In this document: positions 1 through 64,000 of the stretch, one piece after another
Layout: every line of letters starts with the position of its first letter
How positions within the stretch are numbered: the stretch's first letter is position 1
Source: an uncultured Spirochaetota bacterium
Lineage (GTDB): Bacteria > Spirochaetota > Spirochaetia > SZUA-6 > Fen-1364
Length of the DNA stretch: 64,000 bases
Assembly: GCA_963734545.1 (NCBI GenBank)
Contig: CAVTHO010000005.1
Span: forward strand, 134,886 to 198,885
Direction of reading: 5' to 3'
The notes under the pieces: generated by a model
The model's database searches: none
Seen by the model: the letters and a program-made list of their open reading frames with translations, nothing else
Told to the model about the DNA's origin: nothing
Position numbers and translations under genes: made by a program

Positions 1-727
1 GACCGACCAGAGAAACAGCCGGAAAATATCCAGGCGCAGCACGTACAGATCGCTGAGGATGCGGTATGTGGATTGGGAGACCAGGACGGCGCCCACAACC
101 GTTCCCCTGCTCAGGACGGGTATCGCGCTGTAGAGCGTGACCGACTGCTGCCCTGCCGTGATTCGCGTCTGGGCGCCGTAGCCCCCGGCAAGGGCATCCA
201 TGATTTCAGGCCCCGCGAGCACGCGCGCGCCCGAGTAGTATTCATCCGAGTCGAGAGGCGGCTGCGGGGGCCGCAGATAGCGCCTCCAGAGCCGGACGGG
301 AAACGATGCCAGGCGGTAGAGGAACGTTTCCTGCGCGGCTCGCGCGGCGGGCTGATCGCCGGCAGGGGCCGTGGCTGCGGCGCCGGAAACGACGGGCATC
401 GCGGTGCTGCCTCCCTCGGGAGGCAGGTGACTGGAATCCGCGAGCAGAAGGCCACGGGCGTCAAGCACGCGAAGCCGCGCATCGTGTCTCTGTCGAAGGC
501 GCTGCAGGAGCCGGACCGCGTTCTGCGGCAGGCCGGGGCCCGCGTCCTCCAGCCCGGCAGCCAGAACCCGTCCCTGCTGTACCAATGAGCGCTCCAGCGA
601 TCTCAGGAGCTGCCTTTCGTACGTGCCCAGCGAAAGCACCCCGGCGATGGGCAGGAACACGATGAGCACATTGAAAGCCAGGACGCGCATCGAGATTCGC
701 GAGAAAAAGGACGAGGCCCTGCCGCGC
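1..727 (-). CDS. Sensor histidine kinase, N-terminal part (gene runs off the left edge)
   Basis: Absent from the ORF track because it has no stop in the window. My translation of the minus strand from ATG 727..725 gives MRGRASSFFSRISMRVLAFNVLIVFLPIAGVLSLGTYERQLL..., open to position 1. It has a TM helix followed by a sensor-type region. It starts 1 nt after the stop of the response regulator, giving RR-HK operon order. Confidence 0.6.
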
Positions 728-728
728 A

Positions 729-1448
729 TCATTCTCCGCGCAACCGATAGCCCAGGCCGTAGAGCGTCTCTATCCCGTCGTAGCCGACGTCCAGCTCCTC
801 GAGCTTGCCGCGGATGCGCCTGATATGGCAGTCGATCGTTCTGTCGCTCATGTAGGCGTCATGGGGGAAGGCCTCGGCCAGGAGCTGCTCCCGGGTGCGC
901 ACGTAGCCCGGCTGCCGGGCCAGGGCATGCAGGATGCGGAACTCGGTCACCGTGAGCCGCACCGGCGACCCCTTCCACGCGGCGGTGAATCTCTCCGTAT
1001 CGAGGGTCAGGGACCCCACCGCCACATTGTCGCCGCCCTCCGGCGCGCGCTCCTTTTCGCCCGCTCTCGCGCCGCTGCGGCGAAACAGCACCTTCACGCG
1101 CGCCGCGAGCTCCCGCAGGGAGAAGGGCTTGCACAGGTAGTCGTCGGCGCCCAGCTCGAGGCCGAGCACCCGGTCGAACTCCTCATCGCGCGAGGTGAGG
1201 AACATGATCGGGATCTCCTGGGAAACACCCCTGATGCGGCGGCAGAGCTCCAGGCCGTCCATGCGCGGCATGATGATATCCAGGATCGCCAGGTCGGGGA
1301 GCGATGCCTCGAAGGACTGCCAGGCCTCCGCGCCATCCGAGTAGGCGGCGGTCCTGTAGCCCTCTCCCCGCAAAGCGCGGGAGACGGTTTCCCGAAGATG
1401 TTCCTCGTCGTCTACGATGGCCACGAGCGGCGGAAGGGGAACGCTCAC
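729..1448 (-). CDS. OmpR/PhoB-family response regulator (receiver plus winged-helix domain)
   Basis: 239-aa ORF. Receiver motifs: IVDDEEHL, DLAILDIIMPRMDG, GADDYLCKPF. C-terminal winged helix: LTVTEFRILHALARQPG...YGLGYRL. Confidence 0.9.
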   Translation of the reverse strand: MSVPLPPLVAIVDDEEHLRETVSRALRGEGYRTAAYSDGAEAWQSFEASLPDLAILDIIMPRMDGLELCRRIRGVSQEIPIMFLTSRDEEFDRVLGLELGADDYLCKPFSLRELAARVKVLFRRSGARAGEKERAPEGGDNVAVGSLTLDTERFTAAWKGSPVRLTVTEFRILHALARQPGYVRTREQLLAEAFPHDAYMSDRTIDCHIRRIRGKLEELDVGYDGIETLYGLGYRLRGE

Positions 1449-1517
1449 CGTGCAAGTTTAGCACGAGGCACGCCCGCATGAGAACCGATTTCGGGCAATA
1501 CGGCGGGGAAAGGCGCG

Positions 1518-1557
1518 CAACAATTCCGCAACAATTCAAACCTGATAAAACAACAAT
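1518..1557. promoter_or_regulatory. Three phased CAACAAT direct repeats, candidate response-regulator binding array
   Basis: GCAACAATTC occurs at 1517-1526 and 1528-1537. A third CAACAAT lies at 1551-1557. The copies start at 1518, 1529 and 1551, spacings of 11 and 22 bp. The array sits 70-110 nt upstream of the RR gene start (1448, minus strand). Confidence 0.35.
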
Positions 1558-1615
1558 GCCGTCATGGTGATGTGCGTTCCCTCGCATACGATGTGTGATC
1601 GAGAAGGGTACTGCA

Positions 1616-1819
1616 ATGCACACCGCCGAGGGGATCAGAGGGAATCGGAGACACCGGCCCATCCGAAGGATCGTGATTATCGCGATCCTGCTCGCCGTGC
1701 TCATCGAGCCTCTTGTCATGTACAAGGCGCTCGTGGAGGAGCGCGCGCAAAGGAGAACTCTCACGGGCAGCTCGCCCGCGAACCCCGCTCTCATTGCAGG
1801 AGATGAGTCGGGCCGCTGA
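1616..1819 (+). CDS. Small hypothetical membrane protein (67 aa, one TM helix)
   Basis: Track ORF 1595..1819. ATG 1616 is preceded by GAGAAGGG. Basic N-terminus, then the hydrophobic stretch IVIIAILLAVLIEPLV. Third codon positions are mostly G/C. Confidence 0.4.
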   Translation: MHTAEGIRGNRRHRPIRRIVIIAILLAVLIEPLVMYKALVEERAQRRTLTGSSPANPALIAGDESGR

Positions 1820-1888
1820 CGTCCGCAGCCCTTTGCGCGCGGGCGTGCAGGGAGAGCCGGCTGTCAAACTCGCCGGCAAGGGCCGGCT

Positions 1889-4060
1889 TCAAGGCATGAT
1901 CGTGTACCAATCAAGCAGGGTCGTGCCATATTGTCCTATGAAAATGAGTTCCCCCGTGATCGTATCCTGCCCAATATCCGTGATATAGCGGTTGCCGCCG
2001 ATCGTCCAATAGCTGACAAGCGCGCCGCCCGAGTAGGATGCGATGGCGAAGTTGGCCGAGTTCTGATAGTCAAAGTGCCACACGACATATGTCCGGCCGG
2101 ACGCGATCCACCCGGTCCCGAATGCAAATTTCCAGTAGTTCACGGTGGTGTCGGGAGGTGTGGGCGCAATCGGCGGCGCGGGAGGGACTTCAAGGCCGGC
2201 GGCCGAGACAGTCTGGAAAGCCGGCACCGCAGACGATGGGAGCGTCATGCTCGATGCATAGTCGACTGGTGGATCTCCCATGCCTGCGCTGAATTGAGCA
2301 ATGACCTTGTAGTAATAGGTCACGCTTTGTGAAAGACCGGTGTCCAGCACGCTGTTTGTGGTGGGGGTCAGGACAGCGGGATCAGGGAATGTGGGAGCAT
2401 AGTCGCGAAGCACTCTATAGCCGATGGCGCCGGGCACGGCGTTCCAGGATACGAGAATGGAGTTGGTCCAGGTGCCCCTGGCCACTATGCCGAGTGGAAG
2501 AGCCGGAAATACGTACGTTGCGCTCACTTCCTGGCTGTTCTGGTAGCCCGGCTTCACGGCAAAAGTTCTTATCGTTGTTGAGCCGCCGCTTGGCATGTAG
2601 ATATGAGGGACGGTGACGTAGGAGCCGTATATGGGAGAGCCGGTGTTAGGCGGCGAGCCGTCTGTTGTGTAGTAGATCGTGACAGACCCTGTCGTTGCGT
2701 CACTGAGATAGACCGGCCTTGAACCGGGATAGTTCCCGCTTCCCGGCGAGAAGCTGGGCGGCGCCACCTTGAGGATGTACGTATCAGCCTGCTCAGCGGA
2801 ATCTGCGAATCCACTCCTGAACGCGATGGAGCGAATTGTCGAGGCGCTCGTGGTAACCAGGATGGGCACACCATCATAGGCGGGCGAGCTGGAAGTGGGA
2901 GGGGTTCCGTTCGTGGTGTAGCGGACGACCGCGCCGGTGGTTGCAGTACCCAGCGTGACCGTCTGGTCATTGTCGTATGTCCCACCGGCAACCGAACGCG
3001 ACGGTTTGGCTGCCTTGAAAGTGTAGGATGCAGTCCGCTCCGGAGAATTGTTCATCCCGGTCTGGGCGGCGATGGCCCGCACGGTCAACGTTCCGGTGCC
3101 TTCCGCACCGCCGGCAAGCGGCACGCTTCCACCGGAGGGCACTGAGGACGACGTACCGGGCACCGGGGTTGTTCCGTTCAGCGTGTACCAGATCGTCGAG
3201 CCGGATCCGCTGTCGATCCTCACCGAAGTGTCGTTGTCGAAAGTGCCGGACGACGGATTGAATATCGGGTCAGCAAGCCCATCGTACTGCACCGTGTAGG
3301 TGACGCCGACCATCCTGCTCTGGAACATCTCGGCCTTCACGGCCATGGCCCAGATGGTCACGGTGGTCGACGGACCCGTCACCAGGATCGGTCCCGTGTA
3401 GGGGGTGCTCAGCTCGCTCGGCGCCGGCTGAGTGGGGCCGCTCTTTATCACATAGTAGATCGCTGCATTGGAGGTCGTCGTGGAAATCGTCACGCTCTGA
3501 TCCGTCCGGAAAGGGGGGCCGGCAGGAGGCGAAAAGGTCGGCGCCGCGGCCTGGGGATACTGCACGTTCACCGTCGCGCACATCACGACGCTCGGCTTCA
3601 TGTTCGGCCCTATGGCGGTGGCTTTTACGGCCAGTGACTTTGAACAGTTGTCAGCCGTCGGGGCCGCAATGGCCAGCGTGATCGGCGATCCGGGGACATA
3701 GCGGCTGGTGTGCGGGTCTCGTGGATCCGGAGTGCTGCCGTCGGTTGTGTAGTAGATCACGGAGCCCGGTGTGTCCGTCTGGAGGGTGATCGTGGTGTCG
3801 GAGCTCGTAGTCGCCGCTTCCGTGTCGGAGAGCGTGCCGCTTTCCGCGGAAGAGGAGTAGGTGACGGTGGGGCCTGCCGTCATGCCGGGGCTGGAAGGGT
3901 CCACCACGCCCGCGTTGCCCGCCCACCCTTCGCGCGAATACTGGTAGGGAAGCGGACAGCCGGCGGCCAGGGCCACAACGAGCCCCGCCATCAACAGGCG
4001 CATCGCGCGTGGGTGCCGACCTCGTGCAGGCTGCCCTGCGGTCGACTGCATTTTATCCAT
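1889..4060 (-). CDS. Large secreted lipoprotein with five CHB_HEX_C-like (chitobiase/hexosaminidase C-terminal type) repeats and an FN3-like module
   Basis: 723-aa ORF with RBS GGAGA upstream and lipobox LAAGC. Recurrent signature: VIYYTTDGSTPDP, AIYYVIKSGPTQP, TIWYTLNGTTPVP, VVRYTTNGTPPTS, TIYYTTDGSPPNT. Confidence 0.8.
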   Translation of the reverse strand: MDKMQSTAGQPARGRHPRAMRLLMAGLVVALAAGCPLPYQYSREGWAGNAGVVDPSSPGMTAGPTVTYSSSAESGTLSDTEAATTSSDTTITLQTDTPGSVIYYTTDGSTPDPRDPHTSRYVPGSPITLAIAAPTADNCSKSLAVKATAIGPNMKPSVVMCATVNVQYPQAAAPTFSPPAGPPFRTDQSVTISTTTSNAAIYYVIKSGPTQPAPSELSTPYTGPILVTGPSTTVTIWAMAVKAEMFQSRMVGVTYTVQYDGLADPIFNPSSGTFDNDTSVRIDSGSGSTIWYTLNGTTPVPGTSSSVPSGGSVPLAGGAEGTGTLTVRAIAAQTGMNNSPERTASYTFKAAKPSRSVAGGTYDNDQTVTLGTATTGAVVRYTTNGTPPTSSSPAYDGVPILVTTSASTIRSIAFRSGFADSAEQADTYILKVAPPSFSPGSGNYPGSRPVYLSDATTGSVTIYYTTDGSPPNTGSPIYGSYVTVPHIYMPSGGSTTIRTFAVKPGYQNSQEVSATYVFPALPLGIVARGTWTNSILVSWNAVPGAIGYRVLRDYAPTFPDPAVLTPTTNSVLDTGLSQSVTYYYKVIAQFSAGMGDPPVDYASSMTLPSSAVPAFQTVSAAGLEVPPAPPIAPTPPDTTVNYWKFAFGTGWIASGRTYVVWHFDYQNSANFAIASYSGGALVSYWTIGGNRYITDIGQDTITGELIFIGQYGTTLLDWYTIMP

Positions 4061-4112
4061 TCACTTTCTCCTGGTATCGAGTCTATCTCACGCATCACCT
4101 CCTTTCAACCCG

Positions 4113-4142
4113 CTGACAGAACCGGTCCGTGTGTGCTACTAT
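4113..4142 (+). promoter_or_regulatory. Putative sigma70-type promoter for the cyclase gene
   Basis: CTGACA (4113-4118), 18-nt spacer, TACTAT (4137-4142). This would put the transcription start downstream of the track start 4131, which favours GTG 4161. Confidence 0.3.
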
Positions 4143-4160
4143 GTGCAGAGGAGTACAGGG

Positions 4161-5819
4161 GTGAGAATCCGAACAAAGATCGTCGCTATCGTTCTCCCGC
4201 TCCTTGTGGCCGGCCTCGTCATCGGGGGCATCTCGGCGTCTTCCCTGGCAAGAAACTCAATCACGCGCGTCATCGTCAGGTTCATGAATTTCAAGACGGA
4301 CCAGCTTGCACAGTACATGGACAGCCAGTGGAGGATTCTCGTGGAGAACCAGATGAGCGCGCGCCAGGACATGGTGCAGGCCGCGCAGGCGGGCGTGGAG
4401 GCCTACGCGCGCAGCCTTCTCCTGAGCGACACGGAGCTCGTCTTCGCGCTCGACGCCAATGGAAATGTGGTGATGGCCACGGGCAAGATTTCCCCGACGG
4501 AAGAGGAGAAGAAAGCCCTCCTGGCCACCGCCCTGCCGGGTGACAGGACGCTTGCCACGGTCAAGATCGAGGGGACGGAGCGGGTGGCAAGCCGCTTCGC
4601 GTTCGAGCCCTTCGGCTGGACCGTTTTCACGACCGAATCCCGCTCGGTCTTCTACAGCGACGTAGCCCGCATCACCTACCAGACCCTCATCCTGATAGTC
4701 GGCGCCTGTCTCGTCGCGGTCGTGCTGCTCTTCTTCTTCGTGCGGCACTTGACCGGCCCCCTCTCCCGCACGGCGGGAACGATGAAGCAGATCATCTCCT
4801 CGAACGATCTGACGGCCCGGGTTCTCGTTGACTACAGGGACGAGATCGGCGAAATGTCCCAGACATTCAATGTCATGATCGGAGAGCTGGAGAAGGCGTA
4901 CGGGCGCATCAAGGGGTTCGCCCTCCAGGCGGTCGTCTCCCAGAAGAAAGAGTCGAAGATCCGCCACATCTTCCAGAAGTATGTCCCGCAGGAGCTCATC
5001 GACAAGCTGTTTGCCAATCCCGAGTCGATGCTCGTGGGGGAAAACCGCGTTCTGTCCATCCTCTTCTCCGACATCCGCAGCTTCACCACCATATCGGAAG
5101 GGATGAAGCCCGACGTCCTCGTGGCCGCCCTCAACCGTTACTTCCGCATCATGGTGGACATCATCATGAACCGGGGCGGGATCATCGACAAGTATATCGG
5201 GGACGCCATCATGGCGTTCTTCGGCGCGCCGGTCCAGCACGAGGATGATGCCCTGCAGTCCGTGCTTGCCGGCATCGAGATGCTGGATGGCCTGGAGGTC
5301 TTCAACGAAGGCCAGAGGAGTCTCGGCGAGCCGGAGTTCCACATCGGGGTGGGCGTCAACTATGGAGAAGTGACGGTCGGCAACATCGGCACCGACAAGA
5401 AAATGGACTACACGGTGATCGGGGACATGGTGAACGTTGCCTCCCGGCTGGAGGGGCTGACCAAGCGCTACCACCAGCCGCTTCTCATCACCGAGATGCT
5501 GCGGGAGAAGGTGGACGGGGCGGTGCTCGCACGGACAGTGGACTCGGTGGCGGTCAAGGGCCGCCACGGCGGCATCCGCATCTACGGCGTGCGCAAGGAT
5601 CCCTCCGAACAGGAGGAGAAGGCCATCCGGCTGCACAACGAATCCATGGAGCTCTATTACCAGCGGCAATTCGAGGAGGCTGCAAAGGGATTCCGCAAGG
5701 TGGAGAAGCTCCTGCCGGAGGACTACCTGGCGCAGGAGTTCGTGAAACGCTGCAAGCGGATGGCGGCAGACCCCCCGGGCCCGGACTGGGACGGCGTGGA
5801 GATCATGGAGACCAAGTAG
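4161..5819 (+). CDS. Membrane-bound class III adenylate/guanylate cyclase with extracytoplasmic sensor region and HAMP domain
   Basis: Track ORF 4131..5819. I prefer GTG 4161 because AGGAG lies 7 nt upstream. Cyclase motifs: ILFSDIRSFTTISE, KYIGDAIMAFFGAP, GEVTVGNIGT..DYTVIGDMVNVASRLEGLTK. Confidence 0.9.
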   Translation: MRIRTKIVAIVLPLLVAGLVIGGISASSLARNSITRVIVRFMNFKTDQLAQYMDSQWRILVENQMSARQDMVQAAQAGVEAYARSLLLSDTELVFALDANGNVVMATGKISPTEEEKKALLATALPGDRTLATVKIEGTERVASRFAFEPFGWTVFTTESRSVFYSDVARITYQTLILIVGACLVAVVLLFFFVRHLTGPLSRTAGTMKQIISSNDLTARVLVDYRDEIGEMSQTFNVMIGELEKAYGRIKGFALQAVVSQKKESKIRHIFQKYVPQELIDKLFANPESMLVGENRVLSILFSDIRSFTTISEGMKPDVLVAALNRYFRIMVDIIMNRGGIIDKYIGDAIMAFFGAPVQHEDDALQSVLAGIEMLDGLEVFNEGQRSLGEPEFHIGVGVNYGEVTVGNIGTDKKMDYTVIGDMVNVASRLEGLTKRYHQPLLITEMLREKVDGAVLARTVDSVAVKGRHGGIRIYGVRKDPSEQEEKAIRLHNESMELYYQRQFEEAAKGFRKVEKLLPEDYLAQEFVKRCKRMAADPPGPDWDGVEIMETK

Positions 5820-5828
5820 GGCAGGACA

Positions 5829-7029
5829 ATGCGGCGCCGATTGTTGCTCCTCCTGCTCATCCTCCTTCCCACGCTGCTCTTTGCGGCCGAGCCCGGCCGC
5901 AAGGCCGCCCTTCTCATGGCCCCCCTGAGCGCGGCTGCCCGGGATCCCCTCGTAGAGGACATTCTCGCCTCCGAGCTCACCACTGTGCTGCAGAACGCCG
6001 GGCTCACCGTGTCCTCCGGCCGGCTCGCGGTCCCCAAGGGCGCCGATCAGCCGCAGCTGCCCCAGGAAGAGCGCATCTCCTATCTCCTGCGCGGTGTCGA
6101 TGCCACCGGGCAACGACGTGATAGTGGCGGCGTTCTATCTGGCCCAGGGGGAGGAGCTGATCATCCAGTTCGCCCTGTACGACCCAGCCGTTCACACGAT
6201 GCTGGGCGGCGTGCTGACACGGGCGCGCAAGGGCCTCACCCTGTTTGCCAGCGTCACGGCTGCGGTTGCGGACTTTGGCCCGGCAATCAAGCGCTACGTG
6301 GAGGGCGGGTATCGTGTGGAGCCGCCGAGCGGCATCGTGGAACGGATCACCGTCTCGGGACCGCCGGAAGGCAGTCGCGTGACCTTTGTGGACCGTGAGG
6401 TCGGGACCGTATCCGGTGGAAGCCTCGTGGTCCCCTACACCCAGTTCGAGATCGGGACCACGATACCCGTGAGGGTCCAGAAGGAGGGCTATCACAGCTT
6501 CGAGGGGGCCTACCCGCTCATGACACCCCAGGTGGAATTGCGGCTCCCCGCACTGCGCCGTGAGACCCGTTTCGATGCGCAGCTGGTCTGGAGCTTCGGC
6601 CTGGCAACCGGCTTCGGCTTCGGCGGGAGAGTCCACCTGGTGCCGGATGCCCTGTTCGTCGGCTTCGAACACTACCGGACAGTACAGCCGGGCACATTGT
6701 GGGGCACGCCGGTCCGGCACTACGATACAAACGTCCAGATCGGGGAGTACGTTATCTTCCCGTACACGTCGATCATCCGCGTCCATCTTGCGCTGGGAGC
6801 CGGGGTTATTGTCACGGACGTGGCGAACCTGCAGGGCAGGGACTACACGGACTTCTACATCCTGGCCGGCGATCCCACCGCGGAGCTCACACTCGGCCCG
6901 GTGAAGATTTTCCTCCGGCCGGATCTCCATTACGCGCTCGGGATGGGCTACAATCTGCTGGGGAGGGCCTGGATCCGCACGCCGTACGGATTGCCGCCGC
7001 TCACCCTGGGAGTCCGCTATTCATGGTGA
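5829..7029 (+). CDS. Secreted PEGA-domain protein with C-terminal beta-barrel-like region (one frame break in this assembly)
   Basis: The signal-peptide ORF 5829 (MRRRLLLLLLILLPTLLFAAEP) and ORF 6094..7029 join into one protein if one G of CCGGG at 6106-6110 is removed (..RGVDATG|NDVIVAAFY..). PEGA-like segment PEGSRVTFVDREVG...VQKEGYHSF. Ends in GVRYSW, an aromatic C-terminus. Confidence 0.7.
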
Positions 7030-8096
7030 GAAAGCCCGGCTTCCCGATACTGGCTCTGATTGCCGCGCTCGGTCTTGCCTCCTGTGAGATCTTCACCGTC
7101 ACGCCCTTTCCCGATTTCGTGAGCAAGACCGACATATCGATTGACCTGAGCCACGAGATCAACGCAATCGTCGGAAGAGAGACCAATATCTCCTACCAGC
7201 TCACCGTGGTGGACAGCGCCGCGCTGCCGCCCCGGGTGCTCCTGCTCGTCGAGCCGCCGTCGAGCGACCCGGACGTCGGCTTCAACTACAAGGGCCAGCT
7301 CATCTTCATGGATCAGGACCTCAACGTAAGAGGCCGGGCGCGCACCGGCTCGTCGCTCGACTACTTCAGCAAGCCCTTCGGGTATGCGCACGACGGCAAT
7401 GTGCTGGCAGGGTATACGGTCCTCACGAATGACGGGGGAACCACGCCGGTCGGGACCCTCTCACCGCCTCCGGGCCTGGAGGGGTTTGTTCTCACCAACG
7501 GGATTGAAACCGATATTTTCGCAACGCCGTCGGGCAAATATGCGTCCTTCGACCTCTCGTACATCGGCTACCAGCTTGCCGGTTGGGGAAATGTCCTGAG
7601 CGCCGGCACGCTCCCCATCCTGCCTCCTGCGGCACGGCCTTCCCCCACGGATCCGAACTACGCAAACCTCGGCTACCAGCTCATAGGGTTGGCATACAAC
7701 AGCGCGAGCCAGGAGATCGTGTTCGTCCTGTCTGAACCTTCTGCGGGCCGCATCGTGGCGGCGCGCCGCGACCGGGCCACCGCGACAGACGGCCTTGGCG
7801 TGTCCCTCGTGTCTTCGGCATCAAGCTGGCCGGTGTCCATCGACGTGGACAGGCCCGCCCTCTTTGCCGATGTGGACGGCTTTTTCCTGGTGCGGCGCGA
7901 TGGCTGGATGGAACGCTATGCATGGAACGCTTCGGGCCTTCCCCTCGCGCTGGTCGGCAGCCCGGTCAAAATCGTCGGGGACAAGTCCTTGAGCCGCCGG
8001 TACGCTTTCCTGGTTCCGCAAACGGGTGGACCTTCCTACATGTACCGCTTCGATCCCAGCTCGCGGGTCCTGACCCGGTACCGGAGGTGGTGGTAG
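7023..8096 (+). CDS. Hypothetical lipoprotein
   Basis: ATG 7023 lies in frame inside track ORF 6699..8096. Signal MVRKPGFPILALIAALGLASC with lipobox LASC. Overlaps the previous stop as ATGGTGA. Confidence 0.7.
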   Translation: MVRKPGFPILALIAALGLASCEIFTVTPFPDFVSKTDISIDLSHEINAIVGRETNISYQLTVVDSAALPPRVLLLVEPPSSDPDVGFNYKGQLIFMDQDLNVRGRARTGSSLDYFSKPFGYAHDGNVLAGYTVLTNDGGTTPVGTLSPPPGLEGFVLTNGIETDIFATPSGKYASFDLSYIGYQLAGWGNVLSAGTLPILPPAARPSPTDPNYANLGYQLIGLAYNSASQEIVFVLSEPSAGRIVAARRDRATATDGLGVSLVSSASSWPVSIDVDRPALFADVDGFFLVRRDGWMERYAWNASGLPLALVGSPVKIVGDKSLSRRYAFLVPQTGGPSYMYRFDPSSRVLTRYRRWW

Positions 8097-9466
8097 TGCG
8101 TGCCGCGTGGCAGATCCTGGCCCTCGCTCTGCTCATTCTCGGCGCTGCGGCGGCCGGCGCCCAGGATGCGGCACAGCCTCCCGCTGCGCCGGAGGGCACG
8201 CAGGCCCCTGGTGCTGCCCCGGAGGCTGCGCCGACACCTCCCGCGCAGGATGGCACGCAGGCCCCTGCGGCCCCGGAGGCCGCGCCGACACCCGCCCAGG
8301 CAACAGGCTCGTTCGGCAGGCCGCGCTTCATGGTCTATCTGTTCGAGGCGGAACAGGACACGCTCTCGGCCGAGGAGCAGTTCATCCTGTACAACTCGAT
8401 TCTCGCCGCGGCCGCCGAAGCCAACCCGGACGTGGTCATCCTCGAGTCCCCCGACCAGAGCGTTCCGCGGACAAAGGAGGGCAAGGAGGAGCTGGCGCAG
8501 CGGGTGAAAGCCGACAGCTGGCTTTCCGTCGTGGCCAGCGGCGGCTACGGCAACCTCACGATACAAGCCGAGACATTCGACATCCTGCGCCAGGAAACCT
8601 TCGGCCAGGAGATCATCCGGCCGGGATTCGTCGTGGATTTCAGAACGATCTCGCGTGGTTTCTGGAACGGGATCGTCACGGCCATCCGCACCTCGTACAG
8701 CCGCGTCGTGGACCTTTCCACGCTGACGGTGCACGGACAGCCGGGCTCCGAGCTGGCCGGTGTCCCCGGCGGCCCGTACCACATCGACAAGACGGGCACC
8801 CTGGTGCAGAAGATTCCCTACCCGTCGTCCTTCCAGATGCGCGCGCGGGTGCCCGGCTACTATGACGTCCAGCGGCCGCTCTCCCTCGGGATCGATCCCC
8901 TCGAGGTGGACCTGGGACAGGTAAAAAAGCCCCGGTTCGGCGCGGAGGTGCGGCTGAGCAGCTTCCAGTTCCCCGGGGTCCGGTTCTGGGTTTTCATTCT
9001 CCCCGCGGAAGTGTTCGTCCGGCTCGGCCTCACCACGCAGCTCTTCGGTCTCTACCCCATCGACAATGCGGCGAATGTCCTGGTCGTCGGCGCCCCTCTC
9101 AGCTTTCTCGAGCTCGACGCCGGTTTGTTCATATCCCCCGCGGAGAATCTGTTGAGGTTCTTCGTCGGGGCGGGGGGCTACCTCCGATTCTCCCATCCGC
9201 CCGCGCCGGGCTTCCATATCGACAGCGAGGCTGCTCCGGGAGCGATCACCCTGAGCCTCGGCGGTGAATACTCCCCCTCGAGGCGGCTCCGGTTCGTTTT
9301 CGAATACGAGCCGGCTTTCATCCTTGCCTCGAATCCGCAGCAGTTCATCAATCTGACATTTGTCGCGAACAGTTTTCCCAGCGGCAAAGTCCCCGGCTAC
9401 GTCGTCCTTCCCTGGGGTCTGTTCGACTTTCGGAATTTCTACCTCGGCTTGCGGATCGATTTCTAG
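8087..9466 (+). CDS. Secreted protein with Pro/Ala-rich repeat linker and C-terminal beta-barrel-like region
   Basis: GTG at 8087, 8090 or 8096 in the frame of track ORF 7922..9466. Signal WQILALALLILGAAAAGAQD. PA-rich repeat follows. PEGA-like segment GQPGSELAGV...VPGYYDV. Ends in YLGLRIDF, a C-terminal Phe. Confidence 0.65.
   Translation: MVVVRAAWQILALALLILGAAAAGAQDAAQPPAAPEGTQAPGAAPEAAPTPPAQDGTQAPAAPEAAPTPAQATGSFGRPRFMVYLFEAEQDTLSAEEQFILYNSILAAAAEANPDVVILESPDQSVPRTKEGKEELAQRVKADSWLSVVASGGYGNLTIQAETFDILRQETFGQEIIRPGFVVDFRTISRGFWNGIVTAIRTSYSRVVDLSTLTVHGQPGSELAGVPGGPYHIDKTGTLVQKIPYPSSFQMRARVPGYYDVQRPLSLGIDPLEVDLGQVKKPRFGAEVRLSSFQFPGVRFWVFILPAEVFVRLGLTTQLFGLYPIDNAANVLVVGAPLSFLELDAGLFISPAENLLRFFVGAGGYLRFSHPPAPGFHIDSEAAPGAITLSLGGEYSPSRRLRFVFEYEPAFILASNPQQFINLTFVANSFPSGKVPGYVVLPWGLFDFRNFYLGLRIDF
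8195..8292 (+). repeat. In-frame 57-nt-period duplication encoding GTQAP(G)AAPEAAPTP
   Basis: Copy 1 at 8195-8238 and copy 2 at 8252-8292 are near-identical apart from a 3-nt indel. Confidence 0.7.
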
Positions 9467-9493
9467 AAGCGCCGGCGGGGCACCCGCCTGCGG

Positions 9494-11653
9494 TTATTGC
9501 GGGGCGGCCTCCGCCCGGGCAAGAACGCCGTCGATCGCCGTCAGGATGGCCTTGAGCCGCTCGTTGCTCCCCGCATTTTCCATCTCGAATTGCAGAAGCT
9601 GCCGGGCCGCCTTTGGGGAGGGCTGCTTGGCAACACTCTCCAGGATCTGCTGCGCATCGGCGAGGGCGGCGGAAGAACCCGCGGTCTGTGTCGCGGCATA
9701 GAGAGCATTGACCCGCTCGGCGACGTCGGAGAAGAGCCGCCTCACCGAGTCGTCCCGCAGGAACTTGTTCAGCTCCTGCCGGGAAGCGGTGGTGGGGTCC
9801 TGGGGGTTCGACTGCCGGGCGGTCTTTTCCTGCTCCACGTATCGGGCATAGGTGGCGCGTGCCTGGTTGACCTGCCCCTCGAAGACGAGGAGCGCGTCGA
9901 GGCGCTTGTTGAGGTCCTGGCGGGTCGTGTTCACCCGGGCCGCCAGCGCGTCCAGCTCGGCCACGCGCTGCGTGCCGGCCTGGGCCTTTTCCGCCTGCAG
10001 CTGCGTGATCTGCGACTCGGCATCGGCAAGCTGCTTCTTCAGCTCATCTCCCTGGCTTGTGATGGCGTCCGTCACCTGCTGGTCGGCCGCGGGGCCGGCG
10101 GCACCCCGCAGGAACGCCTGGCGCTCGGCGGCGAGGTTGAGTCCTGCCTGCGCAGCCAGCGCATCCGTCCCCGCGCTCTTCCGTCCCGTGCGCGTGTATT
10201 CCGACATGCTGTAGCCGAGGACGAGCAGATCGGAGAGCAGCCGCGCCGTGTCCGGCTGGATCGATGGGGAGACATTCAAGGCAGCCTTGTAGCGGGCAAG
10301 GGCACCCGCGTAGTCGCCGGCCTTTACCAGCGCGACCGCGGCCTTCGTGTTTTCCTCGGTTTGATCGCGGAGCTGCTTCTGGAGATCCGCCACCGCGGCA
10401 TCAACGAGCGCGGCCGATGCTGTCTGCACCTCCGGCATGGCGCCAACGAGCTCACGGTACAGGTCGAGCCGCGCGGGCCCCGCCTGGCCTGCGGATGCCT
10501 GCTGGGAAAGGCTTCTCATCCTGCTGAGAAGCTCCAGGTCCGCGGTGAGCGTTTTTTCACCTGCAGCGGCCTGCGCCTTCAGGCGGTCTTCGAGCATCGT
10601 CCCGAGCTGGTTGAGCAGAAACACCTCCGTGCGCACCCGGTCGGCGAGCTGGGGCACCGCGCGGACGCTTCCCTGCTGGAGATAGGCCTGGAGTGAACGG
10701 ACCTGCGAGAGGGCCGCTTCCAGGTCCGCCGTTCCCAATGCGTCACGGATCCGCGCGACCTGGCCTTCGATCTGGTTCTCGACGGCCTGCACCTGCTCCT
10801 GCTTGCTGGTCAGCCCGGCCAGCTCGCGCTGCGCCGCCTCGAGGTTGACCGAGGTCTGCGCCCGCAGACGGTCGAGCACCTGGGTCTTCTGCTGGAGCTG
10901 GACCTGCAGCGTCACTTCGCGTTTCTGGTAGTCCGAGACGATCTGCTTCCGCTCCTGCTCGAGCTGCTGCAGCCGGGTCCCATATTCCGTGCGCAGACGG
11001 GTGATGTCCGCCTGGAGCTGCGCGCGCTCCGCTTCGAGCTGCTTGCGGTATTGCGCGAGCTGGCGCTCGTAGTACGCCTTGCGCTCGGCCTCGAACTTGG
11101 CCATGCGCGCTTCGATGTCGTCCTTGCGGATCCCCTCGGAGGTGAGGCGGGCCCGTTCGACGTCGACATCCTGCTTCAGCTGCTGGCGCAGCTCGTCTTC
11201 CCTCTGCTTCAGCTTCCGGGTGAAATTCTCCTCAAGGGTTCTCTGCTCTCCCTCGAGCTCGCGGACCTTGGTCTTGATCTCCTCGATCTCCTTCTCCTTG
11301 GAGGTGAGGAGCTGCCGGGATTCCTGGCGGAGCTCACGAATGAGCTTTCCTTCGATGCTCGCATACTGGGTGACCTGGTTCTGCACGTGACGCTCGTCAC
11401 GCCGGAAGACGACGCTCAAGATGAGTATGGCGGCCGCGACGGCCACCAGGGCTGCCGCGTTGACGATAGAGGGAAGGAGCACGCCCCGTCGGGCGGACTC
11501 GAGGGAGAATTGCGCCGCTTCCACGGGGATCCGGTTCTCCGTGGCCACCTTCTCGATGTGCGAACGGATCTCTTCGCGTTCGGGGGCGCTGATGCCCGCT
11601 TCATTTTCCAGGGTCGGAAAGTCCTGCTCGTTTTCGGCCATCCCGCGTCCCAT
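9494..11653 (-). CDS. Membrane-anchored long coiled-coil protein (about 720 aa)
   Basis: Track ORF 9494..12121. ATG 11653 (or 11641) follows AAAGGAGAGGAGGGGG. Short N-terminal region, TM helix LLPSIVNAAALVAVAAAILILSVVF, then about 640 aa rich in E/Q/R/L/A heptad-like sequence. Confidence 0.75.
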   Translation of the reverse strand: MGRGMAENEQDFPTLENEAGISAPEREEIRSHIEKVATENRIPVEAAQFSLESARRGVLLPSIVNAAALVAVAAAILILSVVFRRDERHVQNQVTQYASIEGKLIRELRQESRQLLTSKEKEIEEIKTKVRELEGEQRTLEENFTRKLKQREDELRQQLKQDVDVERARLTSEGIRKDDIEARMAKFEAERKAYYERQLAQYRKQLEAERAQLQADITRLRTEYGTRLQQLEQERKQIVSDYQKREVTLQVQLQQKTQVLDRLRAQTSVNLEAAQRELAGLTSKQEQVQAVENQIEGQVARIRDALGTADLEAALSQVRSLQAYLQQGSVRAVPQLADRVRTEVFLLNQLGTMLEDRLKAQAAAGEKTLTADLELLSRMRSLSQQASAGQAGPARLDLYRELVGAMPEVQTASAALVDAAVADLQKQLRDQTEENTKAAVALVKAGDYAGALARYKAALNVSPSIQPDTARLLSDLLVLGYSMSEYTRTGRKSAGTDALAAQAGLNLAAERQAFLRGAAGPAADQQVTDAITSQGDELKKQLADAESQITQLQAEKAQAGTQRVAELDALAARVNTTRQDLNKRLDALLVFEGQVNQARATYARYVEQEKTARQSNPQDPTTASRQELNKFLRDDSVRRLFSDVAERVNALYAATQTAGSSAALADAQQILESVAKQPSPKAARQLLQFEMENAGSNERLKAILTAIDGVLARAEAAPQ

Positions 11654-11749
11654 CCCCCTCCTCTCCTTTGTACCCCAATCTGTCGGGAGAGTCAAATCGA
11701 CTTTGCGCGGTTGTGAAATACGCCCGGAAAGGGTAAACTCTCGCCTGAC

Positions 11750-12205
11750 ATGAGGCGCGTCTGGCTCGCTATCATTGCACTGCTGTGTCTTGGCGCCGTG
11801 AACCTTCAGGCCCAGTATGGTCTCGTCCTCCACACCGCGGTGAGCGAAGACCGCCTGAGCGTGGGAGCGTCGATCCGCCTGCTCGGCGTTGCAGCCGGCA
11901 GCCTGCGGCCGGAAATCGGCGCGGAAGAAGCGCGGGCAACTCTCACGCGGCTTGGCATCAAGCTGCCCAGGGATTCCGATGACAGTCCCATCACCTTCGG
12001 CAACTTCGCCTTTCTGCTCTGCCAGCTCTTCGACCTTCGGGGCGGCGTGATGTACGGGTTGTTCCCGGGGCCCCGCGCCGCTTTCAATGAGCTTGTGGTC
12101 CGGGGCCTGCTGCCGGCACATGCCCGGCCGGGTGCCCCGATCAGCGGGCCGGACGCCCTGCTCGTGCTGCGCCGTTTCATTCAGCCCCGTGGAGAAAGCC
12201 AGTGA
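11750..12205 (+). CDS. Secreted hypothetical protein (151 aa)
   Basis: Signal peptide MRRVWLAIIALLCLGAVNLQAQ. Divergent from the coiled-coil gene. Its stop overlaps the next start by 4 nt. Confidence 0.6.
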   Translation: MRRVWLAIIALLCLGAVNLQAQYGLVLHTAVSEDRLSVGASIRLLGVAAGSLRPEIGAEEARATLTRLGIKLPRDSDDSPITFGNFAFLLCQLFDLRGGVMYGLFPGPRAAFNELVVRGLLPAHARPGAPISGPDALLVLRRFIQPRGESQ

Positions 12206-13482
12206 TGGCGCTCCGGAAGGTCCCGCGGCTGCAATCGAGATTCCTCATTCTGGTGCTCTTCGTCATTCCTTTGTTCGGCGCGCACGCGCAGTCGCCGGTG
12301 ACCTTTTCATGGAAGGCGGACCTGGCGACGGCAAACACGCTGAGCGATTTGGGTGACGGGCCGGCCGTGGACATGCTGGATTCGGCCTCCCTGGGCTTTG
12401 AGCTGGATCATGGACTCGGCCGCGGCATCATGAGCTATCGGCTGGGCGGCCAGATCCAGTATGCGCCCCAGAGGATAGCGGCAGGCGCGCCTGCGGTTTC
12501 CGCCCTCACGGGCTATCCGCTGGAATCAGGGCTGAGCTACGAGCTTCCGCCGCTGAACCTCCTCGGGCTGTGGTTTCGTGCCGGGCTCGGGCGTCTGGAC
12601 CTGGAGGAGCCCACGGGCCTGCTCCTCGACGACCCTGCCGCCGTGCACGAGAGCCAGCTTGTGGATGGTCTTCTCCTCGAGTTCCGGTATCACTGGTTCT
12701 ACGGGTCCCTGGGCGCCGGATATCTCGGCCTGCTCGACAGGCGGCTGAACAGGGTCCGATTCACGCCGCAGGACTTCATCGAGCTGGACGACGCATCGCA
12801 GTACTTCGCTCCGCCCCGGGGCCTGGCGGTGCTTCGGCTCGAAGCTGAAGATCTGTTCGCCGGTCAGAGCTTCGGGCTGTTCGGCATCGGCCAGAAGGAC
12901 TTTCGCGATACTGGGTCGAAGCTCGACAGCTGGTACGCGGGAACGGCGGTGCGCGGACCGATCGCCCTCGGTTTCCGCCATACCACGAGCATGGTCCTGG
13001 CGATAGTGGTGCCTTCTCCCGGCACGCCGGGTGCAGGGCTTCTCCTGTCCTCTCAGGTGGCCTACCGGCTGCCGGGGAATATTCTTCATGAAGCCTGGTT
13101 CTCCCTGCTCTGGGCGAGCAGCGACGGGGGAGGGCTTGCCGAATTCCCCGCGCTTGCCGGTCCCGCGGTGAGCACAGGCTTTCCCGTCCCTCTGAGCGAC
13201 ATTGTTCGCCTCGAGCTGGGCATCGACACCACCTTTGCAGTTCCTCCGGCCGTCACGCCGCTCGGCCTGGCGTTCACGAGCCAGCTTCTTCTCAAGCCGA
13301 GCGGGCAGGTGCCGCCGGGATTCTCGTTCAGGACGGCAGGCTCCTTTATGGGCACGGAGCTTGGGCTCACCGCCCGGTACGAGCCGATCCAGGGACTGCG
13401 CTTCGACGCGCGGGCCGGCACGCTCATCACCCTCTCCGGCCCGTTTGTCTCCGTGCGCCTGGAAGGCAGGGTGAGCCTATGA
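12202..13482 (+). CDS. Secreted hypothetical protein, possible outer-membrane beta-barrel
   Basis: 426-aa ORF. Signal LILVLFVIPLFGAHAQS. Alternating hydrophobic, G/Y/F-rich strands throughout. 4-nt overlaps with both neighbouring genes. Confidence 0.6.
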   Translation: MMALRKVPRLQSRFLILVLFVIPLFGAHAQSPVTFSWKADLATANTLSDLGDGPAVDMLDSASLGFELDHGLGRGIMSYRLGGQIQYAPQRIAAGAPAVSALTGYPLESGLSYELPPLNLLGLWFRAGLGRLDLEEPTGLLLDDPAAVHESQLVDGLLLEFRYHWFYGSLGAGYLGLLDRRLNRVRFTPQDFIELDDASQYFAPPRGLAVLRLEAEDLFAGQSFGLFGIGQKDFRDTGSKLDSWYAGTAVRGPIALGFRHTTSMVLAIVVPSPGTPGAGLLLSSQVAYRLPGNILHEAWFSLLWASSDGGGLAEFPALAGPAVSTGFPVPLSDIVRLELGIDTTFAVPPAVTPLGLAFTSQLLLKPSGQVPPGFSFRTAGSFMGTELGLTARYEPIQGLRFDARAGTLITLSGPFVSVRLEGRVSL

Positions 13483-14024
13483 GCACGTGTTTCAGGCTGC
13501 GGCATCCGGGCTGGATGCTGGTCCTCGCGCTCCTGGCGGGCGCCACGTCCTTGGTGGAGGGCCAGGCCCTCGAGGTGCAGCAGTCGAGCGGATTCGTCGA
13601 AACGCTTCTTCCGGACCTCGGTTGGCGCCAGGCGGTCCTCGGGCGGCAGCTGCCCCCCGACGCAGTAGTGACATCCTGGCTCGGTGCCAGCGCCCGGCTC
13701 ACTTATGGCGGGAGCGTGGTCACCCTCGGGCCGCTCAGCCATCTTCGGATTCTGTCCGTGGGGAAAGACCTCGTGAGGCTGTCCCTGGAGGCAGGAACCG
13801 TCACGGTGGAGTCCTCTACGCCGGCGTGCGAGATAGAGTTCCGCGGGCTGATGGTGCGGATGGAACAGGGCAATGTCACCCTGACCGACGGCGTGCTCAG
13901 CGTGAAGGCGGGCACCGCGTCGCTGCAGGGGGCCCAGGACAAGCCCCTCACGTTCGGCCCGGGAAGCACCTTCTCGCTTCTCACCCGGTCCACCGGTCCG
14001 GTTTTCAAAGGCGACTACCGATAG
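13479..14024 (+). CDS. Secreted FecR-domain-like protein
   Basis: 181-aa ORF with a signal peptide. Pattern SARLTYGGSVVTLGPLSHLRILSVG...LSLEAGTVTVES resembles FecR sensor domains. Confidence 0.55.
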   Translation: MSTCFRLRHPGWMLVLALLAGATSLVEGQALEVQQSSGFVETLLPDLGWRQAVLGRQLPPDAVVTSWLGASARLTYGGSVVTLGPLSHLRILSVGKDLVRLSLEAGTVTVESSTPACEIEFRGLMVRMEQGNVTLTDGVLSVKAGTASLQGAQDKPLTFGPGSTFSLLTRSTGPVFKGDYR

Positions 14025-14101
14025 TCATCCGGCTGCCGCGCCCGTGTGTCGGGCTGGAGCGGCGCGTTTTTCGCGCGCCGAATCCGCGAAGCCGATAAAG
14101 G

Positions 14102-14129
14102 TTGACAAATCCCTGCCATGGTATAAAAA
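14102..14129 (+). promoter_or_regulatory. Possible promoter of the 14.1-18.8 kb operon
   Basis: TTGACA (14102-14107), 16-nt spacer, TAAAAA (14124-14129). TATAAA at 14122 would leave only a 14-nt spacer. The call is weak because the predicted start would be almost leaderless for ATG 14138. Confidence 0.3.
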
Positions 14130-14137
14130 GGGATCTG

Positions 14138-14809
14138 ATGCCCGTCAAAAATCCGTTCCTCCTCTACCTGCGCTCACGGCTGAACTCCGTCCTCTCCATC
14201 TCGGCCGCGTCCCTGGTGCTGCTGTCACTTCTCTTCCTGAGGCCCCATGCGCTGGTTCCCATTTCCGTGATCCTTCTGGCGTACGTCGCTCTCACCTTCG
14301 CTCTCTTCTTTTCCCGCAGAGGGGCCCGGGAGGTTGTTGCCGAGAGTGAAGAGGACAGGCTGAAGAAGATCCGGCAGAAGATAGACGCTCTTGCAGAAAC
14401 CCGGGAGCGTGTTGCGGTCCTCAGGATCGGAGACCACCGCATGGCCAAAGCGATCGAGTACTTCCTCCAGGAGTCGGGCTCCTACCTGGAGAAGTGCCGG
14501 GAGCTCTCCCGCTACTCGCCTCTTGCCAACGAGCGCATCGAGCGTGTCCTGGAAATCTGCCAGGTTTTTCTGGGCGAGCGTGACGAGGCCGCCACTGCCA
14601 GGAGATACGACGTGTCCGCCGAGAGCGGTCTTCCCGCGCGCGACATGCCCGCTGAACCAGGCGGGGCGGCAGCGGACCCAGGGGAACAGCTCGCCAGGGA
14701 CATCACGGACTGCGCCGGGGTCATCAGGGAACGTATGACCGAGGACCTGCTCGGCCTGAGCGGAGAAGCCCGCCTCGCAATCATGAAAGAACTGGAAAAC
14801 AACAAATGA
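14138..14809 (+). CDS. Hypothetical membrane protein (two TM helices plus helical cytoplasmic domain)
   Basis: Track ORF 14102..14809. ATG 14138 follows AAGGGA. TM segments LSISAASLVLLSLLFL and ISVILLAYVALTFALFF. The stop overlaps the next ATG as ATGA. Confidence 0.65.
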   Translation: MPVKNPFLLYLRSRLNSVLSISAASLVLLSLLFLRPHALVPISVILLAYVALTFALFFSRRGAREVVAESEEDRLKKIRQKIDALAETRERVAVLRIGDHRMAKAIEYFLQESGSYLEKCRELSRYSPLANERIERVLEICQVFLGERDEAATARRYDVSAESGLPARDMPAEPGGAAADPGEQLARDITDCAGVIRERMTEDLLGLSGEARLAIMKELENNK

Positions 14810-16458
14810 AAAGAAGAGCTCTGATCGGCGTTCTCATTTTCTGCGCGGCCTCCTGGGCGGCATCCGGTCTCAGCGTCGTGCTGGAGAGCGTGGAGACGGA
14901 CGTGGTGGTCCGGCCGGACGGCAAGGCTGATTTCTTTGAAAGCCTGGCATGGCAGGCCACGGGCGGGCAGATGCACGGTTTCTATTTTGAGGGCGCTGCC
15001 GTGCGGCCCGTGTTCAACCTCGACCAGTGCTATGCCGACCTTGCCGGCAATGTGCGCGTCGGCCTGGCTATCCGGGACCTGGGCGGCGGCAGGTACGACG
15101 TGGTTCTGGCAGGCGGCCGCGGGTTCACGGGCGCCGCAATGTACTTTCTCGCCTATGGCGGGGACCTGGCCGGACCGAAGCTCATCGGCCTGACCAAATC
15201 CGCCGACTTCGGGGAGCTTTTCTATTTCGACTGGGCGCCCGAGCAGTGGGACCAGCCCCTGGATCACCGCACGATCAGGATCGAGCTCCCCATTCCCGTG
15301 AGCGGTCAGACAGTCGGGCAGGACGTGCTCACGCAGGCAGGATTCCGGACCGAGCCGTACGTGAATCAGCAGAACAGCATTGACGCTTTCGGCTCGAAAG
15401 GCGCGGACGGCAGGTACTACCTCACCCTGAGGTTCAATCAGCAGAACGTGCGCGCGAAGCAGGCGCAGAGACTCCAGTTTTACCTCAAGCGGTCCGCCGT
15501 ACCCATGCAGGAGGGGGTTCTCACGGAAAGCACCACGTCGGGAGGCACCGTCTCGACGACCGGAACGCAGCCTCTGGCGGAACCGACCACGACCGAACCC
15601 GTCCCCGCGGCCCCGCGGATGCAGGCCGGCCCTGTCGCAACGGCCGTGACGCTCGGCGTGCTCCTTGCCCTGGTCATCCTCCTGTACTGGCTCAAGGCCA
15701 GGGGATACGGCCGCACACTGGAAAAAGTGGAAGGCATCCGCTGGGCCGGGGACAACTGGATCCCGCCCAGGCTCTTCGCGGGCACCTATCAGGTCAAGGG
15801 CAAGATCGCCGAAGACCTGCACCCGGTGGAGGTCGCGCTCCTTCTGGAAATGCCGCTGCAGAAAGTGGTGGCCATCATGCTGGAAGGTCTCAAGCGCCAG
15901 GGCATCATCGAAGTGGTGAAGGAGGATCCGCTCGAGATAAGGATTCTCACCGCAGCGAAAGGCGGAAAGCGAGTACGAGGAGCTGTTCCTCCAGTCATTC
16001 GACACGCGGGGTCTGGTGCTCTCGGGCGTTCTTGCCGATTTCTTCGAAAAGGTGCTCGCAAAGCTCCAGGAGAAGATCTGGGACTGCGACAGCGACGCCA
16101 CCAGGGAATACTACAGAAAGAAGCTCGAACAGAGGGTGGAGACCGAGCAGGACCGGGTCCAACCCTACTACTGGTACTGGTCGTCGTACCGATGGATCTA
16201 CTGGAACACGGCGGTCTACTCGCAGGTGCACCTGCCGCCGGATTTCTCCGCGGGCTACCAGGCACTTCATGGCCTCCGCGTCCTGCTTCAAGGGATGCTT
16301 TCGCCCCGGCGCAGGCCACGACGGGCGGCGTCAACGCCTGCTACTCCGCGTGCCACAACGCCTGCCATTCGGCATGTCACCAGGCCTGCCACTCGGCATG
16401 CCATTCCGCCTGCCACTCGGCATGCCACTCGGCGTGCGTGTCGGGGGGCGCGCATTGA
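14806..16458 (+). CDS. DUF2207-like single-pass membrane protein with cytoplasmic C-terminal CXXX-repeat (Cys/His/Ser) tail (about three frame breaks in this assembly)
   Basis: Signal peptide, then an N-terminal domain with a DUF2207-like pattern (VETDVVVRPDGKADFFESLAWQATGGQMHGFYFEG, FYFDWAPEQWDQPLDHRTIRIELP). TM helix VATAVTLGVLLALVILLYWL followed by KARGYGR. Frame path by codon bias and sequence sense: frame 1 to about 15961, frame 2 (AESEYEELFLQSFDTRGLVLSGVLADFFEKV...YWYWSSYRWIYWNTAVYSQVHLPPDFSAGYQ) to about 16262, frame 0 (HFMASASCFKGCFRPGAGHD) to about 16325, then frame 1 (GGVNACYSACHNACHSACHQACHSACHSACHSACHSACVSGGAH, stop 16456-16458). Confidence 0.7.
   Translation: MKRRALIGVLIFCAASWAASGLSVVLESVETDVVVRPDGKADFFESLAWQATGGQMHGFYFEGAAVRPVFNLDQCYADLAGNVRVGLAIRDLGGGRYDVVLAGGRGFTGAAMYFLAYGGDLAGPKLIGLTKSADFGELFYFDWAPEQWDQPLDHRTIRIELPIPVSGQTVGQDVLTQAGFRTEPYVNQQNSIDAFGSKGADGRYYLTLRFNQQNVRAKQAQRLQFYLKRSAVPMQEGVLTESTTSGGTVSTTGTQPLAEPTTTEPVPAAPRMQAGPVATAVTLGVLLALVILLYWLKARGYGRTLEKVEGIRWAGDNWIPPRLFAGTYQVKGKIAEDLHPVEVALLLEMPLQKVVAIMLEGLKRQGIIEVVKEDPLEIRILTAAKGGKRVRGAVPPVIRHAGSGALGRSCRFLRKGARKAPGEDLGLRQRRHQGILQKEARTEGGDRAGPGPTLLLVLVVVPMDLLEHGGLLAGAPAAGFLRGLPGTSWPPRPASRDAFAPAQATTGGVNACYSACHNACHSACHQACHSACHSACHSACHSACVSGGAH
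16336..16443 (+). repeat. Nine tandem 12-nt units (24-nt super-period) encoding the (A-C-H/Y/V-S/N/Q) CXXX repeat
   Basis: Units: gcctgctactcc gcgtgccacaac gcctgccattcg gcatgtcaccag gcctgccactcg gcatgccattcc gcctgccactcg gcatgccactcg gcgtgcgtgtcg. GC3 strongly favours the Cys/His/Ser reading frame. Confidence 0.9.
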
Positions 16459-16530
16459 AAAGATCGGCAGGGCAGATACGGTCGCCGGGCCCGGGCATCG
16501 TCTCCGACATTCCGCGGTCCGCTCGCTGGG

Positions 16531-17948
16531 ATGGATCGACGAGTTTTTCCGGGAAGCCAGGGACCATATCTTTGCCCGCGAGGAGGACGGGGTCGTCATC
16601 CTGCCTCCCAACCAGGTGTACAAGGCAAACTCCACCGGCATCGCCATTGTCACGCACATGTGCGCCGGGGGGAAGGCGGCTTCGATCCCGGGGATCGCGC
16701 AGGAAGACCGCGCGCGGCAGGTCGCGGCCTTCGTTTCCGACATTCGCGCGCTCTACCTCGGCCAGCCCGCCGAAGGCGGCCGCGCGCCGTATGAAGATGT
16801 GCCCTACACTTTCCAGTACACGAGACTGCCGATCCTCGGCGAGATCGCCGTGACCTATCGATGCAACAATGCCTGTGTCTTCTGCTACGCGGGCTGCGGG
16901 ACGCAGGACACCGGGCTGCGGGACGCAGGACCCGGGCTGCGGGACCCCGAATACCGTCCACGGCGTCGGGTGCGCGGGCACGGTTCGAGCGGTGACCGGT
17001 GGCGACGCGCGGGAAATGAGCCTTGCGGAGATCGAGAAGGTCATCCACGTATTCAAGGACGATGCGAAGATCCCCTTCTTCTCATTCACGGGCGGGGAGC
17101 CGCTCCTGCGCGAGGACCTCGAGGACATGATCCGGCTTGCACGACGCGCGGGGCTGCAGGTGAATCTCATTACCAACGGCACGCGGGCGGACCGCCGCAG
17201 GGCGCGCAGCCTTTTCAAGGCAGGGCTTCGCACGGCGCAGGTGAGCGTGGAAAGCCTCGACCCGGAAACCCACGACCTTCTCACGGCGAGGCCGGGGTCC
17301 TTTCCGAAGACGCTGGAGGGCATTCGCTGTCTGCAGGCGGCGGGCATCTCGGTGCAGACGAACACCACAATGACCGCGGTCAATTCGCCCGACGCCCCGC
17401 GCATGCCGGCATTCCTGAAAAGCCTGGGAGTGACCAGGTTTGCCATGAATCTCTATCTGCCGGTGTGCGCGCCGCGCACCGGGTGCGGGGACCCCGGCCA
17501 TCCCCGGGTCGATGCGCTGTTCATTCCGTACACGCGCGCCGGGGCCATCATCGAGAGCGTGCGCATGGCCGCGCGGGCACAGAAGATGACGTTCTACTGG
17601 TACTCCCCCATCCCGCACTGCCACTACAACACGATTGCCCGCGGCCTTGGAAACAAGTCCTGCGCCGCAATGGACGGCCTCCTGTCCGTGTCCCCGACCG
17701 GAGACGTTCTTCCCTGCTCGTCCTTCCCTGAGCCGATGGGCAACCTGCTCTCGCAGGGCTTTCGCGAGATCTGGTTCTCTCCCCGGGCAGGATACTTCAA
17801 GAACAAGCGCTACGCGCCCGCCGAATGCGAAGGGTGCCCGAGCTTCACGGCCTGTCAGGCGGCCTGCCCCCTGTACTGGCGCTACGCGGGGACATCGGAG
17901 ATTCGCAATCGGGTGCCGATTGTCCAGGAGAATGTCGCATGGAAATGA
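16531..17948 (+). CDS. Radical SAM / SPASM-domain enzyme with PqqD-like (RRE-type) N-terminal domain (frame break at 16911-16915; start uncertain)
   Basis: N-terminal part lies in the frame of track ORF 16016 (IDEFFREARDHIFAREEDGVVILPPNQVYKANSTGIAIVTHMCAGGK...). CX3CX2C motif is CNNACVFC. The rest lies in track ORF 16869..17948 (FSFTGGEPLLRED, LITNGT). SPASM motif CX2CX5CX3C is CEGCPSFTACQAAC, with upstream Cys in GNKSCAAMDG..VLPCS. The only nearby ATG (16531) is one base out of frame. Confidence 0.75.
16890..16953 (+). repeat. Tandem 22/21/21-nt repeat encoding three GCGTQD(T/P)-type heptads just after the radical SAM Cys motif
   Basis: cgggctgcgggacgcaggacac (16890-16911), cgggctgcgggacgcaggacc (16912-16932), cgggctgcgggaccccgaatac (16933-). 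The 22-nt first unit breaks the frame. Confidence 0.85.
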
Positions 17949-18838
17949 AATTCAGCGTCACCCGGCTCGCGTTCCCCGCGCGCATGGTCGTGTTTGCAGG
18001 ATTCGCGGCGGGCGGGCTTGCCCTGCAGGTCCTGTTTCCCGGCGGGTTCGGCTTTCTCCCCGGTGTGCTGCTCATGGTGCCCGGGCTGGTCTTCATGGGC
18101 GCCAGGAATTTCAGGAACAAGCCGATGGATGTCGGCCAGGAAGATTGGCAGCCCGCTTCCGTGCGCGAGTTCGACCGGATCAAGAGCAACCTGCAGCTCA
18201 CTCGGGAGAAGCGCTACTCGGTGATCTACCGCACCGGGTTCGGGTGGTTCATCGCCGTGGTGCTCGCCGCGGCCGCGCTCGTCTTGGGGACGAGCGGCTT
18301 CCGTCTCGGCACCCTGGTGTGCGTGGATGCCCTGGTCCTCCTCATCCCCTTCCTGTTCACCGGCAACGTCTCGCTGTGGACCCCGCAGGAGCTCGCATTC
18401 CGCATGCGCGTATTCGAGCCCATCCTTTCAGCGGAACCCGCGGAGGGCGGCGAGATCATCATCACTCCTTACCTGAAGCTGGACAAGAACAGCACGGGAC
18501 AGCAGATCCCTGAAGACATTCGTCTGATGGTGGAGCCGCGCCGGAAGCCCGCCGACTTCCTCGGTGTGCAGCTCCAGGTTGCAGTGAACAAGGGCCCGAA
18601 CGGCAATGTGCCCTACATGTACGCCGTCTTCCTCTGCAAGGGAAAGGGCACGACCTACCAGGCGCTCGCCGCCGCGCGCTTCGGCGACTATGTGCACGAG
18701 CCGGGAGGAGACAAGGAGTACGGGTACATCGTCGTGCGTCAGGAGACCTCGGGCACCGGCTATGCCACCACGGACGCGGACGTGCGCGACCTGTACGACC
18801 TGGTGAAGAGGACGCTCCTCTCCCTGCCAAAGGCCTGA
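17939..18838 (+). CDS. Hypothetical membrane protein (about 4 TM helices plus C-terminal soluble domain), translationally coupled to the radical SAM gene
   Basis: ATG 17939 or 17945 inside track ORF 17825..18838. Overlaps the radical SAM stop as ATGGAAATGA. TM segments MVVFAGFAAGGLALQVLF, LPGVLLMVPGLVFMG, WFIAVVLAAAALVLG, LVCVDALVLLIPFLF. Confidence 0.65.
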   Translation: MEMKFSVTRLAFPARMVVFAGFAAGGLALQVLFPGGFGFLPGVLLMVPGLVFMGARNFRNKPMDVGQEDWQPASVREFDRIKSNLQLTREKRYSVIYRTGFGWFIAVVLAAAALVLGTSGFRLGTLVCVDALVLLIPFLFTGNVSLWTPQELAFRMRVFEPILSAEPAEGGEIIITPYLKLDKNSTGQQIPEDIRLMVEPRRKPADFLGVQLQVAVNKGPNGNVPYMYAVFLCKGKGTTYQALAAARFGDYVHEPGGDKEYGYIVVRQETSGTGYATTDADVRDLYDLVKRTLLSLPKA

Positions 18839-18851
18839 GGGCACAGACCTC

Positions 18852-19664
18852 TCACAGCCCGATAAGAGCTGCAGCCACGTAAGGGGCAATCCCCAGAATC
18901 GCCGCAAAGGCCTTGCGGCTGGGCTGGCTGGCCCGCGAATCCCACTCGAACAGGAGAGCGGCCAGCGCGAAGCTGAGCAGGGCGCCTGCGGCCAGAACGC
19001 AGATCGAGAGCACGGGAATCGGCTGGGCGGCGCCTCCCGTTCCGAGCGCGGCAAACACCTTCATGCCATGGGTGGCGGGCAGAAGGAGCGAGATCCGCTG
19101 CAGACCCGAGGGCAGCAGGGAGGACGGCACCATGAGGCCGCCGAGAATGATCGAGGGAATGTAGACGAACTGACCGACCAGAATCGACACGGTCGTGTTC
19201 CCGGCGGCCACGCCGACAAGCACACCGATGCCCGCATATGCCGCGTAGGAAAGGACCGCCGCCGCAATGAAGCCGGGGAGGGACGTCGGGAGGACCCCGC
19301 CAAAGAAGCGCGCGCCGGCAAGCGTGATGATGAGGGTGATCACTGCCATGTGGACCGCCGTTCCCATCACGGGGATGGCGAGAATCGACGCGGACGGCAC
19401 TCCGTTGATCCGGTAGCTCCTGAACACGCCTGCCTCCCGCGCGGTCACCAGCAGGCTGGGCAGGCTCAGGAGCGCCGCGCACATGAAGGCAAAGAGCACC
19501 ATGGCGGGTATCATCGTCTGCGTGAAGCCGGGGTTGACGGATGCCATCAACCCGCCGACCAGGACGAAGAACACCAGCGGGAAAAGGTAGAACATCAGCA
19601 GCTTGGACCTGTCCCTGACGCCGGTCTTGAAATCGTACGCGAAGTGATGGAGGAATGCCTTCAT
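18852..19664 (-). CDS. ABC-2 type transporter permease
   Basis: ATG 19664 (MKAFLHHFAYDFKTGVRDRSKLLMFYLFPLVFF...) inside track ORF 18852..19778. Six hydrophobic segments. Its ATG overlaps the ATPase stop as ATGA. Confidence 0.75.
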   Translation of the reverse strand: MKAFLHHFAYDFKTGVRDRSKLLMFYLFPLVFFVLVGGLMASVNPGFTQTMIPAMVLFAFMCAALLSLPSLLVTAREAGVFRSYRINGVPSASILAIPVMGTAVHMAVITLIITLAGARFFGGVLPTSLPGFIAAAVLSYAAYAGIGVLVGVAAGNTTVSILVGQFVYIPSIILGGLMVPSSLLPSGLQRISLLLPATHGMKVFAALGTGGAAQPIPVLSICVLAAGALLSFALAALLFEWDSRASQPSRKAFAAILGIAPYVAAALIGL

Positions 19665-20590
19665 CGCGCTGCTCCTTTCGTGCCCTGTGCCGAGGTGAGC
19701 TCGAGGAACCGTTCTTCCAGGTCGGTCGTTCCACGCGCAGGTCGACCAGGGGGTCGCCCGCCTGTTCGAGCCATGCAATGATTGCGCTCACCGCCTTTCC
19801 CGGCTTCTCGGAAGCGTACAGCGTGTATTCGTCGGTCTGACCCTTGTAGACGGCATCAGGAAAGTCGACGCGCCCCGACTGGAGACTGCGGCCCTCGGTG
19901 GAAACCGAAATACGGGTCATGCGGTTCCCCGCCGCCGTGAGCTGCCGGGGGCTGCCCATGGCCGCGATGTCACCCCGCAGCAGGATGGCGGCGCGGTCGG
20001 CGAGCTTTTCGGCCTCCGCCATGTCGTGCGTGGCGAGGATCACCGTGGTGCCCCTGGGCGCGAAGCTCGCCGATGAGGACGTGCAGGTCCGCGCGGGACT
20101 GCACGTCCAGGCCCGCCGTGGGCTCATCGAGAAAGAGCACCGCGGGATCGTGGGCAATCGCGATGGCCAGGGCGAGCCGTCGCTGCTGCCCGACGGAAAG
20201 CTTCACGTATTGGGCGCGCCGCTTTTCCGAGAGACCGAGCCTCTCGACCAGGTCCTGCCTGACGGGCACGCCGTGATAGCTCGAAAAGAAGCTCATCGCT
20301 TCGTCGACGGTCATCGCCGCGGGGAGCGCGGAGGTCTGCAGCTGCACGCCGATGATGTTGCGGAGCTTGCGCGGCTGCCTGTGCGGATCGATCCCCGCGA
20401 TCGAGAGGCTGCCGCCGTCCGGGTGGCGCAGGCCTTCCAGGCTTTCCAGCGTGCTGGTCTTGCCGGATCCGTTCGGACCCAGAAGGGCGAATATCTCCCC
20501 CTTGTTCACCTCGAAGCTGATCCCCTTGACCGCGATCGTGTCCGCGTAGCGCTTGACGAATCCCCGGACCGTCACCATTGCGTCACGCAC
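19661..20590 (-). CDS. ABC transporter ATP-binding protein (two compensating frame breaks in this assembly)
   Basis: Walker A GPNGSGKT, signature LSVGQQRR, Walker B VLFLDEPTAGLD, then TTVILATHDMAEAEKLADR in the frame of track ORF 18760..20157. It returns to the first frame for ..VERPT|LEERFLELTSAQGTKGAAR, stop at 19661. GTG 20590 has AGGGAG about 8 nt upstream. Confidence 0.8.
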
Positions 20591-21173
20591 TTCTCTCTCC
20601 CTTCTTCTTTCTTTCCTTCCGGAAAAAGGCCCCCCCGGCCTCGCTGAGCAGGCTTCGTATCCTCTCGTCCGGAAGATCCAGCACGCCGCTCGAGATCATC
20701 GAGGCAAGACCGTGCGTGAAGATCCAGCTTTTCAGTATGCGGGCATCCTGCATCGACACGGGGACCTGATCGGAAACGGGGACCACGGTCCTCCCGGACC
20801 TCACTTTCCCCAGCGGATATGCCGCGCGGCGGCGCCGGACCCTGCGCGCGTCCGGCCGCGGTCTCTCCACGTACAGAAAGCGGAAAAGATTCGGCTCGCC
20901 CCGGGCAAAGCTCACGTAGCCCACCGCGATATCCAGGGGCTGTTCATTCGCATAGACGCGCCCCTGGAACTCGCGCATGAGCGCCTCCGCCCTCTTTCTC
21001 ACCGCCGCCTCGATCTCCCGCATGGACGTGAGGCGGGAATAGATGGGCATTGTGGATGATCCCAGCCTCCCTGCGATGCGCCGGGCCGTCACGCTGTTCC
21101 AGCCCTCTTCCCGTGTGAGCGCGAACGCCGCCTCGACGATCATCTCCTGCGTGAAGGAAACCCTCTGCGTCAT
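20583..21173 (-). CDS. TetR/AcrR-family transcriptional regulator
   Basis: ATG 21173 (MTQRVSFTQEMIVEAAFALTREEGWNSVTARRIAGRLGSSTMPIYSRL) carries a typical TetR N-terminal HTH. First gene of the TetR-ABC operon. Confidence 0.85.
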   Translation of the reverse strand: MTQRVSFTQEMIVEAAFALTREEGWNSVTARRIAGRLGSSTMPIYSRLTSMREIEAAVRKRAEALMREFQGRVYANEQPLDIAVGYVSFARGEPNLFRFLYVERPRPDARRVRRRRAAYPLGKVRSGRTVVPVSDQVPVSMQDARILKSWIFTHGLASMISSGVLDLPDERIRSLLSEAGGAFFRKERKKKGERSA

Positions 21174-21188
21174 GCATCCCTTCCCTTG

Positions 21189-21238
21189 TAACAACTGTTA
21201 TTAAAACTAATGTTATCATAACAAAGGTTATATGTCAA
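21189..21238 (-). promoter_or_regulatory. Putative tetR promoter with two operator palindromes
   Basis: On the minus strand: TTGACA (21238-21233), 17-nt spacer, TAACAT (21215-21210). Palindrome TGTTAT-C-ATAACA (21211-21223) overlaps the -10 and spacer. Second palindrome TAACA-AC-TGTTA (21189-21200) lies in the leader. Both share the TGTTA half-site. Confidence 0.5.
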
Positions 21239-21288
21239 GTGAAAAAAACAGGCTGCGGAGGACGGGGCCGCGGCCAGTGTCCCGCTGC

Positions 21289-22092
21289 CTACCGGGAGCT
21301 GTCCGACGTAATGGCGCGCCGCGGCCCGCGCGCCGGGGTGTACAGCTGCCTGCCGAATGCCTGACCCGCAATCGCGCCCGCAACGGTGACGCCTATGGCG
21401 ACGATGCAGCCGACAACGATCTCCTGGAGCCGAGCCTGGCGGATGATCTCCCCGGCAAGCGCCCAGACGACGACTGCGGGGAAAACGAGCTCCCGTTGAT
21501 GGAGCGACATGAACACGGACAGGGCGGCCGTCAGGAAGGAGAAGATCACGGCCCAGCCGATGGGCGATACACCCATGCCCTTGAATCCGGCCCAGGGGAG
21601 CAGCGCCGCCGCGTTTGCGATCGTTGAGACGCAGATCCAGGCGAGATACAGGCTGAACGGCACGAGCACGAACAGGCGCTCTGTCCATCGCGGGGTGGTT
21701 CTCCGGCACTCCTCGCCGCGCTGGAAAAGGTAGATGGCGCTGAGGGCGAAGAGCAGCACGAGGATCGCCACCATGCTGAGAAAATAGGTGCCGAAATGCC
21801 AGGCGAAAAGCCAGCCCGCGTTCGCCAGGCATGTCGCGGCAAACAAACCGTCCGTGGCGCGGATGCGCGGATTGTTCCACTGCGAGGGAAGAAGCTGGTA
21901 CACGGCGAAAGCGAGCAGGGCGAGATAGATCAGGCCCCAGATCGAGAAGGCATACGCGGCAGGCTCGAACAGGACGTGGAAGCTGTCGGCAATCTCACCC
22001 GGTGTGCGGCCGTTCAGGGGAAGCACAACCGAAACGACATTCACCGCCAGAACGCCGGCGAGCAGCACCCAGTTGATGACGCCCCATACCAT
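21289..22092 (-). CDS. Multi-pass membrane protein, TspO/MBR-related (tryptophan-rich sensory protein-like)
   Basis: Track ORF 21289..22251. I prefer ATG 22092 (MVWGVINWVLLAGVLAVNV..) because codon bias is poor upstream of it. The motif LPLNGRTPGEIADSFHVLFEPAAYAFSIWGLIYLALLAFAVYQ resembles this family. Confidence 0.5.
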   Translation of the reverse strand: MVWGVINWVLLAGVLAVNVVSVVLPLNGRTPGEIADSFHVLFEPAAYAFSIWGLIYLALLAFAVYQLLPSQWNNPRIRATDGLFAATCLANAGWLFAWHFGTYFLSMVAILVLLFALSAIYLFQRGEECRRTTPRWTERLFVLVPFSLYLAWICVSTIANAAALLPWAGFKGMGVSPIGWAVIFSFLTAALSVFMSLHQRELVFPAVVVWALAGEIIRQARLQEIVVGCIVAIGVTVAGAIAGQAFGRQLYTPARGPRRAITSDSSR

Positions 22093-22347
22093 CGCCCTGT
22101 AGCTCACTCCTGCCTCCCTGGTACCGACGCCTTGATAGTAGGCTGAACTCTTTTTGACATATTTGACCATATTGAGAGAGTGTAGCACCTTGAGAAGATG
22201 CAATTCAGGGTCAGCCGCCAGTTTTGCGGATGATGGCGTCGTGCCTCGCATTTCTATGCATGCCGTCCAATATTTTCCCCTCGCGCCCCGGAACGGCGGT
22301 ACTTTATATGCATCGAATCGTCACTGCGCTTTCCCAGGAGACCCCCC

Positions 22348-23433
22348 ATGAGCATTTCCGATCTGAATGCGGCCCGGGCCGAGCCCTCTGTGCCGCCCGT
22401 CCCCCGCCTGAAGCCCCGCGCGGAGAAGCCCGCGTGGGTTTCCTCGCTCAAGCAATTCGAAAAACCGGATACGCTGAAGGTCGCTCTGCAGCTCATCGAC
22501 ACGTTCGTCCCCTACGCCGCCCTGTGCGTCCTCATGTACCTGACCATGACATGGGGTGTGCCCTACTGGGCCACGCTCCTGGTCGCCGTGCCGGCAGGCG
22601 CGTTGATGCTGCGGTTGTTCATCTTCTTCCACGATTGCTGCCACGGATCGTATCTCGGCTCCCCGCTCGGCATGCAGATCATCGGCAACATTCTGGGCGT
22701 CATCGTATTCACCCCGTATGCGAACTGGCGCCACTCGCACGGGGTGCATCACACCACGGCGGGCAACCTGGACCGGCGCGGCGTGGGCGACGTCTGGACG
22801 ATGACCGCGGAAGAATACGCGGCCAGCACGCGGTTCAGGCGCCTGCGGTACAGGCTCTTCCGCAACCCGTTCATCATGTTCGGGCTGGGGCCCATCTATA
22901 CGTTCCTCATCATGCATCGCTTTCCTTCCCGGCATTCAAAGCCGAACCAGGTATTGAGCGTGCTCTTGACGGACCTCGCAATCGCGGCCATCGTCGTGGC
23001 GGCCGGCTTCACCATCGGCATCAAGGCCTATCTGATGATCCAGCTGCCCATCCTGCTGTTCGGCGGCGCAGCCGGGGTCTGGTTGTTCTACGTGCAGCAC
23101 CAGTTCGATCCCTCCTACTGGGAACGGACCGAGGATTGGGAATCCATGGAGTCCGCCATGCAGGGATCTTCCTACTACAAGCTTCCCAGGGTGTTTCAGT
23201 GGATCTCCGCCAGCATCGGCCTGCACCACGTCCACCACCTGCGGCCGCGGATTCCCAACTACAACCTGCAGCGCTGCCTGAACCAAATCCCCGAGCTGCA
23301 GCTGCCGAATCCGCTCACGCTGGGGAGCAGCCTGAAATCCGTGCGGCTCAAGCTGTGGGACGAGAAGCGGAAGCTCCTGCTCAGCTTCCGGGAGATGGCT
23401 CTGCAGATGAGGCAGAGCCGGCCAATGGCATAG
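22348..23433 (+). CDS. Membrane fatty-acid desaturase
   Basis: 361-aa ORF with three His boxes: HDCCH, HSHGVHH, HHVHH. Confidence 0.85.
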   Translation: MSISDLNAARAEPSVPPVPRLKPRAEKPAWVSSLKQFEKPDTLKVALQLIDTFVPYAALCVLMYLTMTWGVPYWATLLVAVPAGALMLRLFIFFHDCCHGSYLGSPLGMQIIGNILGVIVFTPYANWRHSHGVHHTTAGNLDRRGVGDVWTMTAEEYAASTRFRRLRYRLFRNPFIMFGLGPIYTFLIMHRFPSRHSKPNQVLSVLLTDLAIAAIVVAAGFTIGIKAYLMIQLPILLFGGAAGVWLFYVQHQFDPSYWERTEDWESMESAMQGSSYYKLPRVFQWISASIGLHHVHHLRPRIPNYNLQRCLNQIPELQLPNPLTLGSSLKSVRLKLWDEKRKLLLSFREMALQMRQSRPMA

Positions 23434-23488
23434 CGCATCGCGGTACCCTGCGGATTCCGGGCGGACGCGTGCCGCCCCGGGCCCGCGC

Positions 23489-23833
23489 CTACTGACCCAA
23501 TGATCCCTGGAGGATATCAGCGATCTGCCTGATCACCTCCTTGGGAATCGAGCCGATGCGCGCCTCCGCCCTTCTGGCCAGCGCCTGGAGGTCTTCGATG
23601 GTCTTGCGCGATTCGTTTACCTGCTCGACGGCGGCCTTTGCCTGGTCCTTGATGGACTGGTAATCGGCGAGCTGCGCCTTCAGTGCCGCGATCTCGGCTG
23701 CCTGCTGGTCCTGGATCGCCTTGGCTTTGAGGTCCACGTACTGGGTCGTGGCGAGAAATCCAAGGAAGCCCGAGGTCGCGCAGCCCGAAAGGGCAACGGT
23801 CGCAAGAATGATGACTGCCAGAAGCTTTTTCAC
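23489..23833 (-). CDS. Small lipoprotein with coiled-coil region
   Basis: MKKLLAVIILATVALSGC lipobox, followed by A/Q/K-rich helical sequence. Confidence 0.7.
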   Translation of the reverse strand: MKKLLAVIILATVALSGCATSGFLGFLATTQYVDLKAKAIQDQQAAEIAALKAQLADYQSIKDQAKAAVEQVNESRKTIEDLQALARRAEARIGSIPKEVIRQIADILQGSLGQ

Positions 23834-23913
23834 GGTGGTCTCCTTCCCCGCAAATCCTACCTGATGACTGCCGGGCCGTCCACCTTTCCTGCCGCGTGAC
23901 AGGCGCGCACGCA

Positions 23914-23934
23914 GTGTTAGTATTCGGTTAATTC
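23914..23934 (+). promoter_or_regulatory. Candidate Pho-box-like element upstream of phoB
   Basis: In GTGTTAGTATTCGGTTAATTC the two GTTA copies are 11 bp apart. It contains the 8-mer TCGGTTAA (23924-23931), which recurs upstream of pstS and in the porin/parE intergenic region. Confidence 0.35.
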
Positions 23935-24008
23935 GATACCGGGAAAGCTCGAAATTCGCATCATGTGTCTTTCAATCGTGTCGATTATGGGGTTACATTG
24001 CCGTTGGC

Positions 24009-24724
24009 ATGAACGAGCTGATCACGATCGTGGAGGATGAGGACGATATCCGCGCCCTGGTCAGCGCAGGATTGAAGAAGGAGCGCTTCCGGGTGCGGGA
24101 GTATGCGGACGGCAAGGGCTTCCTCTCCTCGCTGCGCGCGGAAAAGCCGGACCTCGTTGTCCTGGACGTGATGCTTCCCGACACGGACGGCTTTGCGATC
24201 TGCCGCGGCATGCGCGCCGACAGATCACTGGCGGCAATACCCGGTGATCATGCTCACCGCCCGGGCGGAGGAAGCGGACCGGGTGCTGGGCCTGGAGCTC
24301 GGCGCGGATGACTACGTCGTGAAGCCATTCTCTCCGAAGGAGCTGGCAGCACGGGTCAAGGCTGTCCTTCGCCGCGCGTCCCCGGAGACGGGCACGTCCC
24401 GGATCGAGGTGGCGGACGGCCTTCTCATCGACACGGACACCATGGAAGTCACCCTCCATGGCACGAAAGCTCGAGCTCACGCAGGCTGAGTTCCGCATTC
24501 TCCATCTCCTTGCAGCGCGCATCGGCTGGGTCTTCTCCCGGGAAAAGATACTCGATCACCTCTGGGGGAATGAGAAGAACGTGACCGACCGGTCGGTGGA
24601 CGTGCACGTGAAGCACCTGCGCGACAAGCTCGGTCCAGCGGGAAAGATGATCGTCAACATACGGGGGGTGGGATACAAGCTTGCCGCTCCGGGATCGGGG
24701 CAGCGCGCGGCGGAACGAAAATGA
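24009..24724 (+). CDS. phoB: Phosphate regulon response regulator PhoB-like (two frame breaks in this assembly)
   Basis: Three track ORFs (24009, 24193, 24458) concatenate into one OmpR-family protein. Order of segments: [31 protein letters not shown] | [34 protein letters not shown].. | [15 protein letters not shown]...[11 protein letters not shown]. Breaks at 24240-24244 and about 24460-24468. Sits immediately upstream of phoR-pst. Confidence 0.8.
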
Positions 24725-26473
24725 ACAGACGCATCTTCCTGCGGGTATTTGCCGGATACGTCGTGTTGAGCCTGCTCGCCGTTCTGGTCTTTGCCGTTTA
24801 TTTCCTGCGGGTCGCACGCGGGATCTCCTACGATTCACTGACACGAGGGCTGGAAAGCGCGGCGCGCACGGCATTGGTTTCTGTTCTGCCCCTCATGAGA
24901 CAGGGGCGGAGCGCCGCCCTGGACGCGCTCGCGGCCGCGGTGGGCGCGGAAGGCCGCGTACGGCTCACGGTCATCGATCCACGGGGAATCGTGCTGGCCG
25001 ATTCGCAGCAGGACCCCGGCAGCATGGAGAATCACTCCAATCGACCCGAGGTTGCCGCTGCTTTCAATGGCCAGGTGGGTATGTCTTCGCGCTTCAGCGG
25101 CACGATCCGTCGATGGATGATCTACGTCGCGGTCCCGGCCAAAGACAGGGACGGGCGCCTCGCGGGGGTCGTCCGCGCCTCCACCTACGCAGAGGAGCTT
25201 GAAGCATTGTCACGCCGGGAACGGGGAAGTCTCGTCCTCTTCTCCTGCCTGCTTCTTGGCGCGTGCCTGCTGTCAGCCCTCCTCCTGTCACGCACCATCT
25301 CCTCCCCGCTCAGAGATCTGGCCCAGGTTGTCGGCCGGTTCGCGGCAGGGGATTTCGGGGCCCGGCTTCATCTGCGCCGGCGTGACGAGGTGAAAGCGCT
25401 TGCCGACAGCTTCAACGCCATGGGCGAGCGCGTGCAGTCGCTGTTCGAGGAGAGGGCGCAGCGGATGCAGGAGCTGGACGGCATCTTCTCCTCCGTGCAG
25501 CAGGGAATGCTCGTGCTGGACCGGGATGGAAAGATCGTGCGCCATAACAAGGGATTCGAGAAGCTGGCGGCTGTCCTGCCCGTCGAAGGACGAACCCTCT
25601 GGGAGGTCGTCCGGGCGCCGCGGCTCACCGAGCTCGTCCAGGAAGCGCGTATGACGGGGCAACGCCAATCCGAGGAGGTGGAGATCGGCGACAGGTACGT
25701 CCTCTGCACGGTGGAGCGAATGGGAGAGCGGGAAGAACTGATCGTTGTGCTCAACGATACGACCGACCTGCGGCGCCTGGAGACGGTCAAGCGCGACTTT
25801 GTGGTCAACGCGTCGCACGAGCTGCGCACGCCGCTGACCTCCATCATGGGCTCCCTCGAGATGCTGGAAGGGACGCCTCAAGGGGAATCGGCCCGCTGGG
25901 TGGAGACGATCCGCCGCAATGCGGAACGCATGACAGCGATCGTGCAGGACCTCCTCATGCTTTCGGGCCTGGAGCGGGGGGCGGAGCTCTCCGCGGACAG
26001 GGTGGACCTCGCCCGTCTGATCCGGGACGTGACGGGCATGTTTGCTCATCGCGCCGATGCGCAGAAGATCGCGCTCGTGCTGAGCGTCCCCGCCGAGCTT
26101 CCCCGGATCAAGGCGGACGCGTACCTGCTGGAGCAGGTCCTGGTGAACCTGATCGACAATGCCCTGAAATACACCGAGGAGGGCGAGGTGCGCGTGCTCT
26201 GCGCGGCGGAAGGCGCGGACCAGAATCCGCGGGTCCGCGGCGGGGATCCGCATCGATGTTGTCGATACGGGGATCGGCATTCCCGAAGAAAGCCTCTCCC
26301 GGATATTCGAGCGGTTCTACGTCGTGGACAAATCCCGCTCCCGAAAGCTGGGCGGGACCGGACTGGGGCTGGCCATCGTGAAGCACATCGTGCAGAGCCA
26401 CGGAGGCACGATCGAGGTGGAGAGCACGGTGGGAAAAGGAACTCGCTTCATCGTCCGGCTCCCGCTGAACTAA
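24721..26473 (+). CDS. phoR: Phosphate regulon sensor histidine kinase PhoR-like (one frame break in this assembly)
   Basis: TM, HAMP, PAS and HisKA ([16 protein letters not shown]) lie in the frame of track ORF 24721. The HATPase_c part ([60 protein letters not shown], stop 26471-26473) is in the +1 frame. The break lies somewhere in 26215-26246. Confidence 0.8.
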
Positions 26474-26480
26474 CACAAAA

Positions 26481-26510
26481 CTCACACAACCTTCACATCG
26501 GCTTAACCGA
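26481..26510 (+). promoter_or_regulatory. Candidate Pho-box-like element upstream of pstS
   Basis: In CTCACACAACCTTCACATCGGCTTAACCGA the TCACA copies are 11 bp apart. It ends in TTAACCGA (26503-26510), the reverse complement of the TCGGTTAA seen upstream of phoB. It lies 47-54 nt upstream of the pstS ATG. Confidence 0.35.
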
Positions 26511-26556
26511 GTCCGGCGAACCTGGATACGCACGTCATGCACATAAGGAGGAGACG

Positions 26557-27597
26557 ATGAAACCATCCAGGATCGCAGTTGCAGCCCTGCTGCTCTGCGC
26601 GTCAGCCGCGCTGGGCTTCAGCCAGTCCGTCGAGCTCGTCGGCGCGGGAGCCACCTTTCCCGCCCCCTTCTACACGAAGCTCTTCGACGAGTACAACAAG
26701 CAGTTCGGCGTCAAGGTCAACTACCAGGCCATCGGGTCCGGCGGCGGGCAGGCCCAGCTGAAGAGCAGGACCGTCGACTTCGGCGCCTCCGACGGGACCA
26801 TGAGCGATGCTGACCTCAAGGCAGCCCCGGCGCCCATTCTCCACGTGCCCATGGTCGCGGGCTCGGTCGTCGCGACCTACAACCTTCCCGGAAACCCCGA
26901 GCTGAAGTTCGCCCCGGATGTTCTGGCGGACATCTTCCTCGGCAAGATCACCCGATGGAATGACGCGCGCATCGCCGCGGCGAACGCCGGCGTCAAGCTT
27001 CCCGGCTCGCCGATCACCGTGGTCCACCGCTCAGACGGCAGCGGAACCACATTCGCGTTCACCGATTATCTCTCCAAGGTGTCAGAGGAGTGGAAGACAA
27101 AGGTCGGCATGGGCACCTCGGTCCAGTGGCCGGCGGGCGTGGGCGGAAAAGGCAACGCGGGTGTCGCGGGTCTGGTGAAGCAGCTTCCGGGGAGCATCGG
27201 ATACGTCGAGCTCATCTATGCCCTGCAGAACGCCATGCCCTATGCGTCGATAAGGAACAAGGCAGGCACGTTCATCAAGCCCTCTCTCGCCACCACGAGC
27301 GCGGCATTCAAGGTCGCAATCCCCGACGACACGAGGGTCAGCGTGACGGACACGGCCGCGCCGGACGGCTACCCCATCGCCACCTTCACGTGGATCCTGC
27401 TTTACAAGGAGCAGAGCTACGGTAATCGGCCCCGGGCAAAGGTGGATGCCACTTTGAAGCTTCTATGGTGGATGATCCACGAGGGCCAGAAGTATGCCGA
27501 AGCGCTCCAGTACGCCGCCCTTCCCCCCGCTGCCGTGGCCAAGGCGGAGGCGGTGCTGAAGTCGGTCACCTTCAACGGCTCACCTGTTTTGAAATAG
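26557..27597 (+). CDS. pstS: Phosphate ABC transporter substrate-binding protein PstS
   Basis: ATG 26557 follows AAGGAGGAG. Signal peptide, then GAGATFPAPFY..YQAIGSGGG..FGASD. The track merges it with phoR only because that frame has no stop. Confidence 0.9.
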   Translation: MKPSRIAVAALLLCASAALGFSQSVELVGAGATFPAPFYTKLFDEYNKQFGVKVNYQAIGSGGGQAQLKSRTVDFGASDGTMSDADLKAAPAPILHVPMVAGSVVATYNLPGNPELKFAPDVLADIFLGKITRWNDARIAAANAGVKLPGSPITVVHRSDGSGTTFAFTDYLSKVSEEWKTKVGMGTSVQWPAGVGGKGNAGVAGLVKQLPGSIGYVELIYALQNAMPYASIRNKAGTFIKPSLATTSAAFKVAIPDDTRVSVTDTAAPDGYPIATFTWILLYKEQSYGNRPRAKVDATLKLLWWMIHEGQKYAEALQYAALPPAAVAKAEAVLKSVTFNGSPVLK

Positions 27598-27607
27598 AAA
27601 TCGAGGA

Positions 27608-28522
27608 ATGATAAAATGGCGGCGGCCGTGGAAGGCAGGAATGAGAGGAGAGCGGGCTTCCGATCAGGCGTTTCGAATGACGCTCAGCATCGGGGGGATC
27701 GCGGTGAGCATTCTGCTCGTCGCGATCTTCCTTTCTCTCCTGCTTGCCTCCCGGCCGGCGCTTGTTGCGAACGGCTTCCGATTCCTCACGGGAACCGACT
27801 GGGACCCCGTCACAAACCGATTTAACGCGCTTCCCGTTCTCTTCGGGACTCTCGTCACGTCACTGGTCGCGCTCCTCATCGCCACAATCCTCTCCATTGC
27901 CCTGGCCGTCCTTCTGGGTGAATATTTCAAGACCGGCCCTTTCGCGTCGATCATGCGGACGTCGGTCGAGCTCCTTGCCGGAATCCCATCGGTGGTCTAC
28001 GGCTTCATCGGGCTGTTTTTCCTCGTGCCTCTCATGCGGGCCCTTCAAATGGCGCTCGGCATGCCTCCCATAGGGGTGGGGATCCTCACCGCGGCGGTGC
28101 TCCTCGCCTTCATGATACTTCCCTATGCCGCGTCGATCGGGAGAGAGATGATCCGCCTGGTGCCGAGTGATCTCAAGGAGGCGGCCCTTTCCCTGGGCGC
28201 AACCCCGTCCGAGACGATCTGGAAGGTGACCCTGCCCTATGCCCGATCGGGCATCATGGGAGGAATCCTGCTCTCCCTCGGCCGGGCGCTGGGGGAGACA
28301 ATGGCAGTGACCATGGTGATCGGCAACGCCAATGTTCTTACCTGGAATCTCCTCAGCCCCGGAAACACGATGGCGAGCGTGATTGCCAACGAGTTCAGCG
28401 AGGCGACCTCGGAAGTCTATCTGGCGAGTCTCATCGAGGTCGCCCTTCTGCTTTTCGTGATCAGCACGCTCATCAACATCGTGGGCAAGATCATTCTGAA
28501 CAGGATGGCACACGATGCCTGA
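27608..28522 (+). CDS. pstC: Phosphate ABC transporter permease PstC
   Basis: 304-aa ORF, multi-TM, with the EAA-type loop REMIRLVPSDLKEAALSLGATPSETIWKVTLP. Positioned between pstS and pstA. Confidence 0.85.
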   Translation: MIKWRRPWKAGMRGERASDQAFRMTLSIGGIAVSILLVAIFLSLLLASRPALVANGFRFLTGTDWDPVTNRFNALPVLFGTLVTSLVALLIATILSIALAVLLGEYFKTGPFASIMRTSVELLAGIPSVVYGFIGLFFLVPLMRALQMALGMPPIGVGILTAAVLLAFMILPYAASIGREMIRLVPSDLKEAALSLGATPSETIWKVTLPYARSGIMGGILLSLGRALGETMAVTMVIGNANVLTWNLLSPGNTMASVIANEFSEATSEVYLASLIEVALLLFVISTLINIVGKIILNRMAHDA

Positions 28523-29364
28523 CGCGGTGATCCGCGGACGGCTCCGGCAGGATCTCCTCTTCCGCGGCGTCGTGCTGGCCCTTTCCCTCCTGGCAACGGT
28601 CCCGCTGGTGCTCATCCTGGCGTTCATCGTCGTGCGCGGAGCATCTTCGATCAACTGGGCCTTTCTCACCGAGCTGCCGAAGCCTATTGGCGAAACCGGC
28701 GGGGGCATTGCGAACGCGATTGTCGGCACCTTTATCATCATCGTCGTGAGCACCATTATCTCCGTCCCGTTGGGGGTTATTGCCGGCATCTTTCTCTCGG
28801 AAAGCGGGAAGACCCGGCTGGGCGCGGTAGCCCGCCTGTCCATAGAGACCCTCATGGGCATCCCTTCGATCGTGATCGGAATCGTCGCCTACGTCTGGAT
28901 CGTGCGGCCGATGGGGCACTTCTCCGCGCTCTCGGGGGGGCTCGCCCTCGCAATGATCATGCTTCCCGTGATCACGTTGTCCACGGAGGAGACGCTCCTG
29001 CTCATCCCCGTGACGCTGCGCGAGGCGGCGCTCGCCCTCGGCGTGTCCTATACGGGGACGATTCTGAAGGTCATTCTTCCCGCAGGCATGAGCGGCATCG
29101 TCACCGGCACCCTCCTCGCCGTGGCGCGCGGAGCAGGGGAAACGGCGCCGCTCCTGTTCACGGCTTTCGGCAATCCGTTCATGAACGTCGAACATCTTGA
29201 AGCCGATGGAGTCCCTTCCCCAGACGATCTTCTACTACGCCACGAGCCCCTACCCCGAGTGGCATTCCCTCGCATGGGGTGCCGCATTCGTCCTGCTGGC
29301 AATCGTTCTCACGCTGAATATCGTGACAAAGCTGGTGACATCGAGATGGAAGACCCAATTCTGA
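28515..29364 (+). CDS. pstA: Phosphate ABC transporter permease PstA (one frame break in this assembly)
   Basis: N-terminal 225 aa from track ORF 28515. After ..FGNPFMNV the true C-terminus (NILKPMESLPQTIFYYATSPYPEWHSLAWGAAFVLLAIVLTLNIVTKLVTSRWKTQF, stop 29362-29364) lies in the +1 frame. Break at about 29188-29191. Confidence 0.8.
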
Positions 29365-30125
29365 GCGCCGAAACGACAATCCTGGAAACGCGGCACCTCG
29401 TGGCCGGTTTCGACGGGAAGGACGTGGTGAAGGACATCTCCATTGCCGTTCCCGCCGGCAGGATCACGGCAATCATGGGGCCGTCGGGCTGCGGCAAGAC
29501 GACCTTCATGCGGTGCATCAACCGGATGCACGAGCTGGCGGCGAACGCGCAGGTGACCGGGCAGGTCCTCCTGGACGGGGAGGACGTGTACCAGCTCAAC
29601 CCCATCCTCCTGCGCCGGCGCATCGGCATGGTGTTCCAGAGACCGAACCCCTTCCCGACCATGAGCATCTACGACAACGTGGTGGCCGGCTACAACCTGA
29701 ACGGCGCGCGCCTGCCGCGGGTGGACCGGGACCGCATCGTGGAAGAGACCCTGCGGCGCGTGACCCTCTGGGACGAGGTCAAGGACTCCCTGTACCGGCG
29801 CGGCACCTTCCTCTCCGGCGGCCAGCAGCAGAGGCTGTGCATCGCCCGGGCCCTTGCCATGAAACCCGAGATCCTCCTCCTGGACGAGCCGACCTCCGCG
29901 CTGGACCCGAAGGCCACGGCTGCCATCGAGGAGCTCATCGTCTCCTTGAAGGGCGTGGTCACCATCGTGCAGGTCACGCACAACATCCCGCAGGCTGCGC
30001 GGATCTCCGACTACACGGCGTTCATCCACCTCGGCGAGCTGGTCGAGTTCGGCCCGACCAGGACGCTTTTCACGGTGCCCCGGGACAAGAGAACCGAGGA
30101 GTACCTCTCGGGAAAGTTCGGATAG
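29346..30125 (+). CDS. pstB: Phosphate ABC transporter ATP-binding protein PstB
   Basis: ATG 29346. Walker A GPSGCGKTT, signature LSGGQQQRLCIARA, Walker B ILLLDEPTSALD. Overlaps the pstA end. Confidence 0.9.
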   Translation: MEDPILSAETTILETRHLVAGFDGKDVVKDISIAVPAGRITAIMGPSGCGKTTFMRCINRMHELAANAQVTGQVLLDGEDVYQLNPILLRRRIGMVFQRPNPFPTMSIYDNVVAGYNLNGARLPRVDRDRIVEETLRRVTLWDEVKDSLYRRGTFLSGGQQQRLCIARALAMKPEILLLDEPTSALDPKATAAIEELIVSLKGVVTIVQVTHNIPQAARISDYTAFIHLGELVEFGPTRTLFTVPRDKRTEEYLSGKFG

Positions 30126-30133
30126 GAGGGGCC

Positions 30134-30793
30134 ATGCCCATACCGGAGATGGACGCGCTGAAGGCACGCCTGGTTGCCTACGGACAATTCGTCCAGGAAA
30201 TGATCGAAAAAAGCCGCCGGGCGCTCGTGGCCCGCCAGGCTGCGCTGCCCCGGGACATCATCGAAACGGATGAGCCCCGGGCCAATCGGACGGAGATCGA
30301 CCTGGAGGCCGAGTGCACGTCCCTCATCGCGCGGCACCAGCCCATGGCCAAAGATCTCCGCACCATCCTCATGGTTCTGGGGATCACGAATGACCTCGAG
30401 CGCATTGCCGACCACTCGGTGAACATCGCCGGGGCCGTGGGGGACCACATCAACGGCACTCTGCTGCGGCCCGATGATACGGTCCTCCGAATGTTCGAGG
30501 AAACGATCCACATGGTGGACGGAGCAATCCGCGCATTCATCGACGAGGACCCGGCCCTCGGCCAGAAGGTCTGCGAGTCGGACGCCACGGTAGACGCGCT
30601 GGCCACCCGGATCCTGGACGGGCTGAGCGCATCCATGACCCGCGCGCCTTCCACTGTGCCGGAAAACCTTGCCCTTCTGAAAATCGCGGGAAACCTCGAG
30701 CGAATAGCCGACCTGTCGACTAATATTGGAGAAGACGTGATCTACATGACCGAAGGCCGGGTGATCAAACACCACCAGGAAGATGTAAAGTAA
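30134..30793 (+). CDS. phoU: Phosphate signalling regulator PhoU
   Basis: ATG 30134 follows GGAGGGG. Two PhoU repeats carrying ERIADHSVNIA and ERIADLSTNIGEDVIY. Confidence 0.85.
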   Translation: MPIPEMDALKARLVAYGQFVQEMIEKSRRALVARQAALPRDIIETDEPRANRTEIDLEAECTSLIARHQPMAKDLRTILMVLGITNDLERIADHSVNIAGAVGDHINGTLLRPDDTVLRMFEETIHMVDGAIRAFIDEDPALGQKVCESDATVDALATRILDGLSASMTRAPSTVPENLALLKIAGNLERIADLSTNIGEDVIYMTEGRVIKHHQEDVK

Positions 30794-30796
30794 GAC

Positions 30797-31276
30797 ATGG
30801 AAATCTACTTTCTTCGACATGGGGATGCGGGCGCTGCGGAAGGGTGGAAGGGCAGCGACGCCGAGCGGCCTTTGAGCAAAGAGGGGACGGCACAGATGGA
30901 AAAAGAGGCCGCGGCCATCGCGAGACTGCGCCCGGCACTGGATGCGATCCTCACGAGCCCGCTGGTGCGTGCGCAACAGACAGCGCGGATCGTGGCAAAG
31001 AAGCTGCGCCTCGCGCAGGCCCTGGTCGTGGAGGAACGCCTTGCGCCCGGGTTTGCCGCAGCAGAGCTCAAACGAATCCTGAAGGAGCGCCGCGGCTCCC
31101 GCGGGCTGCTGCTGGTGGGACACGAGCCGGACTTCAGCAGGGTCATTTCCGCCTGCATTGGCGGGGGGAGCGTCGAGTGCAGGAAAGGGAGCCTCATCCG
31201 GGTGGACATGGATGACCCGGCCGCCCTTTCAGGTGTCCTGGTGTGGCTGCTTCCGCCCCGCGCGCTTGCCCTGTGA
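30797..31276 (+). CDS. sixA: Phosphohistidine phosphatase SixA-like (histidine phosphatase superfamily)
   Basis: IYFLRHGDAG (RHG motif), PLSKEG, LVGHEPDFS. Starts 3 nt after the phoU stop. Confidence 0.75.
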   Translation: MEIYFLRHGDAGAAEGWKGSDAERPLSKEGTAQMEKEAAAIARLRPALDAILTSPLVRAQQTARIVAKKLRLAQALVVEERLAPGFAAAELKRILKERRGSRGLLLVGHEPDFSRVISACIGGGSVECRKGSLIRVDMDDPAALSGVLVWLLPPRALAL

Positions 31277-31923
31277 GCGTCGAGATCGAAGCGAAATTCC
31301 GCATCCCCCGGCGCGCCACGTACAACCGGATCCGCGCCCTCACCCGGATCGGCGGGTATTCTCTTCTCGAGGGACGAATGGAGAACGTTCTCGATGTGTA
31401 CAGGGACACTGCGGAACGCACGCTTCTCACGGCCGGGTATGCCTGCAGGTGCCGCAGTCGGGAAGGCCCGTTCCTCATCACGGTGAAGTCCGTAGCCCTT
31501 CCGCGCAGCGACGTGCATCGCCGGGAGGAGCTGGAAGTGACGATCCCGCGCCACGCCGCTCCCGCCGCATGGCCTGATTCGGCCGCCCGGGAGAGGGTTC
31601 TCGGACTGATCGGCGGGCATCCCCTGGAGGAGCTGTTTCGCCTGAGCCAGGCCAGGTTCGTGAGACCCGTGGTCGAAGGAGATCGGCTCGTTGCGAGCGC
31701 CAGCCTCGACGAGGTGAGCGTCAGCGCGCGTGGTGCCGTGCGTCAGTGGCGCGAGCTGGAAGTGGAGCTTGCGCCGACAGGGACGGAGGAGGATCTGGCG
31801 GCGATCTCCACCTGGCTGCGGAAAGCTCTCAGGCTCCGTCCCGCGGCTGCCTCGAAGTTCGAAACGGCGCTTGAGATCACCGGCAGCCTGGCGCGCCGTG
31901 GCCGCGCGGTGAGCAGGAAATGA
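31273..31923 (+). CDS. CYTH-domain protein (triphosphate tunnel metalloenzyme family)
   Basis: Track ORF starts at GTG 31243. GTG 31273 overlaps the sixA stop as GTGA. EIEAKF provides the ExExK signature at the N-terminus. Further acidic/basic strand motifs: RREELEV, WRELEVEL. Confidence 0.7.
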   Translation: MSVEIEAKFRIPRRATYNRIRALTRIGGYSLLEGRMENVLDVYRDTAERTLLTAGYACRCRSREGPFLITVKSVALPRSDVHRREELEVTIPRHAAPAAWPDSAARERVLGLIGGHPLEELFRLSQARFVRPVVEGDRLVASASLDEVSVSARGAVRQWRELEVELAPTGTEEDLAAISTWLRKALRLRPAAASKFETALEITGSLARRGRAVSRK

Positions 31924-33005
31924 TCGCGAAGCGCTCCGCGCCCCTGTATGCAACGTCAATCCAGGGAACCCTCCAGAAGCTCTTCGAGGAGGCGCCCCGT
32001 GTTGTGCTGGGCGCGACCGACCGTATCGTGATCCTGAGCGATCTCCACCTCGGCGATGGAGGGCCGCGGGACGATTTTCGCCACAATGCGGCGCTGGTGC
32101 AGGATGTCCTTCGAGACTACTACCTCGAGGCCGGATACTCGCTGGTGCTCAACGGCGACATCGAGGAGCTGCAGCGTTTCCGCTACGCGTCGATCCGGGC
32201 ACGCTGGGGACCGGTCCTGGCGCTCTTTGAAGAGTTCCGACGGCGGACGGCGTTGTACAAAATCCTGGGCAACCACGACCAGGGGCTGCGCGTCCTTGCG
32301 CAGAAACGCTCCGCGGACTCCTTTCTCGACGCCATCTGCTTCACCTTCGATGCGGATACGATTTTTCTCTTTCACGGGCATCAGGCAACCATCTTCTTCG
32401 AGCGCTTCAACGGAGTTTCGGAGTTCTTCCTTCGATATGTGGCCAACACGCTGCGCATCCCGAATGTTCCCGTCCAGTACGAAAGCCGTAAGAAGTACCT
32501 GACCGAGGACCGGGTGTACGCATTCTCCAGCAGCCGCAAGGTCGTCTCGATCATCGGACACACGCATCGACCGCTTTTTGAATCGCTTTCCAAGATCGAT
32601 ACCCTGCGATTCATGATCGAACAGCTCTGTCGTGACTACCCTGCCGTTTCTCCCCGAGCGCGAAAGGCCATCGAAACCGCGATTGTTGCCTACCGCAAGG
32701 AGCTGACGCGGCTGTGGGAAAGGGACCGTGAAGACGGCCTGCGAAGCAGCCTCTACAACGAGCAGATCAGCATCCCCTGCCTCTTCAACTCGGGCTGCGG
32801 AATCGGCAAGCGGGGCGTGACGGCCATCGAGATCGCCGGCGGGGACATCGCCCTGGTGCACTGGTTCGACCGCACCCGCGGCGAGCGGTATATGCGGGAG
32901 AACGGAAGGCCTGCGGAACGGCTGGGTGCGACAAACTACTATCGCGCCGTTCTCAAGCAGGACCGGCTTCAGTACGTATTCACACGGATCAGGCTCCTCG
33001 CCTGA
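31920..33005 (+). CDS. Calcineurin-like metallophosphoesterase
   Basis: Motifs: ILSDLHLGDG, LNGDIEE, LGNHD, FHGHQ, GHTHRP. 4-nt overlap with the CYTH gene. Confidence 0.8.
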   Translation: MIAKRSAPLYATSIQGTLQKLFEEAPRVVLGATDRIVILSDLHLGDGGPRDDFRHNAALVQDVLRDYYLEAGYSLVLNGDIEELQRFRYASIRARWGPVLALFEEFRRRTALYKILGNHDQGLRVLAQKRSADSFLDAICFTFDADTIFLFHGHQATIFFERFNGVSEFFLRYVANTLRIPNVPVQYESRKKYLTEDRVYAFSSSRKVVSIIGHTHRPLFESLSKIDTLRFMIEQLCRDYPAVSPRARKAIETAIVAYRKELTRLWERDREDGLRSSLYNEQISIPCLFNSGCGIGKRGVTAIEIAGGDIALVHWFDRTRGERYMRENGRPAERLGATNYYRAVLKQDRLQYVFTRIRLLA

Positions 33006-33130
33006 GAATCGGGTCCCGCGAGAAGTTCCATACCCCGCTCGAATAGGAAAGCTCGCCCCTCGGCAGAAACCGGGAGCGGGCGGGACGAAATCCGCCGAAC
33101 ACGTCGGCGAGGAGGGGAACCGAAATGGGA

Positions 33131-34156
33131 CTAGAACCTGGCGCTGAAGGAGTAGTCGAAACGGACTCCAAAAGTCCAGTCATTTTTGTCGTAGAAGCCG
33201 GCCGAGACCGCGTTGTTGCCCTCGAACGCATTGAAGTTGGCGATCGCGTAGCTGAACATCGGATTGATCTTGAAATTCCTGGCCACCTGGATGGGGAGCT
33301 CGACGCCGATGGCGGTGTTGGGGTTGTTTGAGAAATCGACGAGGGTGTCGGTCACGAGGTAGATCGTCGGCGCAACGACGCCCGCACTGTACGTGAGCTG
33401 CGCATAGTAGGTAAGCTCGTGCTTTGCCGCCACATCGTTGATGTTCAAGGCAGCGAATTCATTTGTAAACGTGAACCCATATGCCGACACGGTGAAGTAC
33501 CCGTCAACACTGATTCCTGTGGGTTTGGTCATGCCAACCTGCTGGGGAATCATCTGGCTTTCCGCGCCGACTTCAAGCTTGATATCCGGCCCGAGATCCG
33601 GTTTGACCACAATGGCGGGGATGAAATAGAGCCAGGGATCCTGCTGGTACTTCAGGGTTTGTGTCTGGCTGGCGCCCGCTGCCAGGGGCGGGAAGATCAT
33701 GTAGTTGCCGGAGATGAAGCTGATGTCGGATTTGTTTCCGACCTGCAGACCCGCCCAGCCGAGGCCGGGAATCGCATACTTGACCCCTGCCAGGAGCATG
33801 CGCGCCCCGCCGTAAATGGCGACTATCTGCTCGAAGTTCGTGTAGGTCTTGCCGAGAGTCAGGGTGAGGTTGTCCATCGGAACCCAGTCGATGTACGCGT
33901 GGCGGAACTCGCCGTTGCGGGGGTCCAGCTCGAGAGTGGATTTCAAGCCGTCCGCAAGCTGAGCCCTGAAGCCGAGCCGGAGCTTGCTGATGGTGAAGTT
34001 GCCGAGCGCGGGCTGGTTCAGGCCCCATTCTGTGCCCGACATCTGATAGTCGAAGAACGTCGACCCGTAGATCTCGTAGTTCGTCACGGGTGCGGTCTGG
34101 GCGAACGCCGATGCCGCGACGAGCACAAGCGCGCCGATGAAAAGATGCTTCTTCAT
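33131..34156 (-). CDS. Outer-membrane porin-like beta-barrel (possibly phosphate-selective, judged from context only)
   Basis: ATG 34156 follows AGGGAGG. Signal MKKHLFIGALVLVAASAFAQ. Alternating beta-strand pattern throughout. Ends in FDYSFSARF, a C-terminal Phe. Confidence 0.7.
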   Translation of the reverse strand: MKKHLFIGALVLVAASAFAQTAPVTNYEIYGSTFFDYQMSGTEWGLNQPALGNFTISKLRLGFRAQLADGLKSTLELDPRNGEFRHAYIDWVPMDNLTLTLGKTYTNFEQIVAIYGGARMLLAGVKYAIPGLGWAGLQVGNKSDISFISGNYMIFPPLAAGASQTQTLKYQQDPWLYFIPAIVVKPDLGPDIKLEVGAESQMIPQQVGMTKPTGISVDGYFTVSAYGFTFTNEFAALNINDVAAKHELTYYAQLTYSAGVVAPTIYLVTDTLVDFSNNPNTAIGVELPIQVARNFKINPMFSYAIANFNAFEGNNAVSAGFYDKNDWTFGVRFDYSFSARF

Positions 34157-34226
34157 GCAAAACCTCCCTGGTCGGTAATTGCGCGGCAGGCAGCCGCGTG
34201 CCGCGCGGGACGACATTCGGCCGCGC

Positions 34227-34269
34227 GTGTTAGTCTTCCATGAAGGCAGTCTTTGTTTTCGGTTAATTC
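34227..34269. promoter_or_regulatory. Candidate Pho-box-like element in the porin/parE intergenic region
   Basis: GTGTTAGT (34227-34234) and TTCGGTTAATTC (34258-34269). The two GTTA copies are 33 bp apart, three times 11. Read on the porin coding strand the 8-mer is TTAACCGA, the same orientation as upstream of pstS. Confidence 0.3.
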
Positions 34270-34282
34270 ATTTTTGCCGCAC

Positions 34283-34312
34283 TTGACGTATTCGACCCAT
34301 TCTCCTTACTAT
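34283..34312 (+). promoter_or_regulatory. Putative sigma70-type promoter for parE
   Basis: TTGACG (34283-34288), 18-nt spacer, TACTAT (34307-34312). About 80 nt upstream of ATG 34392. Confidence 0.35.
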
Positions 34313-34391
34313 GGAAAGAAATACGGACCATGCCCGCCCGTGGAGCGAAAGCGGTGGGACCCATTCCCCGTTCATTCATGTAAGGACGCAT

Positions 34392-36218
34392 ATGCCGAAA
34401 ACTGCCGTCAGGTACGACGAGAAAGCAATCCAGACCCTCGATTCCCTGGAGCACATCCGCCTGCGCACAGGGATGTATATCGGGCGGCTCGGTGATGGCT
34501 CCAACCCCACGGACGGTATCTACATTCTCCTGAAAGAGATCATCGACAACAGCGTGGACGAGTTCATCATGGGGGAGGGAAAGGTCATCGAGATCGTCCG
34601 GAAAAAGGAGTCGATGGCGGTCCGTGACTACGGCCGCGGCATCCCGCTGGGCAAAGTGATCGACTGCGTGAGCAAGGTCAATACGGGCGGCAAGTTCAAC
34701 GACGAGGTGTTCCAGTTCTCCGTGGGTCTGAACGGCATCGGCACCAAGGCGGTCAATGCGCTGTCTGCTGATTTCGAGGTTGCCAGCTTCCGCGAAGGGA
34801 AGTTCATGCAGGGGCTCTTCAAGACCGGCAAGCTCGTCAGCCAGAAGGAAGGCAGGGAGCCAAAGGCCAGAACAGGCACACTGGTCCGGTTCACCCCTGA
34901 CCCGAAGATCTTCGGCTCGTATGCATGGAACGACGATTTCATCCTCAAGAGGCTGCGCTACTACGCCTACCTGAACAGGGGCCTGCGCTTCCTGTACAAC
35001 GGTGAAACGGTCGTGAGCCAGGGCGGGCTGCAGGACCTTCTCGTGGAAGAGATAGGCGACGAGTCCATGCACTACGAGATCGCCCACTTCAAGGGTCCCC
35101 ACCTGGAGTTCGCCTTTACGCACACGGCCAACTATGGAGAAAACTACTTCAGCTTCGTAAACGGCCAGTTCACCATCGACGGCGGGACTCACCAGACCGC
35201 CTTCCGCCTGGGGGTGTTGAAAGCCATCGACGACTACGCGGGGATCAACTTCTCCGCGGAGGACGTGCGGGAGGGGATGATCGGCGCAGTGGCCATCAAG
35301 CTCAAGGACCCCGTCTTCGAAAGCCAGACAAAGCACAAGCTGGGCAACAACGAGATACGCGGCTGGGTGGCGGAGGAGGTCAAGCAGCAGACACTCACAT
35401 GGCTGCACAAGAACGAATCGGAGGCGAAGAAGCTCGTCGAGAAGATAAAGTCGAACGAGCGGATCAGGAAAGAGCTCTCCACGATCAAGAAGCAGGCGCG
35501 GGAGATGGCCCGCAAGGTGGAGATCCACATCCCCAAGCTCACCGACTGCAAGGTGCACTACGATGACTTGAAGGACAAACGGCGGGAGGAGACCAGCATC
35601 TTTCTCACGGAGGGGGATTCGGCCGGCGGTCCCATGATCCAATCGCGGGACGTGTATACCCAGGCCATCTTCTCCCTCAGGGGAAAGCCGCTGAACGTGT
35701 ACGGCATGAAGCGGGACACCGTGTACAAGAACGAGGAGCTGTACAACATCATGCGCGCCCTGGGCATCGAGGAAGACCTGGAGGGCCTGCGCTACAACAA
35801 GGTGATCATCGCCACGGACGCGGACGTGGACGGCATGCACATCAGGAACCTCCTGCTCACCTACTTCCTGCACTACTTCGAGGAGCTGGTCCTGAAGGGC
35901 CATGTCTATATCCTGGAGACCCCGCTCTTCAGGGTGCGCACGAAGAATGAAACCGTCTACTGCTACAGCGAATCGGAGCGGGACGTCGCAATGAAGCGCT
36001 TGAAGGGAAACGAGGTCACTCGTTTCAAGGGCCTGGGGGAAATAAGCCCCGGGGAGTTCAAGCAGTTCATGGGAAACGACATCCGCCTCCTGGAAGTGCA
36101 GATCCAGTCCATGGGCGGCGTGCACAAGACCCTGGAGTTTCTCATGGGAAAGAACACGCCGGAGAGGAAAAAATTCATCGTGAACAATCTCGTGGCCGAT
36201 GTGCTGCAGGGCGCATAG
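34392..36218 (+). CDS. parE: Type IIA topoisomerase subunit B (topoisomerase IV ParE-like, short form)
   Basis: ATG 34392 inside track ORF 34311..36218. GHKL motif LLKEIIDNSVDEF. Toprim motifs TEGDSAGG, SLRGKPLNV, IATDADVDGMHI. Confidence 0.85.
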   Translation: MPKTAVRYDEKAIQTLDSLEHIRLRTGMYIGRLGDGSNPTDGIYILLKEIIDNSVDEFIMGEGKVIEIVRKKESMAVRDYGRGIPLGKVIDCVSKVNTGGKFNDEVFQFSVGLNGIGTKAVNALSADFEVASFREGKFMQGLFKTGKLVSQKEGREPKARTGTLVRFTPDPKIFGSYAWNDDFILKRLRYYAYLNRGLRFLYNGETVVSQGGLQDLLVEEIGDESMHYEIAHFKGPHLEFAFTHTANYGENYFSFVNGQFTIDGGTHQTAFRLGVLKAIDDYAGINFSAEDVREGMIGAVAIKLKDPVFESQTKHKLGNNEIRGWVAEEVKQQTLTWLHKNESEAKKLVEKIKSNERIRKELSTIKKQAREMARKVEIHIPKLTDCKVHYDDLKDKRREETSIFLTEGDSAGGPMIQSRDVYTQAIFSLRGKPLNVYGMKRDTVYKNEELYNIMRALGIEEDLEGLRYNKVIIATDADVDGMHIRNLLLTYFLHYFEELVLKGHVYILETPLFRVRTKNETVYCYSESERDVAMKRLKGNEVTRFKGLGEISPGEFKQFMGNDIRLLEVQIQSMGGVHKTLEFLMGKNTPERKKFIVNNLVADVLQGA

Positions 36219-36239
36219 CATCGATAGAAGGAAGACACC

Positions 36240-38180
36240 GTGAGCCTGCTCAAGCCCCTGATGGAGAAGAACTTCCTCGAATATGCCAGCTACGTGATCA
36301 TGGACCGGGCCATCCCCGATCTGCGGGACGGCTGCAAGCCGGTGCAGCGGCGCATCCTCCACACCCTTTTCGAAATGCACGACGGGAAGTTCCACAAGGT
36401 GGCCAATGTCATCGGGGAGTGCATGAAGCTGCACCCCCACGGCGACGCCTCCATAGGGGACGCCCTGGTGGTCCTGGCCAACAAGGATTACTTCATCGAG
36501 AAGCAGGGCAACTTCGGCAATGTCCTCACCGGTCATGCCGCCGCCGCCCCCCGCTACACGGAGTGCCGCCTGACGCCGCTGGCGGTGGAGACGCTGTTCA
36601 ACAAAGCGCTCACGGAGAACATCCCCAGCTATGACGGAAGGCGCCAGGAGCCGCGCGAGCTTCCCGCAAAGGTGCCGGTGCTCCTCATGCTGGGCGCGGA
36701 GGGCATCGCGGTGGGGATGTCGACCACGATCCTCCCGCACAATTTCATCGAGCTGCTGGAAGCCCAGATCAGCATCCTGCGCGGGAATGACTACTCTCTT
36801 GCCCCGGACTTCATCCAGGGCGGCCTGATCGATGTGAGCGAATACGACGACGGCCGCGGAAAGATCCGGGTGCGGGCGAGGATCGAGAAGATATCAAGCG
36901 CCCAGAAGCTGGTCATCCGCGATGTGGCCTGGTCCACGACCACGACCGGCCTGATCGCATCCATAGAAACGGCCGTGCAGAAGGGAAAGGTGAGCGTCAG
37001 CACGATCAATGACTTTACCACTGACAAGGTGGAGATCGAGCTGCATCTCTCCCGCGGCGCTTCGGCGGAAGCGGTCATGGATCAGCTGTACGCGCACACC
37101 GACTGCGAGGTGTCGATCAGCTCGAACATGGTCGTCATCCGGAACGACCGTCCCGTCGAGGTCACCGTTTCCGAGTACCTGAAGGAGTTCACCGGCATTC
37201 TCAAGAAGCAGATCAAGGCGGAGCTCGAGCACGAGCTTTCGAACCTCGAGAACCGCCGGCACTGGCTCACGCTGGAACAGATATTCATTGAGAACAGGGT
37301 GTACAAGGCCATAGAGAAAGCCGCCACGGAAGAAGCGGTCAAGAAACAGGTCTTTGAGGGCATGAAGCCGTTCAAGAAGCTCTTCGTCAGGCCCATGACG
37401 GAGGACGACGTGACGCGCCTGCTCGACCTGAGGATCCGCCGGATCTCCGCCTATGACATCAGGAAAAATCGGGGCGAGATCACCGACATCGTGGCAGCCA
37501 TCAAGCTCTGCAACGCCCGGTTGAAGAACCTCACCAAGACCACCATCGGCTGGCTGTCGGGTCTTGTGGAGAAGTACAAGGACCTTTTCCCGCGGAGAAC
37601 GGTCGTGGAGACCTTCCACACCGTGGACAAGGTGGCGGTGGCCAAGGCGAACATCCGCCTGAGCTATGACCGGGAGGCCGGCTACTTCGGTTCATCGATG
37701 CGCGGCTCGGAGTTCGTGATGAACGTCACGGAGTACGACCGCATCCTCACCGTCACATCAGACGGCACCTATCGCATCATGGCCCCCCCGGACAAGGCCT
37801 GGATGCCCGGCGCTCTCCTGTACGCGGCGGTCTGGGATCCGGGGAAGGGAGAACACTTCGTTCTTGTCTATCGGGACGCGGCCAAAGTGGCGTGGGGCAA
37901 GCGGGTGCACATCGAGCGGTTCATCACGAACAAAACCTATTCGCTGGTCAAGGAAGGATCGGTCGGCATCGACTTTCTGTCGGAAAAAAAGAATCCGGGC
38001 GTGCTGCAGCTCAACATGGTACCTTTCAAGCGTCAGAAGGTGAAGGCGGTCACCGTGGACCTGGGCAAGATCCCCGCCTGCGGCCTTGCCGCCCGGGGCC
38101 TGAGACTCTCTGCAAAGCCGGTGCAAAGCGTGCAGCTCCTGCCGGGCAAAGAGAAACCATCACGAGCGGAAAAGAAGTAG
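36240..38180 (+). CDS. parC: Type IIA topoisomerase subunit A (topoisomerase IV ParC-like, short 646-aa form)
   Basis: DGCKPVQRRIL, HPHGD and the active-site region AAAPRYTECRL. The short C-terminal domain argues against GyrA. Confidence 0.85.
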   Translation: MSLLKPLMEKNFLEYASYVIMDRAIPDLRDGCKPVQRRILHTLFEMHDGKFHKVANVIGECMKLHPHGDASIGDALVVLANKDYFIEKQGNFGNVLTGHAAAAPRYTECRLTPLAVETLFNKALTENIPSYDGRRQEPRELPAKVPVLLMLGAEGIAVGMSTTILPHNFIELLEAQISILRGNDYSLAPDFIQGGLIDVSEYDDGRGKIRVRARIEKISSAQKLVIRDVAWSTTTTGLIASIETAVQKGKVSVSTINDFTTDKVEIELHLSRGASAEAVMDQLYAHTDCEVSISSNMVVIRNDRPVEVTVSEYLKEFTGILKKQIKAELEHELSNLENRRHWLTLEQIFIENRVYKAIEKAATEEAVKKQVFEGMKPFKKLFVRPMTEDDVTRLLDLRIRRISAYDIRKNRGEITDIVAAIKLCNARLKNLTKTTIGWLSGLVEKYKDLFPRRTVVETFHTVDKVAVAKANIRLSYDREAGYFGSSMRGSEFVMNVTEYDRILTVTSDGTYRIMAPPDKAWMPGALLYAAVWDPGKGEHFVLVYRDAAKVAWGKRVHIERFITNKTYSLVKEGSVGIDFLSEKKNPGVLQLNMVPFKRQKVKAVTVDLGKIPACGLAARGLRLSAKPVQSVQLLPGKEKPSRAEKK

Positions 38181-38213
38181 CGTGCCATTCCGGGCCCGTT
38201 GCGGCCCGCGCGC

Positions 38214-39092
38214 TCAGGAATCTCCCGCGCTTCCGGTAACGGGCGTCTGCCGGACACGATCCTTCAACACACGGCTGAAAGCCATCCTGGGCGCCTGCTC
38301 TTCCGGCCTGGCCTTGAGCGTGATCTTTTCACCCGTGGCAGGGTTGATCCCGACCCGCGCTTTCCGCGCCGGCCTGAGCCGCAGGGACAGCCGGCCCATC
38401 TTTCCCAACGGCACCCGCAGACCGAGGAGAAGACCCGATTCGAGCATCATGAGGTAGTCATCGATGAGCTGCCGGGTCTGCTTCTGGCTCAGCTCATTCT
38501 TGCGCGCCAGGTAGGTGACAATGGATTTCATCGTGAGCTGCTCGGGGAAATCACGGCCGGGCCTGGTCACCGTGCGATTGATCCTGACAAAACCGTTGGT
38601 GAGGAATATCGTCGCCTCCCGGATCCTCTTCTCCTGCTCATCCGCAGGGACCGCCGGGTCACAGGCGGCAATCTTGAGCAGCGCGGAGGTGCTCGCCACA
38701 GGTCCGGCGCGCAGCCTCGCAGCCTCTCCGAGGGCCAGGTCGGATTCGAGTTGTCCCTCCTCGGACATTGCGAGGTGCGGGACGTCGGTGCGAAGCTCGA
38801 TGCTCGCGTACTCGGTCCTCCGCCCTGCGCCGGCTTCCCCTGACGGCCCCAGGCTGAGCAGAGAGCCTGACCAGGTCAGAAGCAGGGCGCCCCGGGGATC
38901 ATCGGCGGAAAACCGGTCCAGCTCGCGCATGTCCAGCGCCCTGATCTGCGCTTCGAACATGTCTTTCTTCTCGAACCACACCCGCGCCATTTCCGCCAAA
39001 GAGTCTTCCGTTTCCGGGAGGCCCGAGCTCCTGATGAGCCCCTGCAGATGGGCCCTGATTGCAGAACTCAAACCGCGCGCGTTCTCCGTCAT
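38214..39092 (-). CDS. Two-domain protein: unknown N-terminal domain (paralogous to gene 39199..39729) fused to a C-terminal HU/IHF-type DNA-binding domain
   Basis: The C-terminal 95 aa (MKSIVTYLARKNELSQKQTRQLIDDYL..RVPLGKMGRLSLRLRPARKARVGINPATGEKITLKARPEEQAPRMAFSRVLKDRV) match the HU fold pattern (RNP.TGE, beta-arm). The N-terminal 175 aa align with the divergent neighbour. Confidence 0.75.
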   Translation of the reverse strand: MTENARGLSSAIRAHLQGLIRSSGLPETEDSLAEMARVWFEKKDMFEAQIRALDMRELDRFSADDPRGALLLTWSGSLLSLGPSGEAGAGRRTEYASIELRTDVPHLAMSEEGQLESDLALGEAARLRAGPVASTSALLKIAACDPAVPADEQEKRIREATIFLTNGFVRINRTVTRPGRDFPEQLTMKSIVTYLARKNELSQKQTRQLIDDYLMMLESGLLLGLRVPLGKMGRLSLRLRPARKARVGINPATGEKITLKARPEEQAPRMAFSRVLKDRVRQTPVTGSAGDS

Positions 39093-39198
39093 GGCATCCC
39101 CCTGCTGAAAAGGTAGTGTGCTTTGCCCGCAATCTCAACCCGCGGCCCTGGTCGGTAAGCAGGCCGGAAATGGGCTATACTCGGCACAGGAGGAACGC

Positions 39199-39729
39199 AT
39201 GAGCGAACACCTTGACCTGATCCCCGTCGAGATCCAGAGCCATATCCGCCAGATCACCAAGACCTCCGGACTTCCCGACACGGAGGAGTCGGTGGACATG
39301 ATCGCCCAGGGATGGCTGGAGAAGAAGGACCGTTTCGAAAAGCTCCTGGCCCGCATGAGCCTCGAGGAGGTCGACCTCCTCGAGAAGACGGACCCGCGCG
39401 GCTGCCTGGCCATGACATACTCCGGCTCCCTCATCAACATCGGCCCCCTGCGCGAGGGAGGGAGAACCGTCCAGTATGCGAGCATCGGCCTGCGCCAGGA
39501 CGTGCCGGAGATTGCCACGCAGGCAGGCTCGGAGCTCGGGGCCGATGTGGTGGAAGGCACGCCGGTCACATTCACGCAGGGACCCATCAGGAGCTCGTCC
39601 CCTGTCTTCAAGATCGTCGTGACCAGCGAAGACATGGACCTGGAAGCGCAGGAGCAGCAGATCACGAAGGCGACGCAGATACTCACGAAGCAGTTCGTGG
39701 AGGTGAACAAGGAGCTGGAAACGGAGTAG
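39199..39729 (+). CDS. Hypothetical protein, paralog of the N-terminal domain of the HU-fusion protein; first gene of the kinase operon
   Basis: ATG 39199 follows CAGGAGGAA. Blocks shared with gene 38214..39092: SGLP(D/E)TE(E/D)S, W(L/F)EKKD(R/M)FE, DPRG, (T/T)(Y/W)SGSL, YASI.LR.DVP, ATq/iLT..FV..N. Confidence 0.7.
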   Translation: MSEHLDLIPVEIQSHIRQITKTSGLPDTEESVDMIAQGWLEKKDRFEKLLARMSLEEVDLLEKTDPRGCLAMTYSGSLINIGPLREGGRTVQYASIGLRQDVPEIATQAGSELGADVVEGTPVTFTQGPIRSSSPVFKIVVTSEDMDLEAQEQQITKATQILTKQFVEVNKELETE

Positions 39730-39739
39730 GCTTCCGCTG

Positions 39740-40756
39740 ATGCGGGCGCTTTCTGAAAAGCTCCAGGAGATTTACCACCGCAGGGAGCCTCCGGATCGCG
39801 AGGCATACCTGGAGACTCTCTGGGCGGTGCTGGAAGTGCTGGGCACGGAGCCCGACGCCGTCCGGCCCGCGGACCCGGACTGGAAGCCGGGCGGGCTCGT
39901 GCTTCTGGACCGGGAGCTGCCGACGATCGTGGTGCCTGATCTGCACGCCCGGATGGATTTCTTCCTCAGCGTCATGGCCTACGAGGCGGAGGAAGGCAGA
40001 AAAACGCTGGACCTGCTTGCGGAGGATCGTCTCCAGGTGGTCTGCGTCGGTGACGGCGTGCACTCCGAGGGTCGGGCGGCCAGACGCTGGCGGACGGCAA
40101 TGGACGAGTTCCAGGAGGAGTATCGGGTCCATGCAAGCATGGACCAGGAGATGCGGGAAAGCCTCGGGGTGATGAGCATGGTCATGGAGGTGAAGCGCAG
40201 CTTTCCGCTGCGTTTCCATTTCCTGAAGGGAAACCACGAAAACATCACCAATGAGATGGGCAACGGCAATCTTCCGTTCCGCAAGTTCGCCCTCGAAGGC
40301 ATCATGACGCTGGACTACATGGAGCGCTTTTACGGAGAAGAGATGGTGAAGGCATATGCTTTTTTCGAAAAGGAGCTGCCTCTCCTCGCCGCCGGCCGGG
40401 GCTTCCTCATTTCCCATGCGGAGCCCGGCACGTTCTACGACCGGCAAAGCCTCATCGGGTACAGGCGGCATCCCGAGGTGGTGAGCGGGCTCACCTGGAC
40501 GGACAATGACGAGGCTGAGGGGGGGAGCGTCCAGCGCATGCTGACCCACTACCTCGGAGAGGAAGAAGGGTCCCGCGGCTGGTATTTCACCGGGCATCGC
40601 CCCGTCTCGGGGCGCTACCGGCTCCGGGCCGACGGCAGGCTCGTCCAGATCCATGACCCCGAGAGATTCATGATCGCCCATTTGCCTGTCTCCTCGGAGA
40701 TCGAGCCGGAAAGGAACGTCCGCGAAATCGAGTATCTCGCGGACGAGGTAATGTGA
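39740..40756 (+). CDS. PPP-type metallophosphoesterase (putative Ser/Thr protein phosphatase)
   Basis: Motifs: VVPDLHAR, VCVGDGVHSEG, LKGNHEN, ISHAEP. Ends 1 nt before the kinase gene starts. Confidence 0.7.
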   Translation: MRALSEKLQEIYHRREPPDREAYLETLWAVLEVLGTEPDAVRPADPDWKPGGLVLLDRELPTIVVPDLHARMDFFLSVMAYEAEEGRKTLDLLAEDRLQVVCVGDGVHSEGRAARRWRTAMDEFQEEYRVHASMDQEMRESLGVMSMVMEVKRSFPLRFHFLKGNHENITNEMGNGNLPFRKFALEGIMTLDYMERFYGEEMVKAYAFFEKELPLLAAGRGFLISHAEPGTFYDRQSLIGYRRHPEVVSGLTWTDNDEAEGGSVQRMLTHYLGEEEGSRGWYFTGHRPVSGRYRLRADGRLVQIHDPERFMIAHLPVSSEIEPERNVREIEYLADEVM

Positions 40757-40757
40757 A

Positions 40758-42650
40758 ATGGAAAAAACACCGGTACGCAGGATAGGGAAATACGAGATCA
40801 TCTCGAAGGTCGCGGAGGGCGGGATGGGGGCCCTCTACAAGGCGCGACATCCCACCCTGGACCGCACCGTGCTGTTGAAGAAGCTCACCCTGCGAGGCGG
40901 GAGCCAGTTCATAGAGAGATTCAAGCGCGAAGCCCGCATGATGATGGACTTCAAGAACGACCATATCGTGCAGGTGCACGATCACTTCAAGGAAGGCCAA
41001 CACTACTACATCGTCGAAGAGTACGTGGACGGCATCTCACTGGACGCGCTGATCCGCAGGGAGCGCTACCTCTCCAATGACGCGGCCCTGCTGATCCTCT
41101 ACGAGGTGTGCAAGGCGCTGAAGTACGCGCACGACAAGCAGGTCATCCATCGGGACATCAAGCCGGGCAACATCCTGCTCTCGCGGCAGGGCGAGGTGAA
41201 GCTGGTGGACTTCGGCATTGCCACCTCCCTGGAAGACACCGAGGACGGGCTCACACGGGACGGGATGGTGCTGGGAACGCCCTCCTATATCCCCCCGGAA
41301 CAGATCGACGATGCGAAGAACGTCGACCGGCGCGCGGACATCTATTCGCTGGGGGTCGTGGTGTACGAGATGCTCACGGGAAGAACTCCGTACCCCGGCT
41401 CCTTCACGGCCGAGACTATCCACCTGATCCACAAAGGAAAATACACGCCACCACACAAGCTGAATCCCGGCACGACGCGCCTGCTGCGACAAATAGCGCG
41501 CACGTGCATGAGGGTGAAGCCCCGGCGGCGCTACCAGGACCTGAAGGAGATCATCCGGCTGCTGGAAAAACGCATCAGGAGGCGCGACCCCGCTTCTCTC
41601 CAGCGCGCGGTAAGGAACGTGGTCGAGGGAAAGGAGATCGGCAGCCTGTTCAGGAGAAGGCGCACCTGGCTCGCCTGGCTCCTGCCCCTTGCCGTGCTGG
41701 CCTGCCTGCTCGCCGCCGGCGGCTGGTACCTGTACCAGCAGGGCTGGTGGTTCGAGACATTCGAGCCCGGGCGCTACGGGCTTATTGTCGTCTCCGCCGT
41801 GGTGGACGCCTCGTACAAGGAGCCCGACGAGATCTTCTTCCAGCCGGTGCTGTACCGGGAAGAGGATAATCAGCTCACCCGGATTACCGGAATCGACTTC
41901 CAGCTCCATCCGGATGCCGCGCGCACATCGTCGGACAGCTTTGCCCTCGTGTCGAGGAAGGTGTATCTGCCGGCCGGAAGGTACCGGATGAAGGTCAGCC
42001 TGGAAGGTGAGCTCTCCTGGAGCTCCTTCACCCTTGCGCCCCGCGTGGTGCAGAAGACGCTCGTTTCCACGGCGGGCGGATTGCAGATTACCGTCCGGCA
42101 GGGGAGCGGACAACGGCTCCTGGAGGTGAGCTCCACGGTGACGGATTCGGCGACCGGAGAGGACCTGACCAGCTCCGCCGTGCTGTCCGTATTCCTCTAC
42201 AATCGCTGGATGCCGTGGAGCGCAACCCGGCCCCAGGACTTCACCTCGGGAGGGAGCTACCGGTTCCGGTTCGAGATGGAAGGCTACTATCCCCAGGTCT
42301 ACAGCCTTGTCGTCAAGCCTTACCAGACGGTGCTGAGCCTCGATGTGCGGCTGGTGCCGCAGCCCGGAACGCTCAACCTGCTCTCCCGCGCTCCCGGGGC
42401 GGATCTGCTCCTGAACGGCTCAGAGTACTACCTGAGAGGCGGCAAGGACGGTCGATTCGAAAAGCTCGCGCCCCTGGAAACCGGCAATCGCCAGATACAG
42501 CTCGCCCCGGGCGACTACCGCCTGACGGTGCGCCGTCCGCCGGCCCAGGAGAAAAGCGTGAGCTTCCACCTGGGTCCCAAGGGGACGGTCTCCCTGAGCG
42601 TCGGATTCGACGCGCAGCAGGGAGTCCTGAACGTCGAGCTGAACAAATAG
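40758..42650 (+). CDS. Hanks-type Ser/Thr protein kinase with TM helix and extracytoplasmic PEGA-like C-terminal region
   Basis: Kinase motifs: GGMGALYKA, LLKKL, HRDIKPGNILL, DFGIA, GTPSYIPPEQ. TM helix WLAWLLPLAVLACLLAAGGWYLY. PEGA-like segment PGADLLLNG...GDYRLTV near the C-terminus. Confidence 0.9.
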   Translation: MEKTPVRRIGKYEIISKVAEGGMGALYKARHPTLDRTVLLKKLTLRGGSQFIERFKREARMMMDFKNDHIVQVHDHFKEGQHYYIVEEYVDGISLDALIRRERYLSNDAALLILYEVCKALKYAHDKQVIHRDIKPGNILLSRQGEVKLVDFGIATSLEDTEDGLTRDGMVLGTPSYIPPEQIDDAKNVDRRADIYSLGVVVYEMLTGRTPYPGSFTAETIHLIHKGKYTPPHKLNPGTTRLLRQIARTCMRVKPRRRYQDLKEIIRLLEKRIRRRDPASLQRAVRNVVEGKEIGSLFRRRRTWLAWLLPLAVLACLLAAGGWYLYQQGWWFETFEPGRYGLIVVSAVVDASYKEPDEIFFQPVLYREEDNQLTRITGIDFQLHPDAARTSSDSFALVSRKVYLPAGRYRMKVSLEGELSWSSFTLAPRVVQKTLVSTAGGLQITVRQGSGQRLLEVSSTVTDSATGEDLTSSAVLSVFLYNRWMPWSATRPQDFTSGGSYRFRFEMEGYYPQVYSLVVKPYQTVLSLDVRLVPQPGTLNLLSRAPGADLLLNGSEYYLRGGKDGRFEKLAPLETGNRQIQLAPGDYRLTVRRPPAQEKSVSFHLGPKGTVSLSVGFDAQQGVLNVELNK

Positions 42651-42659
42651 GGGGTACGC

Positions 42660-43574
42660 ATGACCGCACTCGCTCGCAGACTCATTCTCCTGGCCATCGG
42701 ATTGCTGGCAGGCATGTGCGCATGGCCGGTGGCAGAGCTGATTCTTTTTTCCCAGGCGGGATTCCCCTCCTACCTCGTCTTTTCGGCCTTCCTGGGAGCA
42801 GTCACGGGTGCCCTGATGGGCGCATTCTTCGGCACTGCCGAGGGCATCACCTCGCGCGTCAAATCCCGCATTCCGGCCGGGGTCCTGCTGGGAGCGCTCG
42901 TGGGATGCGTGGGAGGAGGCATCGGCCTCCTGGCAGGCCAGGCCGCCCTCTGGCTGATCGGCACCCTCGTCATGCAATCCTACGCCAGTTTCCAGCGCGT
43001 GGTCCTTCCGCTGTCGCATGCAATCGGCTGGGCCGTCCTCGGCGTGTTCGTCGGGGCGGGAGAAGGCGTGCGCGCCGGCTCCTGGAAGAAAATCGGAATC
43101 GGGATCCTCGGCGGCCTCATCGGCGGGCTTCTGGGGGGTTTTGTCCTGGAATACGGGCGGCTGCTCTTTCCGCGGGTTGGCTTTTCCCGGCTGATCGGCT
43201 TCGCGGTGCTCGGGCTCGCCATCGGCGGTTTCTACGGCCTGATCGAGCGGGGCATGTCCTTCGGTATCTTCCGCGTCCTGACCGGCGGCCTGAAGGGAAA
43301 GGAGTTTCTCCTCAACCAGCGGCGGATGCGCCTTGGCCGCTCGCCGCGGAACGAGATCGCTTTCCCCTCCTATGAGGACCTCGCGGACCGCCAGGCCCAG
43401 GTCCGTATTCGCAAAGGGGAGGTCGTGCTGGTCAACCTCGAGCCTCGACTTCCGATCCTGGTCAACGAGCAGAAGATCGAGGAATCCGCGGAGGGCCGCG
43501 GCGTGGAGAAGAGGCTCAAGCTCGGTGACGTGATCCGGATGGGCTCGGCCCGGATCTACTACAAATACGAATAA
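42660..43574 (+). CDS. Multi-pass membrane protein with C-terminal FHA-like domain
   Basis: About six hydrophobic Gly-rich segments. C-terminus MRLGRSPRNEIAFP...QAQVRIRKGEVVLVNLE..ILVNEQKI...LKLGDVIRMGSARIYY is FHA-like but diverged. Confidence 0.65.
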   Translation: MTALARRLILLAIGLLAGMCAWPVAELILFSQAGFPSYLVFSAFLGAVTGALMGAFFGTAEGITSRVKSRIPAGVLLGALVGCVGGGIGLLAGQAALWLIGTLVMQSYASFQRVVLPLSHAIGWAVLGVFVGAGEGVRAGSWKKIGIGILGGLIGGLLGGFVLEYGRLLFPRVGFSRLIGFAVLGLAIGGFYGLIERGMSFGIFRVLTGGLKGKEFLLNQRRMRLGRSPRNEIAFPSYEDLADRQAQVRIRKGEVVLVNLEPRLPILVNEQKIEESAEGRGVEKRLKLGDVIRMGSARIYYKYE

Positions 43575-43586
43575 AGGGGGCTTCGC

Positions 43587-45014
43587 ATGACCCTGAAACA
43601 TCCGCGTGCACTGTTGCCTGCATTCCTGCTCCTTCTCCCGGGCGTCGCCTTCGCCCTCAATATCAGCCTGGCACAGATCGATGCCTCCCGGCTGCTTTTC
43701 ACCCAGAACGTGCAGGTGTACGTCAGCGTGACCGATAACCAGGGGCTGCCTGTCGAGGGACTCGAGAGGGACGCCTTCAGCATCGCAGAGTCCTCCGACG
43801 GGGTGACCTTTCAGCAGATACCGGAGATTTCCGCATTCACCCCGAACGCGGGCGCGGTCACCGGTATGACATTCCTGCTTCTGATCGATGACTCGGGCAG
43901 CATGTACGACACGCTGGACAGCAGGGCCACCACAAACCCCCTGCTCATGCGCATTGCCCATGCCAAGGACGCCGTGCGCACCCTGCTCTCCGGCATGACG
44001 AATCCGGGCGACCGGGTGGGCCTGGCCTATTTCAACACGGGGTACCATCTTCTTTCCCGGCCCACGACCGACAGGGAGAAGATTGCAGCCCTGCTGGACG
44101 AAATCCAGCGCCCGACCGCTGAACAGGCCTACACCGAGCTCTACGCCTGCCTGACCCAGGCGGCGCACGAGTTCGCCGGCATCCCCGGCCGCAAGGCGAT
44201 CATCGTCCTCTCGGATGGAGAGAACTATCCGTATGCCGTGCACGCAGGCAAAGCGCATCCTGTTTTCGGCAGCCGGATCTTCGCGTATGGGGAGCCCATC
44301 ACCGCCAACCAGGAGGAAGGGAACACGGTCTATGCCGTCAATTTCGGAACGGGGAATGCTCCTGACCGGAACCTGAGGGACATTGCGCTCCAGACCGGAG
44401 GCAAGATCTTCGACGCGAGGAACAGGGACGAGCTGGCAAGCGTCTACGACACGATCCACCGGCAGGTGGCAGGGGAGTACCTCCTCACCTATCGGGCCAC
44501 CCTCACCCCGGCAGAGAAGAAATATGTGCGGGCGCGCATCGCCGCGCCCGAGGGAGAGGCGTCCGTCACCCGGTTCTACTTTGCCAGCACCGTCTTCGGG
44601 CTCCCCCTGGGCAGGCTCACCCTGCTCCTGGTGATCCCCTTTGTCCTGGCCTGCCTCCTTCTCTGGGGCCTGACGCTCCTGCGGCTGGAAAGGAAGAGCG
44701 GGCCCGCCCGGCTGGAAGTGCTCCAGACCCAGGTGGGCCGCCCCGTCACACGGATTGTGCCGCTCACGACGGCAAAGACCGTGATCGGCGGCAGCCCGAA
44801 GGCGGACATGACAATCGTGGGTGCCCCGCGGATCAAGGAGCAGCACGCGACCATCCTTTTCGACCCGAAGAACAAGAGCTACACGGTGGTCGGCACGGGG
44901 GACATCATGGTCAACAATCAGCCCGTGAAAACGCGCACGCTGGAGTCGGGGGACGTGCTCGACATCGGCGGGGCCTCGATCGTTTTCGACGACGAAGGGA
45001 AGGGCGGCAAATAG
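43587..45014 (+). CDS. Secreted vWA-domain protein with TM helix and cytoplasmic FHA domain
   Basis: Signal peptide. MIDAS LLLIDDSGSM and VLSDGEN. TM helix LTLLLVIPFVLACLLLWGLTLL. FHA domain VIGGSPKADMTI...KEQHATILFD...VVGTGDIMVNNQPV...LESGDVLDIGGASIVF. Confidence 0.8.
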   Translation: MTLKHPRALLPAFLLLLPGVAFALNISLAQIDASRLLFTQNVQVYVSVTDNQGLPVEGLERDAFSIAESSDGVTFQQIPEISAFTPNAGAVTGMTFLLLIDDSGSMYDTLDSRATTNPLLMRIAHAKDAVRTLLSGMTNPGDRVGLAYFNTGYHLLSRPTTDREKIAALLDEIQRPTAEQAYTELYACLTQAAHEFAGIPGRKAIIVLSDGENYPYAVHAGKAHPVFGSRIFAYGEPITANQEEGNTVYAVNFGTGNAPDRNLRDIALQTGGKIFDARNRDELASVYDTIHRQVAGEYLLTYRATLTPAEKKYVRARIAAPEGEASVTRFYFASTVFGLPLGRLTLLLVIPFVLACLLLWGLTLLRLERKSGPARLEVLQTQVGRPVTRIVPLTTAKTVIGGSPKADMTIVGAPRIKEQHATILFDPKNKSYTVVGTGDIMVNNQPVKTRTLESGDVLDIGGASIVFDDEGKGGK

Positions 45015-45042
45015 CCGCCAAGCCGGGAGAATCAATCCGCCT

Positions 45043-46182
45043 TCAGCGGCAGAAGTCTTCGATCATGCCCAGGGCCACTGCGCTGCAGGCCCGCACGGAT
45101 TCCAGATCGACCCATTCGGTTTCGCCGTGCAGGCCCATTCCGCGCGGGCCCAGTATCACCGCGGGAATTCCCGCCGCGGCGATCAAGGCTGAATCCATCC
45201 AGGCGCCCATGCCCGAGAGCATCGGCGCCTCCTTCGTGACAGCTTCCACATGGCGTTTCGCCAGCTCCACTATGGGCGCATCCCTCCGAGCTTCATAGGG
45301 TTCACGCGCAAACAGCCTCCGCAGAGTCGCCTTGAAGCCGGGATCTTCCCGCCCGATCCGGTCGAGCCTCAGGCGAAGCTCATTCTCGATTGCGTCGATG
45401 CTTTCGTCCGGAATCGTCCTGCGCTCGATGCCCAGCCTGCAGGAGGCCGGATAGCTGGACAGTTCCTGGCCGCCCTGGATCAACGAGGCGTGGATCGAGC
45501 CGGGGCCCAGAATCGCGTGGCCGCGGGATTTCGAGAGCCTGTTCGCAATCTCGCCGATCGCCACGAGAACCCTGCCCATCTTCGCAATCGCGTCCCGGCC
45601 GATATCGGGCCGGGACCCGTGCGCCGCCACCCCGTGCGTCTCGATCTCGAACCAGACGAATCCCTTGTGCGCGGTCACGATCTGCAGTCCTGTCGGCTCG
45701 CCCACGATGGCGGCATCCGCTTTCCACTTCTTCACGACCGCCTCGGTCCCGGCGCTTGCATACTCCTCGTCCACGACTGCGGTGAGGATTGCATCGCCGC
45801 GAAGCGGCAGCTCCTTCGCGTCATCGAGGGCAACCATGAACGCGGCGAGGGCAGCCTTGGTATCCATCGCGCCTCTGCCAAAGAGCCGCCCGTCGCGGAT
45901 CTCGGGCTGGAACGGGCTCTGCATCCCGGCGACACCCACCGTGTCCATGTGCGCATTCAGCATCAACGATCTGCCGCCGCCGGTGCCCCGGGCAACCGCG
46001 ACAATATTCGGCCGATCCTTTCGGCCGGAATCCTCGACGTGCACTTCGAGTCCCCGCCTGCCCAGCCAGTCAGCCACGTAGGCGGCAATCTCCCCCTCGC
46101 CCTTCGCGCCCGGCACCAGGTCGGGATTGACCGAGTCGATGGAAACGAGGCCGGCCAGGAGCTCGACACAATCGCTCTTCAC
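45043..46182 (-). CDS. M20-family metallopeptidase (ArgE/DapE/acetylornithine deacetylase-like)
   Basis: C-terminal 379 codons of track ORF 45043..47271. GTG 46182 gives (M)KSDCVELLAGLVSIDSVNP... Motifs: LNAHMDTV, GRGAMDTK, VVDEEYAS. The longer N-terminal extension in the track is antisense to the OYE gene. Confidence 0.75.
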   Translation of the reverse strand: MKSDCVELLAGLVSIDSVNPDLVPGAKGEGEIAAYVADWLGRRGLEVHVEDSGRKDRPNIVAVARGTGGGRSLMLNAHMDTVGVAGMQSPFQPEIRDGRLFGRGAMDTKAALAAFMVALDDAKELPLRGDAILTAVVDEEYASAGTEAVVKKWKADAAIVGEPTGLQIVTAHKGFVWFEIETHGVAAHGSRPDIGRDAIAKMGRVLVAIGEIANRLSKSRGHAILGPGSIHASLIQGGQELSSYPASCRLGIERRTIPDESIDAIENELRLRLDRIGREDPGFKATLRRLFAREPYEARRDAPIVELAKRHVEAVTKEAPMLSGMGAWMDSALIAAAGIPAVILGPRGMGLHGETEWVDLESVRACSAVALGMIEDFCR

Positions 46183-46275
46183 AACCGGTTTATACCACGA
46201 ACTGCGCCCCGCTGAAATGCCGAACCTTCCCGGGGAGCCGCGTCCCCTGCTATGATCGGCGCGGAGGAGGGACGG

Positions 46276-47334
46276 ATGCTCTTCACCCCCCTGACGATTC
46301 GCGACCTCGTGCTCCGCAACCGCATAGTCGTATCGCCCATGTGCCAATACTCCTGCGTGGACGGCTTTGCCACCGACTGGCACCTGGTCCATCTGGGCAG
46401 CCGCGCCGTCGGAGGAGCGGGTCTCGTCATTGCGGAGGCAACCGCGGCCCAGCCGCGTGGAAGGATCAGCCCGCACGATCTCGGCATCTGGAAGGACGAG
46501 CATGTCGGCGCGCTCGAGCGCGTGGCACGCTTCATCGCCCTTCAGGGCGCCGCGCCCGGCATCCAGATCGCCCATGCGGGGCGCAAGGCATCGGTGTCCG
46601 TTCCCTGGGAGGGCGGCCATCCCGTCGCGGAGGCTGACGGCGGCTGGACGCCGGTGGGGCCGAGCGCGCTCCCTTACGCTCCCGGCTCCCCGATTCCCGA
46701 CCCGCTCTCCGCGCAGGAGATTGCCGAAGTGGCCGCGTCCTTCGGGGCAGCGGCGCAGCGAGCCCTGTCCGCCGGCTTCAAGGTCGTCGAGCTGCACTTC
46801 GCGCACGGATACCTCGTGCACGAGTTCCTCTCCCCGCTTTCCAACATCCGCACGGACGCGTACGGAGGCTCGCTCGACAATCGCGCGCGTATTGCGCGCG
46901 AGATCGTGCGGGCAGTCCGGGCCGTCTGGCCCGAGCGCCTTCCCTTGTTCGCCCGCGTCTCCTGCACCGAGTGGGCGGAAGGAGGATGGGATATCGAGGA
47001 ATCGGTGGAGCTGGCGCGTGTTCTGAAGACGGACGGCGTCGATCTGGTGGACTGCTCCGCCGGCGGCAACATCCATGGCGCAGCGGCCCCCTCGGGCCCG
47101 GGCTATCTCACTCCCTACGCGGAGAGAATCCGCCGGGAGGCGGGCATCTCCACCAGCACGGTCGGGTTCATCACCTCTGCGCAGCAGGCAGAACACATCC
47201 TGCGGAACGGCCAGGCTGACCTCGTGGTGCTCGCGCGGCAGCTTCTGCGCGATCCCTACTGGCCCCTGCACGCCGCGGCGGAGCTCCGCGCGGAGACTCC
47301 CTGGCCGAATCAGTACCTGCGGGCCAAGGGCTAG
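46276..47334 (+). CDS. NADH:flavin oxidoreductase, Old Yellow Enzyme family (YqjM-type)
   Basis: ATG 46276 follows GGAGGAGGGA. Motifs: [30 protein letters not shown]. Confidence 0.85.
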
Positions 47335-47362
47335 CTCCCCCTACCGCGGAGAAGTCCCGCGC

Positions 47363-48221
47363 TCACCGTGCTGCCTCCTGCGCGCCGCGTTCGGCAGCGG
47401 CTACTGTCTGGGCAATGAGGGTGACGATCGTCATCGGTCCGACCCCTCCGGGAACCGGCGTATATGCGGCACACCGACCGATCACGGCGGAGAGCTCGAT
47501 ATCGCCCACATTGCCCGGGATGATAGCCCGCATCGACAACCACTGCGCCGTCCCGTATCCACGCGCCTTTGATGAACTCGGGCCTGCCGACCGCTCCGAC
47601 GACGAGATCTGCGCTTCTGACGATCTCCGCCAGCTCCTGCGTCCGTGAATGGCAGATCGTCACCGTGGCGTTTGCGTTGAGGAGCATCATGGCCACGGGC
47701 TTGCCCAGGATCGGGCTTCGCCCGACAACCACCGCGTGTTTCCCTTCCAGCGGGATCCGGTAGTGCGTGAGCAGCCGCATGATCCCTGCCGGCGTGGCCG
47801 AGCCGAAGGCGGGTTCATTCATCGCCATCCTGCCGAAGCCGAGTAGAGTGACCCCGTCCACATCCTTCGCGATGTCTATCCGTTCGAAGCAGCGTCTCTC
47901 GTCGATGGGGGACGGCACGGGGTGCTGCAGGAGGATCCCCCGCACCCCGGGATTCGCGTTCAGCTCGTCGATCCGGGCAAGCAGCTCATCCGTCGTGGTG
48001 GTCGGGGGAAGCACGACCTTGAGGGACTCCATGCCGACACGCCGGCAGGCGTTTCCCTTCATTTTCACATAGGTCGCGGATGCGGGGTCGTCACCCACCA
48101 GGATGGTGGCAAGGATAGGAGCTCTGCCTCCCGACCTCTCGGCAAGCTTCCGCACTCTGACGGCCAGCTCCGCCTCGATCTGCTGGGCAAGCACTTTCCC
48201 GTCCAGTATGACTGCTGCCAT
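47363..48221 (-). CDS. folD: Bifunctional methylenetetrahydrofolate dehydrogenase/cyclohydrolase FolD (one frame break in this assembly)
   Basis: ILDGK..., [30 protein letters not shown]. After ..DAGYHPG the true tail ([37 protein letters not shown].., stop 47363-47365) is recovered by removing one G of CCCGGG at 47514-47519. Confidence 0.85.
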
Positions 48222-48341
48222 GAGGTCAGGATAGCACGAGACAGCGCCCGGAGGAATGCAGGCGGGCCGGCGGCTCCCGGGGGGAGTGAGTGCGTGAGCC
48301 CCGACTTTGTGCTACACTGGACGCGAGGAGGCTCTATCCAC

Positions 48342-48920
48342 ATGAGCTTACTGAAAATGATGGTCCCCGTGCTTCTGGTGCTTGCGCTCTTCGCGTGTGC
48401 GAAGCCGCCTCAGGCAGATATCGACGCTGCCCGGGCTGCGGTGGCCGCGGCGGCGAAGAACCCGGACATAGTGGCATATGCGCCGGATACGCTGAAGTCC
48501 GCCCAGGACAAGCTGGCCCAGATGGAAACCGAGCTCGGCGCAAAGCACTACGACAAGGTGAAGACCCTCGCCCTCGACGCCAAGACGACCGCCGAAGCGG
48601 CAGTGAATGACGCGGCCCGGAACAAGGAAAAGGCGCAGGCGGACGCCCGCACTCTCATCGACGCCCTGAAGAAGGCCCTTCCCGCGGCTGAGAAGAAAGC
48701 GGCGGCGGCGAGAAACGTGAGAGGAATCAAGCTCGATTTCGGCGCCCTGGCAAAGCAGCTCGCGGACGCCAAGGCGGCAGTAGCGGACGCAGACAGGGAC
48801 CTGGCGGCGGGCAACTATGCCACGGCGCTCCGAAAAGCCATCGCGGTGCAGACGCAGCTGAATGACGGGGAAAAGGCCGTTTCAGATGCCGTGCAGGCCG
48901 CAGCGGCCAGGAAAAAGTAG
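48342..48920 (+). CDS. Lipoprotein with Ala/Lys-rich helical region
   Basis: ATG 48342 follows GAGGAGG. MSLLKMMVPVLLVLALFAC lipobox. The longer track ORF 47922..48920 is antisense to folD upstream. Confidence 0.7.
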   Translation: MSLLKMMVPVLLVLALFACAKPPQADIDAARAAVAAAAKNPDIVAYAPDTLKSAQDKLAQMETELGAKHYDKVKTLALDAKTTAEAAVNDAARNKEKAQADARTLIDALKKALPAAEKKAAAARNVRGIKLDFGALAKQLADAKAAVADADRDLAAGNYATALRKAIAVQTQLNDGEKAVSDAVQAAAARKK

Positions 48921-48950
48921 CCTTTCACCTCGCGAGAACTGAACTAAGAG

Positions 48951-48978
48951 AAGGCCTCCCAAAGGGAGGCCTTTTTGT
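48951..48978 (+). terminator. Rho-independent terminator
   Basis: Perfect 10-bp stem AAGGCCTCCC / GGGAGGCCTT with a 3-nt loop, followed by a T run. 30 nt after the lipoprotein stop. Confidence 0.65.
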
Positions 48979-49032
48979 ATCGCCGCTCGAGCACGCCGAC
49001 ATGCGCGCGTTCCGATCGAACGGGTCCGGTGC

Positions 49033-49593
49033 CTATCCGGGGAACAGGGCCGGCAGAAGCCGGCTGCCGATCCTGCCGAGTCCCACGGCGCTGGCGACCC
49101 CGCCGGCAAGGAGCACGGCATCCACGATCCTCACCCACGTTTCATATGGTCCCACGACAAATGTGAGGATGGCCGCCGCTGTCGTGGTCACGAAGAAGAC
49201 GAGGCCGAAAAGCTTTTTTCTCTTCAGGAGCGGAGTGGTCGTCCGCCGGAACCGGATGGTGCCGTCGAAAAGACCGGTCAGGAACGATGCGATGACCGCC
49301 AGGGGGAGCACCCCCTCCAGCGCACTCAGGATTCCCGTCACGGTTTCGCGAAAGAGCCCGGGAAACACCAGCACGAACAGGGCGAGCACAAACGCGGATG
49401 CGGCGAAGGAAATGGAAAAGTGGACGACGATGGGGTGGATGTCGAAGGACAGGAGAAGCCGGCGCTTCTCGGAAACAGGATCCTTCCACGGCTCCATCAT
49501 CTTGCGCGGCACCCCGCACGCGGGACACACCTCCCCCACCTGGCCTGCTTCCGTGACGTAGCCACAGGATTTGCATCTCAAAAGCTCAGCCAT
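49033..49593 (-). CDS. Zinc-ribbon (rubredoxin-like) plus DUF2231-type membrane protein
   Basis: CKSCGY..CPACG at the N-terminus. IHPIVVHFSISF motif and four TM helices. Confidence 0.7.
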   Translation of the reverse strand: MAELLRCKSCGYVTEAGQVGEVCPACGVPRKMMEPWKDPVSEKRRLLLSFDIHPIVVHFSISFAASAFVLALFVLVFPGLFRETVTGILSALEGVLPLAVIASFLTGLFDGTIRFRRTTTPLLKRKKLFGLVFFVTTTAAAILTFVVGPYETWVRIVDAVLLAGGVASAVGLGRIGSRLLPALFPG

Positions 49594-49625
49594 GACACCC
49601 TCCCTTCGGGATCTCTCCCGCGTAC

Positions 49626-49727
49626 GCCGAGGGCACGACGCCCGAATGGCAGCCCGTAGGCCTTCCGCGGTACCCGCAGAGTTGGACGCCGAGGGCTGCC
49701 GAGGGCACGACGTCCGATAGGCAGCCC
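49626..49727. repeat. Intergenic 30-nt direct repeat pair (27/30 identical, 72-nt period) with a third partial copy
   Basis: gccgagggcacgacgcccgaatggcagccc (49626-49655) and gccgagggcacgacgtccgataggcagccc (49698-49727). A partial copy cgccgagggc lies at 49687-49696. Confidence 0.8.
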
Positions 49728-50597
49728 TATGCCCCTGACTTCTTCACCGCTTCCTCTGCAAGGTTCACGAGCGGCTTGAGCATGCCCATGAACTCCATCG
49801 GGAAGATGAACTTGGTGGCCGCGCCTGTCCCCATCGTTTTCAACGTCTCGAAGTACTGGAGCATCATGGTCTTTGAGTCGATCGTCTTCGCCGTGCCGAA
49901 GATCTTTTCCAGCGCAAGGGCAAAGCCCTCCGCGCGCAGGACGGCCGCCTGCCGGTCACCTTCCGCCTTGAGGATGGCCGACTGCTTCTCCCCTTCCGCC
50001 ACCAGGATGGCCGAGGCGCGCTTGCCCTCGCTCTCGATGACCATCGCCCGACGGTTCCTTTCCGCGGACATCTGCCGGTTCATGGCGTCCTGGATGTCCT
50101 TGGGGGGAACGATCTCCCTGATCTCCACGCTGGTCACCTTGACGCCCCAGCGCTCGGTCACCTCGTCCAGCTTGGTGCGCAGGACCCGGTTGATGTCCTC
50201 CCGCTTGGCCAGCACGTCGTCGAGCGGGATGTCACCGATCACGGCGCGCAGCGTGGTGGTGGCGATCTTCTGGCTGGCGCCCGCATAGTTCGCGACCTGG
50301 ATCACCGACAAGGCGGGGTCCATGACGCGCCAGTAGATGAGGAAGTCGATGTCGATGGGCGCATTGTCCTTGGTGATGCAGGTCTGGCTGGGGATCTCCA
50401 GGTAGAGCTCCCGGAGGTCCGTCCACACCGGCTTGTCCACGATGGGAATCAGGAAAACCAGGCCCGGGTCCCTTGGCGCCGATGGAGCGGCCCAGCCGGA
50501 ACACGACAAGGCGCTGATACTCCCTGACAACCTTGATCGATGCCGACAGGATGATGATCACCATGACGACAATCACCGCGATCCAGATATAGTTCAT
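49727..50597 (-). CDS. SPFH/band-7 stomatin-like protein (one frame break in this assembly)
   Basis: N-terminus MNYIWIAVIVVMVIIILSASIKVVREYQRLVVFRLGRSIGAKGPG is from track ORF 50232..50708. The rest, LVFLIPIVDKPVWTDLREL...VEIREIVPPKDIQDAM, is from ORF 49727..50530. They join by removing one G of CCCGGG at 50463-50468. Confidence 0.85.
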
Positions 50598-51949
50598 GAG
50601 ATACCTCCCTCTTTTGCCCGGCGGACGAGCAGGCACAGCCCCTCGCGGCCGACGATCTCCACTCTTTCCCCGGCGCGTATCGGGCCCTCGTCGGAACGCG
50701 CGCTCCACTGCTCTCCCGAAGACTGGACCAGCCCCTCCGGCGCGATGTCGGTGACCGCCACCCCCCTGCTGCCGGCAAGGGCCTCGACGCCGAACGAGAT
50801 CCGCCTGGCCTGGGCAAGGATTCCCTTGCCAAGGACAAATACGAAGAATGCCACCACGAGAACGGTCATGATCACGATTGTCACGACCGAGACATGCACC
50901 CCCGCCAGCGGCGGCATTCCCGGCACTGCCGCGGCCCGGGCCTGGGCCCGTCCCGGCGGAAACAACAGGAACGAACCGAGCACGAACGCCACGACGCCCC
51001 CCGCGGTGAGAAGCCCGTGCGTCGGGGTCTTGAGATCCACGATGAAGAGCACGATCGCCAGGAGGATGAAAACGATCCCCCCGACGCTGGTCGGCAGGTT
51101 GCCGAAAGAGATGAAAGCCATGAGAAGCGCGATGGCCCCCGCGACGCCGGGCGCTATCGCGCCGGGAGAAGAGATCTCGAAGATGACGCCGAAGATGCCC
51201 AGCACGAGAAGAATGTAGGCGATGTCGGGATTGACGAGAAAGCCGAGAAACCGGTCTATGAAATTCGTGCGGAAGCGCCTGACCTCTGCGGCGGCGCTGT
51301 GAATGACGAGCGGCCCTGCCTGCGTCGTCACGGTGCGGCCCTCCACCGCGGAAAGCAGGTCTCCAAGGTCACGCGCGGAAAAGTCCACGACACGCTGCGA
51401 CACGGCCTGGCTTTCCGTGAGGGAAATGCTGCGGCGCACCGCCTGGTCCGCCCACGCCCGGTCCCTGCCTCGGAGCTCGGCGAGCGCCTTGAGCTTTGCC
51501 GCGGCGTCATTGAGGACCTTCTCCCCCATGGCGCCGCTGATGTCTCCGCCGCCGGCATCCACCGGGTGAGCGGCCCCGATGTGCGTGCCCGGCGCCATGG
51601 CCGCCACGTGCGCCGCCATGGCGATGAAGACACCCGCTGAGGCTGCGCGCGCCCCCGGCGGCCACACGTACACCGCCACGGGAACGGGGGACGAAAGGAT
51701 CCTGTCCACGATCTGGTCCATGGACACACTGAGACCGCCGGGGGTGTCCAGCTCGATCACGGCAAGCTGCGCCCCTTCCTGCCGCGCCCTGTCCAGCCCC
51801 CGCTGCACATAGCGGGCCGAGATCGGATCAATGGGCCCCGAGAGGGTGAGGACCGTCACGACCCGATTCTGCGCAAATCCAGCCGCGCCGGTCGCCAGGA
51901 GCGACACGGCGGCAAGGAAGAGGGCAATCGGGAGGGAGCGGCACTTCAT
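50594..51949 (-). CDS. nfeD: NfeD-family membrane-bound ClpP-class serine protease
   Basis: ATG 51949 (MKCRSLPIALFLAAVSLLA..). Motifs: IELDTPGGL, GARAASAGVFI. Multi-TM middle region. C-terminal OB-like domain. The stop overlaps the stomatin ATG as ATGA, the classic nfeD-stomatin pair. Confidence 0.85.
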   Translation of the reverse strand: MKCRSLPIALFLAAVSLLATGAAGFAQNRVVTVLTLSGPIDPISARYVQRGLDRARQEGAQLAVIELDTPGGLSVSMDQIVDRILSSPVPVAVYVWPPGARAASAGVFIAMAAHVAAMAPGTHIGAAHPVDAGGGDISGAMGEKVLNDAAAKLKALAELRGRDRAWADQAVRRSISLTESQAVSQRVVDFSARDLGDLLSAVEGRTVTTQAGPLVIHSAAAEVRRFRTNFIDRFLGFLVNPDIAYILLVLGIFGVIFEISSPGAIAPGVAGAIALLMAFISFGNLPTSVGGIVFILLAIVLFIVDLKTPTHGLLTAGGVVAFVLGSFLLFPPGRAQARAAAVPGMPPLAGVHVSVVTIVIMTVLVVAFFVFVLGKGILAQARRISFGVEALAGSRGVAVTDIAPEGLVQSSGEQWSARSDEGPIRAGERVEIVGREGLCLLVRRAKEGGIS

Positions 51950-52163
51950 GGGATTCGTGGACCTTGCGGCGAGTATATCCCGAATCATTCCCTGAATCCA
52001 GCCCGCGCACTGTACTCAGTGCATTTCGCGCACGCGCATCGGACGCGTCATGCCGTCCCGGATTCCCTCCGATACTCTAAGGCAGGGAGGCCGAGGGCGA
52101 GCGAGCCCAGGGACGGGCAAAAGCGAGCCCATAGGCAAAGGAAGCAGTCACGGAGGAGCACGC

Positions 52164-52394
52164 ATGAGCGAAAAGAGCCCGCAGTCGATGTTGAAATGGA
52201 TCGGCAAGACCTATGACATGTCCCCGTCTGCGCTGGCGCGCATGTTCCAGAGGAATGCACGCACCGTTACGGCATGGCTGAAGGAAGGCCGCATCACGCC
52301 GGCAAACGGGACAAAGATCCGGTCCGCCTTCTACTACCTGAACAACAGGCCGGATCCGCGCAACCCGCGGCGCTCCGGCATCGACATGATCTAG
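52164..52394 (+). CDS. Small hypothetical protein, possible HTH (76 aa)
   Basis: ATG 52164 follows GGAGGAG. The segment DMSPSALARMFQRNARTVTAWLKEGR is HTH-like. Confidence 0.4.
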   Translation: MSEKSPQSMLKWIGKTYDMSPSALARMFQRNARTVTAWLKEGRITPANGTKIRSAFYYLNNRPDPRNPRRSGIDMI

Positions 52395-52402
52395 CCGCCG
52401 GC

Positions 52403-53365
52403 ATGAGCTCTCCCCCGGGCAACCCGCGCTCCCGGCGCGGGGCCGCGACCATCGTCAGCTTTGGAGAGGTCCTCTGGGACCTGCTGCCCACCGGCCCGCT
52501 CCTCGGCGGGGCGCCGTTCAATTTCGCGTTTCGGGCATCCACCCTCGGGCATCGTGCCGTCATCGCGAGCAGACTGGGACGTGACGACAGGGGGCAGGAG
52601 GCGTTTGCGCGGATCGCCGCGCTCGGCATGGAAACAGGGTGGATCCAGTGGGACGACACTGCCCCCACAGGCACCGTAACCGTCCGGTTCGACGAGAAGG
52701 GAAACCACGATTTCACGATCATTGCGGACGTGGCCTATGATCACATTGCCGCCTCTGAGAAGCTGCTCCGACTCGGGGCCCGGGCAGACTGTCTCTGCTT
52801 CGGCACGCTTGCCCGGCGGAGCCCGACCTCCCGCGCCGCGCTGGACATGCTCCTGGAGGCTTTCGAGGGGAGGCTCGCCCTCCTTGACCTCAATCTCCGC
52901 AAGGACTGCTGGACCGACGCGGAAGTGATCTCTTCCATCGCAAGCGCCGACGTGCTGAAGCTGAACGACCAGGAGCTCCTGACCGTCGATCGTATTTTCA
53001 GCCTGCCGGGCGGCACGATCACGGAGAAGGCCCTTGCCCTGGTGAAGATGACCAACCTGCGCTGCACGGTGGTCACGCTCGGCGAGGGGGGCGCGTGCGC
53101 CGTGTCGCGCGACGGGGAAGCGGTCTATGAGCCGGCGTACGTCGTGGCGCCCGTGGACACGATCGGATCAGGAGACGCTTTCACCGCTGGTTTCATCCAC
53201 GCGCTGCTCGCGGACCGGCCCCTGTCTGATGCATGCAGGCTCGGAAACGCCCTGGGCGCCCTGGTAACGGGACAGAGGGGCGCCACAGAGCCCCTTTCCC
53301 CGGACCAGCTCGCCACCCTGCTTTCCCGCGGGGAGCGCAGGCCCGCTGACCCTCGTTTCGCATAG
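52403..53365 (+). CDS. PfkB-family carbohydrate kinase (fructokinase-like)
   Basis: ATG 52403. FGEVLWDLLP, GGAPFNFA, DTIGSGDAF. Anion-hole and catalytic motifs of the ribokinase family. Confidence 0.8.
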   Translation: MSSPPGNPRSRRGAATIVSFGEVLWDLLPTGPLLGGAPFNFAFRASTLGHRAVIASRLGRDDRGQEAFARIAALGMETGWIQWDDTAPTGTVTVRFDEKGNHDFTIIADVAYDHIAASEKLLRLGARADCLCFGTLARRSPTSRAALDMLLEAFEGRLALLDLNLRKDCWTDAEVISSIASADVLKLNDQELLTVDRIFSLPGGTITEKALALVKMTNLRCTVVTLGEGGACAVSRDGEAVYEPAYVVAPVDTIGSGDAFTAGFIHALLADRPLSDACRLGNALGALVTGQRGATEPLSPDQLATLLSRGERRPADPRFA

Positions 53366-53401
53366 CGGCTCGCTTTTGCGGTCCTCGGAACCGGGTTCCA
53401 C

Positions 53402-54410
53402 TCAGCGGCGGGGATGATCGACGAGGTACTGGTCGAGGTATTTCGAGACCAGCTCGAATGAGTTCCTGTCGTACATCTTGCCCACCAGACCGGAAAAGGT
53501 CTTGTTCAGCAGATCGTCCCATTGCAGTTCCGCCTCGGGAGTGACCTGGTTGATTTTCAGGCCGTACTTTTTCATGACGTCGATCGCCTGGCTGTCCGCC
53601 TTTACGAGATCCGGCGCAAGGGAGTCGAATATCTTCTGCGCCGCATCCATCAACTTCGGCTTCAGCTCATCCGGGAACCTCGGCCCATGTTTTCGCGCTG
53701 ACGATGGTCGCTCCCCAGAGCGGCCCGAGCTTCAGCGTGTACATGTTCGTGGCGATGCCAAACCACTGGCTGGAGGCTGCCACGAGCGGGCTCGTGGCAA
53801 AGGCGTCCACCATCCCGCCCTGCAGCGAGGTCATCAGGTCCGTCGAGGCGATTGTCACGGTCTGGAAGCCGGCGCTCTGATAGGCCTGGATTTCATCCGG
53901 GTCCCCGCTCCACACCCAGAGTTTCTGCTTGCGCAGGTCATCCGGGCGCAGAACCGGATGCCGGGAGAATATGTAGACCCAGCCGCCCATGGACCAGCCG
54001 ACCGATTTGAACCCTCGCTTCTGCAGCTCAGCGTCGAAGAGCGGCTTCATCCTGTCCAGCACGTAGGAAAGCTCATCGTCACTGCGAAGGAGCAGCGGAT
54101 ACGAGAGCGTCTTGGCGCCCTTGAAGATGCCCTGCAGACCGCTCACCGTGATTGCCGCCGCGTTCAGCGCGCCGATCCGCATCTTGCGCACCATGTCGGA
54201 TTCGTCACCGGCGATGCCTCCCGAGTAGATCTTCACCGTGATCCTGCCGCCGGAAAGCTTCTCCCACTCCCCCGCCATGCGCTTGAGGCCGATGTCCCAG
54301 GGCGAAGCGACGGGCGCAAGGCTGCCGAGCTTGATCGTGAGCCCGGAAAGCGCGCCCGCAACAAAGACCATCAGGAAGACAGTCGCGATGCGGATAAATC
54401 CTCGTCTCAT
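53402..54410 (-). CDS. TRAP-type periplasmic solute-binding protein (DctP/TatP-like; one frame break in this assembly)
   Basis: Track ORFs 53667..54578 (from ATG 54410, MRRGFIRIATVFLMVFVAG..) and 53402..53653 join as ..SAKTWAEVP|DELKPKLMDAAQKIF.. with a 1-nt correction at CCGGG 53671-53675. Confidence 0.75.
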
Positions 54411-55333
54411 GTGCCGGCCCCTTCGATAAAGTAGTCGTCGATATGATCCAGCATCCAGCGCGCCCTCCGCTGGTTGATGATATTGACCAGCCGGTCCGGC
54501 ACGTCGGCGTTCACGTCCACGGCGAGCGCCTTGCCCAGCAGGTCCCGATACTCGTCGGCATTCTGATTCTTCACGCACACCGAGGTGGCGAGCGCGAGGT
54601 AGGGTCCGACGCGCAGGCCCCGGGACAAAGACAGGGCGCGCGCAAAATGCTCGCGCGCCCTGCTTTCGCTTCCGCCAAGGTCGGCGGGGGCTGATCCGTA
54701 ATACGTGATGAAGATTTCGTGCACGGCGCCCGCGCCGTACGCGTCGTCCCAGTCCTGCACCTGCTGCAGCAGAGCGATGGCCCGGGGCAGGGTCACGATC
54801 TGCGCAAAATCGAATGGATCGGCGCTGAACGCCGCCATCCAGGCGGCGCTCGCCCAGTACAGGTAGTCCACGTCCTCCCGACGTGTGAGACGCAGCGCTG
54901 CGGCCGGCCCGTCATTCTCCAGGGCGGCGCGAAAGCCCGGACGCCGGAGCTCAAGCCCGCGCAGGACGTATTCGCGCGCACGGAGGTAGAGTTTCTTGGC
55001 TCTGAGGCGCATCGCCTTCTGCTCGTCCACGTTTTCGACGGGCATCTGGTCCGCCGGCGCCTGGACGAACGCGAACGCGTAGCTGACGAAGCTCCGTCCG
55101 GTGGCCAGCGCCAGCGCCGCGTTGTTCGGATCCGCCTCCAGGAGCGCCTCGTACGTCTTCATGGCAAAGGGAAGCGCGTCCCGCACGAGCTCAGGATCGT
55201 CGTCCCCGGAAAAGGTGGTGCTTTCCCCGCTTTGGGAAAGGAATCCGGCAACGGCTCGAACTGCCAGCGTCGAGCAGGAGGACAGGAGCAGCAGGGCGGC
55301 AAGGAGAGCGGGGGAGAGAAGACGCCGAAACAT
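54407..55333 (-). CDS. TatT-family TPR lipoprotein (TRAP-transporter-associated)
   Basis: Lipobox LLLSSC. DDPELVRDALPFAMKTYEALLEADPNN... and helical-repeat content typical of TatT. The stop overlaps the binding-protein ATG as ATGA. Confidence 0.65.
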   Translation of the reverse strand: MFRRLLSPALLAALLLLSSCSTLAVRAVAGFLSQSGESTTFSGDDDPELVRDALPFAMKTYEALLEADPNNAALALATGRSFVSYAFAFVQAPADQMPVENVDEQKAMRLRAKKLYLRAREYVLRGLELRRPGFRAALENDGPAAALRLTRREDVDYLYWASAAWMAAFSADPFDFAQIVTLPRAIALLQQVQDWDDAYGAGAVHEIFITYYGSAPADLGGSESRAREHFARALSLSRGLRVGPYLALATSVCVKNQNADEYRDLLGKALAVDVNADVPDRLVNIINQRRARWMLDHIDDYFIEGAGT

Positions 55334-55455
55334 GATCTACATCCTCACCCGCATAATATACGGATGCGGGCGGGTCTGCCTATGCTCTGCCGGCACTCCC
55401 GTCGCCGGGCCGGGATTGACGCGGGGCGGCAAACGTCCATAGATTCAGGCTGGTC

Positions 55456-56133
55456 ATGCCAGTCCGCTACCGCTGCATCCTCATTGATCACGACGACACG
55501 GCGGTCGACAGCACCGCGGTCATCCACTACCCCGCGCACCTGGACGCGCTGCGCACGCTTCGCCCCGGGTACCCTCCTCCTTCCATCGAGCAGTGGCTGG
55601 TGCGGAACTTCCACGGCATCATGGAATACCTCGTGGGCGAGCTCCACCTGACAGAAGCGGAGCTTCGGGCCGAATTCGAGATCTGGCGCAGTTGGACCAC
55701 CAGCAGGGTGCCGCCGTTCTTTCCCGGCTTCCTCGAGCTGCTGGCCGACTACCGCAGGGAGGGCGGTCGTGTGGCGGTGATATCACATTCGGAGAAAGAC
55801 ATCATCGAGAGGCATTACCGCGCGGCGCAGGATCCGCCCTTTCTGCCGGACCTGATCTTCGGCTGGGATCACGCCGAGGAAAAGCGCAAGCCCAGCCCGT
55901 GGCCGGTGCGGGAAGCGCTGCGGGAGTTCGGCTGCTCCCCCTCGGATGCCCTCATCGTTGATGACCTGAAGCCGGGCGTCCTGATGTCCCGTGCCACGGG
56001 TGTCCCTTTTGCCGCGGCGGGCTGGAGTCACCGGGTCGCGGAAATCGAGAGATACATGCGCGCGCACAGCGTGGCCTACTGCCGGCGGGTAGAGGACCTG
56101 CGCTCCCTTCTCCTTGACGGCACGTCGCCTTGA
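55456..56133 (+). CDS. HAD-superfamily hydrolase (subfamily IA-like phosphatase)
   Basis: LIDHDDTAVDS (motif I), VISHSEK (motif II), KRKPSP, IVDDLKPG (motif IV). Confidence 0.75.
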   Translation: MPVRYRCILIDHDDTAVDSTAVIHYPAHLDALRTLRPGYPPPSIEQWLVRNFHGIMEYLVGELHLTEAELRAEFEIWRSWTTSRVPPFFPGFLELLADYRREGGRVAVISHSEKDIIERHYRAAQDPPFLPDLIFGWDHAEEKRKPSPWPVREALREFGCSPSDALIVDDLKPGVLMSRATGVPFAAAGWSHRVAEIERYMRAHSVAYCRRVEDLRSLLLDGTSP

Positions 56134-56178
56134 GGACTGCCCGGAATCCGACTATACTTATCTACGATCCATGAAGCC

Positions 56179-57375
56179 ATGAAGCGCGATACCCTGAAGT
56201 TGCTCCGCACCAACGAAACTCTCGCCAATATCAAGGATTTGGACTCCCTGCTGGAGAATGTCCTCACCGAAGCGCGCCATTTCCTGAACGCTGACGCCGG
56301 GACCATCTATCTGGCGGCTCGCGGCTTCCTGTATTTCAGCTTCGTGCAGAATGACACCCTCTTCCGGGGAGAGACAAAGGACAAGTACATCCCCAGCGGC
56401 GCCTTCATACCCGTGGACAAGACCTCGCTCGCGGGCTACGTGGCCAAGACGGGAGAGACGATCCTCATCGATGACGTCTATCACATCCAGAATGATCTCT
56501 CCATCACGTTCAACCCCGTCTTTGACCAGAAAACCAACTACCGCACGACCTCGATCCTTGGCGTCCCCCTGAAGACCCGGGAGGACGAAATAGTCGGCGT
56601 GCTGCAGCTCATCAATGCGAAGAACGAAGCGGGAGAAGTGGTGGCCTTCTCCATGCAGGACAAGCTGTTCATCTCCAATTTCGCCTTGAACGCGGCGGAC
56701 GCCATCGAACGGGCGCGGTTGTCCCGGGAGATGGTCCTGCGCATGGTGGAGCTCGCGGAGCTGCGCGACCCGTATGAAACCAGCGAGCATGCCAAGCGTG
56801 TGGGAGCCTACGCGGTCGAGCTCTACGAGAAATGGGCCACCCGGCGCAGCGTCTCCATACGGGAGATCAAGAAGGTGCGTGACGTGCTGCGCACCGCGGC
56901 GATCCTTCACGACGTGGGGAAAGTCGCGGTCAGCGACGTGATACTCAAGAAAGCCGGCCAGCTCACCTACGACGAAAAGATGCTCATGCGCAAGCACACG
57001 ATCCACGGGGCCCGGCTCTTCAAGAGGACCACTTCCTTCTGGGACTACATGTCGGCGGAGGTCGCGCTGAATCACCATGAGAACTGGGACGGAAGCGGCT
57101 ACCCGGGCAAGATCGACGACATCTATGCGGAAAAGATCTACATGGGGAGAGGAAAGCAGGGCACGGAGATCCCCCTCTCGGCACGGGTCGTCTCCATCTG
57201 CGACGTCTACGACGCCCTCATCTCGCAGCGCGCCTACAAGAAGGGCTGGCGGCAGGAGCACGCGCTCCGCTACATTCGCTACCAGGCGGGGAAGAAATTC
57301 GACCCCGAGCTCGTGGGCATCTTTCTGAAAATGGGAGACCTTCTGAACGCCATCGTGAAGAAGTACAGTTACTGA
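56179..57375 (+). CDS. GAF-domain HD-GYP phosphodiesterase
   Basis: N-terminal GAF (GYVAKTGETILIDDVY). HD region AAILHDVGK. HHENWDGSGYPGK, the HD-GYP signature. Confidence 0.85.
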   Translation: MKRDTLKLLRTNETLANIKDLDSLLENVLTEARHFLNADAGTIYLAARGFLYFSFVQNDTLFRGETKDKYIPSGAFIPVDKTSLAGYVAKTGETILIDDVYHIQNDLSITFNPVFDQKTNYRTTSILGVPLKTREDEIVGVLQLINAKNEAGEVVAFSMQDKLFISNFALNAADAIERARLSREMVLRMVELAELRDPYETSEHAKRVGAYAVELYEKWATRRSVSIREIKKVRDVLRTAAILHDVGKVAVSDVILKKAGQLTYDEKMLMRKHTIHGARLFKRTTSFWDYMSAEVALNHHENWDGSGYPGKIDDIYAEKIYMGRGKQGTEIPLSARVVSICDVYDALISQRAYKKGWRQEHALRYIRYQAGKKFDPELVGIFLKMGDLLNAIVKKYSY

Positions 57376-57405
57376 GACGCGGGAAAGCATTGAAATCGGG
57401 CGGAG

Positions 57406-57744
57406 GTGAGTGAGATGTTCTGCCAGAATTGCGGTAAAGAGCTGTCCGACCAGGCCTCGTTCTGTCCCCACTGCGGTCATCCGCAGCGCTCCCCGGGCCT
57501 GGGGCCGGGGTTCCGAAACGACAAGAACGTCAGTCAAAGATCCCGGCTGGCGGCGCTGCTGCTGTGCTTCTTTCTCGGTGTGTTCGGCGTGCACCGTTTT
57601 TACGTGGGCAAGATCGGGACGGGCGTGGCCATGATATTCACTGCCGGCGGACTGGGGATCTGGGTCCTGATCGATTTCATCATGATTATCGTGGGCGGGT
57701 TCACCGATATCGACGGGAAGTACGTGCTGGACTGGCAGGTCTGA
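57406..57744 (+). CDS. Zinc-ribbon plus TM2-domain membrane protein
   Basis: CQNCG..CPHCG, then LLLCFFLGVFGVHRFYVGKIGTGVAMIFTAGGLGIWVLIDFI, the TM2 pattern. Confidence 0.8.
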   Translation: MSEMFCQNCGKELSDQASFCPHCGHPQRSPGLGPGFRNDKNVSQRSRLAALLLCFFLGVFGVHRFYVGKIGTGVAMIFTAGGLGIWVLIDFIMIIVGGFTDIDGKYVLDWQV

Positions 57745-57768
57745 GCGAGCTCCTGTACAGTATCCCGC

Positions 57769-58824
57769 ATGATACGTCTTGCGATTATCGGCACCGGGGG
57801 CATGGCCGCAACGCATGCCCAGAGCTTTGCACCCATGAAAGGCGTTGCCCTCACGGCCTGCTGCGACGTGGACGAGAAGAAGGCGCGTGAGTTCGCGCGC
57901 GCGTGGAGAATCCCCCGCTGGTACGTGGACTACGACGACATGCTCGGGTCCGAAAAGCTCGATGCGGTGTCCAACGTTGCGGTGGATATCATGCACGCGC
58001 CCATCTCGCTGGCGGCGATCGCCCGGGGGCTGGCGGTGCTCTGTGAGAAACCCCTGGCCACGACACTGGCGGATGCCCGGCGGATGAGGGACGCCGCCGC
58101 TCGGCGCGGGGTGGTCACGCACGTCAACTTCTCCTACCGCAACTCCAGCGGCGCGCAGGCGGCGGCCCGTCTCGTCCAGGGGGGCGGCATAGGCCGGGTT
58201 TTGCACGTGGAGGCAAGCTACCTCCAGAGCTGGCTCGTGCAGGACGCCTGGGGAGACTGGCGCACCAATCCGAGCTTCACCTGGCGGTTGTCGCGCGCGC
58301 ACGGCAGCGCGGGCGTTCTCGGTGACGTCGGCTGCCATATCTATGACCTGACGTCGCTCCTCTGCGGGGACATTTCCGAGATATCCTGCACGTTGAAGAC
58401 ATTCGACAAGGGCGTGAAGGGCAACCGGCTCGGTCCGTACGTCCTGGACGCCAATGACAGCTTCGTTTCGAGCGTGACTTTTGCGGGCGGCGGAATCGGC
58501 ACGATACACGCCTCGCGCTGGGCGACGGGCCATTTGAACAGCCTGCGGGTGCGCGTGTACGGGGACAAGGGAGCCGTTGAAGTGGACCTCGACCGGTCCC
58601 CGGAGCACTATCGCCGCTGCAGCGGCGCCGACGGCATCCGCAAGGCTCAGTGGAAAGAGGCGCGCGGCAGGGCCGTGCCCAGCCAATACGAGAGATTCGT
58701 CCGCGCCATCCGCTCCGGAAAGAGCGACGTCTGCGATTTCGCCAACGGCGCCCGGGTCCAGGCGTACCTGGACGCGAGCGTAGTCTCGGACCACGAGAGA
58801 AGACCGGTCAAGGTAAAGGCCTAG
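57769..58824 (+). CDS. Gfo/Idh/MocA-family oxidoreductase
   Basis: Rossmann N-terminus IRLAIIGTGGMAATH, EKPLA motif, and a C-terminal alpha/beta domain. Confidence 0.8.
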   Translation: MIRLAIIGTGGMAATHAQSFAPMKGVALTACCDVDEKKAREFARAWRIPRWYVDYDDMLGSEKLDAVSNVAVDIMHAPISLAAIARGLAVLCEKPLATTLADARRMRDAAARRGVVTHVNFSYRNSSGAQAAARLVQGGGIGRVLHVEASYLQSWLVQDAWGDWRTNPSFTWRLSRAHGSAGVLGDVGCHIYDLTSLLCGDISEISCTLKTFDKGVKGNRLGPYVLDANDSFVSSVTFAGGGIGTIHASRWATGHLNSLRVRVYGDKGAVEVDLDRSPEHYRRCSGADGIRKAQWKEARGRAVPSQYERFVRAIRSGKSDVCDFANGARVQAYLDASVVSDHERRPVKVKA

Positions 58825-58847
58825 AGGCTGCCTGTCGGGCGTCCTGC

Positions 58848-59369
58848 CTATGGCGTCTCCTGGACCTCGGAAATCAACACCGCATTCTCCGGCGTGAGAA
58901 CCGCCACCTTTTCGCGGTTCACGCCCGCCTCCCCCAGCAGCCAGTCCCGCAGCCCGGGGCGCACGGTGAGCACGATCCGTCCGGGGAAGCCTGCAATTAT
59001 TTCCCGGCACGGGTCCCAGAGCCCGCCTCCGCCCGCCTCCAGAGGACCTATCTCGTCGACGAACAGCACATCGACGCGGTCCGCCGCCGCGCGGCGTATC
59101 GCCGAGCGTCCGAACTCCATGCCCTCCGCCAGGAACTCGTAGGCCAGTGATCCGGGTGCAAGAGCTCCCTGTCTGCGCCGGGCGTACAGGCCCTGCCTGC
59201 CTGTCGAGAGATCCCTGAACGAGTAGCTGACTTTCGTCCCTTCCAAAAGCGCCGCCTCGGAAAGGACACCGCCCAGGCGAAGCCCCCGGGCCAGAAAGAG
59301 CGCGGCAAGAGCCTGCGCGGCCCTTGTTTTTCCCGAATCTCTCGCGCCGCAGATGATCGAAATTCTCAT
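58848..59369 (-). CDS. Small P-loop NTPase (THEP1/DUF2478-like)
   Basis: Walker A CGARDSGKT. Walker B VLFVDEIGPLE. 173 aa. Confidence 0.65.
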   Translation of the reverse strand: MRISIICGARDSGKTRAAQALAALFLARGLRLGGVLSEAALLEGTKVSYSFRDLSTGRQGLYARRRQGALAPGSLAYEFLAEGMEFGRSAIRRAAADRVDVLFVDEIGPLEAGGGGLWDPCREIIAGFPGRIVLTVRPGLRDWLLGEAGVNREKVAVLTPENAVLISEVQETP

Positions 59370-59446
59370 GCAGCCTCAATCAACCGCTCAGGACCGCATT
59401 GATCTCTGAAGGCTCCTGACTCATCCGGCGAGGATATCATACCGTG

Positions 59447-59475
59447 TTGACAAATCGACCAGCTCATGGTGTAAT
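59447..59475 (+). promoter_or_regulatory. Putative strong sigma70-type promoter of the orphan cyclase gene
   Basis: TTGACA (59447-59452), 17-nt spacer, TGTAAT (59470-59475), in a locally AT-richer intergenic region about 58 nt upstream of ATG 59533. Confidence 0.45.
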
Positions 59476-59532
59476 GAATTATCTCCAATTATTCCAAAAT
59501 GTCGCAATCCAAGACAAGAAGGGACACAGGGA

Positions 59533-60501
59533 ATGCAGCTGGAGCCGGCCATTCGCAACGACCTGATAGAGCTGATCGCTGCGAACTTCAAAACGGAGCA
59601 AGTCAACGAGCTGGGAAGGCTCATCCTGCGGTGCTACGATTCGAACGAGGCAGCGGGGCAGCGCAATCACATATCACTCTCCTCCCGCAAGAGCGCGGGA
59701 CTGCTCGTGGAGCAGTGTGAGCAAAGCAACGAGACATCGGCCCTGATCAAGCTCGTCGTGGAAGTGGACAATGGCACGGTTCACGGAAGGCCGGTCCGGG
59801 TGGAAGGGCTGGAGGAGTTCCTGGGCAAGCTGATACGGACGGGCATCCACTATGATTTCAAGACCCGCAAGGTAGTGGCTGCCACGCGTAATCCGCAGGA
59901 TCTCGCCAATTGGGGCTGCCTCAAGGACGGCAGGGAGTATGACATCACCGTGATCAGCCTCGACATTGCCGGCAACTCCCACCTGGTAAGGAAGATGGGA
60001 TCACGGCGCATGGAGAAGCTGTACTTCAACCTCTGGAGCTTCCTGAAGGAAAAGCTCACACCGGTGGACGGACGCATCTGGTCCTGGGCCGGTGACGGCG
60101 GGATCATTGCGTTTGCCCTTCGGGACCACGTGGCGCGCGCCGTGCGGTTCGCGGTGGAGGTGCAGAGCACGGTCCCCGTCTTCAATCTCACCGCCTCCTG
60201 GACGTCGGCCGCTGATATCGCCCTGAGGCTGGGGATCGACACCGGCAAGGTGAAATTCTCCATTGAAACGGGTAAGATCCTCTCGGATGTCATCAACACC
60301 GCGGCGCACCTCGAAAAGAAGTCCACCCGGCCGGGCATGGTCTCGATCTCCCGCTCTGTCTATGATGCGCTGCCCCAGAGAATCGCATCGATCTTCCGGT
60401 TCGGCGGCATCTTCGAGGACAGGGATTTCTTCTCCACCGGCCGCAGGCTGGACAGCCTGCTCTGCGATGACCTCCCGGAAGACGAGCAGGCCTTCGCCTG
60501 A
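59533..60501 (+). CDS. Class III nucleotidyl cyclase-domain protein with uncharacterised helical N-terminal domain
   Basis: C-terminal half: VISLDIAGNSHLV (metal Asp), WAGDGGIIAF (second Asp), DVINTAAHLEKKS (Asn of the transition-state motif). The N-terminal 135 aa has no motif I recognise. Confidence 0.65.
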   Translation: MQLEPAIRNDLIELIAANFKTEQVNELGRLILRCYDSNEAAGQRNHISLSSRKSAGLLVEQCEQSNETSALIKLVVEVDNGTVHGRPVRVEGLEEFLGKLIRTGIHYDFKTRKVVAATRNPQDLANWGCLKDGREYDITVISLDIAGNSHLVRKMGSRRMEKLYFNLWSFLKEKLTPVDGRIWSWAGDGGIIAFALRDHVARAVRFAVEVQSTVPVFNLTASWTSAADIALRLGIDTGKVKFSIETGKILSDVINTAAHLEKKSTRPGMVSISRSVYDALPQRIASIFRFGGIFEDRDFFSTGRRLDSLLCDDLPEDEQAFA

Positions 60502-60515
60502 TCGGGGCGCTCTGG

Positions 60516-61019
60516 ATGGGCCCTCCTGAACCCCCGCGCGTAATGCGCCGGGCGAAAAGCGAAATCACCGCGCGCGCTGAGCTCGACGAGATACTCCGGG
60601 CCGCAAAAGTCCTCTTCCTCTCCCTGAGGGATGCGCGCGCGCCGTATGTCGTGCCCGTCTGCTTCGGCTGGGAGAAAGATACCCTGTACGTGCACAGCGC
60701 CCTCGAGGGAACCAAGATCGACCTTATCCGGGCCGACCCTGCCGTGGGGTTTTCCGCGTGCACGGACATGATCCTCATACCGGGCGCGACCGCGTGCACC
60801 TGCAGCCTGCAGGCGCGGAGCGTCGCGGGGACGGGCCGTGCGCGCATACTGGTCGACGCCGAGGAGCGCACGCGGGGTCTTGATCTCATCATGCGCCACT
60901 ACGGCGCACCCGACGAACGGGTAACCCCGTATGGGACCGGCCCTCTCTCCCGGACCTGTGTCATCGCCATCGCCATCGAATCCCTCCGGGGCAGGCAGCT
61001 GGGCCAGCGTACCCGCTGA
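60516..61019 (+). CDS. Pyridoxamine 5-prime-phosphate oxidase-family FMN-binding protein
   Basis: [53 protein letters not shown] fits the split-barrel PNPOx-like pattern. ATG 60543 is an alternative start. Confidence 0.6.
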
Positions 61020-61068
61020 ACGGGGACTCGGTACGGGAGTGCGCGGGTACGCGCTCGGCCCGAAGGCC

Positions 61069-61128
61069 GTACTCGTTCGGAGGGTACGCGGTACGAGAGT
61101 ACTCGTTCGGAGGGTACTCCGTAAGATT
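61069..61128. repeat. Two tandem 30-nt units (19-nt identical core GTACTCGTTCGGAGGGTAC) in a GTAC-rich intergenic region
   Basis: Cores at 61069-61087 and 61099-61117. Degenerate related copies (actcggtacgggag, gggtacgcg) lie at 61026-61053. Confidence 0.75.
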
Positions 61129-61174
61129 TACATCGAATCCCGCCGATGAGTTATCAGGGAAACAATCTCGTGTG

Positions 61175-64000
61175 ATGCCCGTGATGCTTGTCCTCGACAT
61201 CGCCGGCCTTGCTCTCTCTCTCGCGATATCTACCGCGCTGGTGATGATTGTCGGCGGCGCCGGTCTTCGCAGGCGGGTCAACCGGGACTTCGTGCTCTTC
61301 GCCTTCATGCAGACCGGCTGGGCCGCAGGCTCGCTCCTGCTGCGGCTGGCCCTGTGGCTTCGACTGGGAAATCCGACGGCCATGCTGGAGCTGGCCACCG
61401 TCTGCTTCGCCTTCATGGGGTTGTTTCTTCTGATGTTCGCCTACCGCTACGTGGGGATGCGCGGACGATGGACGACGGGAACGATCATCGCCGTCCTGGC
61501 GGCAATCCTCGCTCATGCCGTGCCGCTGGCCCAGGGCAGACTGCTCGGCGATCCCCAGCTCGATCCCGCCGGCGTCGTGTTCTACGGCATCACCCCGTGG
61601 GGCATCGCGGCCAGCGCAGTCCCCATGCTCTGCATTCTTTCTTCCCTGGCGCTGTTCTGGGTCCGCCGCCGTCACGTGAGCGAGCCCTTCCTCGTCGTGA
61701 GCATCGTGTTCCTGCTCGCCGGGTTCCTCACGGGGGGCCTCCTGCAGGTGCACGTGCCGATCATGTCGTTCACGAACACGGTCAGTGTGGCCATCCTGGG
61801 CTGGGGCGTCGTGCGTCGACAGCTCTTCAACCCGCTGCGCGAGCTTGCCGCGGACCTGCGCGAGCGCGCGCATCGCCAGGAGCTCATCTCGCAGATCAGC
61901 CGGAGGACAGCGACCCTCCTGGAGCTGGACGAGCTCCTCATCCAGGCGGTCACGCTGATCCAGGAGGCATTCGACTATTTCACCGTCGGGATCCTTCTGA
62001 TCGACGGTGACGAGCTCGTCCTGCGCAGCTCGACTCTCGCCTCCGTGCACGCGTACTCGAAGCTGTTCCGGCTGAAGGTGGGCACGGAGGGCATCTGCGG
62101 GTGGGTGGCGGCGGCAGGTAAGCCCCTCCTGGTGGGGGACGTCAGCCGGGAGCCGCGCTACGTGGAGCTGGTCAAGGACGCCCGCACGCGCTCGGAGCTG
62201 GCGGTGCCGATCCGTCGGGGAGACAGGGTGATCGGGGTGCTCGACATGCAGAGCGCCCAGCGGGACGCGTTCACGGAGAAGGACGTGGTCACGCAGCAGA
62301 CGATCGCCGACCAGCTTTCCAGCGCCATCGAGAATGCGCGGCTCTACGAAGAGACGCGCCGCCGGGCGGAGAGGCTCGCGCTGGTGAACCGCATCTCGGT
62401 GGCGGCCGGCTCCGTCCTGGATCTCGGCGAGCTGCTGGAAACGGTCTACCGCGAAGTGACCCCCATATTCGAGGCGGACGCGTTCTTCATCGCCTTGTAC
62501 GACGCGAGGGCGAATGCTCTTGACTACCGCATCCAGGTGGATGAGGGCGTGCGGGAGCCGCAGGAACGCGAGCCGCTGGGGAGCGGGCTCGCCTCCCGCG
62601 TGGTGAGGGAGAGAAAACCGCTCCTCATCAACCACGTGACCCGCGAAGAAGCGCAGGGTTCCCGCGCATGGGGCAGCGGCAAGACCCCCGCCTCCTGGAT
62701 CGGCGTACCGATGCTGCTGGCCGAGCGCATCATCGGCGTGTTGAGCGTGCACACGTACCGCACGCGCCCCTACGATGAAGAGGACCTCCAGCTTGCCGCC
62801 ACCATCGCGGACCGCGTCGCCGTGGCGCTGGAGAACGCGCGGCTGTACGAGGAGGTGCGGCGGGAGCTCGACGAGCGCGAGCGCACCCAGAAGGGGCTGA
62901 AGGAATCGGAAGAGAAGTTCCGCAACCTGGCGGAGCAGTCTCCCAACATGATCTTCATCTTCGGGAAGGACAGGGTCATGTATGCCAACCGGCAGTGCGA
63001 GCTCTCCACGGGGTACTCCCGGGAGGAGTTCTACGCGCCGGGATTCGATTTCAGGACCCTGACGGCGCCCGGCTACGAATCGATGGTGGAGGAGAACTTC
63101 CGCCGGCACGCCGCGGGAGAAGAGGTCGAACCCTACGAGTACTCGCTCATCGCCAGTGGAGGCAGGAGGATCGACGCGATCCTCACCACCAAGCTCATGC
63201 GCTATGACGGCGTGCCGGCCATTCTCGGCATCATCACCGACATCACGGCGCGCAAGCGCACCGAGCAGCTCCTGCAATCGATGAACGCGGCCGCGCTGGC
63301 AATGGAGCAGGCGCTCACGCCGGCGGAGATCTTCCCCGTGGCGGTGCGCGTGCTCTCCACCCTGGATCTCGACAGCGCCGTGTTCCTCACGGACGGGGAC
63401 ACGCCGCGTCGGCTCCTGCCCCACTGCTGGGGCAGCGGGACGAGCGGCGAGGTGCGCGTGAGCCGCCCGACCGATCCTGCCGGCCTCGAGCTGGGTCTGG
63501 ACGACGTGCCGGCCGCGGCGGAAGCCATGGACGGACGCAGGACCGTCTTCACCGCGCTCAGCCCCGAGGCGCTCGGCAGGCTGGGCGCCGGCGGGGGACA
63601 GACGTTGTGGCCGGGCCGTCCCGCGGGACCGCGTGTCGCGATCCTCGCTCCCCTCAGCGTGGGGGAAGACCTGTTCGGGCTCCTGATCGTCTCCGGAGAG
63701 GACCTGGGCTCGGATGATGTGCAGGTGTTCACGGCGTTCGCGCATCAGGCCGCCGCGGCGTGGCGCAAGACCCGGCTCATGCGGGACCTGGAGGGGAGCC
63801 TCCAGCAGCTGCGCCAGACCCAGGACCAGCTCCTGCACGCCCAGAAGATGGAGGCCATCGGACGGCTGGCCGGCGGCATTGCGCACGATTTCAACAACAT
63901 CCTCACCGTCATTTCCGGCTACACGAGCCTCCTGGTGGATACCATGGAGGGCAATGCCCCGGCGCTCTCCGACCTGGGGCAGATCAGGAACACGATCAAA
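61175..64000 (+). CDS. Multi-domain sensor histidine kinase (N-terminal multi-TM domain, GAF, GAF, PAS, GAF-like, HisKA), partial, runs off the right edge
   Basis: Absent from the ORF track because it has no stop in the window. My translation from ATG 61175 (GTG 61172 is also in frame) begins [19 protein letters not shown]... GAF segments: [21 protein letters not shown]...SELAVPI and [22 protein letters not shown] segment: [18 protein letters not shown]...[11 protein letters not shown]. HisKA segment: [25 protein letters not shown]. The frame is open to position 64000. Confidence 0.85.

Follow-up and report, generated by a model that had tools for sequence, protein, structure and literature searches.

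Among described systems, the nearest to the locus analysed here are the CXXX-repeat systems of NCBIfam, in which targets of approximately 46–98 aa carry a C-terminal repeat with Cys at every fourth residue and are encoded beside a radical SAM (rSAM)/SPASM gene. The target families TIGR04117 ('Cys-Xaa-Xaa-Xaa repeat radical SAM target protein') and TIGR04118 ('AC3_0185 family rSAM-modified Cys-rich RiPP'), like the matching maturase family, are defined bioinformatically, and we found no experimental paper on these systems in the literature searched. Serial action on short tandem Cys units is seen in the ranthipeptide system PapB/PapA, where PapB, an enzyme of the RRE-rSAM-SPASM type, reportedly installs six thioethers on the repeated C-X3-D motifs of PapA (freyrasin). 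The streptide maturase SuiB (PDB 5V1Q/5V1T) has the same RRE-rSAM-SPASM layout and makes a Lys-Trp C–C link on a free leader-core peptide. anSME and QhpD (which acts on the QhpC subunit) provide a precedent for SPASM enzymes that modify Cys in a folded or full-size protein.

The locus described here resembles each of these in part. Unlike the CXXX-repeat targets, its repeat ends a membrane protein of 500–600 aa, and the cassette has a dedicated 4-TM partner that those systems lack. Serial action as in PapB is presumed; however, the A-C-H-S units have no Asp or Glu acceptor, and the putative substrate is a membrane-protein tail and not a leader-core peptide. anSME has no RRE and requires a C/S-x-P/A-x-R motif, which the tail lacks, and the substrates of anSME and QhpD are soluble or exported enzymes, whereas the tail here would be the cytoplasmic end of a membrane protein. 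We found no description of a system combining a tail-bearing membrane protein with an rSAM enzyme in the literature searched.

The window, by which we mean the whole 64,000-nucleotide stretch of DNA analysed, contains a cassette of four genes, all on the + strand and termed g1 to g4, of which g3 encodes the rSAM enzyme. The features of the cassette, in window coordinates, are as follows.

14138–14809, + strand: g1, 223 aa; two N-terminal TM helices, then a cytoplasmic helical part
14806–16458, + strand: g2, 549 aa after correction; signal peptide, external β-sandwich, one TM helix, cytoplasmic domain of approximately 200 aa, Cys/His tail
15643–15693, + strand: TM helix of g2 (TM prediction)
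16073–16090, + strand: KIWDCD motif in the cytoplasmic domain of g2; W, D and D invariant in both clades (alignment A6)
16284–16298, + strand: CFKGC, first of the CX3C pairs; belongs to the conserved pre-repeat segment F-M-x-S-x-x-C-[FY]-x-G-C-[FY]-x-P
16336–16455, + strand: repeat tail of g2; nine four-residue units, ..(ACHS)4 ACVS, then the conserved C-terminus GGAH; stop codon at 16456–16458
16455–17948, + strand: g3, 496 aa after correction; radical SAM/SPASM enzyme with a TTG start
16517–16760, + strand: putative RRE-like (PqqD-like) domain at the g3 N-terminus; AlphaFold topology and sub-threshold profile matches
16862–16885, + strand: CNNACVFC, a CX3CX2C motif through which the radical SAM [4Fe-4S] cluster is bound; no variation among 88 sequences of the two clades
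16890–16960, + strand: tandem repeat of 21/22 nt in a variable Gly/Cys loop of g3; GCGTQD[TP] twice, then GCGTP
17616–17867, + strand: SPASM region with seven conserved Cys, C-X13-C-X17-C ... C-X2-C-X5-C-X3-C
17939–18838, + strand: g4, 299 aa; 2+2 TM helices, then a soluble domain at the C-terminus

The initial annotation had described four coupled genes with overlaps at 14806 and 17939–17948, and this layout holds: g1 and g2 share an ATGA (14806–14809), and the last 10 nt of the rSAM gene (17939–17948) also belong to g4. The order of tail-bearing g2, rSAM gene and 4-TM g4 recurs in intact copies from approximately 160 other loci, namely 80 species-level genomes plus, for a second clade, 80 loci from metagenomes. 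Of the two clades, one belongs to Spirochaetota; the second is metagenome-derived and more divergent, with g2 proteins that are only 24–35% identical (80 metagenome loci). A survey of homologue neighbourhoods, suggested in the initial annotation, thereby places the tail-bearing protein beside the enzyme in both clades, and g2 lies directly 5′ of the rSAM gene in every examined locus that has upstream sequence.

The window copy itself contains six single-base insertions within approximately 1 kb (15954–16911). Three lie in g2, near 15954, 16264 and 16298, and the deposited g2 runs through three frames; the other three lie in the rSAM gene, near 16510, 16514 and 16911, and one unit of the 21/22-nt tandem repeat holds a frameshifting extra base. 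Deleting the three extra bases from g2 yields a single ORF of 549 aa, 91% identical to the intact orthologue at locus L001, and removing the insertions from g3 restores a radical SAM/SPASM enzyme of 496 aa. Six uncompensated insertions clustered in this way, with none in g1, in g4 or over the opening 1.1 kb of g2 and with a shortened ORF of 359 aa (P0050) as the deposited gene call, could mean that the cassette is a decaying pseudogene pair in this genome and the frameshifts are real mutations. We consider this quite unlikely: all six are +1 insertions, unrelated genes of the window are likewise frameshifted (an ABC ATPase, and a response regulator split over three frames), similar frame errors affect the same GC-rich repeat region in several other long-contig assemblies (P0003, P0021 and P0031), and the corrected proteins are 88–91% identical to those of L001, with no stop codons and all motifs kept.

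Correction also changes the boundary between g2 and g3. The stitched g2 junction sequence in the initial annotation was wrong, as the corrected frame gives a different one, and its placement of the rSAM start 72 nt downstream of g2 has to be revised: the ATG at 16531 is out of frame and the conserved protein starts further upstream. The most likely start is the TTG at 16455, which overlaps the g2 stop codon (TGA, 16456–16458). The junction reads CATTGA where g3 has a TTG start or CACTGATG where it has an ATG start, and the choice of His codon at this point co-varies with the start type of g3.

The domain layout of g2 was derived from frame analysis, Pfam, an AlphaFold model of the homologue P0010 and TM prediction. 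Its N-terminal domain, the external β-sandwich, scores above the gathering cutoff of 24.4 bits for Pfam DUF2207 (PF09972), reaching 26.9 bits in the stitched window protein and 28.9 in the L001 protein. No Pfam or NCBIfam model matched the cytoplasmic domain and Cys/His tail, which sets g2 apart from other DUF2207 proteins. The external domain, TM helix and WDCD motif are themselves conserved, so g2 probably has a function of its own.

The most conserved part of g2 is the tail: 29 of the 43 invariant columns in alignment A6 fall within the last 57 residues. The tail follows the pattern CFKGC...(AC[YH]x)9 GGAH, and Tandem Repeats Finder detects the underlying 12-nt repeat at 16335–16437. Nine Cys stand at exact 4-residue spacing and, with the upstream CFKGC pair, make 11 in total; the count of 11 with nine spaced by four, first made on the uncorrected sequence, is the same on corrected g2. 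Within the pre-repeat segment, C493, G496, C497 and P500 are invariant in alignment A4, and C493 and C497 also in A6; the segment may be an internal, 'leader-like' recognition sequence. Across 59 loci the repeat keeps all its Ala, Cys and His although the codons vary freely, and Ser is encoded by both TCN and AGY; this argues for selection on the peptide. There are nine units in 69 of 77 genome-derived tails and eight in 69 of 80 metagenome loci. The final repeat Cys always precedes Val, and Tyr comes after the first pair in clade 2. A Gly-rich spacer (..TTGGVNA..) before the repeat is conserved in clade 1 and is only 4–5 residues long in clade 2. In the AlphaFold model of P0010 the tail has pLDDT values below 50, which suggests that it is flexible. 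A tail of this composition, rich in Cys and His, could bind metal even without modification.

The initial annotation had read the repeat as continuous with the membrane protein, and intact homologues carry both in one ORF. The median tail-bearing ORF has 572 codons, and 122 of 127 complete tail-bearing ORFs have at least 450; no free-standing peptide form of the tail was found among the loci and tail-bearing ORFs surveyed.

Homologues of g3 number more than 120 at 58–99% identity. The assignment as a radical SAM enzyme with a CX3CX2C motif and a SPASM domain is borne out by matches above cutoff to PF04055 Radical_SAM (98.9 bits against 29.5, E 4.7e-28), PF13186 SPASM (43.2 bits against 21.5, E 4.9e-11) and TIGR04085 (43.5 bits against 27). 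The SPASM motif CEGCPSFTACQAAC lies at 17826–17867. The eighth and final canonical Cys of this region is not conserved, and a set of seven would fit a cluster with a site left open to a substrate thiolate. The Gly/Cys loop encoded by the tandem repeat varies among homologues and has low pLDDT in the AlphaFold model.

Ahead of the radical SAM core, the N-terminal domain looks like an RRE, with signals that are weak but consistent. AlphaFold predicts a helix, three strands and further helices (mean pLDDT 75–94 over 10-residue blocks). Profile matches to PF05402 PqqD were obtained for 16 of 20 g3 family members, with a best E of 0.0016 and all below the 23.4-bit cutoff; those to lasso PqqD (14 of 20) and PQQ_PqqD (9 of 20) were likewise sub-threshold, and a profile search against the sequences of solved RRE structures gave no significant match. 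SuiB is the best full-length structural match of g3, with 466–485 aligned columns and a TM-score of approximately 0.55, the N-terminal domain included; its sequence identity to g3 is 12–16% and its sequence-profile match weak (E 8e-6). BlsE ranks first in Foldseek, as a generic match, and anSME is also among the structural matches. The PqqD-type stretch suspected in the initial annotation is a putative RRE, to which the sub-threshold profile matches, the predicted topology and the full-length alignment with SuiB all point.

Against NCBIfam, the best score of g3 is 103 bits for a family whose cutoff is 500, and the families listed have cutoffs of 180–725 bits. The top scores, 86–103 bits for AhbD, NirJ2 and MoaA, are generic matches. 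Membership of the NCBIfam CXXX-repeat maturase family, which the initial annotation had mentioned, did not emerge: that model is absent from the best 25 of 59 families (lowest listed 52 bits) and from the 24 families listed for the SPASM half of g3. Candidate assignments rejected on score were the SCIFF maturase (TIGR03974, 15.1 bits against a cutoff of 425), QhpD (TIGR03906, 16.4 against 453), the ACGX system rSAM (TIGR04340, 80 against 400) and the anaerobic sulfatase maturase (TIGR03942, 23.9 against 349). The SPASM region of g3 weakly matches the PapB family NF047865 (E 1.8e-5, 24 bits against a cutoff of 340). The tail was likewise rejected as a TIGR04117 or TIGR04118 target (7–11 bits, and no more than 16 in any comparison, against 50, and 6.9 bits against 35, respectively), although C-terminal positions 53–97 of the TIGR04117 profile do align to it, and a fragment with the same tail end has a weak precomputed match to Pfam PF27846 'tSAM_targ_Cxxx_rpt'. 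None of the sequence findings that the initial annotation had named as contradicting its reading (a stop between repeat and membrane protein, an enzyme from a family with a different conserved partner, an N-terminal domain unlike an RRE in profile searches) was encountered, the last judged on the sub-threshold PqqD matches.

The sequences show the gene order, the stop/start overlap, the continuity and extreme conservation of the tail, and the domain layout of the enzyme; from this context we infer the substrate of g3 and the kind of modification it makes. A fairly probable reading is that the three-gene core (g2, g3 and g4, joined by g1 in Spirochaetota) forms a membrane complex in which the cytoplasmic tail of g2 is the substrate of g3, and g3 probably modifies the tail of the whole protein rather than a small free peptide. 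On the basis of its signal peptide, single TM helix and the Lys/Arg-rich stretch after the TM, g2 would be inserted with the β-sandwich outside and the C-terminal domain and tail in the cytoplasm. Translation of g3 would be coupled at the overlapping g2 stop and g3 start codons, and its RRE-like domain may then dock on the pre-repeat segment FMxSxxCFxGCFxP as an internal leader. The enzyme would modify the 8–9 A-C-H-S units serially, using 5′-deoxyadenosyl radical chemistry and auxiliary clusters. Our best guess for the product is a set of intra-unit crosslinks, with thioethers from the Cys sulfur to a neighbouring residue, as PapB makes on CX3D; His-centred, cyclophane-type links on H-x-A are an alternative. 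The tail has no obvious acceptor half for classical sactipeptide-type hairpin crosslinks. Still attached to the membrane protein, the modified tail would work with g4 as a Cys/His module that is rigid, metal-binding or both. Whether an RRE-rSAM-SPASM enzyme that serially modifies a fixed array of 8–9 Ala-Cys-His-Ser units on a single-pass membrane protein constitutes a widespread, previously undescribed class of protein modification is, in our judgement, evenly poised. If it does, the product is a membrane-tethered module that is covalently crosslinked, binds a metal or cofactor, or both, and a RiPP pathway has been turned to making a structural or redox element of a full-size protein, perhaps through new Cys/His chemistry.

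Other readings of the tail and enzyme have to be weighed against modification by g3. Nine Cys and eight or nine His among 40 residues are a composition typical of metal ligands, and the tail might be an unmodified module that binds metal or Fe-S, like the Cys/His tails of metallochaperones. The rSAM enzyme would then act at the membrane on another substrate (a small molecule, a lipid or a tetrapyrrole), with g2 and g4 as scaffold, sensor or metal donor. Non-peptide enzymes (AhbD, NirJ2, MoaA and BlsE) do head the NCBIfam and PDB sequence matches of g3, and every RRE match is sub-threshold. However, the matches to AhbD, MoaA and BlsE cover the generic core only and fall far under the family cutoffs, while the extra N-terminal domain, PqqD-like in sequence signals and fold, is typical of peptide-modifying enzymes. 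Metal-binding tails also usually vary in length and sequence, whereas the g2 tail has a fixed number of units and conserves Ala and Ser as strictly as Cys and His, and the stop/start overlap ties the enzyme specifically to the tail-coding end. We regard this explanation as possible but unlikely. An extremely improbable alternative would make the overlapping C-X3-C-H motifs, of which the repeat read pairwise offers up to four, sites of covalent heme or tetrapyrrole attachment installed in the cytoplasm by an AhbD/NirJ-like rSAM enzyme. The tetrapyrrole-modifying AhbD, NirJ2, NirJ and AhbC do give the highest NCBIfam scores, but at 75–103 bits against cutoffs of 500–650 these again reflect the generic core. 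The CX3CH reading is broken by the Val after the last Cys and by the Tyr after the first pair in clade 2, g3 carries an RRE-like domain, and no heme-biosynthesis genes are conserved near the cassette among the loci examined for flanks.

The tail could also be a RiPP core that is cleaved off once modified, yielding a small free product rich in Cys and His, in which case the 500-aa membrane protein would be a giant leader or scaffold. In formal terms the order is leader, then core, and the core forms the very C-terminus; the Gly-rich spacer precedes the repeat in clade 1, and an ABC-2 transporter adjoins the cassette in the window and at L001. Yet the cassette has no conserved protease or exporter, the flanking genes differ at L002, L004 and L093, the spacer is shortened in clade 2, and the conserved external domain, TM helix and WDCD motif speak for a role of g2 beyond that of a leader, all of which makes release very unlikely.

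In the membrane complex that we favour, g4 would belong to the core and g1 would join it in Spirochaetota. The ATG start of g1 at 14138 is backed by orthologues at L001–L004, and its predicted TM segments span residues 15–33 and 40–58. Searches of Pfam and NCBIfam with g1, and of Pfam, NCBIfam and PADLOC with g4, returned no match. g1 is restricted to the Spirochaetota clade: most clade-1 loci have it upstream of g2, and no clade-2 locus does. In both clades, g4 follows the rSAM gene at most loci. The g4 family is small, with 363 cluster representatives among 1.84 billion.

The initial annotation described a four-gene operon in which a membrane protein with a Cys/His repeat tail is paired with a radical SAM enzyme, and this picture holds, with corrections. 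All four genes are encoded on the + strand (14138-18838), and the ATGA-type overlaps called previously are present at the g1/g2 and g3/g4 boundaries.

Genes of the cassette in the window
14138-14809 (+): g1, 223 aa, two TM helices, ATGA overlap with g2 at its end
14806-16458 (+): g2, DUF2207-type membrane protein bearing the repeat tail
TTG 16455 to 17948 (+): g3, radical SAM/SPASM enzyme
17939-18838 (+): g4, 299 aa, 2+2 TM helices, 10-nt overlap with g3

The deposited sequence splits both g2 and g3 over several reading frames. The frames were checked against L001, an intact syntenic orthologous locus from a Spirochaetota MAG with 88% nucleotide identity to the window. The alignment revealed that the window carries six single-base insertions, none of them compensated (at approximately 15954, 16264, 16298, 16510, 16514 and 16911), along with one additional in-frame 21-nt repeat unit. 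Removal of three of these bases yields a g2 protein of 549 aa, 91% identical to that of L001, and removal of the remaining three yields a g3 protein of 496 aa (approx. 88% identical). Two other genes in the window, an ABC transporter ATPase (19664-20590, −) and a response regulator that uses three frames (24009-24721, +), are also frameshifted relative to their L001 orthologues, which points to assembly-wide indel errors and not to a cassette-specific decay. Similar frame errors are seen in several long-contig assemblies of the cassette family, and on these comparisons we read the breaks in g2 and g3 as probable assembly noise. Uncompensated insertions in both genes would also suit a pseudogene with genuine frameshifts, but given the errors elsewhere we consider this unlikely.

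The start of the radical SAM gene had been placed at ATG 16531, which is in the wrong frame. Across loci the g2-g3 junction is usually CATTGA, in which the stop codon TGA shares bases with a TTG start; the alternatives, CACTGATG and CACTAGGCATG, use ATG as the start codon, and start type and His codon co-vary. From this pattern, the start of g3 in the window is most likely TTG 16455, and g3 is predicted to be translationally coupled to the end of the tail-coding repeat of g2. An alternative frame is open through the tail repeat and on into the radical SAM gene (15962-17731; frame 2 ORF 16016..17731). Public gene calls include chimeras from this frame, e.g. a 937-aa ‘radical SAM protein’ that is a g2+g3 fusion, and the homologous proteins P0003, P0008, P0021 and P0031 are tied to the same reading. 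Many radical SAM gene calls also carry a spurious N-terminal extension such as ‘MPLGVPLGVRVG’, which is the tail repeat read out-of-frame. Scans for promoters, terminators and Rfam families over 13-20 kb of the window gave no match.

The N-terminal domain of g2 scores above the Pfam DUF2207 gathering score. In the AlphaFold model of a g2 homologue, P0010, a confident β-sandwich (residues 30-232) is followed by one TM helix and a confident cytoplasmic domain (residues 343-443) that combines a winged helix with additional helices, while the tail is modelled with low confidence (pLDDT < 50). Hydropathy analysis of g2 identified a signal peptide and one TM helix, with no others; the tail should therefore be cytoplasmic, sharing a compartment with the radical SAM enzyme. 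Foldseek searches with the g2 model yielded generic β-sandwiches alone (M1 aminopeptidase N-domain, ribophorin I), which are uninformative on function, and the g2 cytoplasmic domain, g1 and g4 had no NCBIfam or Pfam match.

The tail had been taken as part of the membrane protein rather than a free peptide, and this is borne out by the homologues. In intact copies the tail is read contiguously with g2, as in the corrected window copy. Genome (one per species) and metagenome scans together gave 159 tail-bearing loci, 127 of which have complete tail-carrying ORFs (median 572 codons). Only five of these ORFs are shorter than 450 codons, all apparently frameshifted, leaving 122 of at least 450 codons. 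A search for a free-standing tail peptide gave four short matches (P0153-P0156), none of them convincing. P0154 comes from a 17-kb contig of low coverage (0.49), where it is surrounded by short unannotated ORFs, and its repeat is interrupted; P0155 is a C-terminal g2 fragment that ends short of the repeat. P0156 (102 aa; 728-bp contig) had the look of an independent protein, but every relative found on a long contig is g2-like and 500-600 aa in length, which makes a fragment or a mis-call the most likely explanation. P0153, on a 578-bp contig, may be either a fragment or a stand-alone protein.

Sequence comparisons show extreme constraint on the g2 tail. When g2 is aligned across both clades (mean column identity 36%), 43 columns are invariant, and 29 of them belong to the last 57 residues. 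Across 59 species-level loci no Ala, Cys or His in the repeat changes while synonymous codons vary, and the repeat Ser is encoded by both TCN and AGY codon families. Selection therefore acts at the level of the peptide and not of a DNA repeat; with codons free and amino acids fixed, a DNA-level repeat or low-complexity artefact is ruled out. The number of units is likewise fixed: among the 77 genome-derived tails, 69 have nine, and among the 80 metagenome loci, 69 have eight. In unit 1, Cys is followed by Tyr or His, the position after His is the most variable in the repeat (S, D, N, Q or H), and the final unit is always ACVS, then GG[A/S/G/P]H. A repeat of 8-9 units is fixed across lineages although the carrier proteins are only approximately 30% identical, and this unusual conservation points to a precise, probably new chemistry of the Cys/His units. 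Outside the tail, g2 has just 14 invariant columns. Three of these are the W, D and D of a WDCD motif in the cytoplasmic domain (within KIWDCD, window 16079-16090), which are invariant in both clades; the Cys is nearly so.

The assignment of g3 as a radical SAM/SPASM enzyme stands: it has the CX3CX2C motif and matches Radical_SAM (E = 4.7e-28) and SPASM (E = 4.9e-11). In the profile search suggested at the outset, g3 reaches no curated NCBIfam cutoff. AhbD scores highest, with 103 bits where 500 are required, and peptide-maturase families score 15-80 bits against cutoffs of 265-650. The N-terminal extension of approximately 110 aa gives consistent but individually sub-threshold PqqD matches among 20 members of the g3 family (Pfam PqqD in 16, best E = 0.0016; lasso PqqD in 14; PQQ_PqqD in nine). 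AlphaFold models it as one helix leading into three strands and further helices, with mean pLDDT of 75-94 in 10-residue blocks, and structures of SuiB, which has an RRE-rSAM-SPASM layout, are the only PDB entries that align near full-length to g3 (466-485 aligned columns). A profile of the domain matched no solved RRE among PDB sequences. Weighing the PqqD matches, the predicted topology and the SuiB alignment against this negative result, we call the domain RRE-like, a candidate RRE. In the SPASM half (window 17616-17867), 88 sequences from both clades share seven conserved Cys residues, C-X13-C-X17-C ... C-X2-C-X5-C-X3-C, and beyond the motif an eighth Cys is not conserved; one auxiliary cluster may accordingly be ligated by something other than Cys or keep a coordination site open. 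Just 3′ of CX3CX2C, a 21/22-nt tandem repeat (window 16890-16960) encodes a Gly/Cys-rich loop, GCGTQD[TP] twice and then GCGTP, whose length and sequence differ widely among homologues (pLDDT < 50). A defence-system reading was rejected, as PADLOC models gave just generic viperin-like matches to the radical SAM core.

We analysed the distribution of the cassette by searching one genome per species (GTDB species representatives) with the radical SAM alignment, which gave at least 167 relatives. The best 80 of the 167 are nearly all from Spirochaetota MAGs. In this set a tailed g2 is found immediately 5′ of the radical SAM gene wherever upstream sequence is available; g4 follows 3′ in most loci and g1 is detectable in most. 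Metagenome contigs yielded more than 403 relatives, and the 80 loci kept (L087-L166), which are from environmental metagenomes, make up another and far more divergent clade of the g2-g3-g4 cassette, with identities of 24-35% for g2, 36-49% for g3 and 23-30% for g4. Gene order is unchanged, some members are low-GC, and g1 is absent from these 80 loci. Their tail reads SDACHSACYVHTACHD(ACHS)6ACVSGGAH (example cassette, L093 3672-7487). g4 belongs to a small, dedicated family, which accounts for 363 of 1.84 billion cluster representatives. The cassette is self-contained, because flanking genes vary from locus to locus, and neither a conserved protease or exporter nor an alternative peptide was found nearby. 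Its retention in two divergent clades points to an important function.

The simplest account is that g3 would act on the g2 tail while it remains attached to the protein, since a peptide-maturase architecture is translationally coupled to a flexible, hyper-conserved Cys/His repeat, with no other peptide, conserved protease or exporter alongside. The RRE-like domain could plausibly dock on the conserved pre-repeat segment FMxSxxCFxGCFxP. On balance we favour covalent modification of the tail by g3; that the product is specifically a thioether is a more tentative proposal. PapB forms thioethers on CX3D repeats, and by analogy intra-unit thioethers would fit the invariance pattern. So would His- or Tyr-centred three-residue crosslinks on H-x-A: unit 1 alternates between the aromatic residues Tyr and His, and the middle position varies while Ala never does.

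The Cys/His content of the tail would also suit an unmodified metal binder, with g3 working on another substrate. We consider this rather improbable, as the coupling of g3 to the repeat argues for the tail as its target. The tail might also be a RiPP product that is released, but the lack of a conserved protease or exporter makes this quite improbable. The C-X3-C-H motifs of the tail could also be sites of heme-like covalent attachment, which, set beside the peptide-maturase architecture of g3, seems the most far-fetched of these readings. Modification of the tethered tail by g3, as originally suggested, is supported as far as sequence analysis goes.

The closest known kind of system is that of the NCBIfam CXXX-repeat radical SAM target families TIGR04117 and TIGR04118, whose profiles align weakly to the tail, although by both enzyme and target the cassette falls outside those systems. 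PapB, QhpD, anSME and SuiB offer functional or structural analogies, but g3 belongs to none of their families. We regard the system as a radical SAM/SPASM maturase with a Cys-repeat target, the novelty lying in the tethering of this target to a membrane protein. Such maturases are known chiefly for small secreted peptides. To our knowledge, few act on proteins (e.g. anSME and QhpD), and the cassette would add a conserved case with a membrane-protein tail as the substrate. In keeping with the earlier statement that no described example was known, the literature searched contained no description of the system, nor an experimental paper on the NCBIfam CXXX-repeat families. Public names for the cassette proteins are solely ‘DUF2207 domain-containing protein’, ‘hypothetical protein’ and ‘radical SAM protein’. 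The system is widespread, strongly constrained and experimentally tractable; it would offer a first functional handle on one branch of the large DUF2207 family and could shed light on the uncharacterized CXXX-repeat families.

Directly 5′ of g1, three overlapping genes (window 11726-14024, +) encode proteins of approximately 160, 426 and 181 aa. They are syntenic in L001 and do not lie beside the cassette in three other loci (L002, L004 and L093), and are probably unrelated neighbours. The product of the first, of approximately 160 aa, has a hydrophobic, signal-peptide-like N-terminus.

Follow-up and report, generated by a model that had tools for sequence, protein, structure and literature searches.

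The window analysed here, a 64,000-nucleotide stretch of DNA from an uncultured Spirochaetota bacterium, carries two divergently transcribed genes whose products share a domain. The minus-strand gene, FUS (P0001), joins this domain to an HU/IHF domain; the plus-strand gene, FREE (P0002), encodes the domain by itself and stands at the head of an operon for a phosphatase, a Hanks-type Ser/Thr kinase and two membrane proteins with FHA-like domains (Table 1). A preliminary description had aligned colinear blocks of the two proteins by eye at roughly one third identity. Every block that it quoted is present in the translations, both ORFs lie where it had placed them, and the paralogy of the N-terminal regions goes far beyond chance, with BLASTP returning 65 identities over 173 positions (38%, slightly higher than claimed; 60% positives, 2 gaps, E 4e-41). 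Its further claim that the HU domain occurs in the minus-strand copy only was also borne out, i.e., PF00216 matches P0001 and P0002 is without a Pfam match, and the 106 nt that it gave between the two start codons correspond to the spacer 39093-39198. We take ATG 39199 as the real start of FREE, since AGGAGGA lies 4 nt upstream, homologues are 175-178 aa long and conservation among near relatives begins there; the same three points rule out a GTG that lies further upstream, at 39118. Purifying selection acts on both genes (dN/dS 0.09-0.22 against near relatives; about 0.1 for FUS). The 570 homologues of FUS, about 283-300 aa long, are named only 'HU family DNA-binding protein [Spirochaetia/Spirochaetales bacterium]', and the 252 homologues of FREE carry neither names nor Pfam domains. 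As judged from their sequences, FREE and FUS are ancient paralogues of an undescribed alpha/beta domain of ~175 residues.

Table 1. Features of the gene pair, its spacer and the adjoining operon (positions in the window)
Feature	Position	Strand	Evidence
FUS (P0001), HU-fused paralogue gene, 292 aa	38214..39092	minus	ORF and translation
FUS, HU/IHF (DNABII) domain, residues 188-281, beta-arm motif RKARVGINPATG	38250..38531	minus	Pfam, PDB sequence, Foldseek
FUS, flexible linker, residues 173-187	38532..38576	minus	Low pLDDT; variable in alignment
FUS, shared domain, residues 1-172	38577..39092	minus	38% identity to P0002; AF2 model
Divergent spacer, 106 nt	39093..39198		Sequence; alignment with five relatives
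Spacer block AAAAGGTAGTGT	39108-39119		Conserved in near relatives (five aligned)
Spacer block CAATCTCAAC	39130-39139		Conserved in near relatives (five aligned)
Spacer block GGGCTATACT with -10-like TATACT	39172-39181		Conserved in near relatives (five aligned)
Ribosome-binding site AGGAGGA	39188-39194		Conserved in near relatives (five aligned)
FREE (P0002), free paralogue gene, 176 aa, operon gene 1	39199..39729	plus	ORF and translation
PPP-like metallophosphatase, 338 aa	39740..40756	plus	Pfam Metallophos 20.1 bits
Hanks-type Ser/Thr kinase, 630 aa	40758..42650	plus	Pfam Pkinase E 6e-52
Polytopic membrane protein with C-terminal FHA-like domain (TM-FHA), 304 aa	42660..43574	plus	FHA E 1e-5; Yop-YscD_cpl E 5e-7
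vWA-TM-FHA-like protein, 475 aa	43587..45014	plus	VWA_2 E 6e-14; FHA E 7e-6

To characterize the shared domain, we examined its predicted structure and searched for relatives. The AF2 model of P0002 (pLDDT 91, pTM 0.86) predicts an eight-stranded beta core between a helical hairpin and a long C-terminal helix, and the order of elements (two helices, eight strands, one long helix) is the same in the N-domain of P0001. The preliminary description had not recognised this domain, and neither did our searches: no significant match was found in Pfam, NCBIfam, PDB sequences or, by Foldseek, the PDB and BFVD folds, and profile and structure searches alike matched no known family. The best Foldseek matches reached only E >=0.17, probability <=0.38 and query TM <=0.28, none of them significant. 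BcsA and PlzA stood among the top Foldseek rows, but a PilZ assignment was rejected at TM 0.12-0.14, and inspection of the shared-domain alignments revealed no PilZ motif (RxxxR, D/N-x-S-x-x-G). SRPBCC helix-grip, lipocalin, PH-like and Sm folds were likewise discarded, being represented by weak, insignificant Foldseek matches. The FHA fold is an 11-strand beta-sandwich. A divergent FHA domain (PF00498) was rejected on an hhalign probability of 0.2%, with no Pfam match and no FHA structure among the Foldseek matches.

When 1.84 billion representative proteins were searched by profile, only 206 relatives of the shared domain emerged, and all those with names were from Spirochaetota, to which the domain is so far restricted. 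In a third paralogue family, the domain is followed by a ~120-aa helical C-domain; since this family is not linked to the kinase, the shared domain can work outside the kinase operon. One 701-aa protein (P0309) joins vWA-TM to the shared domain, hinting at a Rosetta-stone link between the two. The novelty is an undescribed domain together with a new HU architecture, inside an already known kind of signalling module.

The HU part of FUS is intact in both sequence and predicted fold. Residues 187-280 scored 44.6 bits with PF00216 (Bac_DNA_binding; cut-off 22.4 bits; E 1.8e-11), the match spanning profile positions 2-89 of 90, and PDB sequence matches were to HU and IHF. Since matches to the IHF-alpha and IHF-beta models of NCBIfam were weak, far below the equivalog cut-offs, this part is neither IHF subunit proper. 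The AF2 model places helices at residues 188-198, 203-222 and 274-281 and strands within 233-272 (pLDDT about 90-94), and Foldseek aligned it with 1p71 (Anabaena HU), 6lmh, 1ihf (IHF) and 2np2 (Borrelia Hbb) at probability 1.00, E 2e-6 and TM 0.74-0.79 on target. The basic beta-arm, with the intercalating proline in N-P-x-T-G, is present in the FUS of the window (RKARVGINPATGEKI). Among 29 aligned fusions, conservation reaches at least 90% at K244, R246, N250, T253 and G254, and five divergent fusion lineages have F or L in place of the arm proline. The linker has a pLDDT of about 60, falling below 50 at residues 178-183, and varies across the aligned fusions. HU/IHF proteins are, as a family hallmark, obligate dimers that bind and bend DNA. 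The classical HU is a short stand-alone protein of about 90-100 aa, a description that FUS, with 292 aa and a folded 172-aa N-domain, does not fit; its HU domain stands in a non-classical architecture, and DNA bending is predicted for it. Since the same genome carries two other short HU genes, FUS is an extra, specialised HU copy.

FREE is predicted to be co-transcribed, as gene 1, with a membrane signalling module. The phosphatase scored just under the Metallophos cut-off of 21.5 bits and had no NCBIfam match, and its translation contains the DLH, GDGVH and GNHE motifs. The kinase has a long C-terminal region with a weak, sub-threshold match to CarboxypepD_reg-like domains, and it is encoded together with the vWA protein in conserved synteny. 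Both FHA domains of the operon look degenerate, most of their canonical phosphothreonine-binding residues having been lost: the phosphothreonine-contacting Arg (GR) was found in 1 of 16 TM-FHA and 0 of 17 vWA-FHA sequences, and the corresponding Ser (SxxH) in 2 of 16 and 0 of 17, respectively. The preliminary description had the free domain heading the kinase operon, and this arrangement proved near-obligate across the phylum. In a sample of 101 loci with 97 free copies, the gene directly after FREE encoded the phosphatase at 77 loci and the kinase at 14, i.e., one or the other at 91 or more of the 97, and at least two of the six exceptions were script artefacts. Within 20-kb stretches from 20 genomes, the order FREE, phosphatase (where present), kinase, TM-FHA, vWA-FHA was always kept. 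A defence system was rejected as an assignment, since PADLOC returned only generic kinase-model matches from the kinase and none for the other five proteins, and a link to the upstream parE/parC genes was seen only in the closest relatives and is hence incidental.

Phylogenetic profiling against the operon genes showed a nested co-occurrence with the vWA-FHA gene. The shared domain was present in 55 of 401 Spirochaetota genomes, and the vWA-FHA gene in 48, all of them (48/48) nested within the 55 domain carriers; the phosphatase was found in 87 Spirochaetota genomes, 37 of which are without the shared domain. When 152 domains were placed in a tree, the 92 free copies formed a single clade (support 100/99), and branching within the FREE and FUS sides tracked the same lineages. 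A single clade of free copies means that the duplication was one event, and an old one; it predates the divergence of many families. FUS lies next to the operon at 55 of the 101 loci in three orientations, namely divergent at 51 loci, tandem upstream at one (L047) and convergent after the last gene at three (L042, L043 and L046). One locus (L115) has the divergent pair and no kinase operon within the ~3 kb downstream that was examined of its 5.6-kb contig. In some complete genomes FUS and the operon are well separated (G210 and G317, and G216 with 34 kb between them), and one near-complete genome (G139) has the free copy only.

The preliminary description had also stated that the two genes share a promoter region. 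This is so in the physical sense only, given their divergent arrangement over 106 nt. No operator motif common to the 51 divergent spacers was found. These spacers contain a -10-like G-n-TATACT upstream of FREE in many cases and otherwise hold lineage-specific blocks, such as CAATCTCAAC in near relatives and GGAATTCC-like palindromes elsewhere. The TATACT box in the spacer of the window may be regarded as a putative promoter element; a generic promoter scan of the 106 nt called no site.

We next consider the residues on which the shared domain has remained constant. Seventeen positions carry the same residue in the FREE and FUS clades, with a conservation of at least 90%, among them W39, K42, S75-G-S77, R89, Y93, S95, R99, D101, S134 and N170, with T73 near-invariant, and no differently fixed position was found among the aligned members of the two clades. 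Such constancy fits a common partner or ligand for both copies, as the preliminary description had suggested; the invariant polar residues are equally compatible with a small-molecule ligand, a catalytic site or a protein partner. In the AF2 model of P0002, the invariant Ser residues fall within strands and turns whose folding is predicted with high confidence (pLDDT 94-97). T28, in the loop SGLPDTEES, was rejected as a universal phospho-site, being unconserved in divergent fusions and in the third architecture.

Several known systems resemble parts of this one. Classical HU/IHF proteins (Borrelia Hbb, 2np2; Anabaena HU, 1p71) have the same PF00216 domain and HU fold, and their arm motif R-K-A-R-x-G-x-N-P-x-T-G is kept in FUS; they are, however, stand-alone proteins, whereas in FUS a folded domain precedes the HU part and the gene accompanies a kinase operon. 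In Sulfolobus, ArnA (FHA), ArnB (vWA), the kinase ArnC and PP2A constitute a phosphorylation-switched complex that affects gene expression (PMC12852372, PMC7472852). The Arn network and the operon have a Hanks kinase, an FHA and a vWA protein in common, and the PPP-type phosphatase of the former has a putative counterpart in the PPP-like phosphatase of the latter, but the Arn proteins are archaeal and soluble, and the FHA of ArnA binds phosphorylated ArnB, whereas here the FHA domains are on membrane proteins and are without the phosphate-contacting Arg and Ser; the domain pair and HU output of the spirochaete system have no Arn counterpart. The PpkA/PppA/Fha1 pathway of the Pseudomonas aeruginosa H1-T6SS combines a membrane Hanks kinase, a cognate phosphatase, an FHA protein and an extracytoplasmic vWA domain (PMC3224232), much as the operon does. 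In that pathway, however, the vWA lies inside the kinase, the output is an assembled secretion machine, not a protein that binds DNA, and there is no relative of the shared domain. PppA of P. aeruginosa is, moreover, of PP2C rather than PPP type.

Two mycobacterial proteins each offer a logic for connecting a Hanks kinase to DNA. EmbR of M. tuberculosis is an FHA domain fused to a DNA-binding domain (winged helix), so that a phospho-signalling domain is joined to a DNA-binding one, as may be the case in FUS. EmbR uses a canonical FHA, which the shared domain is not (hhalign 0.2%). HupB of M. tuberculosis is an HU protein whose phosphorylation by Ser/Thr kinases lowers its DNA binding (PMC4754617), and it is without a folded sensor domain. 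A further comparison is with the FHA-phosphatase-kinase triad of Treponema-like relatives (L052-L054, L058, L059 and L063), whose PPP-like phosphatase and kinase are homologous to those of the operon at 37-40% and about 33-35% identity, respectively. There, a small soluble protein of 114-123 aa is encoded directly before the phosphatase and kinase, in the slot that FREE occupies here, and it is a canonical FHA (Pfam E 3e-23) with both Arg and Ser kept; these loci are without TM-FHA, vWA-FHA, the shared domain and the HU fusion. A winged-helix gene after the kinase in L052 was considered as a parallel DNA-binding output and rejected, since the other Treponema-like loci do not conserve it.

For the pair as a whole, the reading that we favour, at a little under an even chance, is that FREE and FUS have a common docking partner in the kinase system and that the HU-fused copy takes the signal to DNA. 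FREE would be a soluble component of the membrane module formed by the phosphatase, the Hanks kinase, TM-FHA and vWA-TM-FHA, and both FREE and FUS would bind the same partner in the kinase/phosphatase complex through the same invariant residues, which may form a patch; this docking would probably depend on phosphorylation. FREE could then serve as an adaptor, competitor or buffer and FUS as the output arm of the module, the balance between FUS held at the complex and FUS released setting the amount available for DNA binding and bending. A plausible target of FUS is the divergent promoter region, which is common to FUS and the operon in about half of the loci. Behind this reading stand the paralogy, the single duplication, the operon linkage, the nested co-occurrence with vWA-FHA, the 17 common residues, P0309, the FHA slot of the Treponema-like loci, the intact HU part and, as a precedent for kinase control of an HU protein, HupB. 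The unlinked FUS genes of G210, G317 and G216 and the FUS-less G139 count against such common docking, as do the missing common operator, the third paralogue family and the equal fit of the polar residues to a small-molecule ligand or catalytic site. Likewise, T28 of the SGLPDTEES loop is the best candidate phospho-acceptor, and its non-conservation counts against phosphorylation-dependent docking.

The same residues could instead belong to a sensor of a small molecule or second messenger, with FREE informing the kinase system and FUS acting as an independent ligand-responsive nucleoid protein, the two being linked only by the same metabolite. The 17 invariant residues are mostly polar (Lys, two Arg, Asp, Tyr, four Ser, Asn), as is typical of pockets for ligands or anions; the topology is loosely like that of a ligand-binding beta-barrel or helix-grip, with weak Foldseek matches to PYL, KshA, lipocalins and PilZ proteins; and some fusions, like the third paralogue family, are encoded at a distance from the kinase operon. 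We nevertheless consider a sensor unlikely: those matches are insignificant (E >0.1, TM <0.3), inspection found no PilZ motifs, and FREE is nearly always gene 1 and vWA-FHA never occurs without the domain, which is tighter than a mere common metabolite predicts. It is in our view quite unlikely that the shared domain is a kinase substrate whose phosphorylation alters its oligomeric state and, in FUS, switches HU dimerisation or DNA binding directly in the manner of HupB. Besides the HupB precedent (PMC4754617) and the operon linkage, candidate acceptors are at hand in S75-G-S77, S95/S134 and T73, the T-Y/W-S-G-S hairpin being an example site; yet the invariant Ser lie within well-folded strands and turns (pLDDT 94-97), away from any flexible acceptor loop, and the exposed T28 is unconserved. 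A substrate role also overlaps with common docking, the difference being who reads and who is written.

Adjacency to the operon might alternatively be a relic of tandem duplication, with FUS a lineage-specific HU variant that has no functional link to the kinase. The duplication is old, yet adjacency has been kept at 55 of 101 loci in three orientations, which implies repeated re-establishment or selection; the 17-residue site is identical in both clades; and the pair stays together in L115, with no kinase operon within the ~3 kb examined. These points make a relic improbable to our minds, even though FUS stands apart from the operon in several complete genomes, HU proteins generally show little DNA sequence preference and the 51 divergent spacers have no common operator. 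We would be similarly surprised if FREE helped to assemble the membrane proteins or acted on them as an enzyme, e.g., as a chaperone of the vWA or FHA-like proteins, and the fusion re-used its fold otherwise. Its position as gene 1, the tight gene spacing and the fusion to vWA-TM in P0309 are in keeping with such a role, in which the invariant polar residues might be catalytic, but both clades keep the same 17 residues with none fixed differently, arguing against a diverged function, and no similarity to any enzyme or chaperone family was seen in Pfam, NCBIfam or Foldseek.

A bolder reading, which we hold to be unlikely, is that the shared domain reads phosphopeptides with a new fold and has replaced a canonical FHA protein in situ. 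Pointing toward it, a canonical small FHA holds the slot before the phosphatase and kinase in the Treponema-like relatives, the shared domain fills that slot here, the operon FHAs have lost their phosphate-binding Arg and Ser, and an invariant set of a Lys, two Arg, a Tyr and a Ser is kept in the shared domain. A Lys/Arg/Tyr/Ser constellation of this type binds phosphate in 14-3-3 proteins. If this were true, FUS would couple a phospho-reader directly to DNA bending, an output like that of EmbR, made of two unrelated parts, that would lead from a Hanks kinase straight to nucleoid architecture.

Routes from Hanks-type kinases to gene expression are known for few systems, and this conserved, phylum-restricted module offers a simple candidate: one copy of a soluble domain comes with the kinase, and another copy is attached to a DNA-bending HU module. 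The HU fusion architecture is absent from a published survey of the HU superfamily, and the fold of the shared domain is compact, modelled with confidence and without a solved or curated relative, so that a structure and a partner would define a new family. Carriers include single-contig, apparently complete genomes (G030, G094, G210, G317, G332 and G380); if these stem from cultured free-living spirochaetes, the proteins could be cloned from real strains, beyond metagenomes.

The two open reading frames that the preliminary description had placed divergently within 38214-39729, encoding the HU-fused paralogue (FUS) and the free paralogue (FREE), were confirmed, as was the distance between their start codons. 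Their N-terminal regions (the shared domain, about 175 residues) had been proposed as paralogous at roughly one third identity, with formal alignment named as the possible refutation. When the first 173 residues were compared end to end using BLASTP, the similarity was significant, with 38% identity, 60% positives and two gaps (E 4e-41). AGGAGGA lies four bases upstream of the FREE ATG at 39199; because of this spacing, the length of FREE homologues (175-178 aa) and the onset of conservation at this ATG in near relatives, we take it to be the true start. In comparison with close relatives, FUS and FREE gave dN/dS values of 0.09-0.22. The G+C content is 59-68% across the window in 2-kb bins and ~63-64% around the pair, and the close relatives of the window's proteins are all uncultured Spirochaetota.

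Features of the gene pair, its spacer and surroundings, and an example of a further architecture
Feature	Position	Strand	Remark
parE-like and parC-like topoisomerase IV genes	34311-38180		end 33 nt from FUS stop, convergent
FUS (P0001), 292 aa	38214-39092	minus	ORF and translation
Spacer between both start codons, 106 nt	39093-39198		
AAAAGGTAGTGT	39108-39119		adjoins FUS ribosome-binding site
CAATCTCAAC block	39130-39139		
-10-like GGGCTATACT	39172-39181		shortly 5' of FREE ribosome-binding site
FREE (P0002), 176 aa	39199-39729	plus	ORF and translation
First gene after FREE			PPP-like metallophosphatase
Inverted repeat, 12-bp stem	40717-40745		CGTCCGCGA...TCGCGGACG
Second gene after FREE			Hanks kinase
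Third gene after FREE (TM-FHA)	42660-43574		polytopic membrane protein, C-terminal FHA-like domain
Fourth gene after FREE (vWA-FHA)	43587-45014		vWA-TM-FHA-like protein
Third architecture, example	L061:9438-10310	minus	same architecture also in proteins P0393-P0437

In a maximum-likelihood tree of 152 domains, all free copies (92/92) formed a single clade with 100/99 support; the only apparent exception is a fusion cut short by the end of its contig. The same lineages grouped within the free side and within the fused side. There was therefore one duplication, before these spirochaete families diverged, and co-inheritance after it; the paralogy is true and ancient. The window's own genome holds exactly two copies, FUS and FREE. 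At 17 positions, both clades have an identical residue with conservation of at least 90% (W39, K42, F46, S75, G76, S77, R89, Y93, S95, I96, R99, D101, V102, P103, S134, F166 and N170), and no position was fixed differently between them. It therefore seems that a common site has been retained in both copies and that they have not diverged in function.

As described previously, an HU domain is present in the minus-strand copy alone: FUS residues 187-280 match Pfam PF00216 (HU/IHF; 44.6 bits, threshold 22.4), and the C-terminal region also matches HU and IHF chains in PDB by sequence. In the FUS model, the N-terminal part has its elements in the same order as FREE and is followed by a low-confidence linker (residues 173-187) and a typical HU fold, matched by Foldseek to Anabaena HU, IHF and Borrelia Hbb (probability 1.00, target TM 0.7-0.8). 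The basic arm and N-P-x-T-G motif are retained. The HU domain is thus intact, behind a flexible linker, and since the genome also has two short conventional HU genes, FUS is a specialised addition to these. Other fusions, none tied to kinase/FHA genes, appear in a published survey of HU-superfamily architectures (PMC5499826).

The shared domain itself, unrecognised in the preliminary description, stayed so: it had no match in Pfam, NCBIfam or PDB sequences. The AlphaFold2 model of FREE, built from a 32-sequence alignment, was confident (pLDDT 91, pTM 0.86), with two helices (10-22 and 29-53), then eight strands within 56-141 and a long helix spanning 148-175; Foldseek returned nothing significant for it in PDB (best E 0.17, query TM ≤0.28) or BFVD. 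The shared domain is thus a well-folded orphan. Only 206 relatives, with two length clusters, near 176 aa and 285-305 aa, were found by profile search among 1.84 billion representative proteins. When one genome per prokaryotic species was scanned, 183 relatives emerged, and the best 80 of them were all from MAGs of Spirochaetota, whose sources were soil, peat, sediments and soda lakes. We found no description of the pair in searchable libraries and papers; the shared domain is a new family and the HU fusion a new architecture, within a known kind of signalling module.

In a third family of ~300 aa, which comprises 47 clusters, all from Spirochaetota, the shared domain is followed by a helical C-terminal region of ~120 aa that has no Pfam match. 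It was not kinase-linked in the neighbourhoods examined, one of which held a TPR protein and a response regulator and another RapA. In the 701-aa protein P0309, the order is vWA, TM, shared domain and this C-terminal region, so that the shared domain takes the cytoplasmic position of the FHA-like domain in the window's vWA protein, a hint that it works at the cytoplasmic face of the vWA membrane protein.

Gene context is the strongest evidence. Four genes follow FREE with gaps of 1-12 nt, and FREE headed the series in every one of the 20-kb stretches taken from 20 genomes spread over the phylum, the phosphatase being absent from two. Across 101 loci, with 97 free-type genes having room downstream, the next gene was the phosphatase in 77 and the kinase directly in 14; of the six exceptions, at least two are overlap artefacts of the scripted count. 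The proposal that the free domain heads a kinase operon thus holds, and this position is near-obligate. Proximity of the fusion to the operon is recurrent: FUS was the divergent neighbour in 51 loci; in one it lay upstream in tandem, in three it was convergent and directly 3' of the last operon gene, and some complete genomes had it elsewhere. At L115, no kinase operon follows the divergent pair in the ~3 kb fetched downstream. In one low-GC lineage (L153, G025:C277, 6656-8452), the free copy and phosphatase make up a unit of two genes, and the 6.6 kb downstream contain no kinase. Genomes G077 and G133 carry three or four shared-domain copies each, and no kinase genes follow the extra free copies (L050:3126-3650; L106:3001-3531). 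The inverted repeat inside the phosphatase gene 3' end, 12 nt 5' of the kinase start codon, could affect translational coupling. The parE/parC neighbourhood is common only to the closest relatives (L064, L065), and this linkage is probably incidental.

Phylogenetic profiling, a check suggested previously, covered 401 sampled Spirochaetota genomes. The shared domain occurred in 55 (37/153 genera), and all 48 genomes with the vWA-FHA gene were among them, so that its occurrence is nested within that of the shared domain. A phosphatase homologue was present in 87 genomes, 37 of them without the shared domain. The latter are Treponema-like; their loci have the phosphatase-kinase pair without TM-FHA or vWA-FHA genes, and a canonical 114-123-aa FHA protein occupies FREE's position. 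Such compact triads of small FHA, PPP-like phosphatase and Hanks kinase (L052:9524-12564, L053, L054, L058, L059, L063) belong to low-GC genomes that also lack the HU fusion. An FHA identity for the shared domain itself was rejected: profile-profile comparison with FHA domains gave a probability of only 0.2%. In the operon's own FHA-like domains (window and L032-L051 compared), the phosphothreonine-contacting Arg ("GR") was found in 1/16 TM-FHA and 0/17 vWA-FHA sequences, the lone case being the window's copy, and the contacting Ser ("SxxH") in 2/16 and 0/17. These domains may be phospho-independent interaction modules, similar to the YscD type.

A plausible candidate mechanism is that FREE and FUS dock onto one partner in the kinase complex, that docking would be phosphorylation-dependent, that the free copy would compete with, or buffer, the HU fusion, and that the fusion would relay the state to DNA, its own divergent promoter perhaps among the targets. 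Three studied systems offer analogies: the ArnA/ArnB/ArnC/PP2A network of Sulfolobus (PMC12852372), the PpkA/PppA/Fha1 pathway of Pseudomonas, in which the kinase itself includes a vWA domain (PMC3224232), and mycobacterial HupB under kinase control (PMC4754617); unlike the window's system, none of the three has the shared domain or an HU fusion. As for anti-phage defence, PADLOC gave no sign of such a system.

Within the divergent spacer, a generic promoter scan returned nothing, and an operator common to all 51 divergent spacers was not found. Four elements are kept in near relatives, namely the -10-like box, the CAATCTCAAC block, AAAAGGTAGTGT and the AGGAGGA ribosome-binding site of FREE, and a similar -10-like box lies 5' of FREE in many of the 51. 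Several more distant spacers (L120, L124, L132, L134, L110, L125 and L101 were noted) carry a palindrome resembling GGAATTCC, for example ACTGGAATTCC, and in the very short ones (64-73 nt) the -10-like boxes of both genes overlap on opposite strands; these palindromes and overlapping boxes are possible lineage-specific operators.
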